64,000 bases of DNA from Microcoleaceae cyanobacterium (GTDB lineage Bacteria > Cyanobacteriota > Cyanobacteriia > Cyanobacteriales > Microcoleaceae). Positions 1-64,000 of the stretch are shown in pieces; within the stretch, counting starts at the first letter, position 1; each line of letters begins with the position of its first letter. Location: NCBI GenBank assembly GCA_051652765.1, contig JBOFUV010000052.1, positions 62,270 through 126,269 on the forward strand, written 5' to 3'. The position numbers were made by a program, and so were the translations under genes. The notes beneath the pieces are model-generated. The model was not told the DNA's origin. It worked only from the letters and a program-made list of their open reading frames with translations, and ran no database searches.

Positions 1-282
1 ATTCAGGACTATCGACCCAGTCAAAATCCTCAAGTTCAGCCCCATATTCTAGCCCTGGCAAAATATCGGCAAACTCAAATTGCAGAAACAAAGCTCCAAC
101 AAGGCGATCGCGCTGGTGCGGCCACAATGCTGCAAACGGCGGCAAAAACAGCACTACAAATGGGCGATCAAGGCGCTGCAACCGTACTACAAACAAGCGC
201 TACTCGTCTGCAATCAGGGGAAGAATTATCCGAGAGCGATCGCAAAAAAACCCGCATTGTTTCTAAGACTATTCTGAAGTAG
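1..282 (+). CDS. 3' end of a gene entering from the left, probably the C-terminus of a cyanobacterial vWA-domain protein
   Basis: Frame 1 is open from base 1 to TAG at 280-282: IQDYRPSQNPQVQPHILALAKYRQTQIAETKLQQGDRAGAATMLQTAAKTALQMGD...DRKKTRIVSKTILK*. Family assigned from recall of this conserved C-terminus. Confidence 0.7.
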   Translation: MQDYRPSQNPQVQPHILALAKYRQTQIAETKLQQGDRAGAATMLQTAAKTALQMGDQGAATVLQTSATRLQSGEELSESDRKKTRIVSKTILK

Positions 283-804
283 TTCAAAGTTAGGGATTGA
301 GAATTAGGGGCTGTTATGATCATCCGATCAAGGCTTTGCAAGACTTTTGTAGAAGAAGGGATTCAGGGATGAGGGGTAAAGATGTATGCGTCAATTGGCT
401 TTCTGATTCTCTACTCCCTATCTTTTTGGCAGTCTACTCATCTAAGAATTGCTAATTTTCACAGATCAAAGGTTAATGATAGGTTAACAATGAGTTAATT
501 TTATAACGAGGTTAAATACTGAATTTTTGAGTTGGCAACTTAAGTTCAAATACTCAGCTTATTTTTAAAGCAATTAAGGTAATAGTTAAATTTATTAGTT
601 CTGTCTCTTGAACAAGATTTCTCCGCTAAAATTGAGATGCATCGGTTCATATAATAGTGTTGGCTTGTCAAAGAGTGCTGATACTTACAGCAATTCTTTT
701 GAAGAGCTATCAGGGTGGAATCTACTTTCTCAAAGTACTTGGAGTTATCCAAGCAATTGCTTTGCGTGAATGTTGATGTAAGTTACCCTTGATCTACCCA
801 TTTT

Positions 805-2283
805 ATGCTGAATCTCGATCAGTTCCCTAACACTTCGAACTTACCAAATTCCCGACCTACGCCCCAGAATTTACATCTTGAATCAGCCTTACAGGATTTA
901 TCTCTCTATGATTATCAAGTGGATGCCGAGCAACCTGGCTTGGTTTTAGCGCAGCTTTTTGAGTTGAGTCCCTCCGCCCCAGGAGCAGTCCTGATGAACC
1001 AAGGGGAGTTTCTGGGAATGATCTCTCAACGTCGCTTTTTAGAACGATTAAGTCGCCCCTATGGACGAGAAGTTTTTTTAAAGCGATCGCTGCATATTCT
1101 CTATCAGTTTGCCCAGGCAGATTTACTGATTTTACCGGGAACAATCTTAGTTGTTACCGCAGCCGAGCGAGTCATTCAGCGACCCATTTCAGCTTTGTCT
1201 GAACCTATTGTTGTTCAACTTTCAGATCACGATTATCGACTGATTGACGCACAGCAAGTGCTCATTGCCCAGTCCTGTATTCACCAACTGGCGACTGAAC
1301 TTCTGCGTCAACATACTCAAGCTCAACTGATTCAATCTGAGAAATTAGCAACATTAGGTCAGCTCTTAGCAGGAGTTGCCCATGATATTAGAAACCCGGT
1401 GTCTTGTATTGCAGGAAATGCAACTTGCTTAACCAATTATTGCAAAGACTTAGTCGGTCTAACCCAAGTTTATGAAACCGCACACTCTGAAATTAACGAC
1501 CAGGTATTAGAATACAAGGAAGAGATCGAGTTTGACTTACTCAAGCAGGACTTGCCCGAGGTCTTAAAGAGTATTAATGTCTCAGTTTCTCGGCTCAATC
1601 ATTTGGTTGAAAGCTTACGGGTTTTCTCTCGGCCAGATACCCTCAAACGAGAGCGTACCGATATTCATGAATGTTTAGACAATACGCTGCTGATTTTACA
1701 GAATCGTCTCAAAGACAGAGTCAAGATCAATCGAGATTATGGCAAACTTCCCACGCTCTATTGCTATCCCAATCAATTGAGTCAAGTTTTTATGAACTTG
1801 ATTATCAACGCCGTAGATGCCTTGGAAGAAACCGATAAAGCTCAGAAAAAATCAGGGAAGATTTGGATCAAGACTGAGTTGCGAAGTTCTTCTCTTGAGG
1901 AAAAGGAGAGCATGAATCTTATTTTAGTAGAAGAGATGAATAGCTTGATGGCGGCGCAGTCAGAGAGCTATGGAGACTATTCCTCTGATATTGCTGTAGA
2001 TCATCAAACTCAATCCGTTTCTCGAGAGGCTGAACTTGCCAAAGATTACTCCTGTTGCATCTCAGTGCAGATTCGGGATAATGGCCCAGGAATTCCCTCG
2101 GAAATTCAGCATCGTATTTTTGAGAACTTTTTTACCACAAAATCTCCAAGTCGAGGAACAGGGTTGGGCTTAAGCATGAGCTATCAGATTATTGCTGAAA
2201 AGCATCACGGCAGAATCAATCTCAAATCCAAAGTTGGCAAAGGGACTGAATTTGAGGTTTTACTCCCTTTGCTTTACAACTAG
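805..2283 (+). CDS. Cytoplasmic sensor histidine kinase (CBS-like N-terminus, HisKA, HATPase)
   Basis: H-box EKLATLGQLLAGVAHDIRNP, N-box QVFMNLIINAVDA, G1 DNGPGI, F-box FFTTK, G2 GTGLGL; no transmembrane segment seen. Confidence 0.9.
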   Translation: MLNLDQFPNTSNLPNSRPTPQNLHLESALQDLSLYDYQVDAEQPGLVLAQLFELSPSAPGAVLMNQGEFLGMISQRRFLERLSRPYGREVFLKRSLHILYQFAQADLLILPGTILVVTAAERVIQRPISALSEPIVVQLSDHDYRLIDAQQVLIAQSCIHQLATELLRQHTQAQLIQSEKLATLGQLLAGVAHDIRNPVSCIAGNATCLTNYCKDLVGLTQVYETAHSEINDQVLEYKEEIEFDLLKQDLPEVLKSINVSVSRLNHLVESLRVFSRPDTLKRERTDIHECLDNTLLILQNRLKDRVKINRDYGKLPTLYCYPNQLSQVFMNLIINAVDALEETDKAQKKSGKIWIKTELRSSSLEEKESMNLILVEEMNSLMAAQSESYGDYSSDIAVDHQTQSVSREAELAKDYSCCISVQIRDNGPGIPSEIQHRIFENFFTTKSPSRGTGLGLSMSYQIIAEKHHGRINLKSKVGKGTEFEVLLPLLYN

Positions 2284-2490
2284 ATAGGGTTCAGATTGCA
2301 GCCTCAACTGCAAAATCCTTGATCTAATCAAAGTGGATTTAGGATCATGTACCTTTTCGAGGTTACTCAAAACGTCTCACGATGGTAGTAGTGGGTCATT
2401 TTTACCTACTCCTCTCAACCCAGGGCACGATGGTGCGCTAACATTATTGTTAGTGATAGCTCGTGAATTTTTTTGACTAACTGCCAATCA

Positions 2491-4119
2491 ATGACTACAG
2501 AAATCCAAGCTGAACTCCAAACTGAAGTTGAACGGCGGCGTAATTTTGCAATTATTTCTCACCCGGATGCTGGGAAAACGACATTAACGGAAAAGCTACT
2601 GCTCTACGGAGGCGCGATCCATGAGGCAGGAGCAGTGAAAGCCCGACGAGCCCAGCGTCATGCTACTTCAGACTGGATGGCGATGGAACAGCAGCGGGGA
2701 ATTTCTATCACCTCAACGGTGCTACAGTTCGAATACTTGGGTCAGCAGATTAATCTACTCGATACCCCTGGACACCAAGATTTTAGTGAAGACACCTACC
2801 GAACCCTGGCTGCCGCCGACAATGCAGTGATGCTAGAAGATGCAGCAAAAGGATTAGAGCCTCAAACTCGCAAACTGTTTGAAGTCTGCAAAATGCGGGG
2901 TTTGCCCATCTTTACCTTTATCAACAAGATGGATCGACCGGGGCGAGATCCTCTGGAGCTACTGGATGAGATTGAAAAAGAACTGGGTTTAATTCCCTAC
3001 GCCGTGAATTGGCCTATTGGTATGGGCGATCGCTTCAAGGGCGTTTTTGATCGCCGCCGTCAGCAAATTCACCTATTTGAACGGTCTAAACATGGCACCA
3101 AAGCAGCACTGGATACGGTTATTAGTTTAGGAGATCCGAAGATTGAAGCGTTGTTAGAACAGGATCTTTACTATCAACTCAAAGAAGAATTAGAACTCTT
3201 GGATGAATTAGGGACAGAATTAGATCTAGACCAAGTTCATCAAGGCAAAATGACCCCGATTTTCTTCGGGAGTGCCATGACCAATTTTGGCGTGAAATTA
3301 TTTTTAGAAGCATTTTTAGATTACGCTTTGAAACCCGGTGTTCACAGCAGTAGCATTGGAGACGTTGAACCAGACTATCCAGAATTCACCGGATTTATCT
3401 TCAAGCTCCAAGCCAACATGGATCCTAAACACCGCGACCGGGTTGCCTTTGTCCGGGTCTGTACAGGCCGATTTGAAAAGGACATGACGGTGAATCATGC
3501 CCGCACTGGAAAAACCGTTCGTCTCTCCCGTCCGCAGAAGCTATTTGCTCAAGATCGGGAGTCCGTTGAGGTTGCTTATCCAGGAGATGTGATTGGACTG
3601 AATAACCCAGGTGTTTTTGCTATTGGTGACACCATCTACAATGGAAAACATTTAGAGTACGAAGGAATTCCCTGCTTTTCTCCTGAACTCTTTGCCTACT
3701 TGAGAAATCCTAATCCTTCTAAATTTAAACAGTTTCGCAAGGGTGTTTCAGAACTCCGAGAAGAAGGCGCAGTTCAAATCATGTATTCCGTGGATGAGGC
3801 CAAGCGCGATCCGATTTTAGCGGCTATTGGTCAGCTACAGTTTGAAGTTGTACAATTCCGTTTACAGAATGAGTATGGCGTTGAAACCCATACAGAGCTT
3901 TTGCCCTATACGGTTGCTCGTTGGGTGGGGGGGAGTTGGGAAGCGCTAGAAAAGGTAGGGCGTTTATTTAATACAGTTACTGTCAAGGACAGTTGGGGGA
4001 GGCCCGTTCTACTCTTCAGAAATGAGTGGAACTGTCGGCAAGTCGAAGGCGAACATCCTGAACTAGACCTGAGAACAATCGCTCCGGTTATTTCTGGTCA
4101 AGAACCGGAATCTTTGTAA
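2491..4119 (+). CDS. prfC: Peptide chain release factor 3
   Basis: [51 protein letters not shown] at 2491 preferred over TTG at 2473. Confidence 0.97.
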
Positions 4120-4146
4120 GCATAAAATCAATACGCTGAGTTCTAG

Positions 4147-5676
4147 TCAAGCCAACCGATCAATGGTGCGGTATTGAATGGCCTCAGCAATGTAAGACGG
4201 TTTAATTTGATCTTCCCCCACTAGGTCAGCAATCGTCCGAGCCACTTTAAGAATGCGATCGCTGGCCCGTGCTGAGAGTCCCAACTTCCGAATCGCGGCT
4301 TCTAACAGTTGACAACTGGCATCGTCGAGTTGGCACCAGCGACGAATATGGCGACTGCCCATTTCAGCATTGCACTGTAAACCCGGTTCCTGCTGAAAGC
4401 GAGCATGGGCGCGATCGCGTCCCTGTTGAACTCGCTCTCGGATGGTTGTCGAGTCTTCCCCTTGGAGGTTTTGGGTGATTTCCTCTGGCTTCAAGCGATT
4501 TACCCCCACTTGTAAATCAATTCGATCCATCAACGGCCCCGATAGCTTGGCCCAATATTGGACTCGCTGGCGGGGAGAACAGGTACAGGCTTGAATCGGA
4601 TCACCGTAATACCCACAAGGACAGGGATTGGTGCTAGCAACCAGGGTAAATTGGGCGGGGAACACAACGGATTGGCGGGTACGGGTTACGGTCACAAAAC
4701 CATCTTCCAAGGGCTGCCGGAGAAACTCCAACACATCCCGTTTAAATTCGGTCAACTCATCCAAGAACAAAATGCCCCGATGGGACAGAGAAATTTCTCC
4801 AGGTCGGGGATAGGTACCTCCGCCTACCAAAGATGGGCCAGAGGCTGAATGATGGGGACTGCGAAAGGGGCGATCGCGCATCAGAGTTCCCCGATTTTTC
4901 AGTAGTCCTGCCACAGAATGAATGCGGGTGACTTCCAGGGCTTCATCAAACGTTAAGGGAGGTAAAATCCCCGGCAAACGCCTTGCCAACATCGTTTTGC
5001 CGCTGCCTGGAGGCCCCACAAAAACAAGATTGTGTCCCCCCGTTGCCGCAATTTCCAAGGCCCGTCGCCCGTGGCTCTGTCCTTTAACGTCCTTTAAATC
5101 CAGGTTAAAGGGCTGAGGGTGGGTTGCAGACACTTGGCGATCAAAGGCCAAGGGCTGCCAACGGTGGGGATGGTTGAGGAAATCGGTCACTTCAATAATT
5201 GTTTTGAAGCCATAGACCGACAATCCCTGAACAACTGCTGCTTCCTGAGCATTATCTTCAGGAACAATGATCCCAGAAATTCCCAGTTGTTGGGCAGCAG
5301 CAGCAATTGGCAAAACTCCAGCTACCGGGCGCAAGCCGCCATCGAGGGAAACTTCCCCCAGAAATAGAAACTCCCCGAGCAGTTCATGACTCACCTGTTC
5401 AGAGGCCGCTAGAATCCCAACACTAATCGGCAAATCAAAACTTGGCCCCTCTTTTCGCAGGTCTGCCGGAGTCAGATTGACCACAATATTGCCCATGGGG
5501 AAGGCATATCCGGCGTTCTTCAAGGTGGCCTTGACCCGTTCCCTGGATTCTTGAATGGCCATGTCTGGGAGTCCAAGCACCACAATTTTAGGTAGCCCTC
5601 CAGAGATATCGACCTCCACTCCAACTTTAACCGCGTCAATGCCGACAATTGTGGCACTCCAAACCCTGGCTAGCAT
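4147..5676 (-). CDS. comM: YifB/ComM family Mg-chelatase-like AAA+ ATPase
   Basis: VNLTPADLRKEGPSFDLPI, GPPGSGKTMLA, RPFRSPHHS, LFLDEL, NPCPCG Zn motif. Confidence 0.93.
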   Translation of the reverse strand: MLARVWSATIVGIDAVKVGVEVDISGGLPKIVVLGLPDMAIQESRERVKATLKNAGYAFPMGNIVVNLTPADLRKEGPSFDLPISVGILAASEQVSHELLGEFLFLGEVSLDGGLRPVAGVLPIAAAAQQLGISGIIVPEDNAQEAAVVQGLSVYGFKTIIEVTDFLNHPHRWQPLAFDRQVSATHPQPFNLDLKDVKGQSHGRRALEIAATGGHNLVFVGPPGSGKTMLARRLPGILPPLTFDEALEVTRIHSVAGLLKNRGTLMRDRPFRSPHHSASGPSLVGGGTYPRPGEISLSHRGILFLDELTEFKRDVLEFLRQPLEDGFVTVTRTRQSVVFPAQFTLVASTNPCPCGYYGDPIQACTCSPRQRVQYWAKLSGPLMDRIDLQVGVNRLKPEEITQNLQGEDSTTIRERVQQGRDRAHARFQQEPGLQCNAEMGSRHIRRWCQLDDASCQLLEAAIRKLGLSARASDRILKVARTIADLVGEDQIKPSYIAEAIQYRTIDRLA

Positions 5677-5801
5677 TGCTTCAATGTTGATGAACAGTTC
5701 TAGGCTCCATCATGGCACAGGGAAAGGGCAGCGACTATCCCATCAGTTTTGACACTTGTCCTTCAATGGTCTACAGTTCCTAGGAAAAAGCTTGCACTAA
5801 T

Positions 5802-6860
5802 ATGAAAAATCTACAGGTAAAAAATCTACAGGAACTTCAAGCCTCAGCCGGAGCAATTTTTGATCAGAACAGCGGCATTCCGATCAGTTTTGGAAATGAT
5901 CCGTTGGCAATGCAAGCCGTTCAATCTGGCGTTACAGTCTGCGATCGCTCCCATGGCGGACTATTACAAATTTCCGGGGAAGATCGGTTGCGATTTTTAC
6001 ACAATCAAAGCACAAATGCAATTCAAACCCTCAAACCAGGGCAAGGTTGTGACACCGTGTTTGTCACCTCTACTGCTCGAACCCTTGATTTGGCAACGGT
6101 TTATGTGACTGAGACAGCACTGTTAATCCTTGTTTCACAAAGTCGTCGGCAGCAGCTTTTAAAGCTACTGGACAAATACATTTTTCCAATGGATCGAATT
6201 GAACTCAAAGATGTTAGTCAAGCGTATGTTGTATTCAATTTGATCGGTTCCAATAGTATTCAATTATTGGAAAAATTGGGAATTAATCTTGAGGAAAAAT
6301 CCTACGGCAGTCATCAGACTGTTATCGTTGAAAATATTCCCATTCGAGTTGCTACGGGCAACGGTTTAGCGATAGATGGCTATACAATCATCCTTGAAGT
6401 AGAAAAAGCCGGAATCTTTTGGGAGATCTTGACAACTCAAGGGGCAATTCCTCTAGGAGAAAACGTTTGGGAAAATCTGCGAATTCAACAGGGGCGACCG
6501 ATGCCCGATCTTGAACTGACGGAAGATTATAATCCTCTAGAAGCTGGACTTTGGCACACAATTTCCTTTGACAAAGGCTGTTATATTGGGCAGGAAACTA
6601 TTGCTCGATTGAACACGTACAAAGGGGTTAAACAGCGGCTATTTGGCATTCAGTTAACTGCTCCTGTTTCCCCTGGAACAGTAATTCGAGTTGGGGATGA
6701 AAAAGTCGGAATGCTCACGAGTTACACAGAGATTGATCAAAGACATTTTGGCCTCGGTTATATTCGCACTAAAGCAGGAGGAGTTGGGCTGAGCGTTGAC
6801 GTTGGAGATGTTTCTGGGGAAGTAGTTAAAGTTCCTTACCTCAATCATCCTTTAGAATAG
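5802..6860 (+). CDS. ygfZ: Folate-binding YgfZ/GcvT-family protein
   Basis: Signature KGCYIGQETIAR; GEDRLRFLHNQSTN. Confidence 0.9.
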   Translation: MKNLQVKNLQELQASAGAIFDQNSGIPISFGNDPLAMQAVQSGVTVCDRSHGGLLQISGEDRLRFLHNQSTNAIQTLKPGQGCDTVFVTSTARTLDLATVYVTETALLILVSQSRRQQLLKLLDKYIFPMDRIELKDVSQAYVVFNLIGSNSIQLLEKLGINLEEKSYGSHQTVIVENIPIRVATGNGLAIDGYTIILEVEKAGIFWEILTTQGAIPLGENVWENLRIQQGRPMPDLELTEDYNPLEAGLWHTISFDKGCYIGQETIARLNTYKGVKQRLFGIQLTAPVSPGTVIRVGDEKVGMLTSYTEIDQRHFGLGYIRTKAGGVGLSVDVGDVSGEVVKVPYLNHPLE

Positions 6861-6907
6861 CTCCTAAGACATTACTGAAAATTATTACCAAAAGGCATGA
6901 TTAAAGT

Positions 6908-7150
6908 TTATATAAACTGCTGAATTAACCTTGGAATCTCTTTTGGATCAACGCGATCGCACCAGACTTTTTCAGGCAAGATTAAAATCATTGGCCCACT
7001 GCCACATTTTCCCAAACATCCGGTTCCTTGAACGGTCAAATCTGGACTTGATAGTGCTTGAAAGGTTTCTAAAACTTTGACCGAACCCTGCTTTCGACAG
7101 GTTCGATTTTGGCAAATGAGAATCTGTTTATGTGAGCAGTTGCTTTGCAT
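6908..7150 (-). CDS. Thioredoxin-like [2Fe-2S] ferredoxin
   Basis: CQNRTC...GCLGKCGSGP four-Cys pattern. Confidence 0.85.
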   Translation of the reverse strand: MQSNCSHKQILICQNRTCRKQGSVKVLETFQALSSPDLTVQGTGCLGKCGSGPMILILPEKVWCDRVDPKEIPRLIQQFI

Positions 7151-7238
7151 TAGAATAAAAAATGTAAACTTCTATAAATCTAGCTAAATTAGTCTGGTTA
7201 TCTATCAAACTACGGATTAGAATAATACACCTTATCGG

Positions 7239-10200
7239 ATGAGTGAAGGCGGAACAATGGTAACAACAGGATTAGTGCAAACCGTTATTCAAGCCATGAT
7301 TCAGACAAAGTACCAGACGCCACTTTCACTTCTCTTTCAAGGGGGTCTATCTTGTTGGGTTTTAGGAATTACTTCTGTTCCGACTCACGCTCAAATTGTG
7401 CCTGATCGCACTCTCCCTAGCAACACAATTATTACCCCTAATGGAACTCTAATTAAAATTGAGGGGGGTACTCAAACTGGAAGCAATTTGTTTCATAGCT
7501 TTCAGGAATTTTCAGTGAATACAGGAACCACAGCCTTTTTTAATAATGTTCCAGAAATTCAAAATATTATCAGTCGAGTCACAGGAAGTAACCTTTCTAA
7601 TATTGATGGTTTGATTCAGGCCAATGGGATGGCGAATTTATACCTACTCAATCCGAATGGAATTATTTTCGGCCCCAATGCTCAACTGAATATCGGCGGT
7701 TCCTTCATCGGCAGTACGGCGGATCGAGTTCTGTTCAATGATGGGACGACCTTTAATGCGGTCAATCCCTCAGCCAATCCCTTACTGACCGTGAATGTTC
7801 CTGTGGGGCTCCAATTGGGGGCCACATCACCCACCATTGTTAACCGCTCTCAAGCCATGGGCATCGGTTTAGACGGAATGCCCACAACAACTGGACTCCA
7901 GGTGCAACCGGGACAGGCGATCGTCCTGATTGGCGGCAATGTCAGTTTAGAGGGGGGGTACTTAACGGCCTTTGATGGTCGGATTGAATTGGGAGCGTTG
8001 CAGAATGGAATCTGGCCGTTAGATGCAGGGATGCCCGTGCAAGCCACTCAGATTCAATTTAACTCTCTTCAACCCTCAGACCTGCAACCGACTCAAACCG
8101 GACAGATTCAGCTTTTTGGCGGCAGTCAAGTGAATACCAGTGGCGCAAGTGGCGGTGAAATTCGAGTTCAGGGGGACACGGTTTTTTTAACCGAAGGCTC
8201 AAGTTTCACAGCTAATACCTTTGGCCCATTCAGTGGGGGTGGGGTTAACATCCAAGCCTCCCGGCTCCGCCTGCAAAATCGAGCGTTCGTTTCAGCTTCA
8301 ACCTTCCTCGATTCTGGGGATGCTGGAGGAATTACCGTCAACGCCAACCGAGTGGAGCTGATTGGCGTTGCTCCCTTTCAGTTGATTGAGCAGTTGCTCT
8401 CCCTGGTCAATCCTGATCCTGCCGGAACAGGGTTCGATCCAACCCAGCCTCAAGACGGTCTTTATAGTTTCAGTGGGGGGTCTGGAAAAGCTGGAGACAT
8501 CGTGATTAATGCTAATCAATTAATTGTCAGCAATGGGACAGGTATTGCAACAACGGCCCTGCTGGAGGGCCAGGGTGGGAACTTACAATTAAACATTGCC
8601 CAAGTCGCAGACCTACAAGGCGGTTCAATTCTACTGACAGGGTCAGCAGGGTCTGGGGCTTCTGGAAATTTTGTGCTGAATACCCCACAACTCTGGGTGT
8701 TAAATGGAACTGTTCTGACAACGGCCACCATTAACCAAGACAACCCAGCTCTAGGCGGAGATATTATCATCAATGCTGATCAGATTGAACTGCGAGGAAC
8801 CCCTGGGGGAGCCATCACTCCAGGAGGAGTGTTCGCCACAACTTTGGGGCTAGGAAATGCTGGAGATTTGACGATCAATTCCCGTCAGTTAACCGTTGCC
8901 GATGGGGCGCAAGTGTCAGCCTCATCCTCGGGGGCTGGACAGGGGGGTAACCTCACGGTTAATGCCGAGTTCATTGAACTCTCTGGATTGTCTCCCGATG
9001 GTCGATTTCTGAGTGGGTTGCTCACGTCTTCTTCTTTGCTTACGGTGCAAGGACGACGAGGAACAGCGGGAGCAGGGAACTTAACGGTTGATACCAACCG
9101 TTTGGTACTGCAAAATGGAGCGCAAATTTCAGCAGCAACGGGAGGAGAAGGGGAAGCCGGGGACTTAAGGATTCGGGCCACTGAATCCCTGGAAGTCAGT
9201 GGATTTGCGACCAATGTTGACCCGTCGGTAGAAAAGGTTTCCTTTGGTGTGATCGGGGATGGGATTATTCCCACAGCGATTGAGTCCAACACTAGTGGAT
9301 CAGGCACTGCCGGAGACTTAACTATTCAAACGGGTCAGTTAATGGTTCGGGATGGAGCCGAGATTGGAGTTCGGGGAACAGGGATAGGATCGGCGGGAAA
9401 CTTGACCGTGAGCGCAAATTCAATTCGCTTGAGTAATGCCGGAACCCTCAGTGCCGCCACCAATTCAGGAACCCAGGGAAATATCGTTCTCCAGGCTAGA
9501 GAAGTTGAACTGCGTCAGGGCAGCCGAATTTCCACCAATTCTAGAACAGCAAATGGGGGCAATATTACAATGGCTACTGACCTAGTTCTTGCCCTCGAAA
9601 ACAGCGATATCACTGCCAATGCGGAGCAAGGTCAGGGAGGAAGGGTGGTAATCAGTGCTCAAGGCATTTTAGGAACCCAGTTTCAGGAGCAACAAACCCC
9701 TGCAAGCGATATCACTGCCACGAGTGAACTGGGAGCAGAATTCAGTGGCATCGTCGAGATCAACCGTCCTGAGGCCGATCCCAGTGCAGGGTTGGTCGAT
9801 TTGCCAGACGAAGTGATTGATCCAGCTACGTTGGTGATTGCGAGTTGTGACAGCTACGCCGGAAGTGAATTTACCCTCGTGGGTCGGGGCGGCTTACCCC
9901 CCAGTCCTAACGATGCCTTCACCAGTAGCGGACTGGTTATCGGCTGGATTGACTGGGTCGAAAGGGAACATAGCCAGATGCCAGAGCACCAGGAGCAGGA
10001 ACCAACAGGTTTTAACCCATCTTCTCACCCAGGAACAGACAGTTCTTTAGACCGTTCTTTAAGTCTGAACAGCCAACCTCATCCCCAATCCCCCAGCCTT
10101 AAACCCTTATCAGTCTTAATAGAAGCTCAGGGATGGGTATTTCAACCCGACGGAACCGTTGAACTTGTGGCTCGTCCAGAACAAGCCACACTACAACGCT

Positions 10201-10262
10201 CAGGGTTCAATCCGCAGGATTGTCAAGCCCAGGGGATGTCGGATTCAGAAACTTCACCCTAG
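7239..10262 (+). CDS. Filamentous haemagglutinin (TPS) N-terminal-domain beta-helical exoprotein; start uncertain
   Basis: AQIVPD, NLFHSFQEFSV, NLYLLNPNGIIFG, repeated G-x-A-G-[DN]-[LI]-x-[IV] units, C-terminal GRGGLP and EAQGW motifs. Confidence 0.9.
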   Translation: MSEGGTMVTTGLVQTVIQAMIQTKYQTPLSLLFQGGLSCWVLGITSVPTHAQIVPDRTLPSNTIITPNGTLIKIEGGTQTGSNLFHSFQEFSVNTGTTAFFNNVPEIQNIISRVTGSNLSNIDGLIQANGMANLYLLNPNGIIFGPNAQLNIGGSFIGSTADRVLFNDGTTFNAVNPSANPLLTVNVPVGLQLGATSPTIVNRSQAMGIGLDGMPTTTGLQVQPGQAIVLIGGNVSLEGGYLTAFDGRIELGALQNGIWPLDAGMPVQATQIQFNSLQPSDLQPTQTGQIQLFGGSQVNTSGASGGEIRVQGDTVFLTEGSSFTANTFGPFSGGGVNIQASRLRLQNRAFVSASTFLDSGDAGGITVNANRVELIGVAPFQLIEQLLSLVNPDPAGTGFDPTQPQDGLYSFSGGSGKAGDIVINANQLIVSNGTGIATTALLEGQGGNLQLNIAQVADLQGGSILLTGSAGSGASGNFVLNTPQLWVLNGTVLTTATINQDNPALGGDIIINADQIELRGTPGGAITPGGVFATTLGLGNAGDLTINSRQLTVADGAQVSASSSGAGQGGNLTVNAEFIELSGLSPDGRFLSGLLTSSSLLTVQGRRGTAGAGNLTVDTNRLVLQNGAQISAATGGEGEAGDLRIRATESLEVSGFATNVDPSVEKVSFGVIGDGIIPTAIESNTSGSGTAGDLTIQTGQLMVRDGAEIGVRGTGIGSAGNLTVSANSIRLSNAGTLSAATNSGTQGNIVLQAREVELRQGSRISTNSRTANGGNITMATDLVLALENSDITANAEQGQGGRVVISAQGILGTQFQEQQTPASDITATSELGAEFSGIVEINRPEADPSAGLVDLPDEVIDPATLVIASCDSYAGSEFTLVGRGGLPPSPNDAFTSSGLVIGWIDWVEREHSQMPEHQEQEPTGFNPSSHPGTDSSLDRSLSLNSQPHPQSPSLKPLSVLIEAQGWVFQPDGTVELVARPEQATLQRSGFNPQDCQAQGMSDSETSP

Positions 10263-10267
10263 AACTT

Positions 10268-12847
10268 ATGGTAAATCGGGGAGGATTCGTTATTCTTGGC
10301 CTTTTATCTCTGGGATTGTCTTGGGGAATTCTGTATCCTGTGCTGGAGGTTCAGGGGCAGAATATCACTTCAGCAATTGCAAACTCTGATGCGAACTCTG
10401 ATTCCAGAACCCTAGTTGAACAGGGCAAGCAGTTGTACCAGGCTGGACAATTAACTGAAGCTGCCAGAATTTTACAACAGGCGATCGCTGAATTAACGGC
10501 CCAGGGAGATACTCTGAATCAGGCGATCGCCCTTGCCAATCTCTCCCTCATTTGGCAAGCTTTGGGGGAATGGCAGCAGGCAGAATCAGCAGTTAACCTG
10601 GCAATTAACATCAGTTTGCAGTGGGTTCAGGAGCGCCCTGAAATTCTAGCCCAGGTGCTCAACATTCAGGGTCAGCTTCAGTTCGCTCAGGGACACCCAG
10701 AACAAGCCCTCACGACCTGGAAACAGGCAACAAAACATTATCAAGAAACAGGCAACCTCTCTGGGAGCATCGCCAGTCAAATTAACCAAGCTCAAGCCCT
10801 ACAAGCTCTAGGACTTTATCGACAGGGATTGCATACCTTACAAAATCTACAAGGGGTTTTAAGTGCCCAACCCAATTCTGAATTAAAAGTCATGGGATTA
10901 AAAAGTTTGGGGGATGCCCTGCGGGTGGTGGGAGACTTAAACCAGGCAGAAACAGTCTTACAACAAGGGTTAACCCTGGCGGAAACAATTCACCCTTCGC
11001 AGCCCGAGGTGTCCCAGCTTGTGGCTGAACTCTCCATGAGTTTAGGGAATGTGGCCCAAGCCCAAGGACAGACAGAAACAGCCCTAGAACTTTACCAAAA
11101 CGCCATCAATACTTCTGAATCTGACTTAATCCAAGTTCAAGCTCAACTCAATCAATTGCAACTGTGGGTTACTACAGAGCAATGGGCATCAGCCCGTCAG
11201 TTAATTTCCCAGGTTCAAGCTCAGTTGCTAACGTTGCCTCCCAGTCGTCTGAAGGTTTATGCAGCCGTGAATTTGGCAAATCGTCTGGCTCAGATTCCAG
11301 GAACTCCTGCTCTACAACCACAGGCCATAACCCTGTTAACCCTAGCTGTGCAAGAGGCGAGAACGTTGCAAGATATCCGAGCAGAAGCCCATGCCCTCGG
11401 CAGTTTGGGCCGGATTTATGAACAAAATCAGCAGGGATCAATTGCTCAAACCTTCACCACCCAAGCCCTATTGCTGGCCCAATCTATCCAAGCCTCGGAT
11501 ATTGCTTACCAGTGGCAGTGGCAGTTGGGACGGTTACTGAAGGTGCAGGGCAAAACAGTCGAGGCGATCGCTGCCTACACAGAAGCCGTCAACACCCTGA
11601 ATTCCCTACGTTCAGACTTGGTGGCCATCAATCCAGAGGTGCAGTTCTCCTTTCGAGAGAGTGTTGAACCGGTTTACCGGGAGTTAGTCGGTTTGATTTT
11701 GCAGCCTGAAGGGTTAGGGCAGCAGCCCAATCAAAAAAATCTTGAAAAAGCTCGCGCCTTGATGGAATCCCTGCAACTGGCTGAACTCGACAACTTCTTT
11801 CGAGAAGCCTGCTTGGATGCAAGCCTTCAGCCCCAAAATATTGACCAAATTGACCCCACGGCTGCCGTCCTCTATCCGATTATTCTGGCCGATCGGCTAG
11901 AAGTCATTCTGGCTTTGCCGGGAAAACCGCTGCAGTCTTATTCAACTCCTGTCCCCCAAGCTCAAGTCGAGGCAACCGCCCGCCAACTGCGCCAAATCCT
12001 CAGACCTGTGTTTTCTACCCAACAACGATTAGAACTGTCTCAGCAAATCTACAATTGGTTGATCCAGCCAGCAGCAGCCGATCTAAACGATCATCAGATT
12101 CAAACTCTGGTGTTTGTGCTGGATGGAGAACTCCGAAATCTTCCCATGGCAGTCTTGTTTGACGGCCAGCGATATTTGCTGGAAACCTACAATTTGGTCG
12201 TGACTCCAGGGTTGCAACTGTTGAAACCCCAGTTGGGTCAAACACAAATTCAGACGTTAGCCATGGGGTTAACGGAAGCTCGTCAGGGATTTGTAGCCCT
12301 GCCTGCCGTCGGCTTTGAGATTGAACAAATTCAGGCACAGATCCCCTCAACTGTTTTGCTCAATCAACAGTTTACCCTGGGCAATCTGGCAGCCCAAATT
12401 CAACAGGGCGATTTTCCCATAATTCACTTGGCGACTCACGGGCAGTTTAGTTCTCGGGCTGAGGATACATTCCTGCTGACGTGGGACAGTCGAGTGAATG
12501 TCAAGGATCTGGATCAACTGCTTCGGAGTCGCTCAGCGGGATCGCTAACCCCCATCGAACTGCTCGTCCTCAGTGCTTGCCAAACGGCTGCAGGCGATCG
12601 CAAGGCCGCCCTAGGACTAGCGGGAGTTGCGGTCGGTTCAGGAGCGCGCAGTACTGTGGCAAGCTTGTGGCAGGTGAATGATGTTTCTACTGCATTGTTC
12701 ATGGCTGAATTCTACCAAGCTCTAACTCAACCGGGTATCAACAAAGCTGAAGCCCTGCGCCAAGCTCAGCTTCAACTCCTACAACAACCCAAGTACAGTG
12801 ATCCGTTTTACTGGGCTGCTTTCCTTCTGGTGGGAAATTGGTTATAA
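10268..12847 (+). CDS. TPR + CHAT (caspase/HetF-like) domain protein with a predicted N-terminal signal or TM segment
   Basis: TPR-like helices, FVLDGELRNLPM, catalytic HLATHG and VLSACQT, PFYWAAFLLVGNWL; ATG 10268 just after the FHA stop. Confidence 0.92.
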   Translation: MVNRGGFVILGLLSLGLSWGILYPVLEVQGQNITSAIANSDANSDSRTLVEQGKQLYQAGQLTEAARILQQAIAELTAQGDTLNQAIALANLSLIWQALGEWQQAESAVNLAINISLQWVQERPEILAQVLNIQGQLQFAQGHPEQALTTWKQATKHYQETGNLSGSIASQINQAQALQALGLYRQGLHTLQNLQGVLSAQPNSELKVMGLKSLGDALRVVGDLNQAETVLQQGLTLAETIHPSQPEVSQLVAELSMSLGNVAQAQGQTETALELYQNAINTSESDLIQVQAQLNQLQLWVTTEQWASARQLISQVQAQLLTLPPSRLKVYAAVNLANRLAQIPGTPALQPQAITLLTLAVQEARTLQDIRAEAHALGSLGRIYEQNQQGSIAQTFTTQALLLAQSIQASDIAYQWQWQLGRLLKVQGKTVEAIAAYTEAVNTLNSLRSDLVAINPEVQFSFRESVEPVYRELVGLILQPEGLGQQPNQKNLEKARALMESLQLAELDNFFREACLDASLQPQNIDQIDPTAAVLYPIILADRLEVILALPGKPLQSYSTPVPQAQVEATARQLRQILRPVFSTQQRLELSQQIYNWLIQPAAADLNDHQIQTLVFVLDGELRNLPMAVLFDGQRYLLETYNLVVTPGLQLLKPQLGQTQIQTLAMGLTEARQGFVALPAVGFEIEQIQAQIPSTVLLNQQFTLGNLAAQIQQGDFPIIHLATHGQFSSRAEDTFLLTWDSRVNVKDLDQLLRSRSAGSLTPIELLVLSACQTAAGDRKAALGLAGVAVGSGARSTVASLWQVNDVSTALFMAEFYQALTQPGINKAEALRQAQLQLLQQPKYSDPFYWAAFLLVGNWL

Positions 12848-13144
12848 TTGTTCAGTAGCTAGTCACTTCCAAATCTATTTCAAGTCTTCCTGAGGTTTAA
12901 GGTTAGGAACTTGGAAATTAGGTCACAGAGCTTGAGTTAAGGCTAACTTTATCGTTAGTCACAACTTTGTCCGGTTTTATCCTCAACCGGGTAGCAGAAG
13001 AGTAACAAAGGTTGTACCTTTTCGGTTTTTTAGTTAAGAGCTTTAGATAGGAGTTCCTTTCAACTTTTAGATTTTTCCTATCTCTTGGTGCATGTCAGGT
13101 TTTTACGCTTAATGTTTCCTTGTGCTTTCGGGGGTTAATTAACT

Positions 13145-14023
13145 ATGTTAAGACGATCTTTTTTTATTCAGGAATTTTTAAGTCTTGTGACAGTTTTTGG
13201 TGTCGGAATCTGTGCATTCCCGACCCTAGCGGCAGAGCCTCAGCGCTCTATTTCCCCTCAAAAACCCCAAGCTCCAAACTCCACAACTAGAAGTCAGTCT
13301 AGATCTCTATTTTCTCCTCAACCTAGACAACATCAGTCTAATCAATCCAAGCAACGTCGAACAGGGAGTGCTGCTTTTAAGCCTTTGCCGGGTCGGGGAA
13401 TGCCTGCTGCCACGGCTGGAGGAGCATCCCGAGGACAATGTCCATCTGTGGAGATGGGTAGTTCACCCTTGGTTGCTCTTGTTCCTGCTTTAGCAATACC
13501 TGGAGCGATCGCCCCAGAGATTGAGGGTCTGACGGTTGATCCGTTACCGACTTTTTTCTTTTACGTTGAAGGCTTGGGAATGCAGCAGGTTGCATTCAGC
13601 CTCAAGGACGAGAGCAACAATGATGTTTACACCACAGTTCTGTCCCTCTCGGAGCAGAAAACAGGGGTAATGCAAGTGCAGTTGCCCCCTGAGATCTCAC
13701 CCCTGAAAGTAGGTCAGACGTACCGCTGGTCTTTTGGAATTCTCTGCGAAGCCCAGAACCCCAATGTTCCTTCGGAGGTGATGTTTGTGACTGGAGCAGT
13801 CCAACGAATTGAACCTGATGCTGGCTTGCTGCAGCAGCTCGCACAGGCGAGCCCCTTGGAACAAGCAGTTTTATATGCCCAGAATGGCATCTGGTTTAAT
13901 AGTGTAAAATCCTTAGCAAACCTTCGCCAGTCTCAGCCAGATGATCCAATGACATTGGCTAAGTGGCAAGAACTGCTGCAATCTGTTCAGTTAGAGCAAT
14001 TAGCAACAGCGCCTCTTCTGTGA
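13145..14023 (+). CDS. DUF928 family protein
   Basis: GGASRG-x-C, PTFFFYV, YRWSF, YAQNGIWF, WQELLQSVQL; typical position after a CHAT gene. Confidence 0.85.
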   Translation: MLRRSFFIQEFLSLVTVFGVGICAFPTLAAEPQRSISPQKPQAPNSTTRSQSRSLFSPQPRQHQSNQSKQRRTGSAAFKPLPGRGMPAATAGGASRGQCPSVEMGSSPLVALVPALAIPGAIAPEIEGLTVDPLPTFFFYVEGLGMQQVAFSLKDESNNDVYTTVLSLSEQKTGVMQVQLPPEISPLKVGQTYRWSFGILCEAQNPNVPSEVMFVTGAVQRIEPDAGLLQQLAQASPLEQAVLYAQNGIWFNSVKSLANLRQSQPDDPMTLAKWQELLQSVQLEQLATAPLL

Positions 14024-14115
14024 TGCTGTACTGATGAGTTTGGGTGGTTTTGGCGATCGCCGGACAGCATTATTAAACGGCTTAGAATGGCTGATGCTAG
14101 TCATCTTCAACCTGA

Positions 14116-14484
14116 CTACGTCTGTGATTCCTTCATCTTGGATAGCAACCAATTAGCAGCAGTCGCTCGTCGGGCTTGAGTCGGAGAAAACTCCCCAATT
14201 TTATAGCCCTGAAACCCTAGCTCTTCCTTCAGCAGTTGTTTATGTTCCTGCGGAATTGAACGAGTCAACTTGACGGTTGCTGGGCGACTGTTGATGAAGT
14301 CTGGAGGTTCCGGATAGTCTTCGCGCCAATCCGACTCAACGGTTGTGATCTCCCAAGCTTGAATTTGAGGGTTGTAACAATATCCCAGATAGTTCCAGAC
14401 TAGTTGATTCACCGTAGTATCGTCTAATTTTCCGTTGAGGATGTCCCAGATTGTCTCTGTTGTCAAAGGAGGCCGTTCAGTCAT
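14116..14484 (-). CDS. DUF1823-like conserved cyanobacterial protein
   Basis: VNQLVWNYLGY, SRPATVKLTRSIP, KQLLKEELGF, RRATAANWLL. Confidence 0.75.
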   Translation of the reverse strand: MTERPPLTTETIWDILNGKLDDTTVNQLVWNYLGYCYNPQIQAWEITTVESDWREDYPEPPDFINSRPATVKLTRSIPQEHKQLLKEELGFQGYKIGEFSPTQARRATAANWLLSKMKESQT

Positions 14485-14534
14485 GATTTTAGAGCATCAA
14501 ACTTTGGGTAATGTAGGGATCTGTAGAAACATTC

Positions 14535-14679
14535 GGCGTTGCTAAATGGCGGGACGAATTCGCCCCCCAGCCCCCAATTCTGGGGGAGCCGGATTTCTCA
14601 AAGTCCCCCAACCTTGGGGGATTTAGGGGGCAAGGAAACTTACAACTCAGACAGATTCATGCCACAGTTCAGCAACGCC
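14535..14679. mobile_element. 145-bp MITE with 25-bp imperfect TIRs and an 8-bp target-site duplication
   Basis: Left GGCGTTGCTAAATGGCGGGACGAAT vs right (revcomp) GGCGTTGCTGAACTGTGGCATGAAT (19/25); AAACATTC at 14527-14534 and 14680-14687; internal CCCCC/GGGGG hairpins. Confidence 0.85.
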
Positions 14680-14718
14680 AAACATTCAATCGAACGTTTC
14701 TACAGATTTTCACTGACG

Positions 14719-15792
<1,074 letters not shown>

Positions 15793-16080
15793 TCACTGAA
15801 AGTTTCATGCTAGAGATGAAACTCAGAAAATGCGAAACTAGGCAAGACTCTAACATGATTGGTTAGGGTGCGTAATGTTCTTCTTAATCTTTTAACTCTC
15901 CTTGGGGGCAGTCCAATGCTGTGCTGTGAACGACAGTTGTGAACGACAGTATTGAGAAGAGATAGGACATTTCTTTGGGCCTGCTGATACCCACTCTAAT
16001 ACCCAGTTAAAAAAAATACCCAGTTAAAAAATCCAAAAATGGGACAATCTATCAGTTTTTACATTGATCCCCCTCAGTCA

Positions 16081-16228
16081 GGCCGTACACACAAGTCAAG
16101 TTTGCTATCGTTCAAGGCTTCTCTATCCCACAACATCTCCCCAACTCCTAATTCTAGGGGTTTTGAATAGGGGTTTTGAATAGAGGTTTTGAAAATGAGG
16201 TAAGCAGGAGGCCCCTGTACACGGTAGC
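16081..16228. mobile_element. Degenerate MITE-like remnant containing a 13-bp tandem repeat
   Basis: Ends GGCCGTACACACAAGTC and TGTACACGGTAGC resemble a recalled cyanobacterial GCTAC[CG]GTGTACACACAAGTC terminus; TAG[GA]GGTTTTGAA x3 at 16155-16193. Confidence 0.45.
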
Positions 16229-16328
16229 TTAATTAGGGAGATGCTGGAAGAAAGGGAATTTCGATCTGTAGTAAGTCAGTGGTAAGTTAAGTAATGAGTA
16301 GAGAAATTGGGATGCAGACTCACGAATT

Positions 16329-17231
16329 TCACGATGCTTTTGGGTGAGAATAGTTGTTTTTTTTCAACGCATCTAGAAAGGCATAAATTGCTGGAGAATG
16401 TAGGGATTGCTTTAAAATAGCCACACCAATCACTCGTTCTAAATAGGATGGCAGGCTACAAATTTTGATTTGAGGAGGAACAGGCTCTGCTGCCAAGCGT
16501 GGCAAGATGCCAATTCCCAATCCCTGCATCACCATGCTCACAATTGTAGAATCTTCACGCACCTGATAGGCAATATTCACCGAATTATTGAGCTGTTTTA
16601 GATAGTTGTAAATAATCTGAGAACAGCAACTAACATTGGTCATCACCAACGGAAAAGAGGCGAGTTGTTCCCAACTCAACTGGGAACTTTCAATAACATG
16701 ATTGGGTGGCAGCAACACAATATAGTCATCTCGTAAAAACTCCCAAGTTTCAAATTCTTCACTGGTAGGTAGATAAGTGAAACAGATATCTGCTCGGCCT
16801 TCCCGCACACATTGCTCCATTTCTGATGTGCCATCCATTTCCATCAAAGTAATCGAAATTTCTGGAAATTGTTGGCAAAATTGGGCAATAACGGTGGGTA
16901 AAATATGGGTTGCAACACTCCGAAATGAAACAACTCTGACCGTGCCTCCATGTAACCCTTTTTCGCGATTGGCTTCAGTTGTAATTTGTTCTAGTAAGGT
17001 CTGAACTTGCAGGGCTTTGGCAACAATCCGCTCTCCCACCGACGTGAGATGAGCCCCATAACGTCCCCGCTGAAACAGAGAAATACCCAGTTCTTCCTCT
17101 AGGGTGGCGATCGCGTGACTGACAGTAGATTGAGACAGGTTCAAGTGAAAGGCGGCCTCACTAAAGTTGCCAGAGTCTGCCACAGCCAGTAGAGCCCGCA
17201 ATTGAGAGAGTTTTAAGCGTTGAGGAACCAT
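16329..17231 (-). CDS. LysR-type transcriptional regulator
   Basis: HTH LSQLRALLAVADSGNFSEAAFHLNLSQSTVSHAIATLEEELG plus substrate-binding domain. Confidence 0.95.
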   Translation of the reverse strand: MVPQRLKLSQLRALLAVADSGNFSEAAFHLNLSQSTVSHAIATLEEELGISLFQRGRYGAHLTSVGERIVAKALQVQTLLEQITTEANREKGLHGGTVRVVSFRSVATHILPTVIAQFCQQFPEISITLMEMDGTSEMEQCVREGRADICFTYLPTSEEFETWEFLRDDYIVLLPPNHVIESSQLSWEQLASFPLVMTNVSCCSQIIYNYLKQLNNSVNIAYQVREDSTIVSMVMQGLGIGILPRLAAEPVPPQIKICSLPSYLERVIGVAILKQSLHSPAIYAFLDALKKNNYSHPKAS

Positions 17232-17268
17232 GAAATGCAAAGCCCTCCAGATCGGATAAATTCCTATC

Positions 17269-17285
17269 TATCGATTTTATCGATA
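17269..17285. promoter_or_regulatory. Putative LysR operator (T-N11-A palindrome)
   Basis: TATCGAT-TTT-ATCGATA in the short divergent gap between the LysR gene and ORF 17375. Confidence 0.6.
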
Positions 17286-17374
17286 AATTCAATAGATAGA
17301 ATCTTTTGATTGAATATTGAATCAGGGATAGATTGAGGGAGTCACTGAAATTGCTAGGGCTCTAGAGAGCGCTA

Positions 17375-17677
17375 ATGACTCATTTGAGGGCAGCATCAAT
17401 GGTTAATTTTACCTCGGATTCAGACCGTGAACATCTGGAGAGGCTTTACTTAGGTGAAGGTTATTCGACTGCACTTAACAATACCCAGTCTCAGTTCAAA
17501 ACATTATGCAATCGGTTCTGTATGTGGTTAACAGCAACAAATCGATTGAGAGTCTGGCCTTCCACTGATTCAAATGGAATGCCACTCTGGAATGCCTATG
17601 ACCCAATTACTGGAGACTCCATCTCTGATTTATCGGAGTCAGAGATGCGAGCTTGGCTAGAACAACGCATTAGATAA
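17375..17677 (+). CDS. Small hypothetical protein divergent from LysR
   Basis: 100-aa ORF with LRVW...WNAYDPITG...SESEMRAWLEQR; downstream hairpin. Confidence 0.75.
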   Translation: MTHLRAASMVNFTSDSDREHLERLYLGEGYSTALNNTQSQFKTLCNRFCMWLTATNRLRVWPSTDSNGMPLWNAYDPITGDSISDLSESEMRAWLEQRIR

Positions 17678-17823
17678 AGCCAAGGAATCCTGCTAGGAGA
17701 GCATCAGCCTAGTGGCTTGTCTAGGTGAACTTTGTCTAAATAGACTTTGCCTAATTGAACTTTGCCCACACACTTTGTAGATTAGACCAGGTAGATTAGA
17801 TTAGACCAAAGTAAAACCCAACA

Positions 17824-17853
17824 AGCCTTTGAGATCAAACCGTCTCAAAGGCT
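17824..17853. terminator. Hairpin between convergent genes (possible bidirectional terminator)
   Basis: AGCCTTTGAGA-TCAAACCG-TCTCAAAGGCT, perfect 11-bp stem. Confidence 0.65.
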
Positions 17854-17898
17854 CAACATCAATCAACGCAAACTATACCAAGTTTGGCCAACCACAGT

Positions 17899-19875
17899 TT
17901 AAACAGAAGCTACAGAGAGTTGCTCAGGGAAGGTGGCTTGATTTGCATCTTGTTTTTCAGTTCGCAACTCTTTCTGAATAGAAATTGCCTTACCAAGAGA
18001 CGAAATCGCCTCTTGATAGTTTTTGAGTTTAGACAATAGGGCTCCCCGATACCGCCAAGCTTCAACATGATCAGGTTTGAGGGCGATCGCAGTGTCGTAG
18101 GCAGCCAAGGCATCGGACAGTTGATTCAGTTTTTCTAGGGCCTTACCCCGACAACACCAAACCTCAGGAACATCTGCCTTGATCTGGATCGCTCGATCGT
18201 AGGCTGCAATGGCTGCTTCAGGCTGTTGAGAGGCATCCAAAACTTCTGCCTTGCCTAGCCAAGCGTTATAACAGTCAGGCTGAATTTGGATGGCATTTTC
18301 ATAGGAGACAATGGCTTCGGTAGAATGTCCCAACTGGGCTAAAACAGCGGCCCGATAACTCCACAACTCAGCCGAATTGGGATGAATTGCTAGAGCTTTA
18401 TCATAGGATTGAACTGCTTCTGTGTATCGCTTTAACCGACAAAGGGCTACAGCCCGATTGAGCCAAGCTTCGGATTTTTGGGGATGAATAGCGATCGCCC
18501 GATCGTAAGATGTTACAGCGTCTTCGTAATGCTGAAGTTTTCCTAAAGCATTCCCACGATTATGCCAAGTCTCATACTTATTCGGTTGAATTGCTAGGGC
18601 TTTATCGTAGGATTCTATGGCTTCAGCATAACGCTTGAATCGTCTCAATAGGACTCCCCGATTATGCCAAGCTTCGTCATCATTCGGTTGAATCGCTAAC
18701 GCCCGATCATAGGATTCTAATGCTTCAGGATAGCGTTGTAATTTTACTAAAACATTGCCGCGATTATACCAGGCTTCTGACTTGTTCGGATTGAGTTTAA
18801 GGGTTCTATTGTAAGCTTTGAGGGCTTCAACATAGGACTGTAATCGGACAAGGGCGTTCCCTTGCCCATACCAAGCCAAATCGATTTGAGAATTGAGTTG
18901 AACTGCTTGTTTGAAGGCAGAAACTGCTTCAGAATACTGTTTTTCATTCATAAATGCCTCGCCCTGCTTCAGATAATCGTCCGCAATAAAAGAGGGCTGT
19001 GGATGCACTGAAAATCCGTTCTCTAACGTCTTGACAAATCCTGCGTCCGAACAATCTAATGTCTGTTTTCCGTTGAGTGAAGGTGACTTTAGTTGAGCAG
19101 AATAACCGTGAGTAGAAGAACTATCAGAATGAACCGATGATAAAGATGAGCCGTTCTGTTGAGAGCTATGATTACTTGTCTCTAAACGAGCTAAATTCTC
19201 GATTTCTTGAACTGCTTTTTCTTTGGAGGCTTGGACATCTTGAAGAATCGTTTGGAGTCGATGAATAAATTGATCTTGTAAGTCTTTGATTTCATCAATA
19301 GAAGTTCTAGAGGCTTCGGCTTCTTGCTTAAGAAAATCAATGGATTGTTGAGCCGCTTTCACCTGCAGTTCTAGCTGTTGAACCAATCGCTTTGATCGTT
19401 GATTAGAGGTTCTCAAATGTTTTTCTAATTCTTCAACTTTATCCAATTGTTTGCTGGCTTCAACAACAAGTTCTTTGATCACCGATCGTCGAATCAACCA
19501 AAAGAAGGTCATGGTTAGCATCGGCAACAAGGTTGCGATCACAAGGAGACTGTTTAACAGGGCAACGGTAGGATTAAACTCGGAATCTGTAGCTTCAGTT
19601 AGATTGAACTGGGCGACCTGAGCTGAATCTGTAATCGCTGAATCTACAGTCTCTGAACTTGTAATTCCTACAGTAAATCCTTGGCTTAAAATCTGTTCAG
19701 GGGGACTTACAACGGAATTGAGCAGGGGAGCGGCTGCTTGGTGTTGTTTTTCCCTGGGTTCTTCAAACATAACATCGGATTGGTCAATTTCAGCAACAAT
19801 CGGCTGAGCGTTGCTAGGATGCTCCTGGGCTGCAATGGCAGCTAAGGTCAAAAGCGTTACTGTAGAAAGGTTCAT
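17899..19875 (-). CDS. Membrane-anchored TPR protein (signal/TM, coiled coil, about 10 TPRs)
   Basis: TM LLNSLLVIATLLPMLTMTFFWLI; repeated AW-x-NRG...Y-x-EA-x-x-SYD[KR]A motifs. Confidence 0.9.
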   Translation of the reverse strand: MNLSTVTLLTLAAIAAQEHPSNAQPIVAEIDQSDVMFEEPREKQHQAAAPLLNSVVSPPEQILSQGFTVGITSSETVDSAITDSAQVAQFNLTEATDSEFNPTVALLNSLLVIATLLPMLTMTFFWLIRRSVIKELVVEASKQLDKVEELEKHLRTSNQRSKRLVQQLELQVKAAQQSIDFLKQEAEASRTSIDEIKDLQDQFIHRLQTILQDVQASKEKAVQEIENLARLETSNHSSQQNGSSLSSVHSDSSSTHGYSAQLKSPSLNGKQTLDCSDAGFVKTLENGFSVHPQPSFIADDYLKQGEAFMNEKQYSEAVSAFKQAVQLNSQIDLAWYGQGNALVRLQSYVEALKAYNRTLKLNPNKSEAWYNRGNVLVKLQRYPEALESYDRALAIQPNDDEAWHNRGVLLRRFKRYAEAIESYDKALAIQPNKYETWHNRGNALGKLQHYEDAVTSYDRAIAIHPQKSEAWLNRAVALCRLKRYTEAVQSYDKALAIHPNSAELWSYRAAVLAQLGHSTEAIVSYENAIQIQPDCYNAWLGKAEVLDASQQPEAAIAAYDRAIQIKADVPEVWCCRGKALEKLNQLSDALAAYDTAIALKPDHVEAWRYRGALLSKLKNYQEAISSLGKAISIQKELRTEKQDANQATFPEQLSVASV

Positions 19876-20968
19876 AGACTGTTTGAATAATTTGCTCTGA
19901 ATAGGGTAATGAAGTGTGAGATTTTATTCATCTTTACAAGGTTGAGCTATCTGATCAGGATTCCTCAAAACAATAAAAATAAAGAACAAACAGTAAACGG
20001 TCAGACGTAGCTGAGCAGCATTAAACTCTCGGAATATAATCAGCCATATATTTTTCTGCATAAATGGCTCTGCATTGCATAATTTGCTAATTTTGTCAAG
20101 TAAAAGCATGACACTTTATCAACTTCCATAGAAAAAAACTGAGCAGAGGTCAGGAAGAAGCTATACCTGTAAGTAATATCACCGAAGTAAACGAAAAATA
20201 GCAACGCGCAGCGTACTAGTAGAGTGTGTGAGTCGCGTGCAGGCATACAGCTTTTTCAGACCCAATAACTCGTGTAGATGTGTCTTTTTGAGTAATCGTA
20301 ATCTAGTTTGAAGTGTAAACAATGAGTGGGTATCTAGCTCGTACAAGTCTTTGGCTTGAATTGTAGGTGTTTTATCAATCGTTGCTAGTTGCTACGTGGG
20401 GGTTTAGGCCATCTAAGCACTCTGAGTTTGTCTAGCGGATAAGCTTTCCAAACTTTCGCTGATTTCTCAAGGTTTTCAGTTGGAAGATGATGTTGCAGAG
20501 CAGCATTCAAGAAAGACATTGAATCCAGATTGAAGCCTCAGTCAACCCATGAGACTGAAAGTAAAAGTAAGTACTTTTCGTTAGATTTTCCAGCTTGAAT
20601 TGGTTTTCATACTAAAGCTCGAGTGACGATTTTATCTAAACCCGCTTGGAGATTTAGATAAATGCTTTTCTTTGCAAGACTACTTTGAACTTACGCCAGA
20701 AGTCTCTTTCTAAAAACACTTCTGGCTTTGTCATCGCTCTAATTAAGCCACATATTTCTTATGTTTTAAGCCTCAATAAATTTTCTTCCAGACCAAGGAT
20801 GAAATTTTCAAGCCTGGTTTGGGTATGCTAAGCAGAGTTTGTAACTAGACTTGGCTTAAAGCAAGTTACTAGAAAGTGCGAGTTCTCTTACAGCTTTCTT
20901 AAAACCCTGTGAAGTATTGAGGTGCGCTACCAGTCTAATTTTGGCATTTGTAGGTATTTTCTAAAGCT

Positions 20969-23900
20969 ATGTTTACAACTTGTGATCTTCTGGGTTTTGC
21001 TAGTAATGTTTCCGGAAAGTCTAACTTTGACCAGGGTGACATTCAGATTGACTCTCGAACCAATGGAGCAACAGTCGTTATTCTCGATCCGGGCGTAGCA
21101 GACTTCTCTAGCTTGATCGAGGGCATTACTTCAGGCGTTGAAGTATTTGTTCTAGGAACAATGCAGGATGGTGTTCGACAAATCACTGATATCCTCCGTA
21201 AATTCACGCAGGTCTCTGTTCTACACCTCATTTCCCACGGAGCTCCCGGTTGCCTGAACCTAGGCAATAGCGTCCTCAGCCTCAATACTCTCTGTGACTA
21301 CAAGGCTGAACTGCAAGCTTGGTCGGTGTCAGAATTGTTGATTTACGGCTGTAACGTTGCAGCGGGAGATGCCGGAACTGAATTCATCGAAAAACTTCAC
21401 CAACTCACCGGAGCTGAAATTGCTGCGTCTGCTAGTTTAACAGGCTGCGCTGCCCTGGGTGGGGATTGGAACCTCAACGTCAAAACTGGCAACGTTCAGG
21501 CTCTGCTTGTAGTAGACCCTAAAGTTAGGAATGCTTACAATCACGTTCTTGCTACTTTCAATTTCAATGATTTTGACTGGCCCAGTGGTGATCGGACTTT
21601 CTCACAGGCCAATGTCGGAGGTACAGGTGTTGATTTTGACTTTGCTGCAATCGACCCTAATCAACCACCAACCATTCTTCTACCCAACCCTGATGTTCCA
21701 GACCCAGAAAACCCTGGCGTAAATCTTGATATTGGGGATCAAAGCCTATTCACAGGAGGAATCGCCAATAACCAAGAGAGCTTGTTTATCAGCATCAATC
21801 CAAGGAGCAGAGGTCAAGGGATCACAGTTACAGTTGACTTCAGCGAGCCTCTGTTTGGGGTCAATTTTTTCCTGATTGATATCGATGATTCATCTAACTG
21901 GCAAGACCAGATTATTGTTGGGGGTGATAACAATGGTTTGCTGATTAAGCCAACAGTAACTAGCGGGGACACAACAGGGAATCCATCGCTGACAATTGAC
22001 AACAGTGCTGCTAGTACAGTAAGTATCCTTGGCCAAGGAAATATTAATTCTCCTGCAGATTCTAATCAAGGTACAGCCCTAGTTGAGTTTAATGCTCCAA
22101 TTACTCAAGTTATCATTACCTTCCAAGACGGCCCCGGTGCTGTTAACAATCCAGGTGATCACGGGATTGGCCTGTTCGGGGTGATTAACTTTACGAGCAT
22201 TTCAATTGGTGATGTTACGGTTAATGAAGCAGATAATACAGCGACCTTTACGGTAACGTCTTCTGCTCCCGCTGGTGCAGCAGGCATCAACTTTGATTTT
22301 GCAACAACAGATGGAACAGCGATCGCTCCAGAAGATTACACCGCTACAACAGGTGCAGGCATAATTGCGGCAGGATCAACAACCACAACGATTACGGTTC
22401 CTATCACTAATGATGTGTTAAGTGAGCCCAATGAAACACTCAATGTCATCTTATCGAATGTTGTAGGCGCTGCGGTAGCTGATGGTAATGGCGTGGCGAC
22501 AATTCTAGGTGGGTTCCCCATATCAGGTACCTTGTTTGAGGATACCGATAGCGGAGATGACCGTGACCCGGCGGAACCTGTTTTGCCCATTGGTATCACT
22601 GTTAACCTACTGCAAAATGGCAATGTAGTTGCCACAGTAGAGACCGATGCTAGCGGCAACTACACCTTTCCTGAGATTCCTAACGGTAGCTATACTGTCC
22701 AAGTTGATACGGCTGACCCACAAGTTCCTGCAGGATTTATACTGGGCACGCCTAATGATATCCCAGTAACTGTTAATAGTGCAGGTGCTGGAGATATTAA
22801 CTTCGGGTTTGATCCAGCTCCCAACCAACCTCCAGATGCAATTAATGATGGCCCCCTGAATGTTACTCAGGATATTAGTCTACCGATTCCTTCAGCTCAG
22901 TTGTTAGGGAATGACACTGACCCAGAGGGAAATCCACTTACGATTACCAGTGTCCAATCTGCTCAAAACGGAACGGTTACTCTTGACCCGATCACCGGCA
23001 ATATTACCTTTGCCCCAGCTCCTGGGTACAATGGCCCTGCCAGCTTCACCTATACCATTAGTGATGGCAACGGTGGGACTGATATTGCCACAGTTAGTAT
23101 CAACGTTAATGCCCCTGGCAACATTCCTCCTGTAGCCGTTAATGATGGCAACATCACAGCATTCGATACGCCTGTAACTTTCAGTGTTATTGGGAATGAC
23201 ACCGATGTTGATGGTACGGTTCAGCCTGCTACGGTAGACCTTGACCCTGGAACTGCGGGTGTACAAAACACGTTTACGGTTCCCAATGAAGGAACTTTCA
23301 CAGTTGCCGCTAATGGAGAGGTTACCTTTGCCCCAGTTCCTGGGTTTACCGGCCCCTCGACAATTCCTTACACCGTTGCGGATGATGATGGAGCCGTTTC
23401 CAACCCCGCTAATATCTCAGTCACCGTTAATCCGGCCAATGTTCCTCCTGTAGCCGTAGATTTCCCGATTAACATTCCTTCTGGGATTACTGACCCTACT
23501 GGCCTAAATGGCCCAAGGTTGTTACGCGGGGTTGATCCTAACGGAACTATTGAGAATGTTACAGTTGAGACTTTGCCTGATCCTGCTGATGGAGTGTTGT
23601 TGTTCCAGGGAAATCCTGTTAACGAAGGCCAAACCTTTAACCTAAATGAGGTGGGACTAATTGAGTTCCAGACTTCCCCTGAGTTCAATGGAGGAGTCTT
23701 TACCTACCTGGTTACTGATAATCAGGGTGCCAACTCTACTCCCGCAACCGTAACGTTAAACGCGGCTCCGACTGTTCAAAACGAAAGTGTTGACACTCCG
23801 TCTAATACGCCAACTACCCTGGATCTTACAGATAACGTTAACGATCCCGATGGCACCGTTAACTTTGGAACCATTGACCTTGATCCAACAACTCCTGCAG

Positions 23901-25744
23901 TAGATAGCACCCGAGAGGTTCCAGGGGGGCGTTTCACAGTGGGTGACGATGGGACAACCGTAACCTTTACCCCCAATCCAGGGTTCCAGGGCACGGCAAC
24001 GTTAGACTATGTTGTTCAGGATGATCTGGCTAACCTGTCCAATGTTGCTCAACTGGCTGTTACGGTTCAGGCTCCTGTACCCACTCCAACTCCAACCCCA
24101 ACACCCACTCCAACTCCAACCCCAACACCCACTCCAACTCCAACCCCAACCCCAACGCCCACTCCAACACCCACTCCGAATCAACCTCCTGTTGCAGAGA
24201 ATCTGGATCAAACCATTGGGAACAATGGCAATCCTGCTGATATCCCGAATCTAACAGGGACTGATCCGGATGGTACTGTAGTTTCTTTTGCTATTATCGA
24301 TCTCCCTGACCCTTCAGAAGGCGTTTTGGTACTGGATGGACAAGAAATCACAAGCCTGGAGCAAGTTGCAGAGTTAACCCCTGAGCAAACGGGTCAACTG
24401 CAGTTCCAACCTGCTGATGACTTTGCTGGGGAGATTTCGTTCACCTACGTGGCCAAGGACAATGACGGAGCCAGATCTAACGCAGCCACGGTAACCCTAG
24501 AGGTTGAAGGGCCAGAGATTCCCAGGAATGAGCCGGGTGGGAATGGCGCTTGTGATTGCCCGCCGTTCCCTGTAATTCCGGGAATTGACCTGCCTGCCCG
24601 TCCAAATACGACCCAAATACCTAGACTCTTGGGCACAGTTGGAAATGATGCCTTACTGGGAACGGCTGCAGGTGAGGTAATGACAGCCTTGGGCGGGAAT
24701 GACCTAGTTCTTGCCTTAGATGGGAATGACGGGGTCTTTGGCGGCAGCGAAAATGACCTGATCTTCGGGGATAGTGGCAATGATCTCTTGTTCGGTGAAA
24801 CGGGCAACGACACGATCATCGGCAGCAACAGCAATGGCACAGACGTTCCTGTGGGTACGGAAGTTGATGTTATCCACGGCAACAACAACGATGATCTAAT
24901 GCAAGGTGGCCCCGGCAATGACTTCATCTATGGAGGTGAAGACAATGACTTTGCCTATGGAGGTCGCGGCAATGACCAAATGTGGGGTGACTTTGGCAGC
25001 GACACACTATTTGGGGATCAGGGAAATGACACCCTGTTTGGGGATTACAAGGTCTCTGAACAGTTCACCTTTGAAGGGCCAGATATTATGCTGGGTGGCA
25101 CTGGTGATGACATGATCAGTGGCAACCGCGACAATGATACTCTCAGTGGAGGAGATGGGGCAGATACCCTGTACGGTGGTGAAGAAGACGATCTTCTCCA
25201 TGGCGACACTGGGAATGATCTGATGTATGGAGATCTAGGTGCTGATCATCTCTGTGGAGATGCTGGAGACGATACCCTGTTCGGAGACTTGGACGTTCCT
25301 AGTTCAAGTGCGACTCCTGGGACAGGGCCAGATACACTTTCTGGCGGGGAAGGGAATGATTTGCTACTTAGCAACGAGGCCGAAGATGAACTGTGTGGGG
25401 GCAGTGGCAATGACACTTTATACAGCGGTCAGGGTGCCGATAACCTCAGTGGTGGTAGCGGTGAAGATTGGCTCCTGGGTGACCAAGGCAATGACACAAT
25501 GTCTGGGGGAGAAGGCGGCGATCGCTTTATTCTCTTCCTCGAAGATGGCACTGATACCCTGACGGACTTCCGAATTGACCTCGATTTGATTGCTTTGGGT
25601 GGTAGCCTTACCTTTGAGCAATTGACTTTAACTCAGAATGGCACTTCTACACTGATCAGTTCAGGTGGTCAAGATTTAGCGGTGTTGACTGGGGTTCAGG
25701 TGAGTTCTCTCACGTCAGACAATTTCATCTCCTTCGCTGGTTAG
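20969..25744 (+). CDS. Large secreted surface protein: DUF4347, Calx-beta, SdrD-B-like, Ig/cadherin-like repeats, (PT)n linker, RTX Ca-binding tail
   Basis: LHLISHGAPG...LLIYGCNVA...GGDW (DUF4347); ATTDGTAIAPEDY; NQPPDAIND/NDTDPEG/FTYTISDGNGG; many GGxGND nonamers; no N-terminal signal peptide. Confidence 0.9.
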   Translation: MFTTCDLLGFASNVSGKSNFDQGDIQIDSRTNGATVVILDPGVADFSSLIEGITSGVEVFVLGTMQDGVRQITDILRKFTQVSVLHLISHGAPGCLNLGNSVLSLNTLCDYKAELQAWSVSELLIYGCNVAAGDAGTEFIEKLHQLTGAEIAASASLTGCAALGGDWNLNVKTGNVQALLVVDPKVRNAYNHVLATFNFNDFDWPSGDRTFSQANVGGTGVDFDFAAIDPNQPPTILLPNPDVPDPENPGVNLDIGDQSLFTGGIANNQESLFISINPRSRGQGITVTVDFSEPLFGVNFFLIDIDDSSNWQDQIIVGGDNNGLLIKPTVTSGDTTGNPSLTIDNSAASTVSILGQGNINSPADSNQGTALVEFNAPITQVIITFQDGPGAVNNPGDHGIGLFGVINFTSISIGDVTVNEADNTATFTVTSSAPAGAAGINFDFATTDGTAIAPEDYTATTGAGIIAAGSTTTTITVPITNDVLSEPNETLNVILSNVVGAAVADGNGVATILGGFPISGTLFEDTDSGDDRDPAEPVLPIGITVNLLQNGNVVATVETDASGNYTFPEIPNGSYTVQVDTADPQVPAGFILGTPNDIPVTVNSAGAGDINFGFDPAPNQPPDAINDGPLNVTQDISLPIPSAQLLGNDTDPEGNPLTITSVQSAQNGTVTLDPITGNITFAPAPGYNGPASFTYTISDGNGGTDIATVSINVNAPGNIPPVAVNDGNITAFDTPVTFSVIGNDTDVDGTVQPATVDLDPGTAGVQNTFTVPNEGTFTVAANGEVTFAPVPGFTGPSTIPYTVADDDGAVSNPANISVTVNPANVPPVAVDFPINIPSGITDPTGLNGPRLLRGVDPNGTIENVTVETLPDPADGVLLFQGNPVNEGQTFNLNEVGLIEFQTSPEFNGGVFTYLVTDNQGANSTPATVTLNAAPTVQNESVDTPSNTPTTLDLTDNVNDPDGTVNFGTIDLDPTTPAVDSTREVPGGRFTVGDDGTTVTFTPNPGFQGTATLDYVVQDDLANLSNVAQLAVTVQAPVPTPTPTPTPTPTPTPTPTPTPTPTPTPTPTPTPNQPPVAENLDQTIGNNGNPADIPNLTGTDPDGTVVSFAIIDLPDPSEGVLVLDGQEITSLEQVAELTPEQTGQLQFQPADDFAGEISFTYVAKDNDGARSNAATVTLEVEGPEIPRNEPGGNGACDCPPFPVIPGIDLPARPNTTQIPRLLGTVGNDALLGTAAGEVMTALGGNDLVLALDGNDGVFGGSENDLIFGDSGNDLLFGETGNDTIIGSNSNGTDVPVGTEVDVIHGNNNDDLMQGGPGNDFIYGGEDNDFAYGGRGNDQMWGDFGSDTLFGDQGNDTLFGDYKVSEQFTFEGPDIMLGGTGDDMISGNRDNDTLSGGDGADTLYGGEEDDLLHGDTGNDLMYGDLGADHLCGDAGDDTLFGDLDVPSSSATPGTGPDTLSGGEGNDLLLSNEAEDELCGGSGNDTLYSGQGADNLSGGSGEDWLLGDQGNDTMSGGEGGDRFILFLEDGTDTLTDFRIDLDLIALGGSLTFEQLTLTQNGTSTLISSGGQDLAVLTGVQVSSLTSDNFISFAG
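24077..24178 (+). repeat. Pro-Thr dipeptide linker, about 17 units
   Basis: CCCACTCCAACTCCAACCCCAACA-type tandem repeats encoding (PT)n. Confidence 0.9.
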
Positions 25745-25753
25745 GTCTGGCAT

Positions 25754-25806
25754 TTGAAAATTGCCATAGAAGCTACTGCCCGCAACTTCTATGGCACGAT
25801 TTTCAA
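25754..25806 (+). terminator. Stem-loop downstream of the RTX gene
   Basis: TGCCATAGAAG...CTTCTATGGCA flanked by TGAAAA/TTTTCA. Confidence 0.6.
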
Positions 25807-25932
25807 TCTGATAACACCACAGTCCCAAAGTCCATGGACTTTACTTATAGGAGAAACGCTATATACTGATCGCTGTTTACTGATTGCATCAAGTTCACCA
25901 ACAGACTATTAACAGACCACTGACAGATAGTT

Positions 25933-26118
25933 GTGACCCAATTTTCCCAATCTAATCAACAAATGTTTACGCACTTATTCTGGATGCTAGCCAGTTTGAC
26001 ATTGGCCATCTGGATTCTCAGAGGGCTAGGGGTTTTGGCTTTTCTTCCAGGCGCAGTTCTTTGGTTATTGCTGTTGCTCACTTTTGCAGCTAGTGTTCTG
26101 AGCCAAGTCAGCCGGTAG
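25933..26118 (+). CDS. Small two-TM membrane protein
   Basis: 61 aa, two hydrophobic helices around WILRGLGVLAFLPG. Confidence 0.65.
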   Translation: MTQFSQSNQQMFTHLFWMLASLTLAIWILRGLGVLAFLPGAVLWLLLLLTFAASVLSQVSR

Positions 26119-26343
26119 CCCAATACCTTCATTAATCAATTGATTAAGTTAATTGATTAGGTTAATTGACTCAAAACTCTAGATTGCTTAGAGGTAGACT
26201 AATCAAGCAGGCTAAGCTATCATAAAGAATTGACAGTCGGTGTTTGAGAATCTCAGACCAGTCCTTTTAGGGCAGGTCTTTTGAGTTGAGAAAGATGAAC
26301 CTTTAGTTTTTGTTGTTAGCCGTTTTTTTATAAAGGAGAGAAG

Positions 26344-26541
26344 ATGACCCAAGTTATTCTGGGTGAAAATGAACAGTTAGAGTCTGCTCTGCGCCGATTT
26401 AAGCGAGAAGTATCTAAAGCAGGAATCTTGGCGGACGTACGAAAGAAGCGTCATTTTGAAACGCCTCCCGAGAAGCGTAAGCGTAAAGCAATTGCGAATC
26501 AGCGTCAGAGGCGAGCATTCCGCAAGAAGAGAATGTTCTAG
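26344..26541 (+). CDS. rpsU: 30S ribosomal protein S21
   Basis: [14 protein letters not shown]...[26 protein letters not shown]. Confidence 0.96.
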
Positions 26542-26590
26542 GTTCTTCCTGGGAAATTCACGCTGAATTAACTTCCAGAGTCATTAAGAC

Positions 26591-26624
26591 CTTTGAGAGG
26601 CGTTGGAACCAACGCCTCTCAAAG
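26591..26624 (+). terminator. Intrinsic terminator of rpsU
   Basis: CTTTGAGAGGCGTTGG-AA-CCAACGCCTCTCAAAG followed by TTTT. Confidence 0.8.
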
Positions 26625-26813
26625 TTTTGGGGAAGTTCACCATAGCCCTCGAATGGGTTTGCATCCGTTGAAGGCATCGGCCACAATAGGAATGAGAGTA
26701 TCTAGTGAAAGAGTCGGTTACAATAGTTAGCAACTATTGATTTTTCGTAACAAATGCTGGTAGATAGTTATAGTCATTGAATATTTAATTCAAACATTTG
26801 ATTTACTTCATCC

Positions 26814-27530
26814 ATGCAAGTTATAATCTCCCAAGCTCCTAGCTCAGCTCTGAAGTCTTCAAAAACGCAACCTCATCCCCTGAAAGTTGTTGCTTTGGGT
26901 GATAGCCTGGTTTATGGCTACGGTGATCCTGACGGCGGAGGTTGGGTTGAGCGCCTCAGGCGGCAATGGATGCTCTCTGGGTCTCCTGGTCATGTCCTGT
27001 ATAACCTGGGTGTTCGGGGAAATCGAGTTACCCATGTCTACGAGCGTCTGGAGCATGAATTTCGTCATCGTGGCGAACTGCGGAACCGTGTTCCTGATGT
27101 CATTATTCTCTCCGTTGGAATCAATGATTCTGCACGGGTACAATCTCCACAAGGGCGAGAATATACAGAGTTTGAAAAATTTCAGGCGTTAATGAATGGC
27201 CTCTTGGATCAGGCTCAGCCGCTTTGTCCAGTTTTGTTTGTCGGTATGGTGCCCGTGGATGAAGCCAAGATGCCGTTTCAAGAATGCTTATTCTACACCC
27301 ATGCCGATCAACATCGCTACAAAGAGGTGACGCGGCTGGCTTGTTTGGATCGGAACATTCCTTATCTTGATATTTTTCAACAGTGGATTGATCGAGGGGA
27401 ACCCTGGTGGCGATCGCACCTTTGTGCTGACGGATTACATCCCAATAGTGCTGGATATCAGTCCCTCTTGAGTGACGTTCTAGCATGGGAACCCGTTGTT
27501 CAGTTGACCATTTCCCAACACCATGGGTAG
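26814..27530 (+). CDS. SGNH/GDSL hydrolase
   Basis: ALGDSL, NLGVRG, SVGIND, DGLHPN blocks. Confidence 0.92.
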   Translation: MQVIISQAPSSALKSSKTQPHPLKVVALGDSLVYGYGDPDGGGWVERLRRQWMLSGSPGHVLYNLGVRGNRVTHVYERLEHEFRHRGELRNRVPDVIILSVGINDSARVQSPQGREYTEFEKFQALMNGLLDQAQPLCPVLFVGMVPVDEAKMPFQECLFYTHADQHRYKEVTRLACLDRNIPYLDIFQQWIDRGEPWWRSHLCADGLHPNSAGYQSLLSDVLAWEPVVQLTISQHHG

Positions 27531-28317
27531 GGTTAACTGCTGTCAGCCGATTACGTCCAAAGTTTTGCAATCTTGGCAAAAGGTGCGTTTGCTGGCCACC
27601 GATGTTGATGGCACTCTTACTACTCAACAGCAGTTTCCATCGACGATGGTTCAAAGTTTAGAACGATTAGCTGAGGCCGGTATTGCGGTCTTACTGGTTA
27701 CAGGTCGCTCTGCGGGGTGGGTGCAAGGGTTGGCCCATTATCTTCCAGTCCTGGGGGCGATCGCCGAAAATGGCGGAGTGTTCTATCACAAGGACTCTGA
27801 TGTGGCAAAGGTGTTAAGTCCAATTCCCAACCTTGCTCAACATCGTCAACAGTTGGCATCAACTTTTCACACGCTCCAATCGCAATACCCCAACCTACAG
27901 GAATCAACAGATAATGACTTTCGCCTAACAGATTGGACATTTGATGTCAATCAGATCAGATATACCGATCTGCAAACCCTAGCTGAAATCTGCGCCCAAC
28001 AAGGCTGGGGATTTACCTACAGCACGGTGCAGTGTCACATAAAACCGCTAAAACAGGATAAAGCAACGGGATTGCAACAAGTTTTATCTCAACACTTATC
28101 GACTTTAGGTTCAACACTCCAACTCGAAACCGTGATCACTATGGGTGATAGCCCCAATGATGAATCTTTGTTCAATCCAGCGTTGTTTCCTCAGTCCGTT
28201 GGGGTTGCTAATATTTTGGACTATGCCCAAACCCTGACTGATTTGCCGGCTTATGTAACGGTCAACCGAGAAGCAGCAGGATTTTGTGAGTTTGTTCAAG
28301 GATTACTTCAATCTTAA
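27523..28317 (+). CDS. HAD-superfamily subfamily IIB hydrolase
   Basis: ATDVDGTLT, VTGRS, ENGG, GDSPND. Confidence 0.9.
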   Translation: MGRVNCCQPITSKVLQSWQKVRLLATDVDGTLTTQQQFPSTMVQSLERLAEAGIAVLLVTGRSAGWVQGLAHYLPVLGAIAENGGVFYHKDSDVAKVLSPIPNLAQHRQQLASTFHTLQSQYPNLQESTDNDFRLTDWTFDVNQIRYTDLQTLAEICAQQGWGFTYSTVQCHIKPLKQDKATGLQQVLSQHLSTLGSTLQLETVITMGDSPNDESLFNPALFPQSVGVANILDYAQTLTDLPAYVTVNREAAGFCEFVQGLLQS

Positions 28318-28383
28318 AAAAGTGCTAAAAAAAGCGCCGTCAAGCAGCGCTCTTAAAGCTTTTACACGAGTAAACATCCCAGT

Positions 28384-29025
28384 CTAGCGTTCGTTGTAGC
28401 AGTCATAGGGGTTTTGGGGTGAACAGTAATTGATATTACGGTTGTTGCGATTGCCCCGTCCATAGTCCCGCTGGTCATAACGTCGATCATAGCGACCGTT
28501 ATCGCCATTTAATCTGCGATCACGGTTGTTATTCTCGTCGAAGTTACGATAGCGCTCTCTGACCTCTCGGTCATTATAGCGATCGTTATAACGGTCGTCA
28601 TTGCGATTATCGTAACGATCATCATCATGACGGCGATCATAACGATCATCATCACGACGGCGATCATAACGGTCATCATCACGATCGCGACTATCGCTGT
28701 ATCGTTCTCTCCAGTCCTCTTCTTCCCGATCAAGCTCTTTATCCAGGGCTTTGTGAGCGTCCCGGATAATGCGCTCTTTCTCCTTTTGAGATAAGCGACG
28801 ATTATGAGACTGGTTCATCTCACTGTTAATTTGCTGATCCAGTTCCAGGTGACGGCGACGCTGATAATCGTCCCAAGCATCAGCCACCAGAACGCCTCGA
28901 CCTTGAGACAATTCAGAGACTGAACGGATTGAGTTAGTGCGATTTGGATAGACAGGTGCAGCCATAGTAGGAAGGACTGAACCTGTAACCATCAGAAGGG
29001 TAACAATTGTTAAGACCGATTTCAT
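28384..29025 (-). CDS. Secreted low-complexity Asp/Arg/Tyr-rich hypothetical protein
   Basis: Signal peptide MKSVLTIVTLLMVTGSVLPTMA; DDRYDRRRD-type repeats; RBS GAGGAGG. Confidence 0.8.
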   Translation of the reverse strand: MKSVLTIVTLLMVTGSVLPTMAAPVYPNRTNSIRSVSELSQGRGVLVADAWDDYQRRRHLELDQQINSEMNQSHNRRLSQKEKERIIRDAHKALDKELDREEEDWRERYSDSRDRDDDRYDRRRDDDRYDRRHDDDRYDNRNDDRYNDRYNDREVRERYRNFDENNNRDRRLNGDNGRYDRRYDQRDYGRGNRNNRNINYCSPQNPYDCYNER

Positions 29026-29889
29026 AGATCCTCCTCAGTCGATCTGAGATAGATTGACCGCTCCATACTTCAATGATAACGTAGACAACAATCCAAGAAG
29101 TATTTCAGCCATAGCACTTTGCTCATGAACAAGATAAGCTCTACCCGAACACTATGTCGGCAAACCTTACTTTTCCCTGGGTTTCTAAAATTTTTGTAGT
29201 CAAAGGGCCATAATACCCCGGCAGATTTAATTAAAGAGTCGATTCTTCAGTCTAGAAAGTTCCCTTAAGTTTCAACTAATAGCTTAAATAATTGTTCATC
29301 GTTAATGCAAACGACAATAACAGCACCCTAACCTTACTTTCAGGGACTTCCTCTTCTAACTCGGGTAACTTAGAGATGCACTAAGACTAGCTTAACTGCA
29401 TTGCTCCCAGACCTTAAACTGAGGAAATATAAAAATAAGTTGCGGATGCTGTTACCGAACTAGATGAGACAGATATTGTGTAAAACAGTATTTCGACCTC
29501 CTAAATTTTGTTGAGCGATCGCCTCTAACTAAACAACTTGAAGTGGAGTTACACCCTCGACCCTCAATCCAGATATTCTTAAGGTTAAGACTGGATCTCT
29601 AAAATCAAGATCTGCTTTACTCCCTGATTTAAACAAGAGGAAATATCAACAAAATTGAGTCTTGACAACTGTTTGACAGGGTACACATGAGATGAAACAG
29701 TATACAAACCTCCTTAATTCCTATCTGTCAGTGAAGCTTTTCTGCTTCAATTTCTAATATAAATCCTATTTACTAATTGAACAAGTTAACTCAAAGATTA
29801 TTTACTTTTAAATGAGCATTAACGTCTACTAATATTAACTTAAGTAAACTCTATTTTGTCGGTTGGGTAGAACATAGTCGGATAGAACA

Positions 29890-30028
29890 TACAGCCGTTT
29901 TGGTTTAGATCCGATCCGGAACGATCCCTCTAAATCCCCCTGTTTACAGAAGACTTGCGGGGCTGAGATCTCCCTCGTTGATTGAGCTGATTGAGTTGAT
30001 TTACACAGAGACAAACCATTAGGCTGTG
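29890..30028. mobile_element. Degenerate MITE-like element related to 54354-54462
   Basis: Left TACAGCCGTTTTGGTTT, right AAACCATTAGGCTGT; internal TAAATCCCC...ACTTG...GCTGAGAT shared with the 54.4-kb copy. Confidence 0.5.
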
Positions 30029-30033
30029 CTGGA

Positions 30034-31218
30034 TCAGCACTGTGGCAGGATTCGTTGCCAGGTCAACCCTTGTCCTGAATTCTTTTGCCATCTCAAGAGT
30101 TGGCTGACAGGCTGAGCGATCAGGTCAAACTTGCCCAACGCTTGTCGAGGAGCCAGGGTTGCTATGGTAATAGCTTCTTCTACGGTGCAGAGTCCCCAAG
30201 TGGCCAAATTTTGAACTCCGGCCAACAGGGGTAAGGTAGTTCCAACGAGGGTGCCATCGTTCAGCCGTGCTGTCCCATGGGCCACTTGAATTTGCCGCTG
30301 ATCCCATGGATAGGTTCCATCTGGCAAACCTAAGGGGGCAAGGGCATCGCTAACCAGGAAAAGTTTTGACCCGATTTCTGTAGCCTCTGGCCGACCTCGT
30401 GCCACTCGGATAGAAACATCCAGCATCGTGGGGCAAATGTGTTGACCATCGGCAATCAAGCCGCAGTGAACCTGAGGATGAACCAAGGCTGCTCCTAAAA
30501 GCCCCGGTTCTCGGTGGTGTAAACTGGGCATTGCATTGAAAGCATGGGTGACCATGGAAGCTCCCTGATCAAAAGCCCGTTGTGCTTGAATTGCTGTTGC
30601 CTGGGAATGACCTAAACTCACAATAATTCCTAGCTTTTGTAAATATTCCAAGGTTTCTCCACTCTCGTCCAACTCTGGGGCTAGGGTGATAATTCTTATG
30701 CAGTCGGCATAATCTCCCAGAACTTGTTTCAGGTTCTCAAGGGTTAGGGGCAATAAGTCCGCTTGAGGATGGGCCCCCCGTTTGTCAGGATTGAGAAAAG
30801 GCCCCTCCAAATGAACGCCCAAGATCTGAGCCGTGTTTGGCGGCTGTTGAGGAATGAACTCAGCCAAGACTTGGAGCGATCGCCGAATATTTTCGATCCC
30901 TGTGGTCACAATTGTAGGCAAAAATCCATCTACTCCCTGGGCCCAGAGAAACTGACAGATTTTTTCTAACGTTTCCCTATCCCCCGATTGTACTTCTGGA
31001 AACGCCAGTCCTAATGCTCCATTAATCTGTAAGTCCACGCCTCCCGGAGATACCCAGTCTCCCCCCAAGTCCAATTCCTCAACGTCAGGCCGGAGCGGCT
31101 CAGCCATCCCTTGAATACGGGCAATTTTCCCCTGACGAATTGCCAGCCGCTGTAAGGCAGGGTAACCCAGAAGTTTTGCATTAGTGAGATCAAGGCAAAT
31201 TGCCGGTTGTTCTATCAT
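30034..31218 (-). CDS. nagA: N-acetylglucosamine-6-phosphate deacetylase
   Basis: DLQING, HLEGPFL, GAH, TLAPE, GHS, THAFNAM, IADGQH, VSDA. Confidence 0.93.
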   Translation of the reverse strand: MIEQPAICLDLTNAKLLGYPALQRLAIRQGKIARIQGMAEPLRPDVEELDLGGDWVSPGGVDLQINGALGLAFPEVQSGDRETLEKICQFLWAQGVDGFLPTIVTTGIENIRRSLQVLAEFIPQQPPNTAQILGVHLEGPFLNPDKRGAHPQADLLPLTLENLKQVLGDYADCIRIITLAPELDESGETLEYLQKLGIIVSLGHSQATAIQAQRAFDQGASMVTHAFNAMPSLHHREPGLLGAALVHPQVHCGLIADGQHICPTMLDVSIRVARGRPEATEIGSKLFLVSDALAPLGLPDGTYPWDQRQIQVAHGTARLNDGTLVGTTLPLLAGVQNLATWGLCTVEEAITIATLAPRQALGKFDLIAQPVSQLLRWQKNSGQGLTWQRILPQC

Positions 31219-31331
31219 GAATCACTCTTTATAAAGCGTTAGTTACCGATTAAGTTTTTTCGTTCCCTAAAGTATAGTAGCCTGCTAGAATTAGAGGCTG
31301 TTCAAACTAAGCTGCCGTTGTCCTTGTTAAC

Positions 31332-32426
31332 ATGACTCAAATCTGTCGCATTACCCTGCTTCCTGGAGATGGCATTGGCCCTGAAATTATCAAGGTTGCG
31401 GTGGACGTTCTTCAAGGGATGGAACAGGAGTTTGATTTGCAGTTTGACTTCCAGGAGGCGCTGATTGGTGGGGCTGCCATTGATGCAACAGGAGAACCGC
31501 TTCCCGTAGAGTCTTTAGAACAGTGCCGGAGAAGCCATGCTGTCTTGCTCGCCGCAATTGGGGGGTATAAGTGGGATAACTTGCCTCGATCTCAGCGCCC
31601 AGAAACAGGCTTGCTTGGGCTGAGAGCTGGCTTAGAACTATTTGCGAATCTGCGTCCCGCTACTATTTTGCCCCATCTGATCGATGCCTCGACCCTAAAA
31701 CGGGAGGTGGTTGAGGGGGTAGATATTATGGTAGTTCGGGAATTGACCGGGGGAATTTACTTCGGTCAACCCAAAGGAATTTTTACCCTAGAGACTGGAG
31801 AAAAACGCGGGGTGAATACCATGGCCTATACAGAGTCAGAGATTGACCGCATTGGCCGAGTTGCTTTTGAGACGGCCCGCAAGCGTCAAGGCCGGTTGTG
31901 TTCTGTGGATAAGGCGAATGTATTGGATGTGTCTCAGTTGTGGCGCGATCGCATGATGACTCTTTCTGCCCAGTATCCAGACGTAGAACTGTCCCACCTC
32001 TATGTGGACAATGCCGCTATGCAGTTAGTCCGATGGCCAAAACAGTTTGATACCATCGTAACTGGGAATTTATTCGGGGATATTCTGTCGGATGCAGCGG
32101 CGATGTTAACAGGAAGTATCGGCATGTTGCCCTCAGCCAGTTTGGGAGAGTCGGGGCCAGGGGTATTTGAACCCGTTCATGGATCTGCCCCTGATATCGC
32201 CGGACAGGACAAGGCCAATCCTCTAGCCCAAGTTCTGAGTGCGGCCATGATGTTGCGCTACGGTCTCGACCAGCCTAGGGCAGCCGATCGGATCGAACGA
32301 GCCGTTCTCAAGGTGCTTGACCAGGGCTATCGAACCGGAGATATTATGTCCGAGGGTATGAAATTAGTTGGATGTCGAGCCATGGGAGACGCTTTACTGG
32401 CAGTATTGGCAGGGTCTGAAGTTTAG
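31332..32426 (+). CDS. leuB: 3-isopropylmalate dehydrogenase
   Basis: [47 protein letters not shown]. Confidence 0.97.
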
Positions 32427-33184
32427 GGCAAATTGAGGGAAAGACCTAACTCATGGAAGTTTTGGGGAGCCCAGAAGTAGTTTGGGTTCGTGACGCGAGC
32501 CTGATCTAGTTTAATGCCTTCGGCGACTAACTGTTCAGCTTGGTCAGGAATATAGCGAGTTAAAAGACCGCCATCGACTTTGATAATTCGATGAATTGGC
32601 AGTTCATGAACCGCTTGCTTGAGAAAACCAGGAATGGCTCGATAGTAAGCCGCAGAGACTCCCAATGCCAGTAAGAGATCAGCAGTCTTGACTACTTTTC
32701 CCTCAGGAATGCGCGGCACAAACTCCCAAAACCTTGCTTTTGCAGTATCACCCAGGGCTGGAAATTGAGAGGACGTTAAGACGATTTCATCCCCCAGAAC
32801 GATGCGACCGCTGTTCACAATCATTCCTAGAAATCCCCGTTGGGTTTTAATCCGCTGCATCAATCCGGGCTGAATTTTTTCTAAATTTTTACAGGGTTCG
32901 CAATGAAACGTTAACCGAACTAAGGCATCTAAACCAATTTGTAAAACTTGACCCGATTTAAATCCTGCAATCGAGTCATCAACAAGTAAATTTTCTCTCA
33001 GAGCACCAGGATTCACCTGAAACTCTGAGAGTGTTCTCTGACTGACTAAAAGAATTTGGCGGGGACTCCCAACTTGGGCCTGAATATCATTTTCTATTCC
33101 TACCCCAGCTCTCAAACTTAAAACTGAACACTCTGTTGTCGGTTCCCCAGGGACAAATTTCTGATAAAGTTGCTTAACTTTCAT
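32423..33184 (-). CDS. MOSC-domain protein with a C-terminal MGMT/ATL-like DNA-binding domain
   Basis: MOSC: RQILL, GALRENL, CEPC, RG; C-terminus: IPEGKV...LPIHRII...[10 protein letters not shown]. Confidence 0.75.
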
Positions 33185-33322
33185 CTGGGCGATGATGATT
33201 TTGTAGGCTGGGTTTCACGTTGCTCTACCCAACATTCCCTAAGGCTTGTAAGGTAGAGCGTGAGGTCTTGCCAGCTTGACACCAACCACAACTCATCCCT
33301 AATCCCTAAGTTAAGCAAACCA

Positions 33323-36300
33323 CTAAGCTGGGGCTGCTGAGGTTCTAGCCGTTGTTTTGCCAATAATTTCTCCCTTCAGCATCCGTTGGGCCGCTTCCAA
33401 GAGTTGTTCCTCTAAATAGGGCTTGGTAAAGTAACCTCTAGCCCCAAGTTGGTAAGCCATTTGACGATGGCGATCCGCACCCCGAGAAGTCAACATTGCA
33501 ATCGGGAGATCAACAAGAGTTGCATCTTTTTGCATCCGAGAGAGCAGTTCCAATCCGTCCATGCGCGGCATTTCAATGTCGCAGAAAACCAAATCGCAGG
33601 GCAACCCCGACTTGAGTTTTTCCCAAGCTTCCTTACCATCTCTGGCTTCTTCAACACGATAACCAGATTTCTCAAAGGTAATCGAGAGGAGCGATCGCAC
33701 AGTAATGGAGTCATCAACAATCAGGACGGTTGGCTCACTCTTACGAGTGCGAGCTTCAGTCACTGAAAGTTCACTTTGCCAGATCTTGCCAGCACCATCC
33801 CGGCGAATTCGACCCATGGCCAGGTCAATCAGCTCTAAAACATCAGCAATTGCCACAATCTGACCGTCTCCCAGTACCGTTGCACCGGCGATACCGATTG
33901 GTTTTGGGACAGGATTTTCTAGTTGCTTGATCACGATTTCCTGTTCAATCAACACTTGATCCACCTGAACGGCCAAGTAGCTGCCCGTCGATCGCAACAC
34001 GATCACAGAGATCATGTCATCATCCATGTTTGCTCCATAGACATTCCCCCGGCCTAGGTGTCGATTGTATACCAACAAGTCTCGTAGATGGCGGAAGGGA
34101 AGCCGAGTTCCCCGCCATTCCAGGGTTTGTTGTCCATCACGGCCAACCCGAATTTGCTCCCGAGGAATATCAATCATATCCTCAACCCCATCCATGGGGA
34201 AGGCAATCCGAGCGCGATCGCTAATGCAGCACAACGCCCTGGAAATACTCATGTTCAGGGGCAAACGAATGGTAAAGGTTGTCCCCCGACCGACGGCTGA
34301 GTCAGTTGTAATGGAACCCCTGACCTCGATCAAGCTCGTTCGCACAACATCCATACCAACGCCGCGTCCGGCAAACTCATCGGCCTGATCCCGCATACTA
34401 AATCCAGGATGGAATAGTAACTCGTAGACATCGAGATTTGACATCGCCTTGGCTTGCTCTGCGGTAATCAAGCCTTTTCGCATCGCCTTTTCCCGCACCT
34501 TGTCGGTGTTGATGCCTGCTCCATCGTCAGAGACAGAGATCACCGTTTGGTTTCCTTGATGAAAGATCTTCAATGTGATTTTACCGACTGGGGGCTTTCC
34601 AGTTGCAACTCGGACATCAGGGGTTTCAATTCCGTGGGTGATGGCATTGTTCACCAAGTGAATGAGCGGATCATGCAACTTACCCAGTAACATTTTGTCA
34701 ATCAGGGTATCTCGCCCTTCGACGTACAGATCCGCTTGCTTGCCACATTTGATCGCAATATCTCGGACGGGGCGCTTGAGGCGATCGGCTTCCTGAGCAA
34801 AGGATTCCATGCGGGCTTTGGTCAATCCTTCCTCTAACTGGGTAGAAACCTGCCGCAACTGTCGAGTCACTTGGTCTGCCTCTTCAACCAAGAACTCAAT
34901 ATCGGCAGCCGACTCTCTGACTCGAACAACAAGTTCGATAATCTCTTGGGAGAGGGTATGGAAGGGGGTAAAGCGGTCAAGCTCAGTTGACTCAAATTCA
35001 AGACCATGGTGGAGAGGATCGTCAGTCACTCGATTACTGCTGTTAATATGCCACAAGGCATGTTTGCGATTGGAGAGGAGAGAAATTTCCAGTAGCGATC
35101 GCTCGTAAAAATCTTGCATCCGCTGACCAACATCACTCAAGAGAGAAACTTGATCCAGCAGGTTGTCCAGGAACTGACGCATCCGTTCTTGGTCTTGCTC
35201 CAAGCTATTGCGGTTAACCACCAACTCACCCATGAGGTTACTCAGATCGTCTAGTTGCTTGACAGGAACTTTAGCGCTGGGTTCGTAGAGCCGTTGACCT
35301 TTTGCGGTGATCCGGGGGCGACCTGCCGAGAATCCGCTGGCAGTCTGACCCTCTTCTCCCAAGAGTCTTTCTAGATCTGCAAAATCGGCATCCTCATCTA
35401 GGGAAATCCTTTCGTCCTCCTCTTCTGCGTGTAGAACCGCATCTAAATCCGAGAACAGACTAGTTTCAATATCAATCGATCGGCTTCCTTCCGGTTGATT
35501 GAGCAAGTCATCTAAACCAGCAAAGTCCGCTGATTCGTCTGCTTGAGGTGCTTGCGAAGGTCGGGGGAGAACTGCTTCAGAGTCAGAGGAACCAAACAAT
35601 TCACTAAACAAATCTTCTGCAGCAGGTGCAGGTTGGTGTGAATCGGTCTTTCGATCTGGAGCTGCCGTAGCCAAAAGAGTTGTTTCCAGATCTCCACTCA
35701 CCAATTGCTCAAACCAATCAGCATCAACTTGAGTAAAGGCAAAATCTGGCTGCTTTTGCTCGACTTTAGGGGGTCTTTGAGGCGTTAACAGCTCAAAGGT
35801 TGAGTCAGATCCGGTTGCATCATAGGTTTGCTGAGTTGATCCATCCCAGAATTCATCGAGTAAATCGCTAGGGCCCAAACCCGAAGTTGTACCAATAGTC
35901 AATAAATCATCAAAGTCAGTCAAGTCTTCAGATGCAGAGAAGTCCAAAGCGATAGATTGCTTTGGCACAGTGGACTCCACAGCACTGCTCTGGAACTCTG
36001 AAACCAGGTTTTCTTCCCCAAATAGATCAAGGAAATCTTGGTGCGGATCAATCGTGACCTTAGCTGAAGTTGACACCTCTAGAGCTTGAGCAGAAGTCCT
36101 TTTTCCCCACCTTTCTTCCATTAGATCTTCCCCTTCAAACAAATCAGCTAGACTCTTCAGCTCCTCTGGGGCGATCTGAGGGCCTTTGGGAGTAGGCTTG
36201 TTGACCGAGTCGAACGAGGATTCTGCAGACGGAAAATCATCCAAAATTGAAGACAGGGGAAAGTCTTCCTGGGAGCCGACCAAGGATGGGGAAGGGAATA

Positions 36301-37246
36301 GAGTCCCTGAAGATGAGGACTTGACAACAGATGAATTGGATCTAGCACTACCCTTCTGGGTTGGTAAGGTGGCTAGGTTCCGAATGTCTGCCCTGACTTC
36401 AATTTCTGCTTCCCGATCTGCGAGGACAAGCTCCTTAGCTTGCTTGAGAACGGGAATCACAACTAAGGCAAGCTCTTGATAACTATTGTAAGAATTGGCG
36501 ATCGCGGCTTCAACTTGACGAACACAGTCAACCCAGCTCAACAAACCAAAGGCTTCGCCGCGTTGAGCCAGGACGGTGCAGAGATTACGCAACTGCTGAC
36601 GACTTCCCTGGTTCTCGGGTTGCTTGAACACTTGCAACATCTCTCGCAAGTGTTCTGGGACTTGATGCTGGAAGAAAAACGTTTGGGGGCTCTCTACCTC
36701 TTCGACCATAGCCGTTCCTGAGGTGGAAGAAGGTTTGGCGGTCTTAGCTAAGGTCGGTTGGCCAAGGGTTGGGGCGGTTGGCAGGGCTAGTTCTGGGACT
36801 GTAACATCATGTTGCTTGGCTAAGGTTCCCAAATGGACATGGAGATCTCTAAAGATAGGCTCAGCCTCTCGCAAAAGAGACTGAGCAACATCTTCTGTCA
36901 GTCCGTAGGGGCTCGACAGACTATCGATCAAAGCTTTCAGAGTATCTGAAATCTCCAAAAAGAGGGATTCTAGCTTTTGATCAACCTGAACCCTAGACTT
37001 TTCCTGAATTTTCTCAAGAATCTTAAAGCTGTCCTCAAGACGATGAGATGTCGCTTGGATGCTGTTCAGCCCGAGCATCGCCGCTCCTCCTTTCACAGAG
37101 TGGGCTGCCCGGTAAACTTCATAGAGCAGGTCGGGATCTTCAATGGTTGCCTGTAAGTTCAGTAACCCCTGCTCAATGGTATCGAGGTGATCTTTTGCTT
37201 CCTCGATAAAGTAGCCCATGATTCGCTGTTGTTGTTCAACTTGCAT
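33323..37246 (-). CDS. pilL: Hybrid CheA-type kinase (Hpt, linker, HATPase, CheW, REC); PilL/HmpE type
   Basis: YRAAHSVKGGA, HLVNNAITHG, DDGAGI, GRGVGMDVV, REC VDDS...CDIEMPRMDG. Confidence 0.9.
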   Translation of the reverse strand: MQVEQQQRIMGYFIEEAKDHLDTIEQGLLNLQATIEDPDLLYEVYRAAHSVKGGAAMLGLNSIQATSHRLEDSFKILEKIQEKSRVQVDQKLESLFLEISDTLKALIDSLSSPYGLTEDVAQSLLREAEPIFRDLHVHLGTLAKQHDVTVPELALPTAPTLGQPTLAKTAKPSSTSGTAMVEEVESPQTFFFQHQVPEHLREMLQVFKQPENQGSRQQLRNLCTVLAQRGEAFGLLSWVDCVRQVEAAIANSYNSYQELALVVIPVLKQAKELVLADREAEIEVRADIRNLATLPTQKGSARSNSSVVKSSSSGTLFPSPSLVGSQEDFPLSSILDDFPSAESSFDSVNKPTPKGPQIAPEELKSLADLFEGEDLMEERWGKRTSAQALEVSTSAKVTIDPHQDFLDLFGEENLVSEFQSSAVESTVPKQSIALDFSASEDLTDFDDLLTIGTTSGLGPSDLLDEFWDGSTQQTYDATGSDSTFELLTPQRPPKVEQKQPDFAFTQVDADWFEQLVSGDLETTLLATAAPDRKTDSHQPAPAAEDLFSELFGSSDSEAVLPRPSQAPQADESADFAGLDDLLNQPEGSRSIDIETSLFSDLDAVLHAEEEDERISLDEDADFADLERLLGEEGQTASGFSAGRPRITAKGQRLYEPSAKVPVKQLDDLSNLMGELVVNRNSLEQDQERMRQFLDNLLDQVSLLSDVGQRMQDFYERSLLEISLLSNRKHALWHINSSNRVTDDPLHHGLEFESTELDRFTPFHTLSQEIIELVVRVRESAADIEFLVEEADQVTRQLRQVSTQLEEGLTKARMESFAQEADRLKRPVRDIAIKCGKQADLYVEGRDTLIDKMLLGKLHDPLIHLVNNAITHGIETPDVRVATGKPPVGKITLKIFHQGNQTVISVSDDGAGINTDKVREKAMRKGLITAEQAKAMSNLDVYELLFHPGFSMRDQADEFAGRGVGMDVVRTSLIEVRGSITTDSAVGRGTTFTIRLPLNMSISRALCCISDRARIAFPMDGVEDMIDIPREQIRVGRDGQQTLEWRGTRLPFRHLRDLLVYNRHLGRGNVYGANMDDDMISVIVLRSTGSYLAVQVDQVLIEQEIVIKQLENPVPKPIGIAGATVLGDGQIVAIADVLELIDLAMGRIRRDGAGKIWQSELSVTEARTRKSEPTVLIVDDSITVRSLLSITFEKSGYRVEEARDGKEAWEKLKSGLPCDLVFCDIEMPRMDGLELLSRMQKDATLVDLPIAMLTSRGADRHRQMAYQLGARGYFTKPYLEEQLLEAAQRMLKGEIIGKTTARTSAAPA

Positions 37247-37474
37247 GGCACGCCTTGCTCCGGTTCGATAGGGTGAGTTTACTCAACGTCTTGAGGGAAA
37301 TCTAACAGCTTTTCACGCTTATGATTCATTAAATTCTTGGCTAAGTTAATTCTATAGCGATCTGATTTGAATTGTGAGCCTGTAAGGCAGTTATATTGCC
37401 GATATCCTTGTCGCGGGCCCCTGAGAAAGAATCCCCTGAACAATTGACTCAGTCTAAACGTTACTTGCTAAACG

Positions 37475-40400
37475 TTACTTGCGGTCTGTCGCATCAACTC
37501 GGAAACGCTCTACTGAAGTTAACATGTCACGGGCAACTCCGACCAGATTGCTCAGGGCAGAGGACACGCGGTGAGCCTCTTGGGAGGTTTCTTGAGCGCT
37601 GTGTTCAACAGTCTGCATGACATTGGCAACGGCTCGGGCTGTTTCATTCTGCTCAACGGTATCTGCGGTGATTGAACGGACTAACACATCAATCCGGTTA
37701 GTCACTTGAATAATATCGTCGAGCGATCGCTTGGCCTGTTCTGCCAGACGGGTTCCTTCAATTACCTGCTGGTTGCCTTCCTCCATCGCCATCATGACTG
37801 AACTGGTTTGGCTCTGAATTTGCATCACAATCTGCTCGATCTCCTTCAAGGATTTGGCTGAACGGTCTGCAAGCTGACGGACTTCGTCAGCCACAATCGC
37901 AAATCCCCGGCCCGCTTCTCCCGCCCGAGCTGCCTCAATACTGGCGTTCAACGCCAATAAGTTGGTTCGGGAAGCAATCTGAGAAATAATTGCCACAATC
38001 TTAGAAATTTCCTGGGAAGATTCGGCCAAGCGCTTCACTTCTCGGGTCGTCTCCGCTACAGTTTCCCGGATATTCAGGATTCCAGCCACGGTCAGTTGGA
38101 CTGACTCTCCCCCTTTGGTGGCGACTGCCGCCGCTGAACGAGCCACTTCTTCAGCCTCTCGGGCACTGTCTGCAACCCGCTGAATTGCATCGGTCAGCAC
38201 TTGCACGGAGTTCAAGGTGGCTGCCAATTCCTCCGCCTGACGCAGGGCATCTCCAGCAACATCTTTCGCAAACGTCGAACTATCCGTTGCTCCTCGGCTG
38301 ACCTGACGGGCTGCCTGCTTAACCTGAACAACGATTTCCCGCAGATTTTGAATAGTCAGGTTAAAGGAGTCGGCCACCGCACCGAGAACGTCTGCCGTCA
38401 CCTCGGCAGAGACAGTAAGGTCGCCTCGAGCTGCACCTTCTACATCATCCAGCAAACGAATCACCTGACGTTGGAGATTTTCCTTCGATTCTTCCTGTTC
38501 CTCTGCTTTGTGCTGGGCTTCATACGTTGTGGTTTCCACAAATTGGGCCATATGATTGAATTTGGCTGCCATCTGACCAAACTCATCCGTAGCATAGACC
38601 GTCGCTCTAGCCTTCAGGTTGTTGTGGGCGATCGCATCAAACTGAGTCTGCAAGTTATTGGTTGCTTTAGTCACTTGACGAGAGGCAATACTGCCCAAGC
38701 CCCAGGTTGTCAAAAACCCGGTAACTCCTGCAACAAAAGTCATGACAATCCCAGCATTTCGCACTTGATAGAACACCTCCCGATCCTGTCGCCGAGCTGC
38801 CATATCGGCGTAAGCCCAAAACGTAACTGCAACAAAAATGAGTGAGGCAATTCCGGTGCCGATCGCAGTGTAAAAGAACTTGGTTTTTAAGGGAACATTT
38901 TCCAGAAAAGCGGCAAATGGCCCCTGCTCTACCGTCAGCATGGTTTCAATGGGTTCATCACCAGAGGCTGCAAAAGATGAAATTGCTTCCCGATCAGTCA
39001 CAGGATTAAACAGGTCATCATTGGTAATGGCCGAAGAATCCTGCCCAACAGAGCTGCTTGAAGCGATAAAAGCACCATCAATATCAATATCTTCCTCGTC
39101 AAAACCAGAGGTATCATCAGAAATCAGAACCTCTGAAGTCTCATCATCAAAAGCAGCAAAGTTGTCAAGACCCTCTTCAGAGAAGTCCTCAAATTCTTCA
39201 AAGTCGTTGAGAAAATCGCTGTCTACCGAACCTGTAGCTTTTTCAGGCTGAGGAATATTAAACCCAGCAGAGAAGTCAGAATCTTCAATTAACTCTAAGG
39301 CACCCCCAAAGGCTCCCTCACTCTCATTTTGAGCTTCCTCTTCTTCAAATTCAAAAACATTTGGAAGTCTATCTTGCCCGACTGCTGCAAATTCAAAGGT
39401 ATCTGGAATTTCGTCTTCGAAGACAAAGTCCTCATCCAGACTGCCTTGAGAAGTTTGTCTTCCCTGTGCTAAAGGAGATCCCAGTGACAATGTCTCAATT
39501 GCTGAATTGGGAGGAGCAGGATCAAAATCCCCCTCTAAGGAACCCATTTCAAAGTTCAGATCAGGCTCAGTTGCCCTGGACTTGCCGTTATTATTCGTGT
39601 AGGGAACTTCAGCATCAAATTCAGCATCTAAATCAAGGTTTAAAGGGGTATCCAGAGCCGCAAAGATCTCGTCGAGATCGTCTTCTGCCGACGCTACAGT
39701 GCTCAAGGGTACAGGAGAGGGAACCTGAGGGCTCTCTTCTGAAGGCAAGTCTCTCGAGGAGAAAAGGTGTTCAGCCTCCAGATCGACTTCACCAAGGTTG
39801 AGTTCGGCTCTGAACGAACTGTAGCGGTCATCTGCCTGGTCTAAGGCATCTTCCTCTATCAAGTTTCCTGAAAGATTAAGCTCTGCTAGAAGCTGATCTG
39901 CACTCAAAGAAAAGTCATCATCTTCTGCCTCAAATTCCTCCGCGTGATCGAGGCGAGGAAGTTCAAGTTGCGTATGAAAGTTACTGACCTCATCTGCCAA
40001 ATCCTCACTTTCCAAGTGATCTGGGAGTTCTGGCTCAGACCAATCCAATTCCGCTCCAAACGGATTGGCAACAGCTTTTTGCTGCACAGCATTAACCTGT
40101 CCTAGAGACAAATCCAACTCCTCTTCTAGACTTAAGTCATCTTCTAGGCCCCATTCCTGTAAGTCTAGTTCCGGCATGTTCTCTAAATCAGAATCCTCAC
40201 CGGCATTTGCAAAGTCTAAATCACGGGAGTTTAGCTCAAGAACTTCTGGGTCTAAATCTGCTTCGACCCTGCCAAAATTGTCTGAGGCTGTAGCAGAAGA
40301 GTTCAACTCCTCCAAATCAAAGTCATCTTCTAGACCAATATCTGCCAAGTCTGGTTCAGGCAAGTCATCTAATAAAGAATTGAGTTCTGCTTCCTCATCA

Positions 40401-40867
40401 ACCAAACCCTGGCTCACCCCATTCAACTCTTCAAACTCAGAACTCTCTAAAAATGTTTCTACCACAGCCTCGTCCAAGGGGTCATCCTCACCTGAACCAT
40501 GCAGTCCAGCAGTATCATCCAAAGGGAAACTATAGATATCTCTCTCTAGGTCATCCTCACTGCCGCCAGATAGAATCAAATCAGAATCTATAATGAACTG
40601 ATCCGTTGCCTCAATAGATTGATGGGCGAGTTCAACTAACTCAGGATCTACTGTCAAGTCTAAAACAGCCAGATACTGCTGCTTGGCGACATCATATTGC
40701 TGCAGGCCATAGCCATAGATGTGACCACAGAGTAACCGAGCAGAGGGGTCTTCAGGATACTCCTCTACCAGTTGGTAGACGAGGGCTGCTGCTCTCTCAT
40801 AATCTCCATCAGTGTAAGCTTTTTCGGTCTGTTCGTACTCTTGTCTGAAGTTTACACTTAGTGCCAT
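37475..40867 (-). CDS. pilJ: Methyl-accepting chemotaxis protein, PilJ/HmpD type (TPR, acidic linker, 2 TM, HAMP, MA)
   Basis: [32 protein letters not shown]-terminal TPR-like helices. Confidence 0.92.
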
Positions 40868-41006
40868 GGCCAATTCCCCTTTAGTTCCTAGCGTCTGGAT
40901 GACAATGAATCTGAGTAGTTCAACGTTAGAAGTTAAAAAATAGATCTTAAGTTTACTTTTTTTAAATCCACTCTATTCTAATTTCTCTTCGGCGACTGTT
41001 TAACTC

Positions 41007-41534
41007 CTATGCAGCCCATCGGGCTGACCTTAAAATCGCAATCGGATCAAGGAGTCGAATCAGCTTCTTGCTTTCCCCCATTGCCCATTCCCCTTTAATA
41101 AAAGGAGCCATACTGTCTGGAATCTGAGTTGGCATTTGCATTTTCTCCACTGGCAACCAAGCAATCTCGTTAATATCGTCAACTGCAAGCCCTAGGATTG
41201 TATCTTGATCTTCAACTGCAATCACACGAAGCTCCGTTCGATCAGTGTTTAGAGGAACTGTATCTCCTAAAAACTGACCGAGGTCAGCAACCCAGATCAC
41301 TCGACCGCGCATATTGAGAGTCCCCAACAGCAAAGGCGAGACGTTTGGAATAGGTGTCATGCGATCCGGAGATTGAGAAACGACCTCTTTAATTCCAGTG
41401 GCAGGCAGCGCCAACTCAAACCTAGAGGGGATGAAAAAGCGCAAATGCAACTCCCCTTCTGGAGTTTCAAGCTCCTGAAACTCAGGACTGTCCGGGTTCT
41501 GACCCGTTAAAAAATCAGGGTTTCCAACCATCAT
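41007..41534 (-). CDS. pilI: CheW-like adaptor, PilI/HmpC type
   Basis: TPIPNVSPLLLGTLNMRGRVIWVADL, LGLAVD; operon position. Confidence 0.9.
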   Translation of the reverse strand: MMVGNPDFLTGQNPDSPEFQELETPEGELHLRFFIPSRFELALPATGIKEVVSQSPDRMTPIPNVSPLLLGTLNMRGRVIWVADLGQFLGDTVPLNTDRTELRVIAVEDQDTILGLAVDDINEIAWLPVEKMQMPTQIPDSMAPFIKGEWAMGESKKLIRLLDPIAILRSARWAA

Positions 41535-41543
41535 GACTTCTCC

Positions 41544-41909
41544 TTACCCCCGCAACAACTGCTTCACGGTTCCAACCAATTCAGTTGGCTGAAACGGTTT
41601 AGCAATATAAGCATCTGCTCCCTGTTTCATTCCCCAGTAACGGTCAAATTCTTCCCCCTTAGACGAGCACATTACAATCGCAATATTCTGGGTTTTAGGA
41701 TCGGACTTGAGTCGCCGACACAATTCATATCCATTCATTCGGGGCATGACAATATCAAGCACAACTAAGTCTGGACAGTGCTTTTGAACTTGCTCTAAGG
41801 CATCAACACCATCACTGGCTACAGTGACCTGCATACCATTATCTCTCAAGAGATTTGAAATCATCTCCCGTTGGGTCACACTGTCTTCAACTACCATAAC
41901 TTTACTCAT
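41544..41909 (-). CDS. pilH: CheY-like response regulator, PilH/HmpB type
   Basis: VVEDS, LDIVMPRMNG, DRYWGMKQGADAYIAKPF. Confidence 0.92.
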   Translation of the reverse strand: MSKVMVVEDSVTQREMISNLLRDNGMQVTVASDGVDALEQVQKHCPDLVVLDIVMPRMNGYELCRRLKSDPKTQNIAIVMCSSKGEEFDRYWGMKQGADAYIAKPFQPTELVGTVKQLLRG

Positions 41910-42093
41910 AAATTTTCCGAATGAGTCGATTCAGACCAAGCTAGCCTAATAGAACAGAGTTGAACGGCCCACAGGGCTACCCTAGATCGATAATATATTA
42001 CTCATCGACTGAACCCCAAGGTAGAATGACAAGAGAGCTTGGCTACAATGATATGGTATTGTTTGATTCAAGTATACCCAAATTCAATGGTGA

Positions 42094-43356
42094 TTAATTC
42101 ATCGGAGAAGATTGAATCTCAAATGAGTCCGAAGCAGGAAGCCGACCGGAGTCAAAGGGATCAAGAGCTTTGGGGAGTAAAGAATTTGGGTTCCCAGATC
42201 CAACATAGGCTTCAACTAAAGTTAAAAGTTCATGTTCACCGAAGGGCTTGGTTAGGTAATTTGTTGCCCGTACCATCCGAGCTTTGAGTCGATCGATAAA
42301 TCCATCAATCCCAGTTAACATCACAATCGGAGTCTGGCGAAATGCAGTTGAGCTTCGCAACATCGCACAGATTTCATAACCGTTAAGTTCGGGCATGGCA
42401 ATATCGCAAAGAATTAAATCCGGCTTAAATTGGAAAACCACACTTAATGCTTCCAAAGGATGCCCAACGGTCTTGATCTCGTAGCCATGGGGTTGCAGAA
42501 TTGCTTCCACCAGTTCCCTCACAACCCCATCATCATCCAAACAAAGGATGCGGGGCATCTTAGTCGTTGAATCCAGCCTGCCCTGAAAAGATGGCTCAGA
42601 AGAAGTATCAGGAGCCAAAACGTGAACTAACCCCTTTTGGACAAAGGGATGGATCGCGCGAGTCACTGTGACAATATCTCGATTTAAGTAACGGGCAATC
42701 TGACGAAAAGACGTGATGCCATCGACCCAATGATTCAGGGTTTCAAACGTACTTGACTTGACGGTTTGACGAAGCCTATCCGTATCAGGAATAAAGGGAC
42801 ATTGGTTAGGAGATTGAATGTAAGGATGAAATGTTTTCCACTCCTGCACTTGCTTCATGATCTTGGCCAGCAGGGGACTAATGCCTAAAGTTGTGAGCTG
42901 AGGGACAAGAGGTGGCCCCATTTCAAAAATGAATGACCCTTGATGCTGGCTTAACAAGTCAAATAGAGTCTCATGAATCATCCCATGAATAATATTGCGA
43001 CCCTGGGCTGGCGTAATCGTACTTTTCTCCAACAAAACCCAGAGATATCCATATTCTGGGGCGTTTAGCGTGGCAAGAGCAGGCATCTCCAGATGATCAA
43101 GGGCGGTATCTAGATCATAACGGCGCAGGTAGTCCCGCAGACGGGAGAGATTATTCTCACTCTGGCCCGCATAAATAATTTGGCCAGTTAGGCAAAATAC
43201 CAGCCAACAGGGTTCTTGAAAACGCTTAGGACGAGTTAAATCAGCTCCATTTTGCGAAGGAGTGTAGGCTTCCACCATCAATTCTCCCGTTCGCTGACCT
43301 AGCTCAATCAGTTGCAGGATACTCCGAATATCAATTTCACTTAAAGAGCCTTGCAT
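42094..43356 (-). CDS. pilG: PatA-family response regulator (PATAN/DUF4388 + REC), PilG/HmpA type
   Basis: MQGSLSEIDIRSILQLIELGQRTGEL; C-terminal REC CDIAMPELNGYEIC. Confidence 0.9.
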   Translation of the reverse strand: MQGSLSEIDIRSILQLIELGQRTGELMVEAYTPSQNGADLTRPKRFQEPCWLVFCLTGQIIYAGQSENNLSRLRDYLRRYDLDTALDHLEMPALATLNAPEYGYLWVLLEKSTITPAQGRNIIHGMIHETLFDLLSQHQGSFIFEMGPPLVPQLTTLGISPLLAKIMKQVQEWKTFHPYIQSPNQCPFIPDTDRLRQTVKSSTFETLNHWVDGITSFRQIARYLNRDIVTVTRAIHPFVQKGLVHVLAPDTSSEPSFQGRLDSTTKMPRILCLDDDGVVRELVEAILQPHGYEIKTVGHPLEALSVVFQFKPDLILCDIAMPELNGYEICAMLRSSTAFRQTPIVMLTGIDGFIDRLKARMVRATNYLTKPFGEHELLTLVEAYVGSGNPNSLLPKALDPFDSGRLPASDSFEIQSSPMN

Positions 43357-43691
43357 GTAGCAAGCTTCCTCCCATCCCGTTGTAGTCCAAAAGCCCTACT
43401 TTACTGATCCACACCTTGAAAACAGTCAGCTTTCACTCTTCATATTGTAGTTCTATCACTGGCAACCGCATCAGTAATCTGCTGCAACTTTTCAAGAATT
43501 CCGAATGCCGAGTCAAAGAACCCGGTTGAAGCGGAATGAATTTGATAGAATTTTTGCAGTGTATATTAGAACAGTCCGCCCTGACGGTTAACTGTAGGCT
43601 AAAATTGAGCAGGGGCATAGGTGCTACAGTAGATCTACGACATCGTACTGACCTAACAATCAAGCTGAGACACCTCACGAGGGCAATTGCC

Positions 43692-45428
43692 GTGCTGTAT
43701 TTAGCAGAAGTACAAAAGCAGAAAAGTGGTTTTGGTCTGGGTGGCGGTCGGTCTGAGCTGAAGCTCTTGGCTTGTCAACGGAGTGAGAGCAACTGGGTTG
43801 CAGTCCCAGGGGACGATGTTGTTCCCGCAGAGGATGCCAGTGGGTTCAAGGAAGGGGCTTTGGTCTTAGTTGATCTCAATGCTGGCAAGCAAGTGCAGCG
43901 CATCCAGGAAGCCTCTCGCCAGCTTGTTAGTATTCTTCAAGAGTTTTCTCGCTTGCAAGAAAAATTCAAGACGCAGCAGGAAGAAATCGAGCAATGGAAA
44001 GAATCCCTAACTTACCAAAGCCAGGAACTGAACCGTCGCGAGATGGAAATGGAAGCCCAACGGGAACAAGTTGAGCAACTGGAGACAGAGTTTGAGCGCC
44101 TCGAACAGCAGCGTCAAGAAGTTACCCTTGCTCAGGAAGAAGGCAGTCGCCTCCGGGCCGAACTAGAGCAGGCCCGTCAAGAAATCGCCACGACCCAAAA
44201 TCGTCTGCAAGCCCAGATTCAAGAACTAGAGTCCAAACAAGCAGAACTCAAGACCTCTGCGACCGTAAGCTATGATCAGGCCCAAGTCTTGCAGGAAGCG
44301 TTGACACAGATTGCCCCAATTTCCCTCGAACTCCTCCAGGGGCAAATCCAGCGGGCTCAGGAAAAACTCCAAACAGGTCAAACCCTCCTCCAAACCTACT
44401 GGCAACAACTCCAGGAAAAACAGGCAGCCGTTCATCAAGCCCAACAGGAAACCCAGAGCCTTTATCAAGCCCTCCAAAGCCAGCGGCAGACTTGGAACGC
44501 GGCTCAAACAACCTTGACCCAAACTCAGGTTGATTTCAAAGCTAAGCAGAGTCAGCTCCAAGCTCAACAAAACAGCAAACAGTTGCTTCAGGTTCAGATT
44601 CAAGCTCAACAAGCCCTGATCCAACATTTGGAACGCCTGTCAACCCAGGTTGGTCAAGGAGGCATTGCAGTCACAGTTGATACTCAGATGCTTGAGTCTA
44701 TGCCAATTGAACAGTTAAAGGGAGACGCTGAAAAACTGCGTCAGGAATGGGAGAAAGGGACTCGCCTTGTAGGAGATGAAGAAGAAGAACTGAAATCTAA
44801 ACAAGAAGAAATTACAGCGTTGCAGGAGAGAATTCAACATGCCTCTGCAGAGGAGCGATCGCAGCTCGAAGAAGAGCTTGCTGATGAACAAGATGCCTAT
44901 GAAATGTTGAATCGTACCATTGAGGGACAGCTCCGGACGCTGCGGGAACGGGAAGCCATCCTGAATCAGTATCAAGTGATTTTGGGACGACGACAAGGGC
45001 AGCCTTCCAATTTGCAGCCCAATGGCCCGGTCACCTTTGCACTAGTGCTCTCTAGTGTGATAGAACGACAGCAGCAACACCAACAGGAACTGCAAGCCTC
45101 AGAGACAGACATTCAAACCCTGCAAAGAGCGATCGCCCAAGATCAGGACACTCTCAACCGCCAAATCTCCGAACAACAGCAACAGCGCCAAGCCATAGAG
45201 GCTCAAGAGCAAGCCTGGGTAGAAAAGAGCTGCAAAACAGCAGAGCTTTTAGGGCAAGTTGCCCTCTACCAGGAGATACTTCAACCCACCCAGAATTACT
45301 GGGATGAGCTTCGACAACAGATTGAAGGGGCAACGGCTGAACTCAACCAGCTAACGACTAGCAAACAACAGCAAACTCAGCAAGTTGAGCAGCTTCGCCA
45401 AACCTTGGCAACCCTGGTTAGTGTTTAA
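43692..45428 (+). CDS. hmpF: Coiled-coil pilus motility taxis protein HmpF
   Basis: (M)LYLAEVQKQKSG...LKLLACQR, EEIEQWKESLTYQSQELNRRE; divergent from the hmp/pil operon; GTG start at 43692. Confidence 0.9.
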   Translation: MLYLAEVQKQKSGFGLGGGRSELKLLACQRSESNWVAVPGDDVVPAEDASGFKEGALVLVDLNAGKQVQRIQEASRQLVSILQEFSRLQEKFKTQQEEIEQWKESLTYQSQELNRREMEMEAQREQVEQLETEFERLEQQRQEVTLAQEEGSRLRAELEQARQEIATTQNRLQAQIQELESKQAELKTSATVSYDQAQVLQEALTQIAPISLELLQGQIQRAQEKLQTGQTLLQTYWQQLQEKQAAVHQAQQETQSLYQALQSQRQTWNAAQTTLTQTQVDFKAKQSQLQAQQNSKQLLQVQIQAQQALIQHLERLSTQVGQGGIAVTVDTQMLESMPIEQLKGDAEKLRQEWEKGTRLVGDEEEELKSKQEEITALQERIQHASAEERSQLEEELADEQDAYEMLNRTIEGQLRTLREREAILNQYQVILGRRQGQPSNLQPNGPVTFALVLSSVIERQQQHQQELQASETDIQTLQRAIAQDQDTLNRQISEQQQQRQAIEAQEQAWVEKSCKTAELLGQVALYQEILQPTQNYWDELRQQIEGATAELNQLTTSKQQQTQQVEQLRQTLATLVSV

Positions 45429-45436
45429 ACCAGTGT

Positions 45437-48040
45437 TTAAACCACAACAAAATTCACCAACTTACCCGGAACAACAATCACTTTCTTAACTTGCTTGCCT
45501 TCGGTATGTTTCTGGGCAACTTCGGAGTACGTTGCTAACCGTTCTAGAGTTGCTGAATCAGCTTGAGCCGGAGCTTGAATGGTTCCGCGAGTTTTGCCAT
45601 TGACTTGGATCACCAGGGTGATTTCATCAACGATTAAAGCCTCTGGATCAAAGATCGGCCAGGGTTGTAGATGAATTGATTCGGAATGCCCTAACCTGGC
45701 CCATAGTTCCTCAGAAATATGAGGCGCAAACGGAGCCAAGAGCTTGAGCAGGGTTTCAATGCCTGCTCGATAGGCGGAGGAGGATTTGCAGTCTGAATCC
45801 GACAGGGCGTTGCTCAGTTTCATCAATTCTGATATCGCCGTATTGAACTGATAGTCTCCCGCCAAATCCTCTGAAACCTCTTTGATGGCCATATGAATCG
45901 CTCGGCGCAGATCTTGTTCGGGCTTGGTCTGTCTAGAATTCTGGGCAGTTTGTGATCCGGCTTTTAATCCAGGATGTGATCCTTGACGACTGATCGCCTC
46001 TTCCACCAAACGCCAGACCCGGTTCAAAAATCTGAACTGTCCTTCTACGTCAGCATCATCCCACTCCAAATCCTTTTCGGGAGGAGCCTTAAACAAAATA
46101 AACATGCGAGCGGTATCTGCCCCATACTTACTCATCACGTCCAAAGGATCAACTCCGTTGTACTTGGACTTGGACATTTTCTCGTAGAACATTTCCAGTT
46201 TGTCCCCGGTAGCTGGGTCAACGGGATTATCAGCCTTGACCTGGGCTAAAGGAATATATTTTCCCGTGACTGGATTTTTATAGGTAATTCCCTGCACCAT
46301 GCCCTGGGTCAACAATTTTTGAAACGGCTCATCAATCGTCAACAACCCCCGGTTAGTGACTCCAGTGCTGACTGGAAAGTCCCGCAGCACTTTGGTGAAA
46401 AAGCGGGAATACAGCAAGTGCAGAATCGCGTGTTCAATGCCGCCAACATATTGATCAACTGCCATCCAATCGTTGGTGATTGCAGGATCAAAAACCTGCT
46501 CTGAGTTCTGGGCATCAGGATACCGAAGAAAATACCAGGAAGAATCAATAAAGGTATCCATAGTGTCCGTTTCTCGCTGGGCTGGAGTGCCACAGCTTGG
46601 ACAGAGAACGTTCACCCAGTCTGTGATCTGAGCCAAGGGGGATGGCCCTCGGCCCGAAAACTCAATATTCTCCGGCAACCTCACTGGCAAATCCGCCTCC
46701 GGGACAGGCACCGTGCCGCAATCAGGACAGTGAATCATCGGAATCGGCGCGCCCCAATAGCGTTGACGGGAAATCAACCAATCCCGCAACCGATACTGCA
46801 CCCGGCCCTCTCCATAACCCTCGTCTTCGGCATAGTCAATCACCTTCTGCTTCCCCGTTGCAGACATCTCGCCACTAAAAGGGCCGGAGTTAATCATAAT
46901 GCCGGGTTCGGTATAAGCCTCAGTCAAATATTCCGCTGCATCATCGGGCACAATCACCTGGGTAATCGGCAGACCGTACTGTTGAGCAAAGGCAAAATCC
47001 CGGACATCATGGGCTGGAACTCCCATCACCGCCCCTGTACCGTATTCATACAGGACGTAATCCGCAATCCAGATGGGAATTTCTTGATGGTTGAAGGGGT
47101 TGATGACTTTGCCCCCCGTTGGAACCCCCTGTTTGGGTCTGTCCTCCGCAGTCCGATCCAGTTCGCTCTGTTGAGCAACCGCCTGGATAAAGGTCTCAAC
47201 TTCGGCTTGTCGTTCGGACGTAGTCACCTTGGCCACCAAGGGATGTTCAGGAGCCAAGATTAGGTAGGATACGCCGTAGACGGTATCGGGACGAGTGGTA
47301 AATACAGCAATTTTTTCATCCTGGCCAGCAATCGGAAACTCCAACCGCGCCCCCACAGACTTGCCAATCCAGTTAGCCTGCATTAACCTCACCCGTTCAG
47401 GCCAACCGGGAAGTTTTTCCAAGTCATTCAACAGTTCCTCGGCATAGGCTGTAATTTTGAAGAACCACTGGCGCAGCAACTTTCGCTCCACTTTTGCGCC
47501 CGACCGCCACGAACGCCCTTCACTATCGACCTGCTCATTGGCCAAAACCGTTTGGTCAATGGGGTCCCAATTGACAGCGGCTTCCTTTTGATACGCCAAT
47601 CCAGCCTTGAAAAATTGTAAGAAAATCCACTGAGTCCAGCGGTAGTACTCTGGGGAACAGGTGGCCACTTCCCGTTCCCAGTCAATCGAAAACCCCAATT
47701 TCTGCAACTGTTCCCGCATCTGGGCAATATTCTGGTAAGTCCACTGCGCCGGGGGAATACCTCGATCAATAGCAGCATTCTCCGCTGGTAGTCCAAAGGC
47801 ATCCCAGCCCATGGGGTGCAACACCCGATGACCTTGCATCCGCTTCAATCGGGCAATCACATCCGTAATGGTGTAATTCCGAACGTGTCCCATGTGCAGG
47901 TTCCCTGAAGGGTAGGGAAACATAGACAGTGCGTAGAACTTAGGCCGAGTTATATCGGTTGGGGTTTTGTATAAGCCTTGTTCAGTCCAGGTTTGTTGCC
48001 ACTTTGATTCAATGGATGCAGGATTATATCGGGACTCCAC
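45437..48040 (-). CDS. leuS: Leucine--tRNA ligase
   Basis: [21 protein letters not shown]1 editing domain; GTG start at 48040 with GGAGGGAG RBS. Confidence 0.97.
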
Positions 48041-48070
48041 AGTTCTCCCTCCAGGCAGGACAGATTCAAA

Positions 48071-48135
48071 CAATATTCAGTCAGACAATATCAGTCAGAC
48101 AATATCAATCAGACAACATCAGTCAAACAGTACAG
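48071..48135. repeat. About four 14-bp tandem repeats (TCAGACAATATCAG-like) between carA and leuS
   Basis: cagtcagacaatatcagtcagacaatatcaatcagacaacatcagtcaaaca. Confidence 0.8.
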
Positions 48136-48225
48136 ACCAAAAAGTCTCAAGCATATGCTCGATCATTCTTGCACATTCCTTATAGGAATCGGGATGAACC
48201 CAAAGTTCAGACTCAGACCGCTGCC

Positions 48226-49410
48226 CTAAGCCTTGGCCTGTTCCATTGCCTTAACAAACTGTTCAAACAAATAGTCTGCATCATGGGGGCCGGGACTGGC
48301 TTCAGGGTGATATTGGACTGAGAACATCGGTAGGGTCTTGTGCTTCAACCCCGCCAAGGTTTGGTCGTTGAGATTCAGATGTGTAACTTCCATGGTAGCA
48401 GCGACGCTGTCCAAATTGAGAGCAAAGCCATGATTCTGGCTGGTAATTTCTACTTGATGTTGGAGTCCACAGGGTTGATTGAGGCCGCGATGACCAAACT
48501 TGAGCTTAAAGGTATCTCCCCCCACAGATAGCCCCAGAATTTGATGGCCCATGCAGATCCCAAACATGGGTTTTTCGGATTCCAATAGTGCCTTTACAGT
48601 GGCAATGCCTTCTGTTACCACCGCCGGGTCACCAGGGCCATTAGACAAAAAGATACCATCGGGGTTGTACTGTAAAACTTCTTCTGCGGAGGTGTGGGCC
48701 GGGACAACAATCACTCGACAGCCATAACTAGCTAGACGGCGCAGAATATTTCGTTTGATCCCAAAGTCAAGGGCTACAACGGTGTAGCGGGGTTGAAGTT
48801 CCCCGGATGCTGATTCTGTTGAGGCTGACTCTAATGGTAGAGAGGATTGCAGGGAAGGGCTAAACTCCCAGGCTGGGGCCGTGGGTTCAGACCACTCATA
48901 GACGGCTTGAGTGGTAACGGTTTTGACCAGATTCAGTCCCGTCATGGAGGGGGAACGGTCTACCACATTTTGCAACTGGGCGGGGTCAAGAATTTCGGTA
49001 GAGATGGCACCATTCATCGCTCCAACGGTTCGAATCTTGCGGGTGAGAGCGCGGGTGTCAATTCCATAGATCCCTGGAATGTTGTGTTGTTTAAGATAGT
49101 CGGGCAAGGATTGCGTAGACCGCCAGTTGCTGGGAGTCCGACAAATGTTACGGGCGATCGCTCCTTTGACCTGAGGTCGGTTGGATTCTTCATCTTCTGA
49201 GTTCACCCCAGTGTTCCCGAGTTCAGGATAGGTAAAAGTTACAATCTGACCACAATAGCTCGGATCAGTCAGCACCTCCTGATAACCCGTCATACCTGTG
49301 TTAAAAACAACTTCTCCGACGACGGTTCCACTCGCACCAAAAGAGTAGCCTTGATAGAAAGTCCCGTCAGCCAGAACTAGTAGAGCAGGTTGAGCAGTAG
49401 TAAGCGACAT
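48226..49410 (-). CDS. carA: Carbamoyl-phosphate synthase small subunit
   Basis: [38 protein letters not shown]; probable start MSLTTAQ at 49410. Confidence 0.96.
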
Positions 49411-49620
49411 AGACCCTCGGACGTTAGTAAGTTGCCCTTCATTATTCCAAACTTTACCGATTGTGGCCAGTCCTAGGGAGGGGACAAGGCCGCAAACTTC
49501 ATCGTTTGCTGACAGACGACCCCAATCCATGAAATGAGTTGAGGTATTGTAGATCTATTTCTATTTTTATAAATCTATAAAATTTTGTAAAAAGTTATTT
49601 CCATACCCTATTTCAATAAA

Positions 49621-51096
49621 CTACTTCAATAAACTACGTTTATAACTACTTTCATAAACCTTTTGATTTGCTTTGACAGACTTTTCCAAGTCAACTATTG
49701 GATTGGGATAATCTACGCCTAGCCGTAAATTAAAACGTTTTTGTTCAACCGGAAGTAGCTTCCACGGAGTATGAATTTTTGTAGCAGGCAACTCTGATAA
49801 TTCTGGCAGCCAATGCTTCACATACTCTCCATTTGGGTCATAATCTTGGGCTTGTTTCAGAATGTTGAAATAGCGAAATCCTCTAGCATCGTTCCCCACA
49901 CCAGCAGTATAGTTCCAATTTCCCCAGTTACTACAAACATCGTAATCAATTAACAGTGACTCAAACCATTCAGCGCCCATCTGCCAGTTAATTCCTAGAT
50001 TTTTAGTTAGGAAGCTAGCGACATTTTGTCGGCCTCGATTGGACATAAATCCCGTTGCCGCCAACTCTCGCATATTCGCATCAATAAATGGAAAGCCCGT
50101 GGTTCCAGCCTGCCAGTGCTCAAACTGTTGCCAATCTTCTTTCCAAGGAATTGATACCCCTTGCAATCCAGATTGATAGAAAATGCGATCGCCATGTTTC
50201 GCACTAATAAATCGGAAATAATCCCGCCAAATCAGTTCAAAAATGAGCCAATAAGTGGAATCATTTCTAACTCGTCGGGTTTCATAATCCTGAACCTGAT
50301 TATAAATTAATCGAGGCGACAAGCAGCCCAAGGCCAGCCATGATGAAAACTTTGAAGAATAGTCAGCGCCCAACAGACCATTGCGAGTTTCTTTATATCG
50401 CTTCAAACAATCTCTCTCCCAAATATACTGCTGCAATCGTTCTAGTCCTGCTGTTTCTCCTCCGTGAAATTGCAGAACCATTCGTTTATCAATCAGGGGA
50501 GATTCTAGCCTTAAATTGTGAAGTGTAGGGAGTTCACCCATTTCTAAATCCGGGAGAGTTGGTAGTTTATTAGGGATAGGAAAGGTTGGATAAATCGTCC
50601 CAGTCTGCTCAACTTGCTTGCGAAATTGAGTAAAGATTTCAGGAATTCGATTCACTAGAAAAGGCAAGTCATCAATATGATATAAAGTTGCTCCCCAGTA
50701 GGGTTTTAGATCCACCTTTAAAGACTCCAGAGCGGTTTTTAATTTCTGTTCAACTGCTAATTCCTCAGATGTTACTTCTTGATAGTAATACACTGTATCA
50801 ATTGTCAAAGACTTAACAATTTCTGGAATAATCTGCTCTGGCAAACCTTGGCGAATGACTAAGTTACTACCCAATCCCTGCAGCGAATTGCGTAAATCTT
50901 TCACACTTTCCAGTAAAAATTGGCCACGAAAATTCCCTGTTTTAGGGAAACCAAAGGAGGTTTGGCCAAATTGCCGAGGATCAAAACAGTAAACCGGAAT
51001 AATTTCAGCCTGAGCTTTGATGGCTAGATGCAGAGGCTCGTGATCATGAACTCGTAAATCATTACGATACCAAATCAGAATTCGTTGATAACTCAC
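49621..51096 (-). CDS. DASH-family cryptochrome
   Basis: WYRNDLRVHD, YKETRNGLLGADYSSKFS, FMSNRGRQNVASF, YTAGVGND. Confidence 0.92.
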   Translation of the reverse strand: MSYQRILIWYRNDLRVHDHEPLHLAIKAQAEIIPVYCFDPRQFGQTSFGFPKTGNFRGQFLLESVKDLRNSLQGLGSNLVIRQGLPEQIIPEIVKSLTIDTVYYYQEVTSEELAVEQKLKTALESLKVDLKPYWGATLYHIDDLPFLVNRIPEIFTQFRKQVEQTGTIYPTFPIPNKLPTLPDLEMGELPTLHNLRLESPLIDKRMVLQFHGGETAGLERLQQYIWERDCLKRYKETRNGLLGADYSSKFSSWLALGCLSPRLIYNQVQDYETRRVRNDSTYWLIFELIWRDYFRFISAKHGDRIFYQSGLQGVSIPWKEDWQQFEHWQAGTTGFPFIDANMRELAATGFMSNRGRQNVASFLTKNLGINWQMGAEWFESLLIDYDVCSNWGNWNYTAGVGNDARGFRYFNILKQAQDYDPNGEYVKHWLPELSELPATKIHTPWKLLPVEQKRFNLRLGVDYPNPIVDLEKSVKANQKVYESSYKRSLLK

Positions 51097-51191
51097 AATT
51101 AATGCTAGTATTCCCTAAGACTGCTATATAAATTTTACTTGTTATAAATTATTATTTACAGCACATTAAAGTTAAGGTGGTAGGTTGATTG

Positions 51192-51827
51192 ATGAGTTCT
51201 ATTGTTTTTTGTGATTTTGATGGCACAATTACTGCTGAGGAAACCTTTGTTGGTATGTTGAAGCGGTTTGCTCCTGAGGTTTCTGCCGAAATCATGCCCC
51301 TACTCTATACCCATCAGATGACTCTCAGACAAGGGGTCAGAGCCATGCTGGAATCTATTCCATCTAGTTGCTACCCAGAAGTCATTGAATTTGCTCGGAC
51401 AAAGTCAATCCGTCCTGGATTAGCAGAATTTATCACGTTTTTAGAAGCTCAAGATGTTCCTTTCGTTGTTGTTTCTGGAGGAATTCGAGGGATGATTGAG
51501 ACTGTTTTAAAAGAACTGCTGCATCGGATTGCTGGCATTTATGCAGTTGACATTGATACGAGGGGTGAATACTGGCAGGTTCATTCCAACTTTGAAGTAG
51601 GCACTGAGTTAATTGCAAAAGTTCAAGTCATGGAGCAATATCATGCAGATGAAAAAATTGCTATTGGAGATTCGATCACTGACCTGAACATGGCCTTGAC
51701 TACCCCATTGGTATTTGCGCGTGACCGGCTGGCAAAGTACTTAGATGAAAGCCAGAAAAATTATGTTCTTTGGACGGATTTTTTTGATATCAAAAGTTAT
51801 CTAGCTCAACACTGGAACTGCAATTAA
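51192..51827 (+). CDS. HAD-IB phosphatase (MtnX-like)
   Basis: FCDFDGTIT, VVSGG, IGDSITD, VFARD. Confidence 0.85.
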   Translation: MSSIVFCDFDGTITAEETFVGMLKRFAPEVSAEIMPLLYTHQMTLRQGVRAMLESIPSSCYPEVIEFARTKSIRPGLAEFITFLEAQDVPFVVVSGGIRGMIETVLKELLHRIAGIYAVDIDTRGEYWQVHSNFEVGTELIAKVQVMEQYHADEKIAIGDSITDLNMALTTPLVFARDRLAKYLDESQKNYVLWTDFFDIKSYLAQHWNCN

Positions 51828-51864
51828 TATTGATGTTTATTATTTTTTAGAGGGGATAATAGCA

Positions 51865-52905
51865 ATGGCAAAGTTTACTCGGATTTTAGCCTTGGATGGA
51901 GGTGGTGTTCGAGGACTAATTCCCGCCCAAATTTTAATCTATGTTGAGCAGCGTCTACAACAACGAGCAAGAGATTCAAAAGTCAGAATCGCAGACTATT
52001 TTGATTTGATTGCTGGCACAAGTGCTGGTGGAATTTTAACGTCTCTCTATCTCTGTCCTCAGTATCGAGAGCCGACTAGACCTCGGCTTTCTGCTCAAGA
52101 AGTTGCAGACTTTTTCTACAACAAAGCCGATCAAATTTTTTCTCGGTCATTTTGGAGTAGCTTGTTAAACTTTGGTGGGATTTTTAATGAAAAGTATTCT
52201 TCTCGAAGTTTAGAGCGACTGGGCCGAAATTTTTTCGATGATTTAAGGCTGAGTGAACTATTAAAGCCCTGTCTAATTACGGCTTATGAAATTGAACGTC
52301 GTAAAGCCTTTTTTTTCACACAACATGATGCTTATTTGGATTCTAAACAGGATTTCTTAGTGCGGGATGTGATTCGTGCAACAACGGCAGCTCCTACCTT
52401 TTTTGAAGTTGCTCAGATTAGATCTTTAAGAAATGATGTTTATACTTTTATCGATGGTGGAGTCTTTGCAAATAATCCTGCTCTTTGTTCCTATGCAGAG
52501 GCACGGCATAAGTTTAATCATCACTCCAATATCGATCAACGATACGAAAGTGGCCCAACAGCAAGAGAAATGGTTATTTTATCATTGGGAACTGGAGATA
52601 TAAAAACAGCATATCCATATGAAAAAGCCAAAGAATGGGGGAAAATTAGATGGTTGACTCCATTATTTAATATTATCATGACTGGAACTGCGGAAACAGT
52701 TGATTATCAATTGCTTCAAATTTATAATGCAATTGAATATCCTCAAGGTTATCTGCGAATCAATCCCATTCTAAGAAGTCACGGTGTGATGCCCATTGAT
52801 GATACTTCCCAAGCAAACCTTGATGCAGTTGTAAAACTGGGTAAAGAGCAAACACAACAATATCAGAATCGCTTAGATGACTTTATTGAACTGCTATTAC
52901 TCTAG
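51865..52905 (+). CDS. Patatin-like phospholipase
   Basis: DGGGVRG, GTSAG, AAPTFF, DGGVFANNP. Confidence 0.93.
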   Translation: MAKFTRILALDGGGVRGLIPAQILIYVEQRLQQRARDSKVRIADYFDLIAGTSAGGILTSLYLCPQYREPTRPRLSAQEVADFFYNKADQIFSRSFWSSLLNFGGIFNEKYSSRSLERLGRNFFDDLRLSELLKPCLITAYEIERRKAFFFTQHDAYLDSKQDFLVRDVIRATTAAPTFFEVAQIRSLRNDVYTFIDGGVFANNPALCSYAEARHKFNHHSNIDQRYESGPTAREMVILSLGTGDIKTAYPYEKAKEWGKIRWLTPLFNIIMTGTAETVDYQLLQIYNAIEYPQGYLRINPILRSHGVMPIDDTSQANLDAVVKLGKEQTQQYQNRLDDFIELLLL

Positions 52906-52939
52906 GTTTAATGCCAAACAACAAGATTAGATGATAAGC

Positions 52940-54154
52940 CTAAACAAATCGGTGAGTAAACTCGCAAATCAAATCAATTCGGCCTTTTCTTAGCATTGCT
53001 GGATCAAAGCGTTCAGTCGTATTACAAGTCATGAGGATCACTAACTTCTGTTCACTAGCAATGCCATTGACATTTATAATACTTTGATATAATGTTCCGT
53101 CCAACAGACTTAAAATCCGTTCCGTTTTACTGTTATTTTGTGCAACTTCTAGGGCTCGATTTTTTGCGAGATTATCAGCTTCATTGATAATTAAACAGAT
53201 CTGTTGCAAATAGTTGGGTGGGACAAAATTCTCAACAGCATCATGATCTAAGATAAAGATTACATATCCTAAAGGTGCTAGGATTTCTTTGGCGATCGCC
53301 TGAGTCCAAGCTGTTTTTCCAGTGCCGGGTTCCCCATGAACAAGAGCAGCTAACCGAGACTGGTCGAGAATTGCTTGCTCTACAGAATCCGTAAAGTTCT
53401 GGATATCCTGAGGAAATTCACCCAGAGAAAATTGGCTGGCAATTTGCCCAACTCGACTTTGATAACCACTCACAATGACGGCCAAATTATAAGTTGCTTT
53501 GCTTGTTAAAGAAGAAATGTCTTCTGCCAACAAAATATACCAATATTTGTTTTGTTGCTGACCAATTTCAATCTGAAGCCAAATGTTATATTCTGACCAA
53601 TAGGCATAAGCTACACCAAAGACCGCTATATTTTTCCAATTGATAAAGTGATCGCAAGGATAATAGAAATACCGATCCAAATAGTATTGAGTGATAGAGT
53701 CAGGGCGACCTAAAGTCTCGAGAATTTTCAGTACAGTTGTTTCCTGAAGTTGTTTCAATACTTCATCAATAGGGATACTATTGCGGTTGATTACCGGAGT
53801 TAGAGGAGTTTCAGTAACTAGTTTTTCTTGATGAAAGCGACTTGGAACAGGGGGAGCTGGAGTAATATAATTCCAAAAGGATTCAACATCATAGCGAGTG
53901 TCCTCGGAAAAGAGCTTCATAATATTTGCCCACCAAGCATAGTCCTGCCGCCCCAGTGTATTGGCTAATACACTCACTGCATCCAGCGTTTTCTGCGTTA
54001 ATTCTTGGGTATCATGAGTTAGCAGATGGGTTAAAAATTCTAGATCAACTTCTCGATTAAGAGGACGCCATCCTGTCCCCAATAAACTGATTGATTGAGA
54101 GTTAGAACTGTTTGAATTATATTGATTGTTACCAAAGTATCTTGAATAGCTCAT
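52940..54154 (-). CDS. AAA-family ATPase with an uncharacterised N-terminal domain
   Basis: Walker A GEPGTGKT, Walker B-like LIINEAD, TCN, DPAMLRKGRID. Confidence 0.85.
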   Translation of the reverse strand: MSYSRYFGNNQYNSNSSNSQSISLLGTGWRPLNREVDLEFLTHLLTHDTQELTQKTLDAVSVLANTLGRQDYAWWANIMKLFSEDTRYDVESFWNYITPAPPVPSRFHQEKLVTETPLTPVINRNSIPIDEVLKQLQETTVLKILETLGRPDSITQYYLDRYFYYPCDHFINWKNIAVFGVAYAYWSEYNIWLQIEIGQQQNKYWYILLAEDISSLTSKATYNLAVIVSGYQSRVGQIASQFSLGEFPQDIQNFTDSVEQAILDQSRLAALVHGEPGTGKTAWTQAIAKEILAPLGYVIFILDHDAVENFVPPNYLQQICLIINEADNLAKNRALEVAQNNSKTERILSLLDGTLYQSIINVNGIASEQKLVILMTCNTTERFDPAMLRKGRIDLICEFTHRFV

Positions 54155-54353
54155 TCCTGATCCAATGCTCTAAACTAACAAGTAAAGGAACTATAAACAG
54201 GTGAGAGAAAGTAAAACATGGATTGTATTATGCTTATACTACATTCTAGCTTATCTCTTTTAAAATGGCAATGCAGAATGGCAATATAGCATTCCACTGA
54301 GTAGGATGAATAATATGATGAGGGGGAAAGCTTGGTTATAACAGGAAGCAAGA

Positions 54354-54462
54354 TATAGCCGTTTTTGATTAGATGTAGTAATACAGAGTGATTCTCATAA
54401 ATCCCCTTAACGAGGAGAACTTGATAGCTGAGATGTCTTGCACTGATTTAAAAACTGCTGTA
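54354..54462. mobile_element. MITE-like element of about 105 bp flanked by TA (IS630-style ends)
   Basis: TA|TAGCCGTTTTTGATTAG ... CTGATTTAAAAACTGCTG|TA. Confidence 0.6.
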
Positions 54463-54596
54463 TGACAATCTGATTAAGTAATTCCATAAAATTATTTTGA
54501 AATAACTTTATTAAAATTGTTAGATGTCGATCCTACTATCAGTGCTTCCCATGGAATATACCTACTCATAAATAGCTTAGAACTACTCTGTATCGG

Positions 54597-55820
54597 TTAC
54601 AGAAATTGCTGAGATGGCACGTAAGTTTGTCGAATGGGACTATAACGATAAATTAGGGAGTAGGATAGAGCTTGCTGCCGTTGATCAAATATTCTAATAT
54701 CAAGAATGACCTCATCTTCTTGGTCATTATCCAAGTCTTTAACTTTCAATTCTAAGATTTGAGCAGAGTTTTGGTCGGCTTGATCGGGAACTAATAAAAT
54801 TACCTCATCAAATCGAACTTTTGTTCTACGAGTAATTTTTAATCTCACCTCTCTAACATCATCAGCTTGATCTTGAAAGAGATAGAATAACTCAGCTTCA
54901 ACCTTGTCGGTAACTACCATTTCTGCGGCTAAAACATCGGGCTCTATTAAGGTTTCAGCTAAAGCTTCAGCAGTTGTTCTTGACTTCACTCCAGATGAAG
55001 GAAAAACTTTATTGTCTTGTTTTAAGAGGGCAGGAGAGGTAGGTTGGATTGGAGTTAGTTTAGAATTAGGAGGAATTGAATTGGATTGTTGTGAAGTAGG
55101 AGAAGGGCTACTAGAAGGTAACCGAGCAATATATTGAGCTGGAATTAATTGAATTTTCTGAATGCTGGGAATAGCCTGACAGAGAAATGCAGCAACCTCT
55201 GCACGGGTTGCAGTTTTGTTGGGATTGAGGCGACGAACATTCGGATAACTGACAATAAACCAGTTTTCAGTTGCAGCTAGAATGACTGTTTTATACTCTT
55301 GTGGAATTTCACTCACGTCTTCAAAAATGGATGAAAGTTGTGCATCATCAACTAGGGCTTGAGATTTAACCCCTAGACCTTGAGTTAACGCAACTATAAC
55401 TTGTAAGCGTGAGACTTCAAGCATAGGATTGAAAACACCTGCAATATAACTGGATAGAAACCCTTTTTGATAGGCAGATTGAATGGCATCACCAGCCCAA
55501 TAGTCACTCGGAATATCAGCAAACTTGAGTGCATCTCGAATTGATTCAAGCTTGGGAAAAGCACTGTTCAGTAGAATTGCTAGTTCAACACGGTTAATCG
55601 GATCGTCAGGACGAAACCGACTAATCTCAAAGTCTCCGTCAATAATGTTTTGCTGTTCTAATTCCTCCAAACAAGTCTGAGCCCAATGTCCTTGAATATC
55701 GATGAAGTGTGACTTGCTTTCAGCGGATTCCTGACTGTAACCAGGTGACACTGAGCTTATCAGTATCACACTGAATATTAGTCTTAAGAGCGACTGAGTA
55801 AACTGAAGTTGTAATCCCAT
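54597..55820 (-). CDS. S-layer homology (SLH) domain protein
   Basis: Signal peptide; FIDIQGHWA, FRPDDPINRVE, FADIPSDYWA, LNPNKTATRAEVA. Confidence 0.9.
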   Translation of the reverse strand: MGLQLQFTQSLLRLIFSVILISSVSPGYSQESAESKSHFIDIQGHWAQTCLEELEQQNIIDGDFEISRFRPDDPINRVELAILLNSAFPKLESIRDALKFADIPSDYWAGDAIQSAYQKGFLSSYIAGVFNPMLEVSRLQVIVALTQGLGVKSQALVDDAQLSSIFEDVSEIPQEYKTVILAATENWFIVSYPNVRRLNPNKTATRAEVAAFLCQAIPSIQKIQLIPAQYIARLPSSSPSPTSQQSNSIPPNSKLTPIQPTSPALLKQDNKVFPSSGVKSRTTAEALAETLIEPDVLAAEMVVTDKVEAELFYLFQDQADDVREVRLKITRRTKVRFDEVILLVPDQADQNSAQILELKVKDLDNDQEDEVILDIRIFDQRQQALSYSLIYRYSPIRQTYVPSQQFL

Positions 55821-56123
55821 CTTTAAGCTCTAATTTCTAAGCTCTAGTTTTGAATGCTCATGGGTTTGCTCTGATCCGACACAACAAGGGATTAAATTGC
55901 TGGATTCACATCTAGCTTGCAATACTAGTCTTTCAGGATTTTAGGAAACAGCAACAAGTGTCTCATTCTTCATGCCTTGATTTCCTTTATCCGGAATAGA
56001 CTTAGAGTAGGCTTCGATTATAGCAATCTCAAGTCATTTTTGAGTAAAATAGCCGAGTTTACAGGCCATGGACGTTTGTTTGTGCTACTCACAATTGCAG
56101 ACAATATCTCTGAACTTGCAGTT

Positions 56124-56804
56124 TTACAGTTTTCCATTTACAGTTTCCCACAGTCGATCAACTGTTACAAATCTGTATCCCTTATCCAACAGTTGAGCAA
56201 TGATTTTATCCGTAGACTTAGCTACATCTAAGCCCCCATAATACCCATCATGCAACACAATCATTGAACCGTTCTGAGTCTGTTGAATCACACGATTCAC
56301 AACGGTATTCACCCCTGGAAGTACCCAGTCCTCTGGAACAACACTCCACATGACGGCACGATATTGCCACTGATCTAGCAATTTTAACGTTTGAGGAGTA
56401 AATAATCCGTTAGGAGGGCGAACATCTCGAAGTCTAGTCGGACTCAAACCACAAGTTTGTGCAATCATAGTTTGAGTGCGTGCTAAATCATGCTTGAGCT
56501 GAGCAATATTTAAGCAGGGGAAAGACTGATGATCATATCCATGTAAACCAATCCAATGCCCCTGTTGATAAACGGTTTGAGCAATTATTGGATATCGCTC
56601 AATACAGACTCCAAGCCAAAAGAAACTCCCTCGAATTTGATGTTTTTCTAGAACTTCTAAAAGCTCGAGAGTATATTGGGGATGGGGGCCATCATCAAAG
56701 GTTAGAGCAATTTCAGATTGCTTAGGATCTCCCGTCCACAAACAGGCTGGAAAAGCCGTTTTTAAAATAGGATATAGCAAAGGAAATATTGGAGCTAAAG
56801 GCAT
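56124..56804 (-). CDS. Polysaccharide deacetylase (NodB/CE4)
   Basis: ALTFDDGP, HGYDH, RPPNG, EDW, IVLHD. Confidence 0.92.
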   Translation of the reverse strand: MPLAPIFPLLYPILKTAFPACLWTGDPKQSEIALTFDDGPHPQYTLELLEVLEKHQIRGSFFWLGVCIERYPIIAQTVYQQGHWIGLHGYDHQSFPCLNIAQLKHDLARTQTMIAQTCGLSPTRLRDVRPPNGLFTPQTLKLLDQWQYRAVMWSVVPEDWVLPGVNTVVNRVIQQTQNGSMIVLHDGYYGGLDVAKSTDKIIAQLLDKGYRFVTVDRLWETVNGKL

Positions 56805-56893
56805 CAGCCAACCTTGAAAAATTAAACGTAACGCTTAACAGAATTATCCAGTTCTTTTTATAATTTAAAACTGTGAATTAATGAATTAAATAT

Positions 56894-56922
56894 TCGACAC
56901 TCTGTTGCTTTAAGGATATAAT
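56894..56922 (+). promoter_or_regulatory. Sigma70-type promoter of tRNA-Arg
   Basis: TCGACA-N17-TATAAT ending 10 bp upstream of the tRNA. Confidence 0.65.
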
Positions 56923-56932
56923 CAATTCCGTT

Positions 56933-57006
56933 GGGTGTATAACTCAGATGGATAGAGTAGCTGCCTTCTAAGCAGCCTGTCGCAGGTTCGAGTCCTGCTA
57001 CACCCG
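56933..57006 (+). tRNA. tRNA-Arg(UCU)
   Basis: Acceptor GGGTGTA/TACACCC+G, anticodon arm GCTGC-CTTCTAA-GCAGC, T-arm GCAGG-TTCGAGT-CCTGC; no encoded CCA. Confidence 0.96.
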
Positions 57007-57075
57007 TTCTTGAAGCAACTTCTAGGCTAGAGTTCGGCTTCAGAAGCGAAGCGTTTTACGAACCCTGTAGGTTGA

Positions 57076-59079
57076 TCACTCCAAGGAATCAATCCCCTTC
57101 ACAATATCTATTTCCCATACTTCTGCGGAATGAAGAGCCTGAACAGAGGAGACCTTGACTCTTCTTTCGACGGTTTCTCGCGATGGATCAGGGGACTGAT
57201 TGGAGCGATATCTCTGCCACCACACCGCAAACCCTATCCCCAAGAGCAATAAGAAGAGTCCCAAAAGGATGAATGTCCAAGGTTGCTTTCTGGTCTGAAC
57301 CTTAGGAACAGGAACTCCCACCGTATCTCCTGAAGACTCATCGTCGTACATCAAGGCTCTAGAAGCTTCTGTCAGTTCAGCGTCGGGCTGCTGAACTTGA
57401 GGTTTTTCTCGGACTTCAGCCAAGACCAACTTCTGCGGAGAAACCCCACAGTAGGTCAATACGACGGAAACGTTGTCGCGGCCATTTTTAATATTGGCCA
57501 AGTCAATCCACTCTTTCACGGCAGCTTGCAGAGATTTTTCTCCCTGAAGAATTTTTGGCGCAAACTCTACCCAAGATTTCTCAACCCAATCCTGATCACT
57601 GAGGCCGTCGGAGCAGAGAAGCAACAATCCGTCTTCCTCAATGATTAACCGCTGAACTGTAGGGTGCAAAAAATCTGCCTCGCGGGTTCCCAACGCCTGG
57701 GTTAAAGCGCCAGCATCCTGACGTTGGCGAGCTGACCAATAGAGACTCTGGCCCATGCGAACTTGACGCACGGCCACACTATCATCCACGGTTAGCAACT
57801 GGCAGGATTCGCGAGTCATCCAATAGGCTCGGCTATCCCCTACATTCATAATGTAAAGTTCGTGGGCATTCCGTCGCTCAGCATCGGCAGAGGCTTTCAC
57901 GGTTTGGGGAAGTTGAAGGGCCATGACCAAGGTAGTCCCCATACGACTCTTAGCAGATCGCCCTTGTTCATCATTTTGGGCTGAAATCACGTTGTTGACC
58001 ACACGGGCAATTTCTTGCAGTTGGTTAACGACTAGCTCTGGGGGATAGAGTTCATCCTGAATCGAAATCTCTTCGATAAAGCTATAGATCAACGGCTTGA
58101 TCGACTGTACGGCTAACTGTGCAGCAATTTCTCCCCCCTCATGACCCCCAACTCCATCACAAACCATGCTGAGATAGGGAATCAGGCGATCATCGGGATG
58201 GTTTTTTTTCGGCTCCAGATCTTCAGAGGTCGGATAGCAACTGTCTTCGTTGTGCGATCGCCCCGGCCCTCCATCCGTTGCCCCAGCAACTGACAAGTGA
58301 AGCGGCAGTTGAGCAGCCTGTTCTAGCAGGAGTTGGTTCAGGGGCTTGACCACTTCCAACGGGTCAGGGTTCCCTCGCATTAGGTGTTGAATCTCTTGTA
58401 GCCGCTTTTGAACTTGAGCTTGAGAGGTTTCGATAAAAGCTGACCAAGCTTCTGCCAAATCTCGTAGGGTGGGTTGTACCCGTCCTTGATGGAGTTCCCG
58501 CAACCGAATGCGCCACCCTTCAACCCTGAGGTTATCTTTGACAAACAAGCTATAGGTTGCTCCCTGTTCAGCTAGAGGAACCCAGAGTTGTAGCATTTGC
58601 CACAGCCAATAGACTTGACGGACTGCTTTTGCCTGAGGCCATGACTCCACTAAAGAAGGCAGGAGTGAGCCTTTGCGATCAACGGGAACATTATCTAGGA
58701 GCAAGATATCTGCCCCATCTAGAACCGTACCAAAATGATAAATTCCATAGACTTCAGGTAAGTGAAGGCGATGGCAATAGAGAGACAAATAGGGCAAGCT
58801 TTCGGATAAAGCATCCGGCATCAGGGGCAGAATACCGGGTTTGGTGTCCAGCCAAACTTGAGGATTAGTCACATAGTAGCGGTTGCCCACAAGCTGTCCA
58901 GCCTGGATTTGGGTTGCCTCTGAACCAAGTGCCCAAAGGTAGCGGTAAGTGATGGGGGTGTGACAAGTCACACAAACTTGATCCCCCAAATCATTGCGCG
59001 GTTGAGCACAGGTAGGGTTCGTGCAGTAAATCGAGGGTGAGGACGCACTGCTAATTTGAACTAGCTTTTCTAAAGACAC
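57076..59079 (-). CDS. PP2C-type Ser/Thr phosphatase with an N-terminal 4-Cys zinc ribbon and a C-terminal TM
   Basis: CTNPTC...CVTC; RSHNEDS, VCDGVGGH, MGTT, NVGDSRAY, LCSDGL, GRDN; TM WTFILLGLFLLLLGIGFAVWW. Confidence 0.9.
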   Translation of the reverse strand: MSLEKLVQISSASSPSIYCTNPTCAQPRNDLGDQVCVTCHTPITYRYLWALGSEATQIQAGQLVGNRYYVTNPQVWLDTKPGILPLMPDALSESLPYLSLYCHRLHLPEVYGIYHFGTVLDGADILLLDNVPVDRKGSLLPSLVESWPQAKAVRQVYWLWQMLQLWVPLAEQGATYSLFVKDNLRVEGWRIRLRELHQGRVQPTLRDLAEAWSAFIETSQAQVQKRLQEIQHLMRGNPDPLEVVKPLNQLLLEQAAQLPLHLSVAGATDGGPGRSHNEDSCYPTSEDLEPKKNHPDDRLIPYLSMVCDGVGGHEGGEIAAQLAVQSIKPLIYSFIEEISIQDELYPPELVVNQLQEIARVVNNVISAQNDEQGRSAKSRMGTTLVMALQLPQTVKASADAERRNAHELYIMNVGDSRAYWMTRESCQLLTVDDSVAVRQVRMGQSLYWSARQRQDAGALTQALGTREADFLHPTVQRLIIEEDGLLLLCSDGLSDQDWVEKSWVEFAPKILQGEKSLQAAVKEWIDLANIKNGRDNVSVVLTYCGVSPQKLVLAEVREKPQVQQPDAELTEASRALMYDDESSGDTVGVPVPKVQTRKQPWTFILLGLFLLLLGIGFAVWWQRYRSNQSPDPSRETVERRVKVSSVQALHSAEVWEIDIVKGIDSLE

Positions 59080-59304
59080 TGCTTAAAACACTCTGAAAAT
59101 CGGTTGCTGAAAAACTCGACCTGCAAAATTTCAAAGATAAAATTTCAAAGATAGAATGATTGTAGCGCCTGATGTTCTTTCTAATTCGTACTGAGTGACA
59201 CACTGCTATCGGACTGATGCGACTGAATCAAATGGATCAAATCTTTGAGCAAGCAGGCTTTCCCTCTACGCCTCCTGTTTCTGTCTCCTCCTCACCCCTA
59301 ACCT

Positions 59305-59778
59305 ATGCTGTTCAACCTAACAATTTTCTGGTTAATCGCTGGTGTCCTACTTTGTCTGCTCGAACTGTTTGTGCCAACGGCTTTTGTTGAGTTCATGATG
59401 GGGTTGAGTGCATTTGTGGTAGCCGGGATTTCCCTGATCCTACCCTCTCCCCATGTGCAAGTTGCCCTGTGGCTAGTGCTATCCGTGGGGTCAGTTGTAG
59501 CAATGCGACGATTTATGCCCCATCGTTCAGTCAGAATGATTGAGGATGCCAAAGAGGCAGAAACGTTAACAGAGATTATCCCAGGTCAAGCGGGTCGAGT
59601 ACTGTGTGAAGGAATTTCCTGGCGAGCACGGTTGGACGAAGGAATGGGTCAGGCGATCGCGCCTCATCAACCTGTGATTATCGTCGGGCGGGAGGGGAAT
59701 ACCTTGATCATTGTGCCCGAAAAATTGCTAGGTTCCCGGGCTGAATTGGAGCGTTGGAACCCGGAGCATCAGGAGTAG
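59305..59778 (+). CDS. NfeD-family membrane protein
   Basis: WLIAGVLLCLLELFVP; OB-fold GRVLCEGISWRA...GREGNTLII; adjacent to an SPFH gene. Confidence 0.9.
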   Translation: MLFNLTIFWLIAGVLLCLLELFVPTAFVEFMMGLSAFVVAGISLILPSPHVQVALWLVLSVGSVVAMRRFMPHRSVRMIEDAKEAETLTEIIPGQAGRVLCEGISWRARLDEGMGQAIAPHQPVIIVGREGNTLIIVPEKLLGSRAELERWNPEHQE

Positions 59779-59909
59779 TTAGCCCAAGCTGCGATTAAGA
59801 ACCGCGTTTTGCTTTAACTGTTTACTTTAACTGTTTGCTTTAACTGTATTGATTGGTTTTGTTCAAAACCTTGTTCACACTATCTCCAGCACCTAGAGAG
59901 GTCATTCAA

Positions 59910-60851
59910 ATGGGACAGTTTTTTCTACTACTTTTTCTTGCCCTTGGCGGTTCAGCTTTAGCCGGGGGTGTCAAGATTGTGAATCAGGGAGATGAAGCAT
60001 TGGTTGAGACCCTGGGAAAGTACAATGGCCGCAAACTCAAGCCCGGTCTCAACTTCGTGATTCCGTTTATTGATCGCCTTGCGTACAAGCAAACGATTCG
60101 AGAACAGGTTCTCGATATTCCCCCACAGCAATGTATCACCCGCGACAACGTTTCGATCAGCGTTGATGCCATCGTGTATTGGCGGATCATGGATTTAGAA
60201 AAAGCCTGTTACAAGGTTGCAAATCTCGTTCCAGCGATGGAGAACTTAGTTCGCACCCAAATTCGGTCTGAGATGGGGCAACTCGAATTGGATCAAACCT
60301 TCACTGCTCGCACTGAAGTCAACGAACTGCTGCTGCGGGAACTGGATATTGCCACTGATCCCTGGGGTGTAAAAGTCACGCGGGTCGAACTACGAGACAT
60401 TTGCCCCGCCAAAGCAGTCATGGATGCGATGGAGTTGCAGATGTCAGCAGAACGGAAGAAACGGGCTGCAATTCTAAACTCTGAAGGAGAACGGGAGTCA
60501 GCGATTAACTCTGCTCGGGGTAGAGCGGAGGCTCAAGTTCTAGAGGCTGAAGCCAATCAAAAAGCGTTGATCCTAAAAGCGCAAGCCGAACGCCAAACTC
60601 AAGTGCTAAAAGCCCATGCCACAGCAGAAGCGTTGCAGATTGTGGCAAAGATTCTTGGCAGTGATGCTAGAGCCCAGGAAGCCTTGCAGTTTTTGATGGC
60701 TCAGCACTATATTGACATGGGCACAACCATTGGCAAGAGTGACAGTAGTAAGATTCTGTTCATGGACCCCCGGAGTATTCCAGCAACACTAGAAGGAATG
60801 AAGGCCATTGTCGGTGACTCAACTCTAAATACCCTAAACAAAGAGAGCTAA
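59910..60851 (+). CDS. SPFH/band-7 (stomatin-like) protein
   Basis: [49 protein letters not shown] at 59910. Confidence 0.93.
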
Positions 60852-60926
60852 ATCAGCGAAGTCAGGTCAGGGTAAACTGAGGAGTGGATTCTTCAGCATC
60901 TCTTAACTAGAATTCCTAACTAACCT

Positions 60927-62540
60927 GTGTCCGACGAAACGAAACCTTCTCGTTCCTTAGCCCGAATCGCCGGGATTGTGGCGATCGCGACGCTACTCAG
61001 CAAAATATTTGGGCTTGTGCGTCAACAAGCCATCGCAGCAGCTTTTGGAGTTGGCCCAGCGATTGATGCCTATAGCTACGCTTATGTCATCCCAGGATTT
61101 CTCCTGGTCTTGCTGGGGGGCATTAATGGGCCATTCCATAGCGCGATTGTCAGTACTTTAGCAAAGCGTGACGCGAAAGATGCAGCCCCTTTGGTTGAGA
61201 CGATCACAACCTTAGTGGGTGGCATTTTGCTCTTGGCCAGTATTCTCATTGTTATTTTTGCCGATCCATTGACCAGTTTGGTTGCCCCAGGACTGAATCA
61301 AACTCCAGAGGGACTTGAGATTCGGGCGATCGCGGTTCAACAGTTGAAAATCATGGCTCCAATGGCTTTACTGGCGGGGCTCATTGGGATTGGATTTGGG
61401 ACACTGAATGCTGGAGATATGTATTGGCTGCCCTCTATTAGTCCTTTGTTTTCTAGCGTTGTTTTGGTAGGGAGTTTGGGCGTTTTGGCTTTGTCCTTGG
61501 GAGAGCAGATTACGGCCTCTGACTATGCGATGTTGGGCGGGTTAGTCCTAGCATGGGGAACTGTAGGGGGTGCCGTTTTACAATGGCTCGTTCAGATTCC
61601 AGCCATGTGGAGAGCCGGATTGGGGACATTGCGCTTGCGGTTTAATTTCAAGCAACCTGGCGTTCAGGAGGTGTTAAAAGTCATGATTCCAGCAACGTTT
61701 TCCTCTGGAATGTTGCAAATTAATGTTTATACGGATCTATTTTTCGCCTCTTACATTCCTCAGGCCGCAGCCGCCATGGGCTATTCAGGATTGTTAATTC
61801 AAACGCCCTTGGGGATTATTTCCAACGTTATTCTAGTCCCGTTTCTACCTGTTTTTTCTCGCTTAAGTGCCCCAGAAAACTGGCCCGAACTGAAGGGGCG
61901 GGTTCGTCAAGCCTTGATGTTGACGGCAATTACCATGTTGCCTTTAGGCAGTTTGATGATTGCTCTATCTTTGCCGATTGTGCGAGTCGTTTACGAACGC
62001 TATGCTTTTGATCGCGCTGCGTCCCAGTTCGTTGCCTCCCTGTTGGTTGCCTATGGCACAGGCATGTTTGTTTACTTGGGACGAGATGTGTTGGTGCGAG
62101 TGTTTTATGCTTTGGGAGACGCAGAAACCCCCTTTCGAGTCAGTATTTTCAATATTTTCCTCAATGCCGTGCTCGATTTTCTGCTGGTTAAACGCTTTGG
62201 GGCCCCTGGCTTGGTTCTGGCAACGGTTGGAGTCAATGTATTTTCAATGGTGATTTTATTGAGACTACTCCATATTCGATTGGACGGTTTGCCCTGGCAA
62301 GACTGGTGTCTTCCCTTCCTGGGGTTGAGCTTGGGCAGTATTGTGGCTGGAGTGGCTGCCTATGGAACAGCTTGGGGATTGCGAATGGTTTGGGGAACTG
62401 AAGGATTTTGGATTCTGGTGATCGAACTTGGAATGGCCAGCCTGGTCGGTTTGGGAATCTTTGCCGCCTTCACTGCCAAAATGGGCTTGCCCGAAGTTGA
62501 GTTGCTAACGGCGAAGGTGAAACAACGATTTGGACGATAA
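60927..62540 (+). CDS. murJ: Lipid II flippase MurJ
   Basis: ATLLSKIFGLVRQ...AAFG, GGINGPFHSA, multi-TM, RVFYALGD. Confidence 0.94.
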   Translation: MSDETKPSRSLARIAGIVAIATLLSKIFGLVRQQAIAAAFGVGPAIDAYSYAYVIPGFLLVLLGGINGPFHSAIVSTLAKRDAKDAAPLVETITTLVGGILLLASILIVIFADPLTSLVAPGLNQTPEGLEIRAIAVQQLKIMAPMALLAGLIGIGFGTLNAGDMYWLPSISPLFSSVVLVGSLGVLALSLGEQITASDYAMLGGLVLAWGTVGGAVLQWLVQIPAMWRAGLGTLRLRFNFKQPGVQEVLKVMIPATFSSGMLQINVYTDLFFASYIPQAAAAMGYSGLLIQTPLGIISNVILVPFLPVFSRLSAPENWPELKGRVRQALMLTAITMLPLGSLMIALSLPIVRVVYERYAFDRAASQFVASLLVAYGTGMFVYLGRDVLVRVFYALGDAETPFRVSIFNIFLNAVLDFLLVKRFGAPGLVLATVGVNVFSMVILLRLLHIRLDGLPWQDWCLPFLGLSLGSIVAGVAAYGTAWGLRMVWGTEGFWILVIELGMASLVGLGIFAAFTAKMGLPEVELLTAKVKQRFGR

Positions 62541-62638
62541 CCCTTCAGCTTTAGTTTGGAGTCATTGGCGGCTTTTCTCTACAGAATTACCAACTCAAGA
62601 CATTAAGCTGTGTACTTAGTTTCGTACGACTACTGACA

Positions 62639-62753
62639 ATCAAGACGGGTTTGGTATAAGATCAATGCGGGTTTAGTTTGAGATCAACGGGCAAATGCTC
62701 TGAGATCAACTTGATCTGAGTGTGAGATCAACGCGGGTTTGATGAGCAATCAA
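62639..62753. repeat. 22-bp-periodic direct-repeat array (ATCAA core x6)
   Basis: ATCAA at 62639, 62661, 62683, 62705, 62727, 62749; three units also share CGGGTTT. Confidence 0.8.
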
Positions 62754-62819
62754 TCTGAACTTAAACGTAACCCGCCACAGATTTATTCAATAATCAAGCT
62801 AGAAATAGCTTCTTCTATC

Positions 62820-62882
62820 ATAGTGCTTGAGCCGAATCAGATCACGCACCTAATCCAGTAGCTTTTTCGGGCGTTGTTCCAT
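62820..62882 (-). pseudogene. intI: Integron integrase (IntI) N-terminal remnant with an in-frame stop, truncated after about 21 codons
   Basis: Revcomp reads ATG GAA CAA CGC CCG AAA AAG CTA CTG GAT TAG GTG CGT GAT CTG ATT CGG CTC AAG CAC TAT = MEQRPKKLLD*VRDLIRLKHY, matching the IntI N-terminal pattern KLLDQVR..IR..HYS. Confidence 0.8.
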
Positions 62883-62888
62883 CTGGGG

Positions 62889-63110
62889 TTATACAGAAAA
62901 TTTCAAGGTAATGCTCCGAATAAATCGATGCTAGGCCAAACATTGCTGTGTTTCATCGGAGAATATACGGAAAGTTTCGGGATAATCCTCAAATTTAGGA
63001 TGTATACCCAGAAAGTTTCAGTACAATTGCAGTATCAGTGTGGATTATATGGAAAGTTTCAGGGTAATCATCCCAAAAGTGTTGGTTATGCAGAAAATTT
63101 CAACATAATA
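62889..63110. repeat. Five quasi-palindromic repeats, consensus TTAT-x3-GAAA(A/G)TTTC-x4-TAAT; last four exactly 41 bp apart
   Basis: GAAA[AG]TTTC cores at 62896, 62970, 63011, 63052, 63093. Confidence 0.85.
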
Positions 63111-63207
63111 ACTAGTTATTCTGCTTAATTCACAGGTTGTGGCGGTATTTTAAAACGTGTCAGTTGGCATCAAAATTAGAGTAATGTGAAGTCATTCAGT
63201 CGGTGTG

Positions 63208-63226
63208 CTGAAGTAATCTGTTAGCA
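63208..63226 (+). other. Candidate attI recombination site (core G/TTAGCA)
   Basis: GTTAGCA at 63220-63226, between the intI 5' end and the first cassette ORF, starting 46 bp before the ATG. Confidence 0.5.
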
Positions 63227-63265
63227 TTCATCATTAACTCCCGGCGATCAGACAATGTTTTATCT

Positions 63266-63754
63266 ATGTTGACTCTTCATCAAGCTACAAGCAGTCAGTT
63301 ATCTGCACTCCTTGAGCAACCCGAACACTCTGACATAGATGGGTTGCTACTTCCTAAGAGTGAAGAGGTTGCTCCTAGGTTCTGGATAGAGTTTGTTAAT
63401 GACCAATTAAATCAAGACCCCAAAAACAGTTTTTGGTGGTCTCCTCGGTCGATCGTAGTCGATCGGTTAATGGTTGGGATGATCGGATTTAAAAGTCCTC
63501 CAGACAGTAATGGCTCGGTTGAAATTGGATATGGAATAGTACCTTCTCAACAAGGACAAGGATTTGCAACTCAAGCCGTGGATTTGTTGGTTAAAGAGGG
63601 ATTTTTAAAGGCTGAAATTCAAATGATTGTGGCTTATACGGTGCCAATGAATTCAGCATCTGGGAGAGTCTTGGAGAAGAATCAATTTATGAGAGACGGG
63701 AGTAGAGTTGATCCAGAGGATGGTGAAGTTTGGGTTTGGCGAAGAGTGCGGTAA
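63266..63754 (+). CDS. GNAT (RimJ/RimL-like) acetyltransferase, putative integron cassette gene
   Basis: VGMIGF, VEIGYGI, QQGQGFAT acetyl-CoA motif, NSASGRVLEKNQF. Confidence 0.9.
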   Translation: MLTLHQATSSQLSALLEQPEHSDIDGLLLPKSEEVAPRFWIEFVNDQLNQDPKNSFWWSPRSIVVDRLMVGMIGFKSPPDSNGSVEIGYGIVPSQQGQGFATQAVDLLVKEGFLKAEIQMIVAYTVPMNSASGRVLEKNQFMRDGSRVDPEDGEVWVWRRVR

Positions 63755-63780
63755 AGAAACCATGCGAATCAGCGATCGCA

Positions 63781-63869
63781 GGATAACAACCCACTTGCAC
63801 GCCGACCGTATTGAGTTGGTTGGTTGAGACCGAAAGTTGACTAGCGGCGGGTAAAGCGGAACGTTATGC
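63781..63869 (+). mobile_element. attC-like site (89 bp)
   Basis: R'' GGATAAC at 63781, R' GTTATGC at 63863; inner arms CCACTT[G]CAC[G]CCG[A]CCG vs CGGCGGGTAAAGCGG; begins 26 bp after the GNAT stop. Confidence 0.75.
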
Positions 63870-64000
63870 CGCTTAGTCCTTGATTGAGATGTAGCGAAAA
63901 GTTATCTGTGAGTGGCGATAGTGGGATAGTTGTAAATTCTCGGTTGGGGGACGGTTGAGAGATTGTTAGTGAGATGCGATATTTATAGAAAATCGAGGGC

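Follow-up and report, generated by a model that had tools for sequence, protein, structure and literature searches.

An integron remnant beside murJ in a Microcoleaceae cyanobacterium, a probable member of a dispersed family of integrase-less attI platforms

Fragments of integrons can be mobilised by MITEs or by insertion sequences (IS). Clusters of attC sites with no integrase nearby (CALINs) were surveyed by Cury et al. (2016, PMC4889954); half of the CALINs occur in genomes without IntI, and intI pseudogenes lay near 15 of 279 CALINs when searched for with an IntI C-terminal profile. Nemergut et al. (2008, PMC2426708) describe pseudogenes of intI, genomes with several intI, and pseudo-integrons that are duplicated, and a study on Xanthomonas (10.1101/2025.06.18.660453) reports CALINs at several conserved loci. 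Integrons and attC sites of cyanobacteria are also known (PMC4889954, PMC8352920 and PMC8618304), as are cassettes with a partial attI (PMC12901181) and cassette capture during transformation (PMC12614218). A literature search whose scope excluded most subscription papers found no account of many dispersed attI platforms with 5' stubs of intI; the supplementary per-genome tables of PMC4889954 and PMC2426708 may list such cyanobacteria.

The DNA analyzed here (the window) is a stretch of 64,000 nucleotides from contig JBOFUV010000052.1 (C52; positions 62,270 to 126,269) of the Microcoleaceae assembly GCA_051652765.1 (G000), a draft genome of 5.04 Mb in 158 contigs. Its 3,231 HIP1 sites, like the cyanobacterial origin of those close GNAT relatives that have named records, point to a cyanobacterial host. 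The right edge of the window is the end of the contig. The integron layout proposed in the initial annotation was borne out by an intI 5' stub, a repeat leader, an attI, a GNAT cassette and an attC (Table 1), and the feature is a true integron remnant with near certainty. The array was also suspected to run beyond the window edge and, indeed, the last stretch of the contig resembles the start of a second cassette; its continuation was sought in genome G000 and none was found. Both the 22-bp tandem array and the multi-copy nature of the unit formed by stub, leader and attI, hereafter the platform, had been overlooked. An ordinary pair of NfeD and SPFH/Band 7 genes is located upstream of murJ, at 59305-60851.

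Table 1. Layout of the integron remnant and its neighbours, in window positions.
Feature	Position	Strand	Remarks
murJ	60927..62540	+	core gene adjoining the platform, outside the element; TIGR01695, 406 bits
22-bp tandem array	62632..62753	+	5 units and a degenerate left edge
72-bp non-intI segment linking array to stub	62748..62819	+	common to 12 stub-bearing copies
intI 5' stub, codons 1-21, in-frame stop at codon 11	62820..62882	-	
Leader, five imperfect palindromic direct repeats	62883..63114	+	232 bp
attI simple site	63103..63121	+	L box 63103-63109, 5-bp spacer, R box 63115-63121 (GTTATTC)
First gene cassette, about 750 bp	63115..63863	+	Halotia wernerae copy
GNAT acetyltransferase, RimJ/RimL-like, 162 aa	63266..63754	+	Pfam Acetyltransf_3, E 1e-16
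attC, 89 bp	63781..63869	+	covariance model match; next predicted crossover G63863|TT
Second cassette start, interrupted by contig end	63863..64000	+	carries the cassette 5' motif

The IntI-like N-terminus seen at first inspection is genuine. It reads MEQRPKKLLD*VRDLIRLKHY on the minus strand from 62882, and matches at 76% over 25 residues the N-terminus of the full-length IntI of a congener (genome G002, contig C133). This gene (L029), the only full-length intI of the congener, is interrupted by one in-frame stop within the catalytic domain; an intact relative of its product scores 470 bits on TIGR02249. DNA homology to intI stops at 62820, after 63 nt, indicating that the window copy is a deletion stub. 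Of 18 stub copies, 2 carry the in-frame stop, which is incidental; the stub was made by deletion and not by the stop codon. Genome G000 contains 18 such stubs, 12 of which are cut at the same base (codon 21) and joined to the core and the 22-bp array, the others ending at codons about 20, 24, 33, 54, 103 (internal deletion) and 117. Variation among the stubs falls mainly on third codon positions (12, vs 5 and 7 at the others). The idea that the stub is kept for a Pc promoter was rejected, since at least 4 platforms in G000 and 3 in G002 have no stub.

The divergent leader is repeat-rich, as first described, but shorter than the estimated 340 bp or so. Its repeats begin at 62889, 62963, 63004, 63045 and 63086 (spacing 74/41/41/41). 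In relatives, full-length intI genes have comparable repeat leaders in front of them, and the repeats are putative accessory IntI-binding sites. A sigma-70 scan of the leader gave 1 match against 2.3 expected, and no full match to a LexA box consensus was detected there. In many platform copies, a TATAAT-like hexamer overlaps the L box.

When 18 platform copies were aligned, their common sequence stopped at AACTA|GTT, which corresponds to 63115 in the window. The predicted crossover is G63115|TT, and the locus in all likelihood has the attI of a complete integron. The GTTAGCA core at 63220, originally taken as the attI candidate, was excluded: it lies 105 bp away inside the cassette, it is also present inside the copy of this cassette in Halotia wernerae, and the similarity among platform copies ends at 63115. 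Pairing between the R' of attI and the R'' of the first attC was then compared over the 16 platforms whose first attC lies at most 7 kb away, leaving out four platforms without an attC at that distance and one that was unparsed. The R' of the window matches its R'' and, over the whole set, 57 of 64 variable R' bases were complementary to the R'' of the attC concerned, against a mean of 40.3 in permutations (0/10,000 as high).

The GNAT gene predicted as cargo was recovered in full; relatives at 82-93% were found in cyanobacteria at 8 of 12 confirmed loci, and PADLOC gave no match for it. Along its full extent, the interval 63115-63866 shares 89.8% identity with a cassette of Halotia wernerae that is sited between two attC sites; the first base of that cassette behind its upstream attC corresponds to 63115. 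The palindrome reported after the GNAT stop is an attC by our own covariance model, for which 52 other attC sites were used and the window site and its orthologues left out: it scores 58.2 bits (E 9.4e-11) and is the sole match below E 0.8 in the 64-kb window. Taken alone, this site folds no better than shuffled sequences (z -0.08). By analogy with other integrons, its bottom strand would be the recombinogenic one. A CALIN is defined by at least two attC without intI; the window displays one attC and a second cassette start before the contig ends, and sister loci such as those on contigs C17 and C74 are CALINs, with 5 attC each.

Similar sites flank other open reading frames as well. The total for G000 is about 80-90 attC: an iterated profile detected 91 at E<0.05 (and none at that level in the reversed genome), and the covariance model 79, compared with 18 in G002, 13 in G022, 7 in G029 and 0 in a second congener, G001 (150 candidates scored per genome). 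In an alignment of sites taken from G000 and other genomes, which covered 52 of the 55 candidates, 94% of cells were paired, with 26-47% in slid controls, and 91 two-sided changes were counted vs 27.5 after shuffling. The predicted R''/L''/L'/R' pairing, with extrahelical bases, is that of the attC of a complete integron. The bottom strand did not fold better than the top one (bottom 19/62, top 42/62, by DNA minimum free energy). On the same contig, 45 of the 91 sites lie at most 12 kb downstream of an attI or stub, and many others are near contig ends. A cassette 5' motif follows 28 of 63 attC sites, as against 3% of random sites, and may be relevant to how cassettes are made. This conserved 50-bp motif (63863-63920 in the window) looks like the right half of attC.

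The initial annotation pictured a single chromosomal array beside murJ that had lost its own integrase. The loss was supported but the single array is too narrow a picture, as the unit is present about 20 times in G000. We counted 21 attI platforms on 19 contigs (20 by pattern and one from the alignment), including three within one 220-kb contig; an extra attI was recognized by eye on C71. The 22-bp arrays also number 21 (from 22 rows, one of which repeated another on the opposite strand). On C49, C63, C109, C134 and C145, the array has other intergenic repeats beside it and neither stub nor leader. The left edges of the arrays have no common phase, and the array was rejected as a row of secondary IntI sites, given that a left edge at G|TT in about 3 of 21 arrays is what chance would produce. 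Platforms are flanked by unrelated genes (mutL, argH/crr6, folK, radC, lplA, a B12 radical SAM gene and an M48 peptidase), and very probably form a real dispersed family.

The copies are 81-95% identical to one another and display patchwork recombination: distances for core, stub and leader are uncorrelated (Mantel r 0.18, -0.03 and -0.01), and 214 of 406 site pairs are incompatible. Each attI has its own IntI-type cassette junction. Only one alike pair was found among the 21 first cassettes, and the 68 cassette intervals contain no near-copies apart from an ORF-less cassette, indicating that the platforms did not spread together with their cargo.

The cargo comprises GNAT, SDR and glyoxalase genes, toxin-antitoxin pairs, restriction systems and Lamassu (Pfam scan of 118 out of 189 ORFs). 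On C34, a single first cassette of 3.7 kb consists of a complete Lamassu system (LmuA, LmuC, LmuB; L061:5555-9070), with a perfect R'/R'' match. Restriction-modification genes lie within first cassettes of 4.6 and 6.1 kb (L059:4883-8691 and L062:6785-10248); in the former, a type IIG/ISP gene is in two parts with a PIN toxin-antitoxin pair between them. The ORF-less cassette is about 217 bp long; judged by its internal motif, there are 14 copies of it (on C10, C21, C22, C30, C34, C50, C67, C74, C82, C116 and C136, among others), and it is the first cassette at two attI. It has been struck by IS insertions at one TA, and is possibly a promoter or spacer cassette.

In the five relatives examined, the platform was absent behind murJ (5/5). 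Congener G002 has nine platform loci, namely the full-length intI with its stop, five stubs and three leader-only copies, and their flanks map to other places in G000. Congener G001 has one eroded leader. At three loci compared with both congeners, the left and right flanks were on different contigs and no clean empty site was found. Besides the two congeners, 300 further genomes of the order were searched for the 22-bp pattern and none had it; G002 gave one weak match to the array. Searches for the array-core pattern in metagenome contigs, for the attI pattern in viral contigs and for the platform in plasmids returned no match. A 151-bp contig from the public run X7 ends loose with the same codon-21 junction.

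Stub platforms are also found outside the genus. A profile of the IntI N-terminus (E<=0.001, weak matches included) matched 104 of 201 genomes of the order. G000 had the most matches (at least 17, with 31 of 49 candidates scored), followed by 17 of the 200 others with 4-7. The catalytic half was missing in 12 of 23 hand-picked genomes. Among 20 regions surrounding N-terminal matches in seven such genomes, which include one intact and one frameshifted full-length intI, 13 had an attI-like core behind the start codon and 14 had attC matches. In two cassette regions, L129 of G090 and 4.45-4.50 Mb on contig C1 of G016, several stub platforms or full intI stand in tandem.

Altogether, we favor a reading, with a probability of roughly 0.65, in which the murJ locus is a member of a dispersed and recombining family of integrase-less platforms (intI 5' stub, leader and attI) loaded by an IntI from elsewhere. 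An ancestral integron would have lost intI from codon 22 on, and the leftover platform would have been copied to new loci, the murJ locus included. The copying routes were probably mixed, with IS5-family ends in some copies and recombination or illegitimate joints in others. Each attI would then have received its own cassettes by standard attC x attI recombination, a mode of entry suggested by the junctions and by established integron biology. The IntI could be the product of a former resident gene, of an unassembled gene or of a gene on incoming DNA; once it is absent, the arrays would be frozen reservoirs of defence, toxin-antitoxin and detoxification genes, still exchangeable by homologous recombination. 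That loading took place in trans and after dispersal is favored by slightly better than even odds.

The order of these events is where an alternative has to be weighed. Each locus could be a separately acquired complete integron that used its own IntI and whose intI was later cut from the 3' side, gene conversion or transformation spreading one junction (array, core and stub) with no need for activity in trans. The copies have recombined and the stub variation is biased to third positions, so that the shared cut may be a graft onto older, separate integrons, and loading after dispersal is not forced. Two leader types and their mosaics carry the same cut, five other cut points occur in G000, the platforms of G202, G022 and G029 differ within each genome in leader and cut point, and several left joints abut the stop codon of the neighbouring gene. 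However, about 20 independent arrivals would be needed in one lineage, while the congener G001 has 0 attC and one eroded leader. Every graft would also have to remove about 900 bp although only one side offers homology, and an extra left flank is common, in part or whole, to six copies, three of them with an intact IS5 end. Separate acquisition is considered unlikely, with a probability of about a quarter.

A second alternative, compatible with the favored reading, is that an intact intI exists in the organism but is missing from the draft, the platforms being a network active today. Screening the whole genome by tblastn with IntI, as the initial annotation had suggested, returned N-terminal stubs only; the surviving intI sequence of G000 consists of the first 12-118 codons, the longest match reaching residue 118. 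TIGR02249 gave no match above cut-off, a profile of the IntI C-terminus nothing at E<=1e-12, and the seven recombinases of Pfam PF00589 in G000 were rejected as IntI, none having IntI features. In place of the intact intI that adjoins attI in a complete integron, the murJ locus has the 21-codon stub only. A gene could have escaped on contig C68, whose first base lies in a leader, some 10 bp beyond the start codon, leaving the intI side unassembled; moreover, the assembly has no short contigs (the shortest is 1,614 bp) and G002 retains its full-length intI with a single stop. Yet no intI sequence was detected at the contig ends of G000, and C101 ends in an array that could supply the left side of C68. 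Several attI cores (C97, C138 and C116) are mutated, and the stub-only state recurs in four closed or two-contig genomes: in G022, G029, G090 and G168 the N-terminal matches number 5, 5, 5 and 3, and the catalytic half is absent. Nine public sequencing runs had shares of 0.05-0.07 (RNA runs 0/9); four runs compared with the G002 intI gave short pieces only, mostly below 90%, which are uninformative on a hidden intI in the source organism. An intact resident gene is rather improbable.

Equally doubtful is the proposal that the platform is a non-autonomous transposon derived from IS5, by which every copy, that at murJ included, was moved before its ends eroded. At C45, C67 and C101, the left end is an inverted repeat of IS5 type that follows a TA; a portion of the flank bearing it is left at C50, C97 and C22. 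At C50 the opposite end follows the last attC, which is joined at G|TT to an IS5 left end. Elsewhere there are also short IS5 elements with internal deletions. Nevertheless, IS5 ends on both sides with a TA duplication were seen in no copy (C45, C67, C101 and C50 have one end only), and most copies have neither; at the window copy, an IS end was looked for to the left of the 22-bp array and none was present. Furthermore, the platforms of G002 have neither array nor flank, and a full transposase of the family was not found with a 40-residue query.

Movement of the platform as a cassette, through attC x GTT recombination within intI, was rejected, as it accounts for one clear (G002, C63) and one possible (G090) case among about 30 breakpoints. 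At the clear one (L083:1275-1360), an attC is joined at G|TT to antisense intI at codon 70, as would be expected of attC recombination with a secondary site inside intI. Finally, strain mixture or misassembly as the source of the multiplicity is very improbable: the genome is a draft in which many arrays run into contig ends, but contamination is 0.18%, the copies are 5-19% divergent, each with flanks and cargo of its own, and the pattern is repeated in G002 and in closed genomes, the junction being found in an unrelated public run as well.

The reading of dispersed platforms loaded from elsewhere can be extended, more tentatively and at somewhat less than even odds. The stub-leader-attI unit may act as a non-autonomous element, sowing a network of landing pads for cassettes throughout the genome; cassettes would be loaded and swapped at about 20 loci by an IntI in trans or visiting, or by homologous recombination with incoming DNA, and many "orphan" cyanobacterial CALINs may have arisen likewise. 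The shared leader and the 14-copy ORF-less cassette would be the anchors for homologous recombination, with whole anti-phage systems among the swapped cargo. The finding bears on the origin of cassette arrays without integrase: intI 5' stubs with an intact attI occur at about 20 loci of one genome and at several loci of unrelated cyanobacteria, which suggests an integron organization in which attI sites are numerous and the integrase is either shared or missing. If this is true, many orphan CALINs of cyanobacteria are platforms whose 5' stubs escape C-terminal integrase profiles. Whole Lamassu and restriction systems as first cassettes make the platforms candidate plug-in points for phage defence in cyanobacteria.

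Compared with known systems, the platforms resemble CALINs, as described by Cury et al. (2016, PMC4889954), in having attC clusters with no integrase nearby. They differ in keeping an attI, a leader and an intI 5' stub, which the C-terminal profile described there could not detect. With the pseudo-integrons and multiple integrons described in PMC2426708 and 10.1101/2025.06.18.660453, they have in common frequent decay of the integrase, more than one intI per genome and some intragenomic duplication. Those systems involve recognisable integrase genes in few copies, in Xanthomonas at conserved loci, whereas here 63-bp stubs with a shared junction occur at about 20 lineage-specific loci and recombine. 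SALINs and attG sites (Loot et al., 10.1101/2022.09.11.507474) also concern dispersed cassettes, and two junctions (C50, and C63 of G002) look like attC-GTT; the window cassette, however, stands in a true attI with leader and stub and not at a bare genomic GWT site of the kind described there.

Some platforms lie next to IS5-type ends, as do integron fragments mobilised by MITEs or IS, but paired ends with a target duplication occur in no copy and the window copy has no IS end. The likeness to a sedentary chromosomal integron is in the divergent intI start, the attI with L and R boxes and direct repeats, the 70-131-bp attC, and the cargo of GNAT, toxin-antitoxin, restriction and defence genes. 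Unlike such an integron, which occupies one fixed locus, this genome has about 21 attI with short arrays at positions not common even to a congener, and an integrase gene is missing from both the locus and the assembly. Dispersed stub-attI platforms would be a new version of integrase-less integron arrays.
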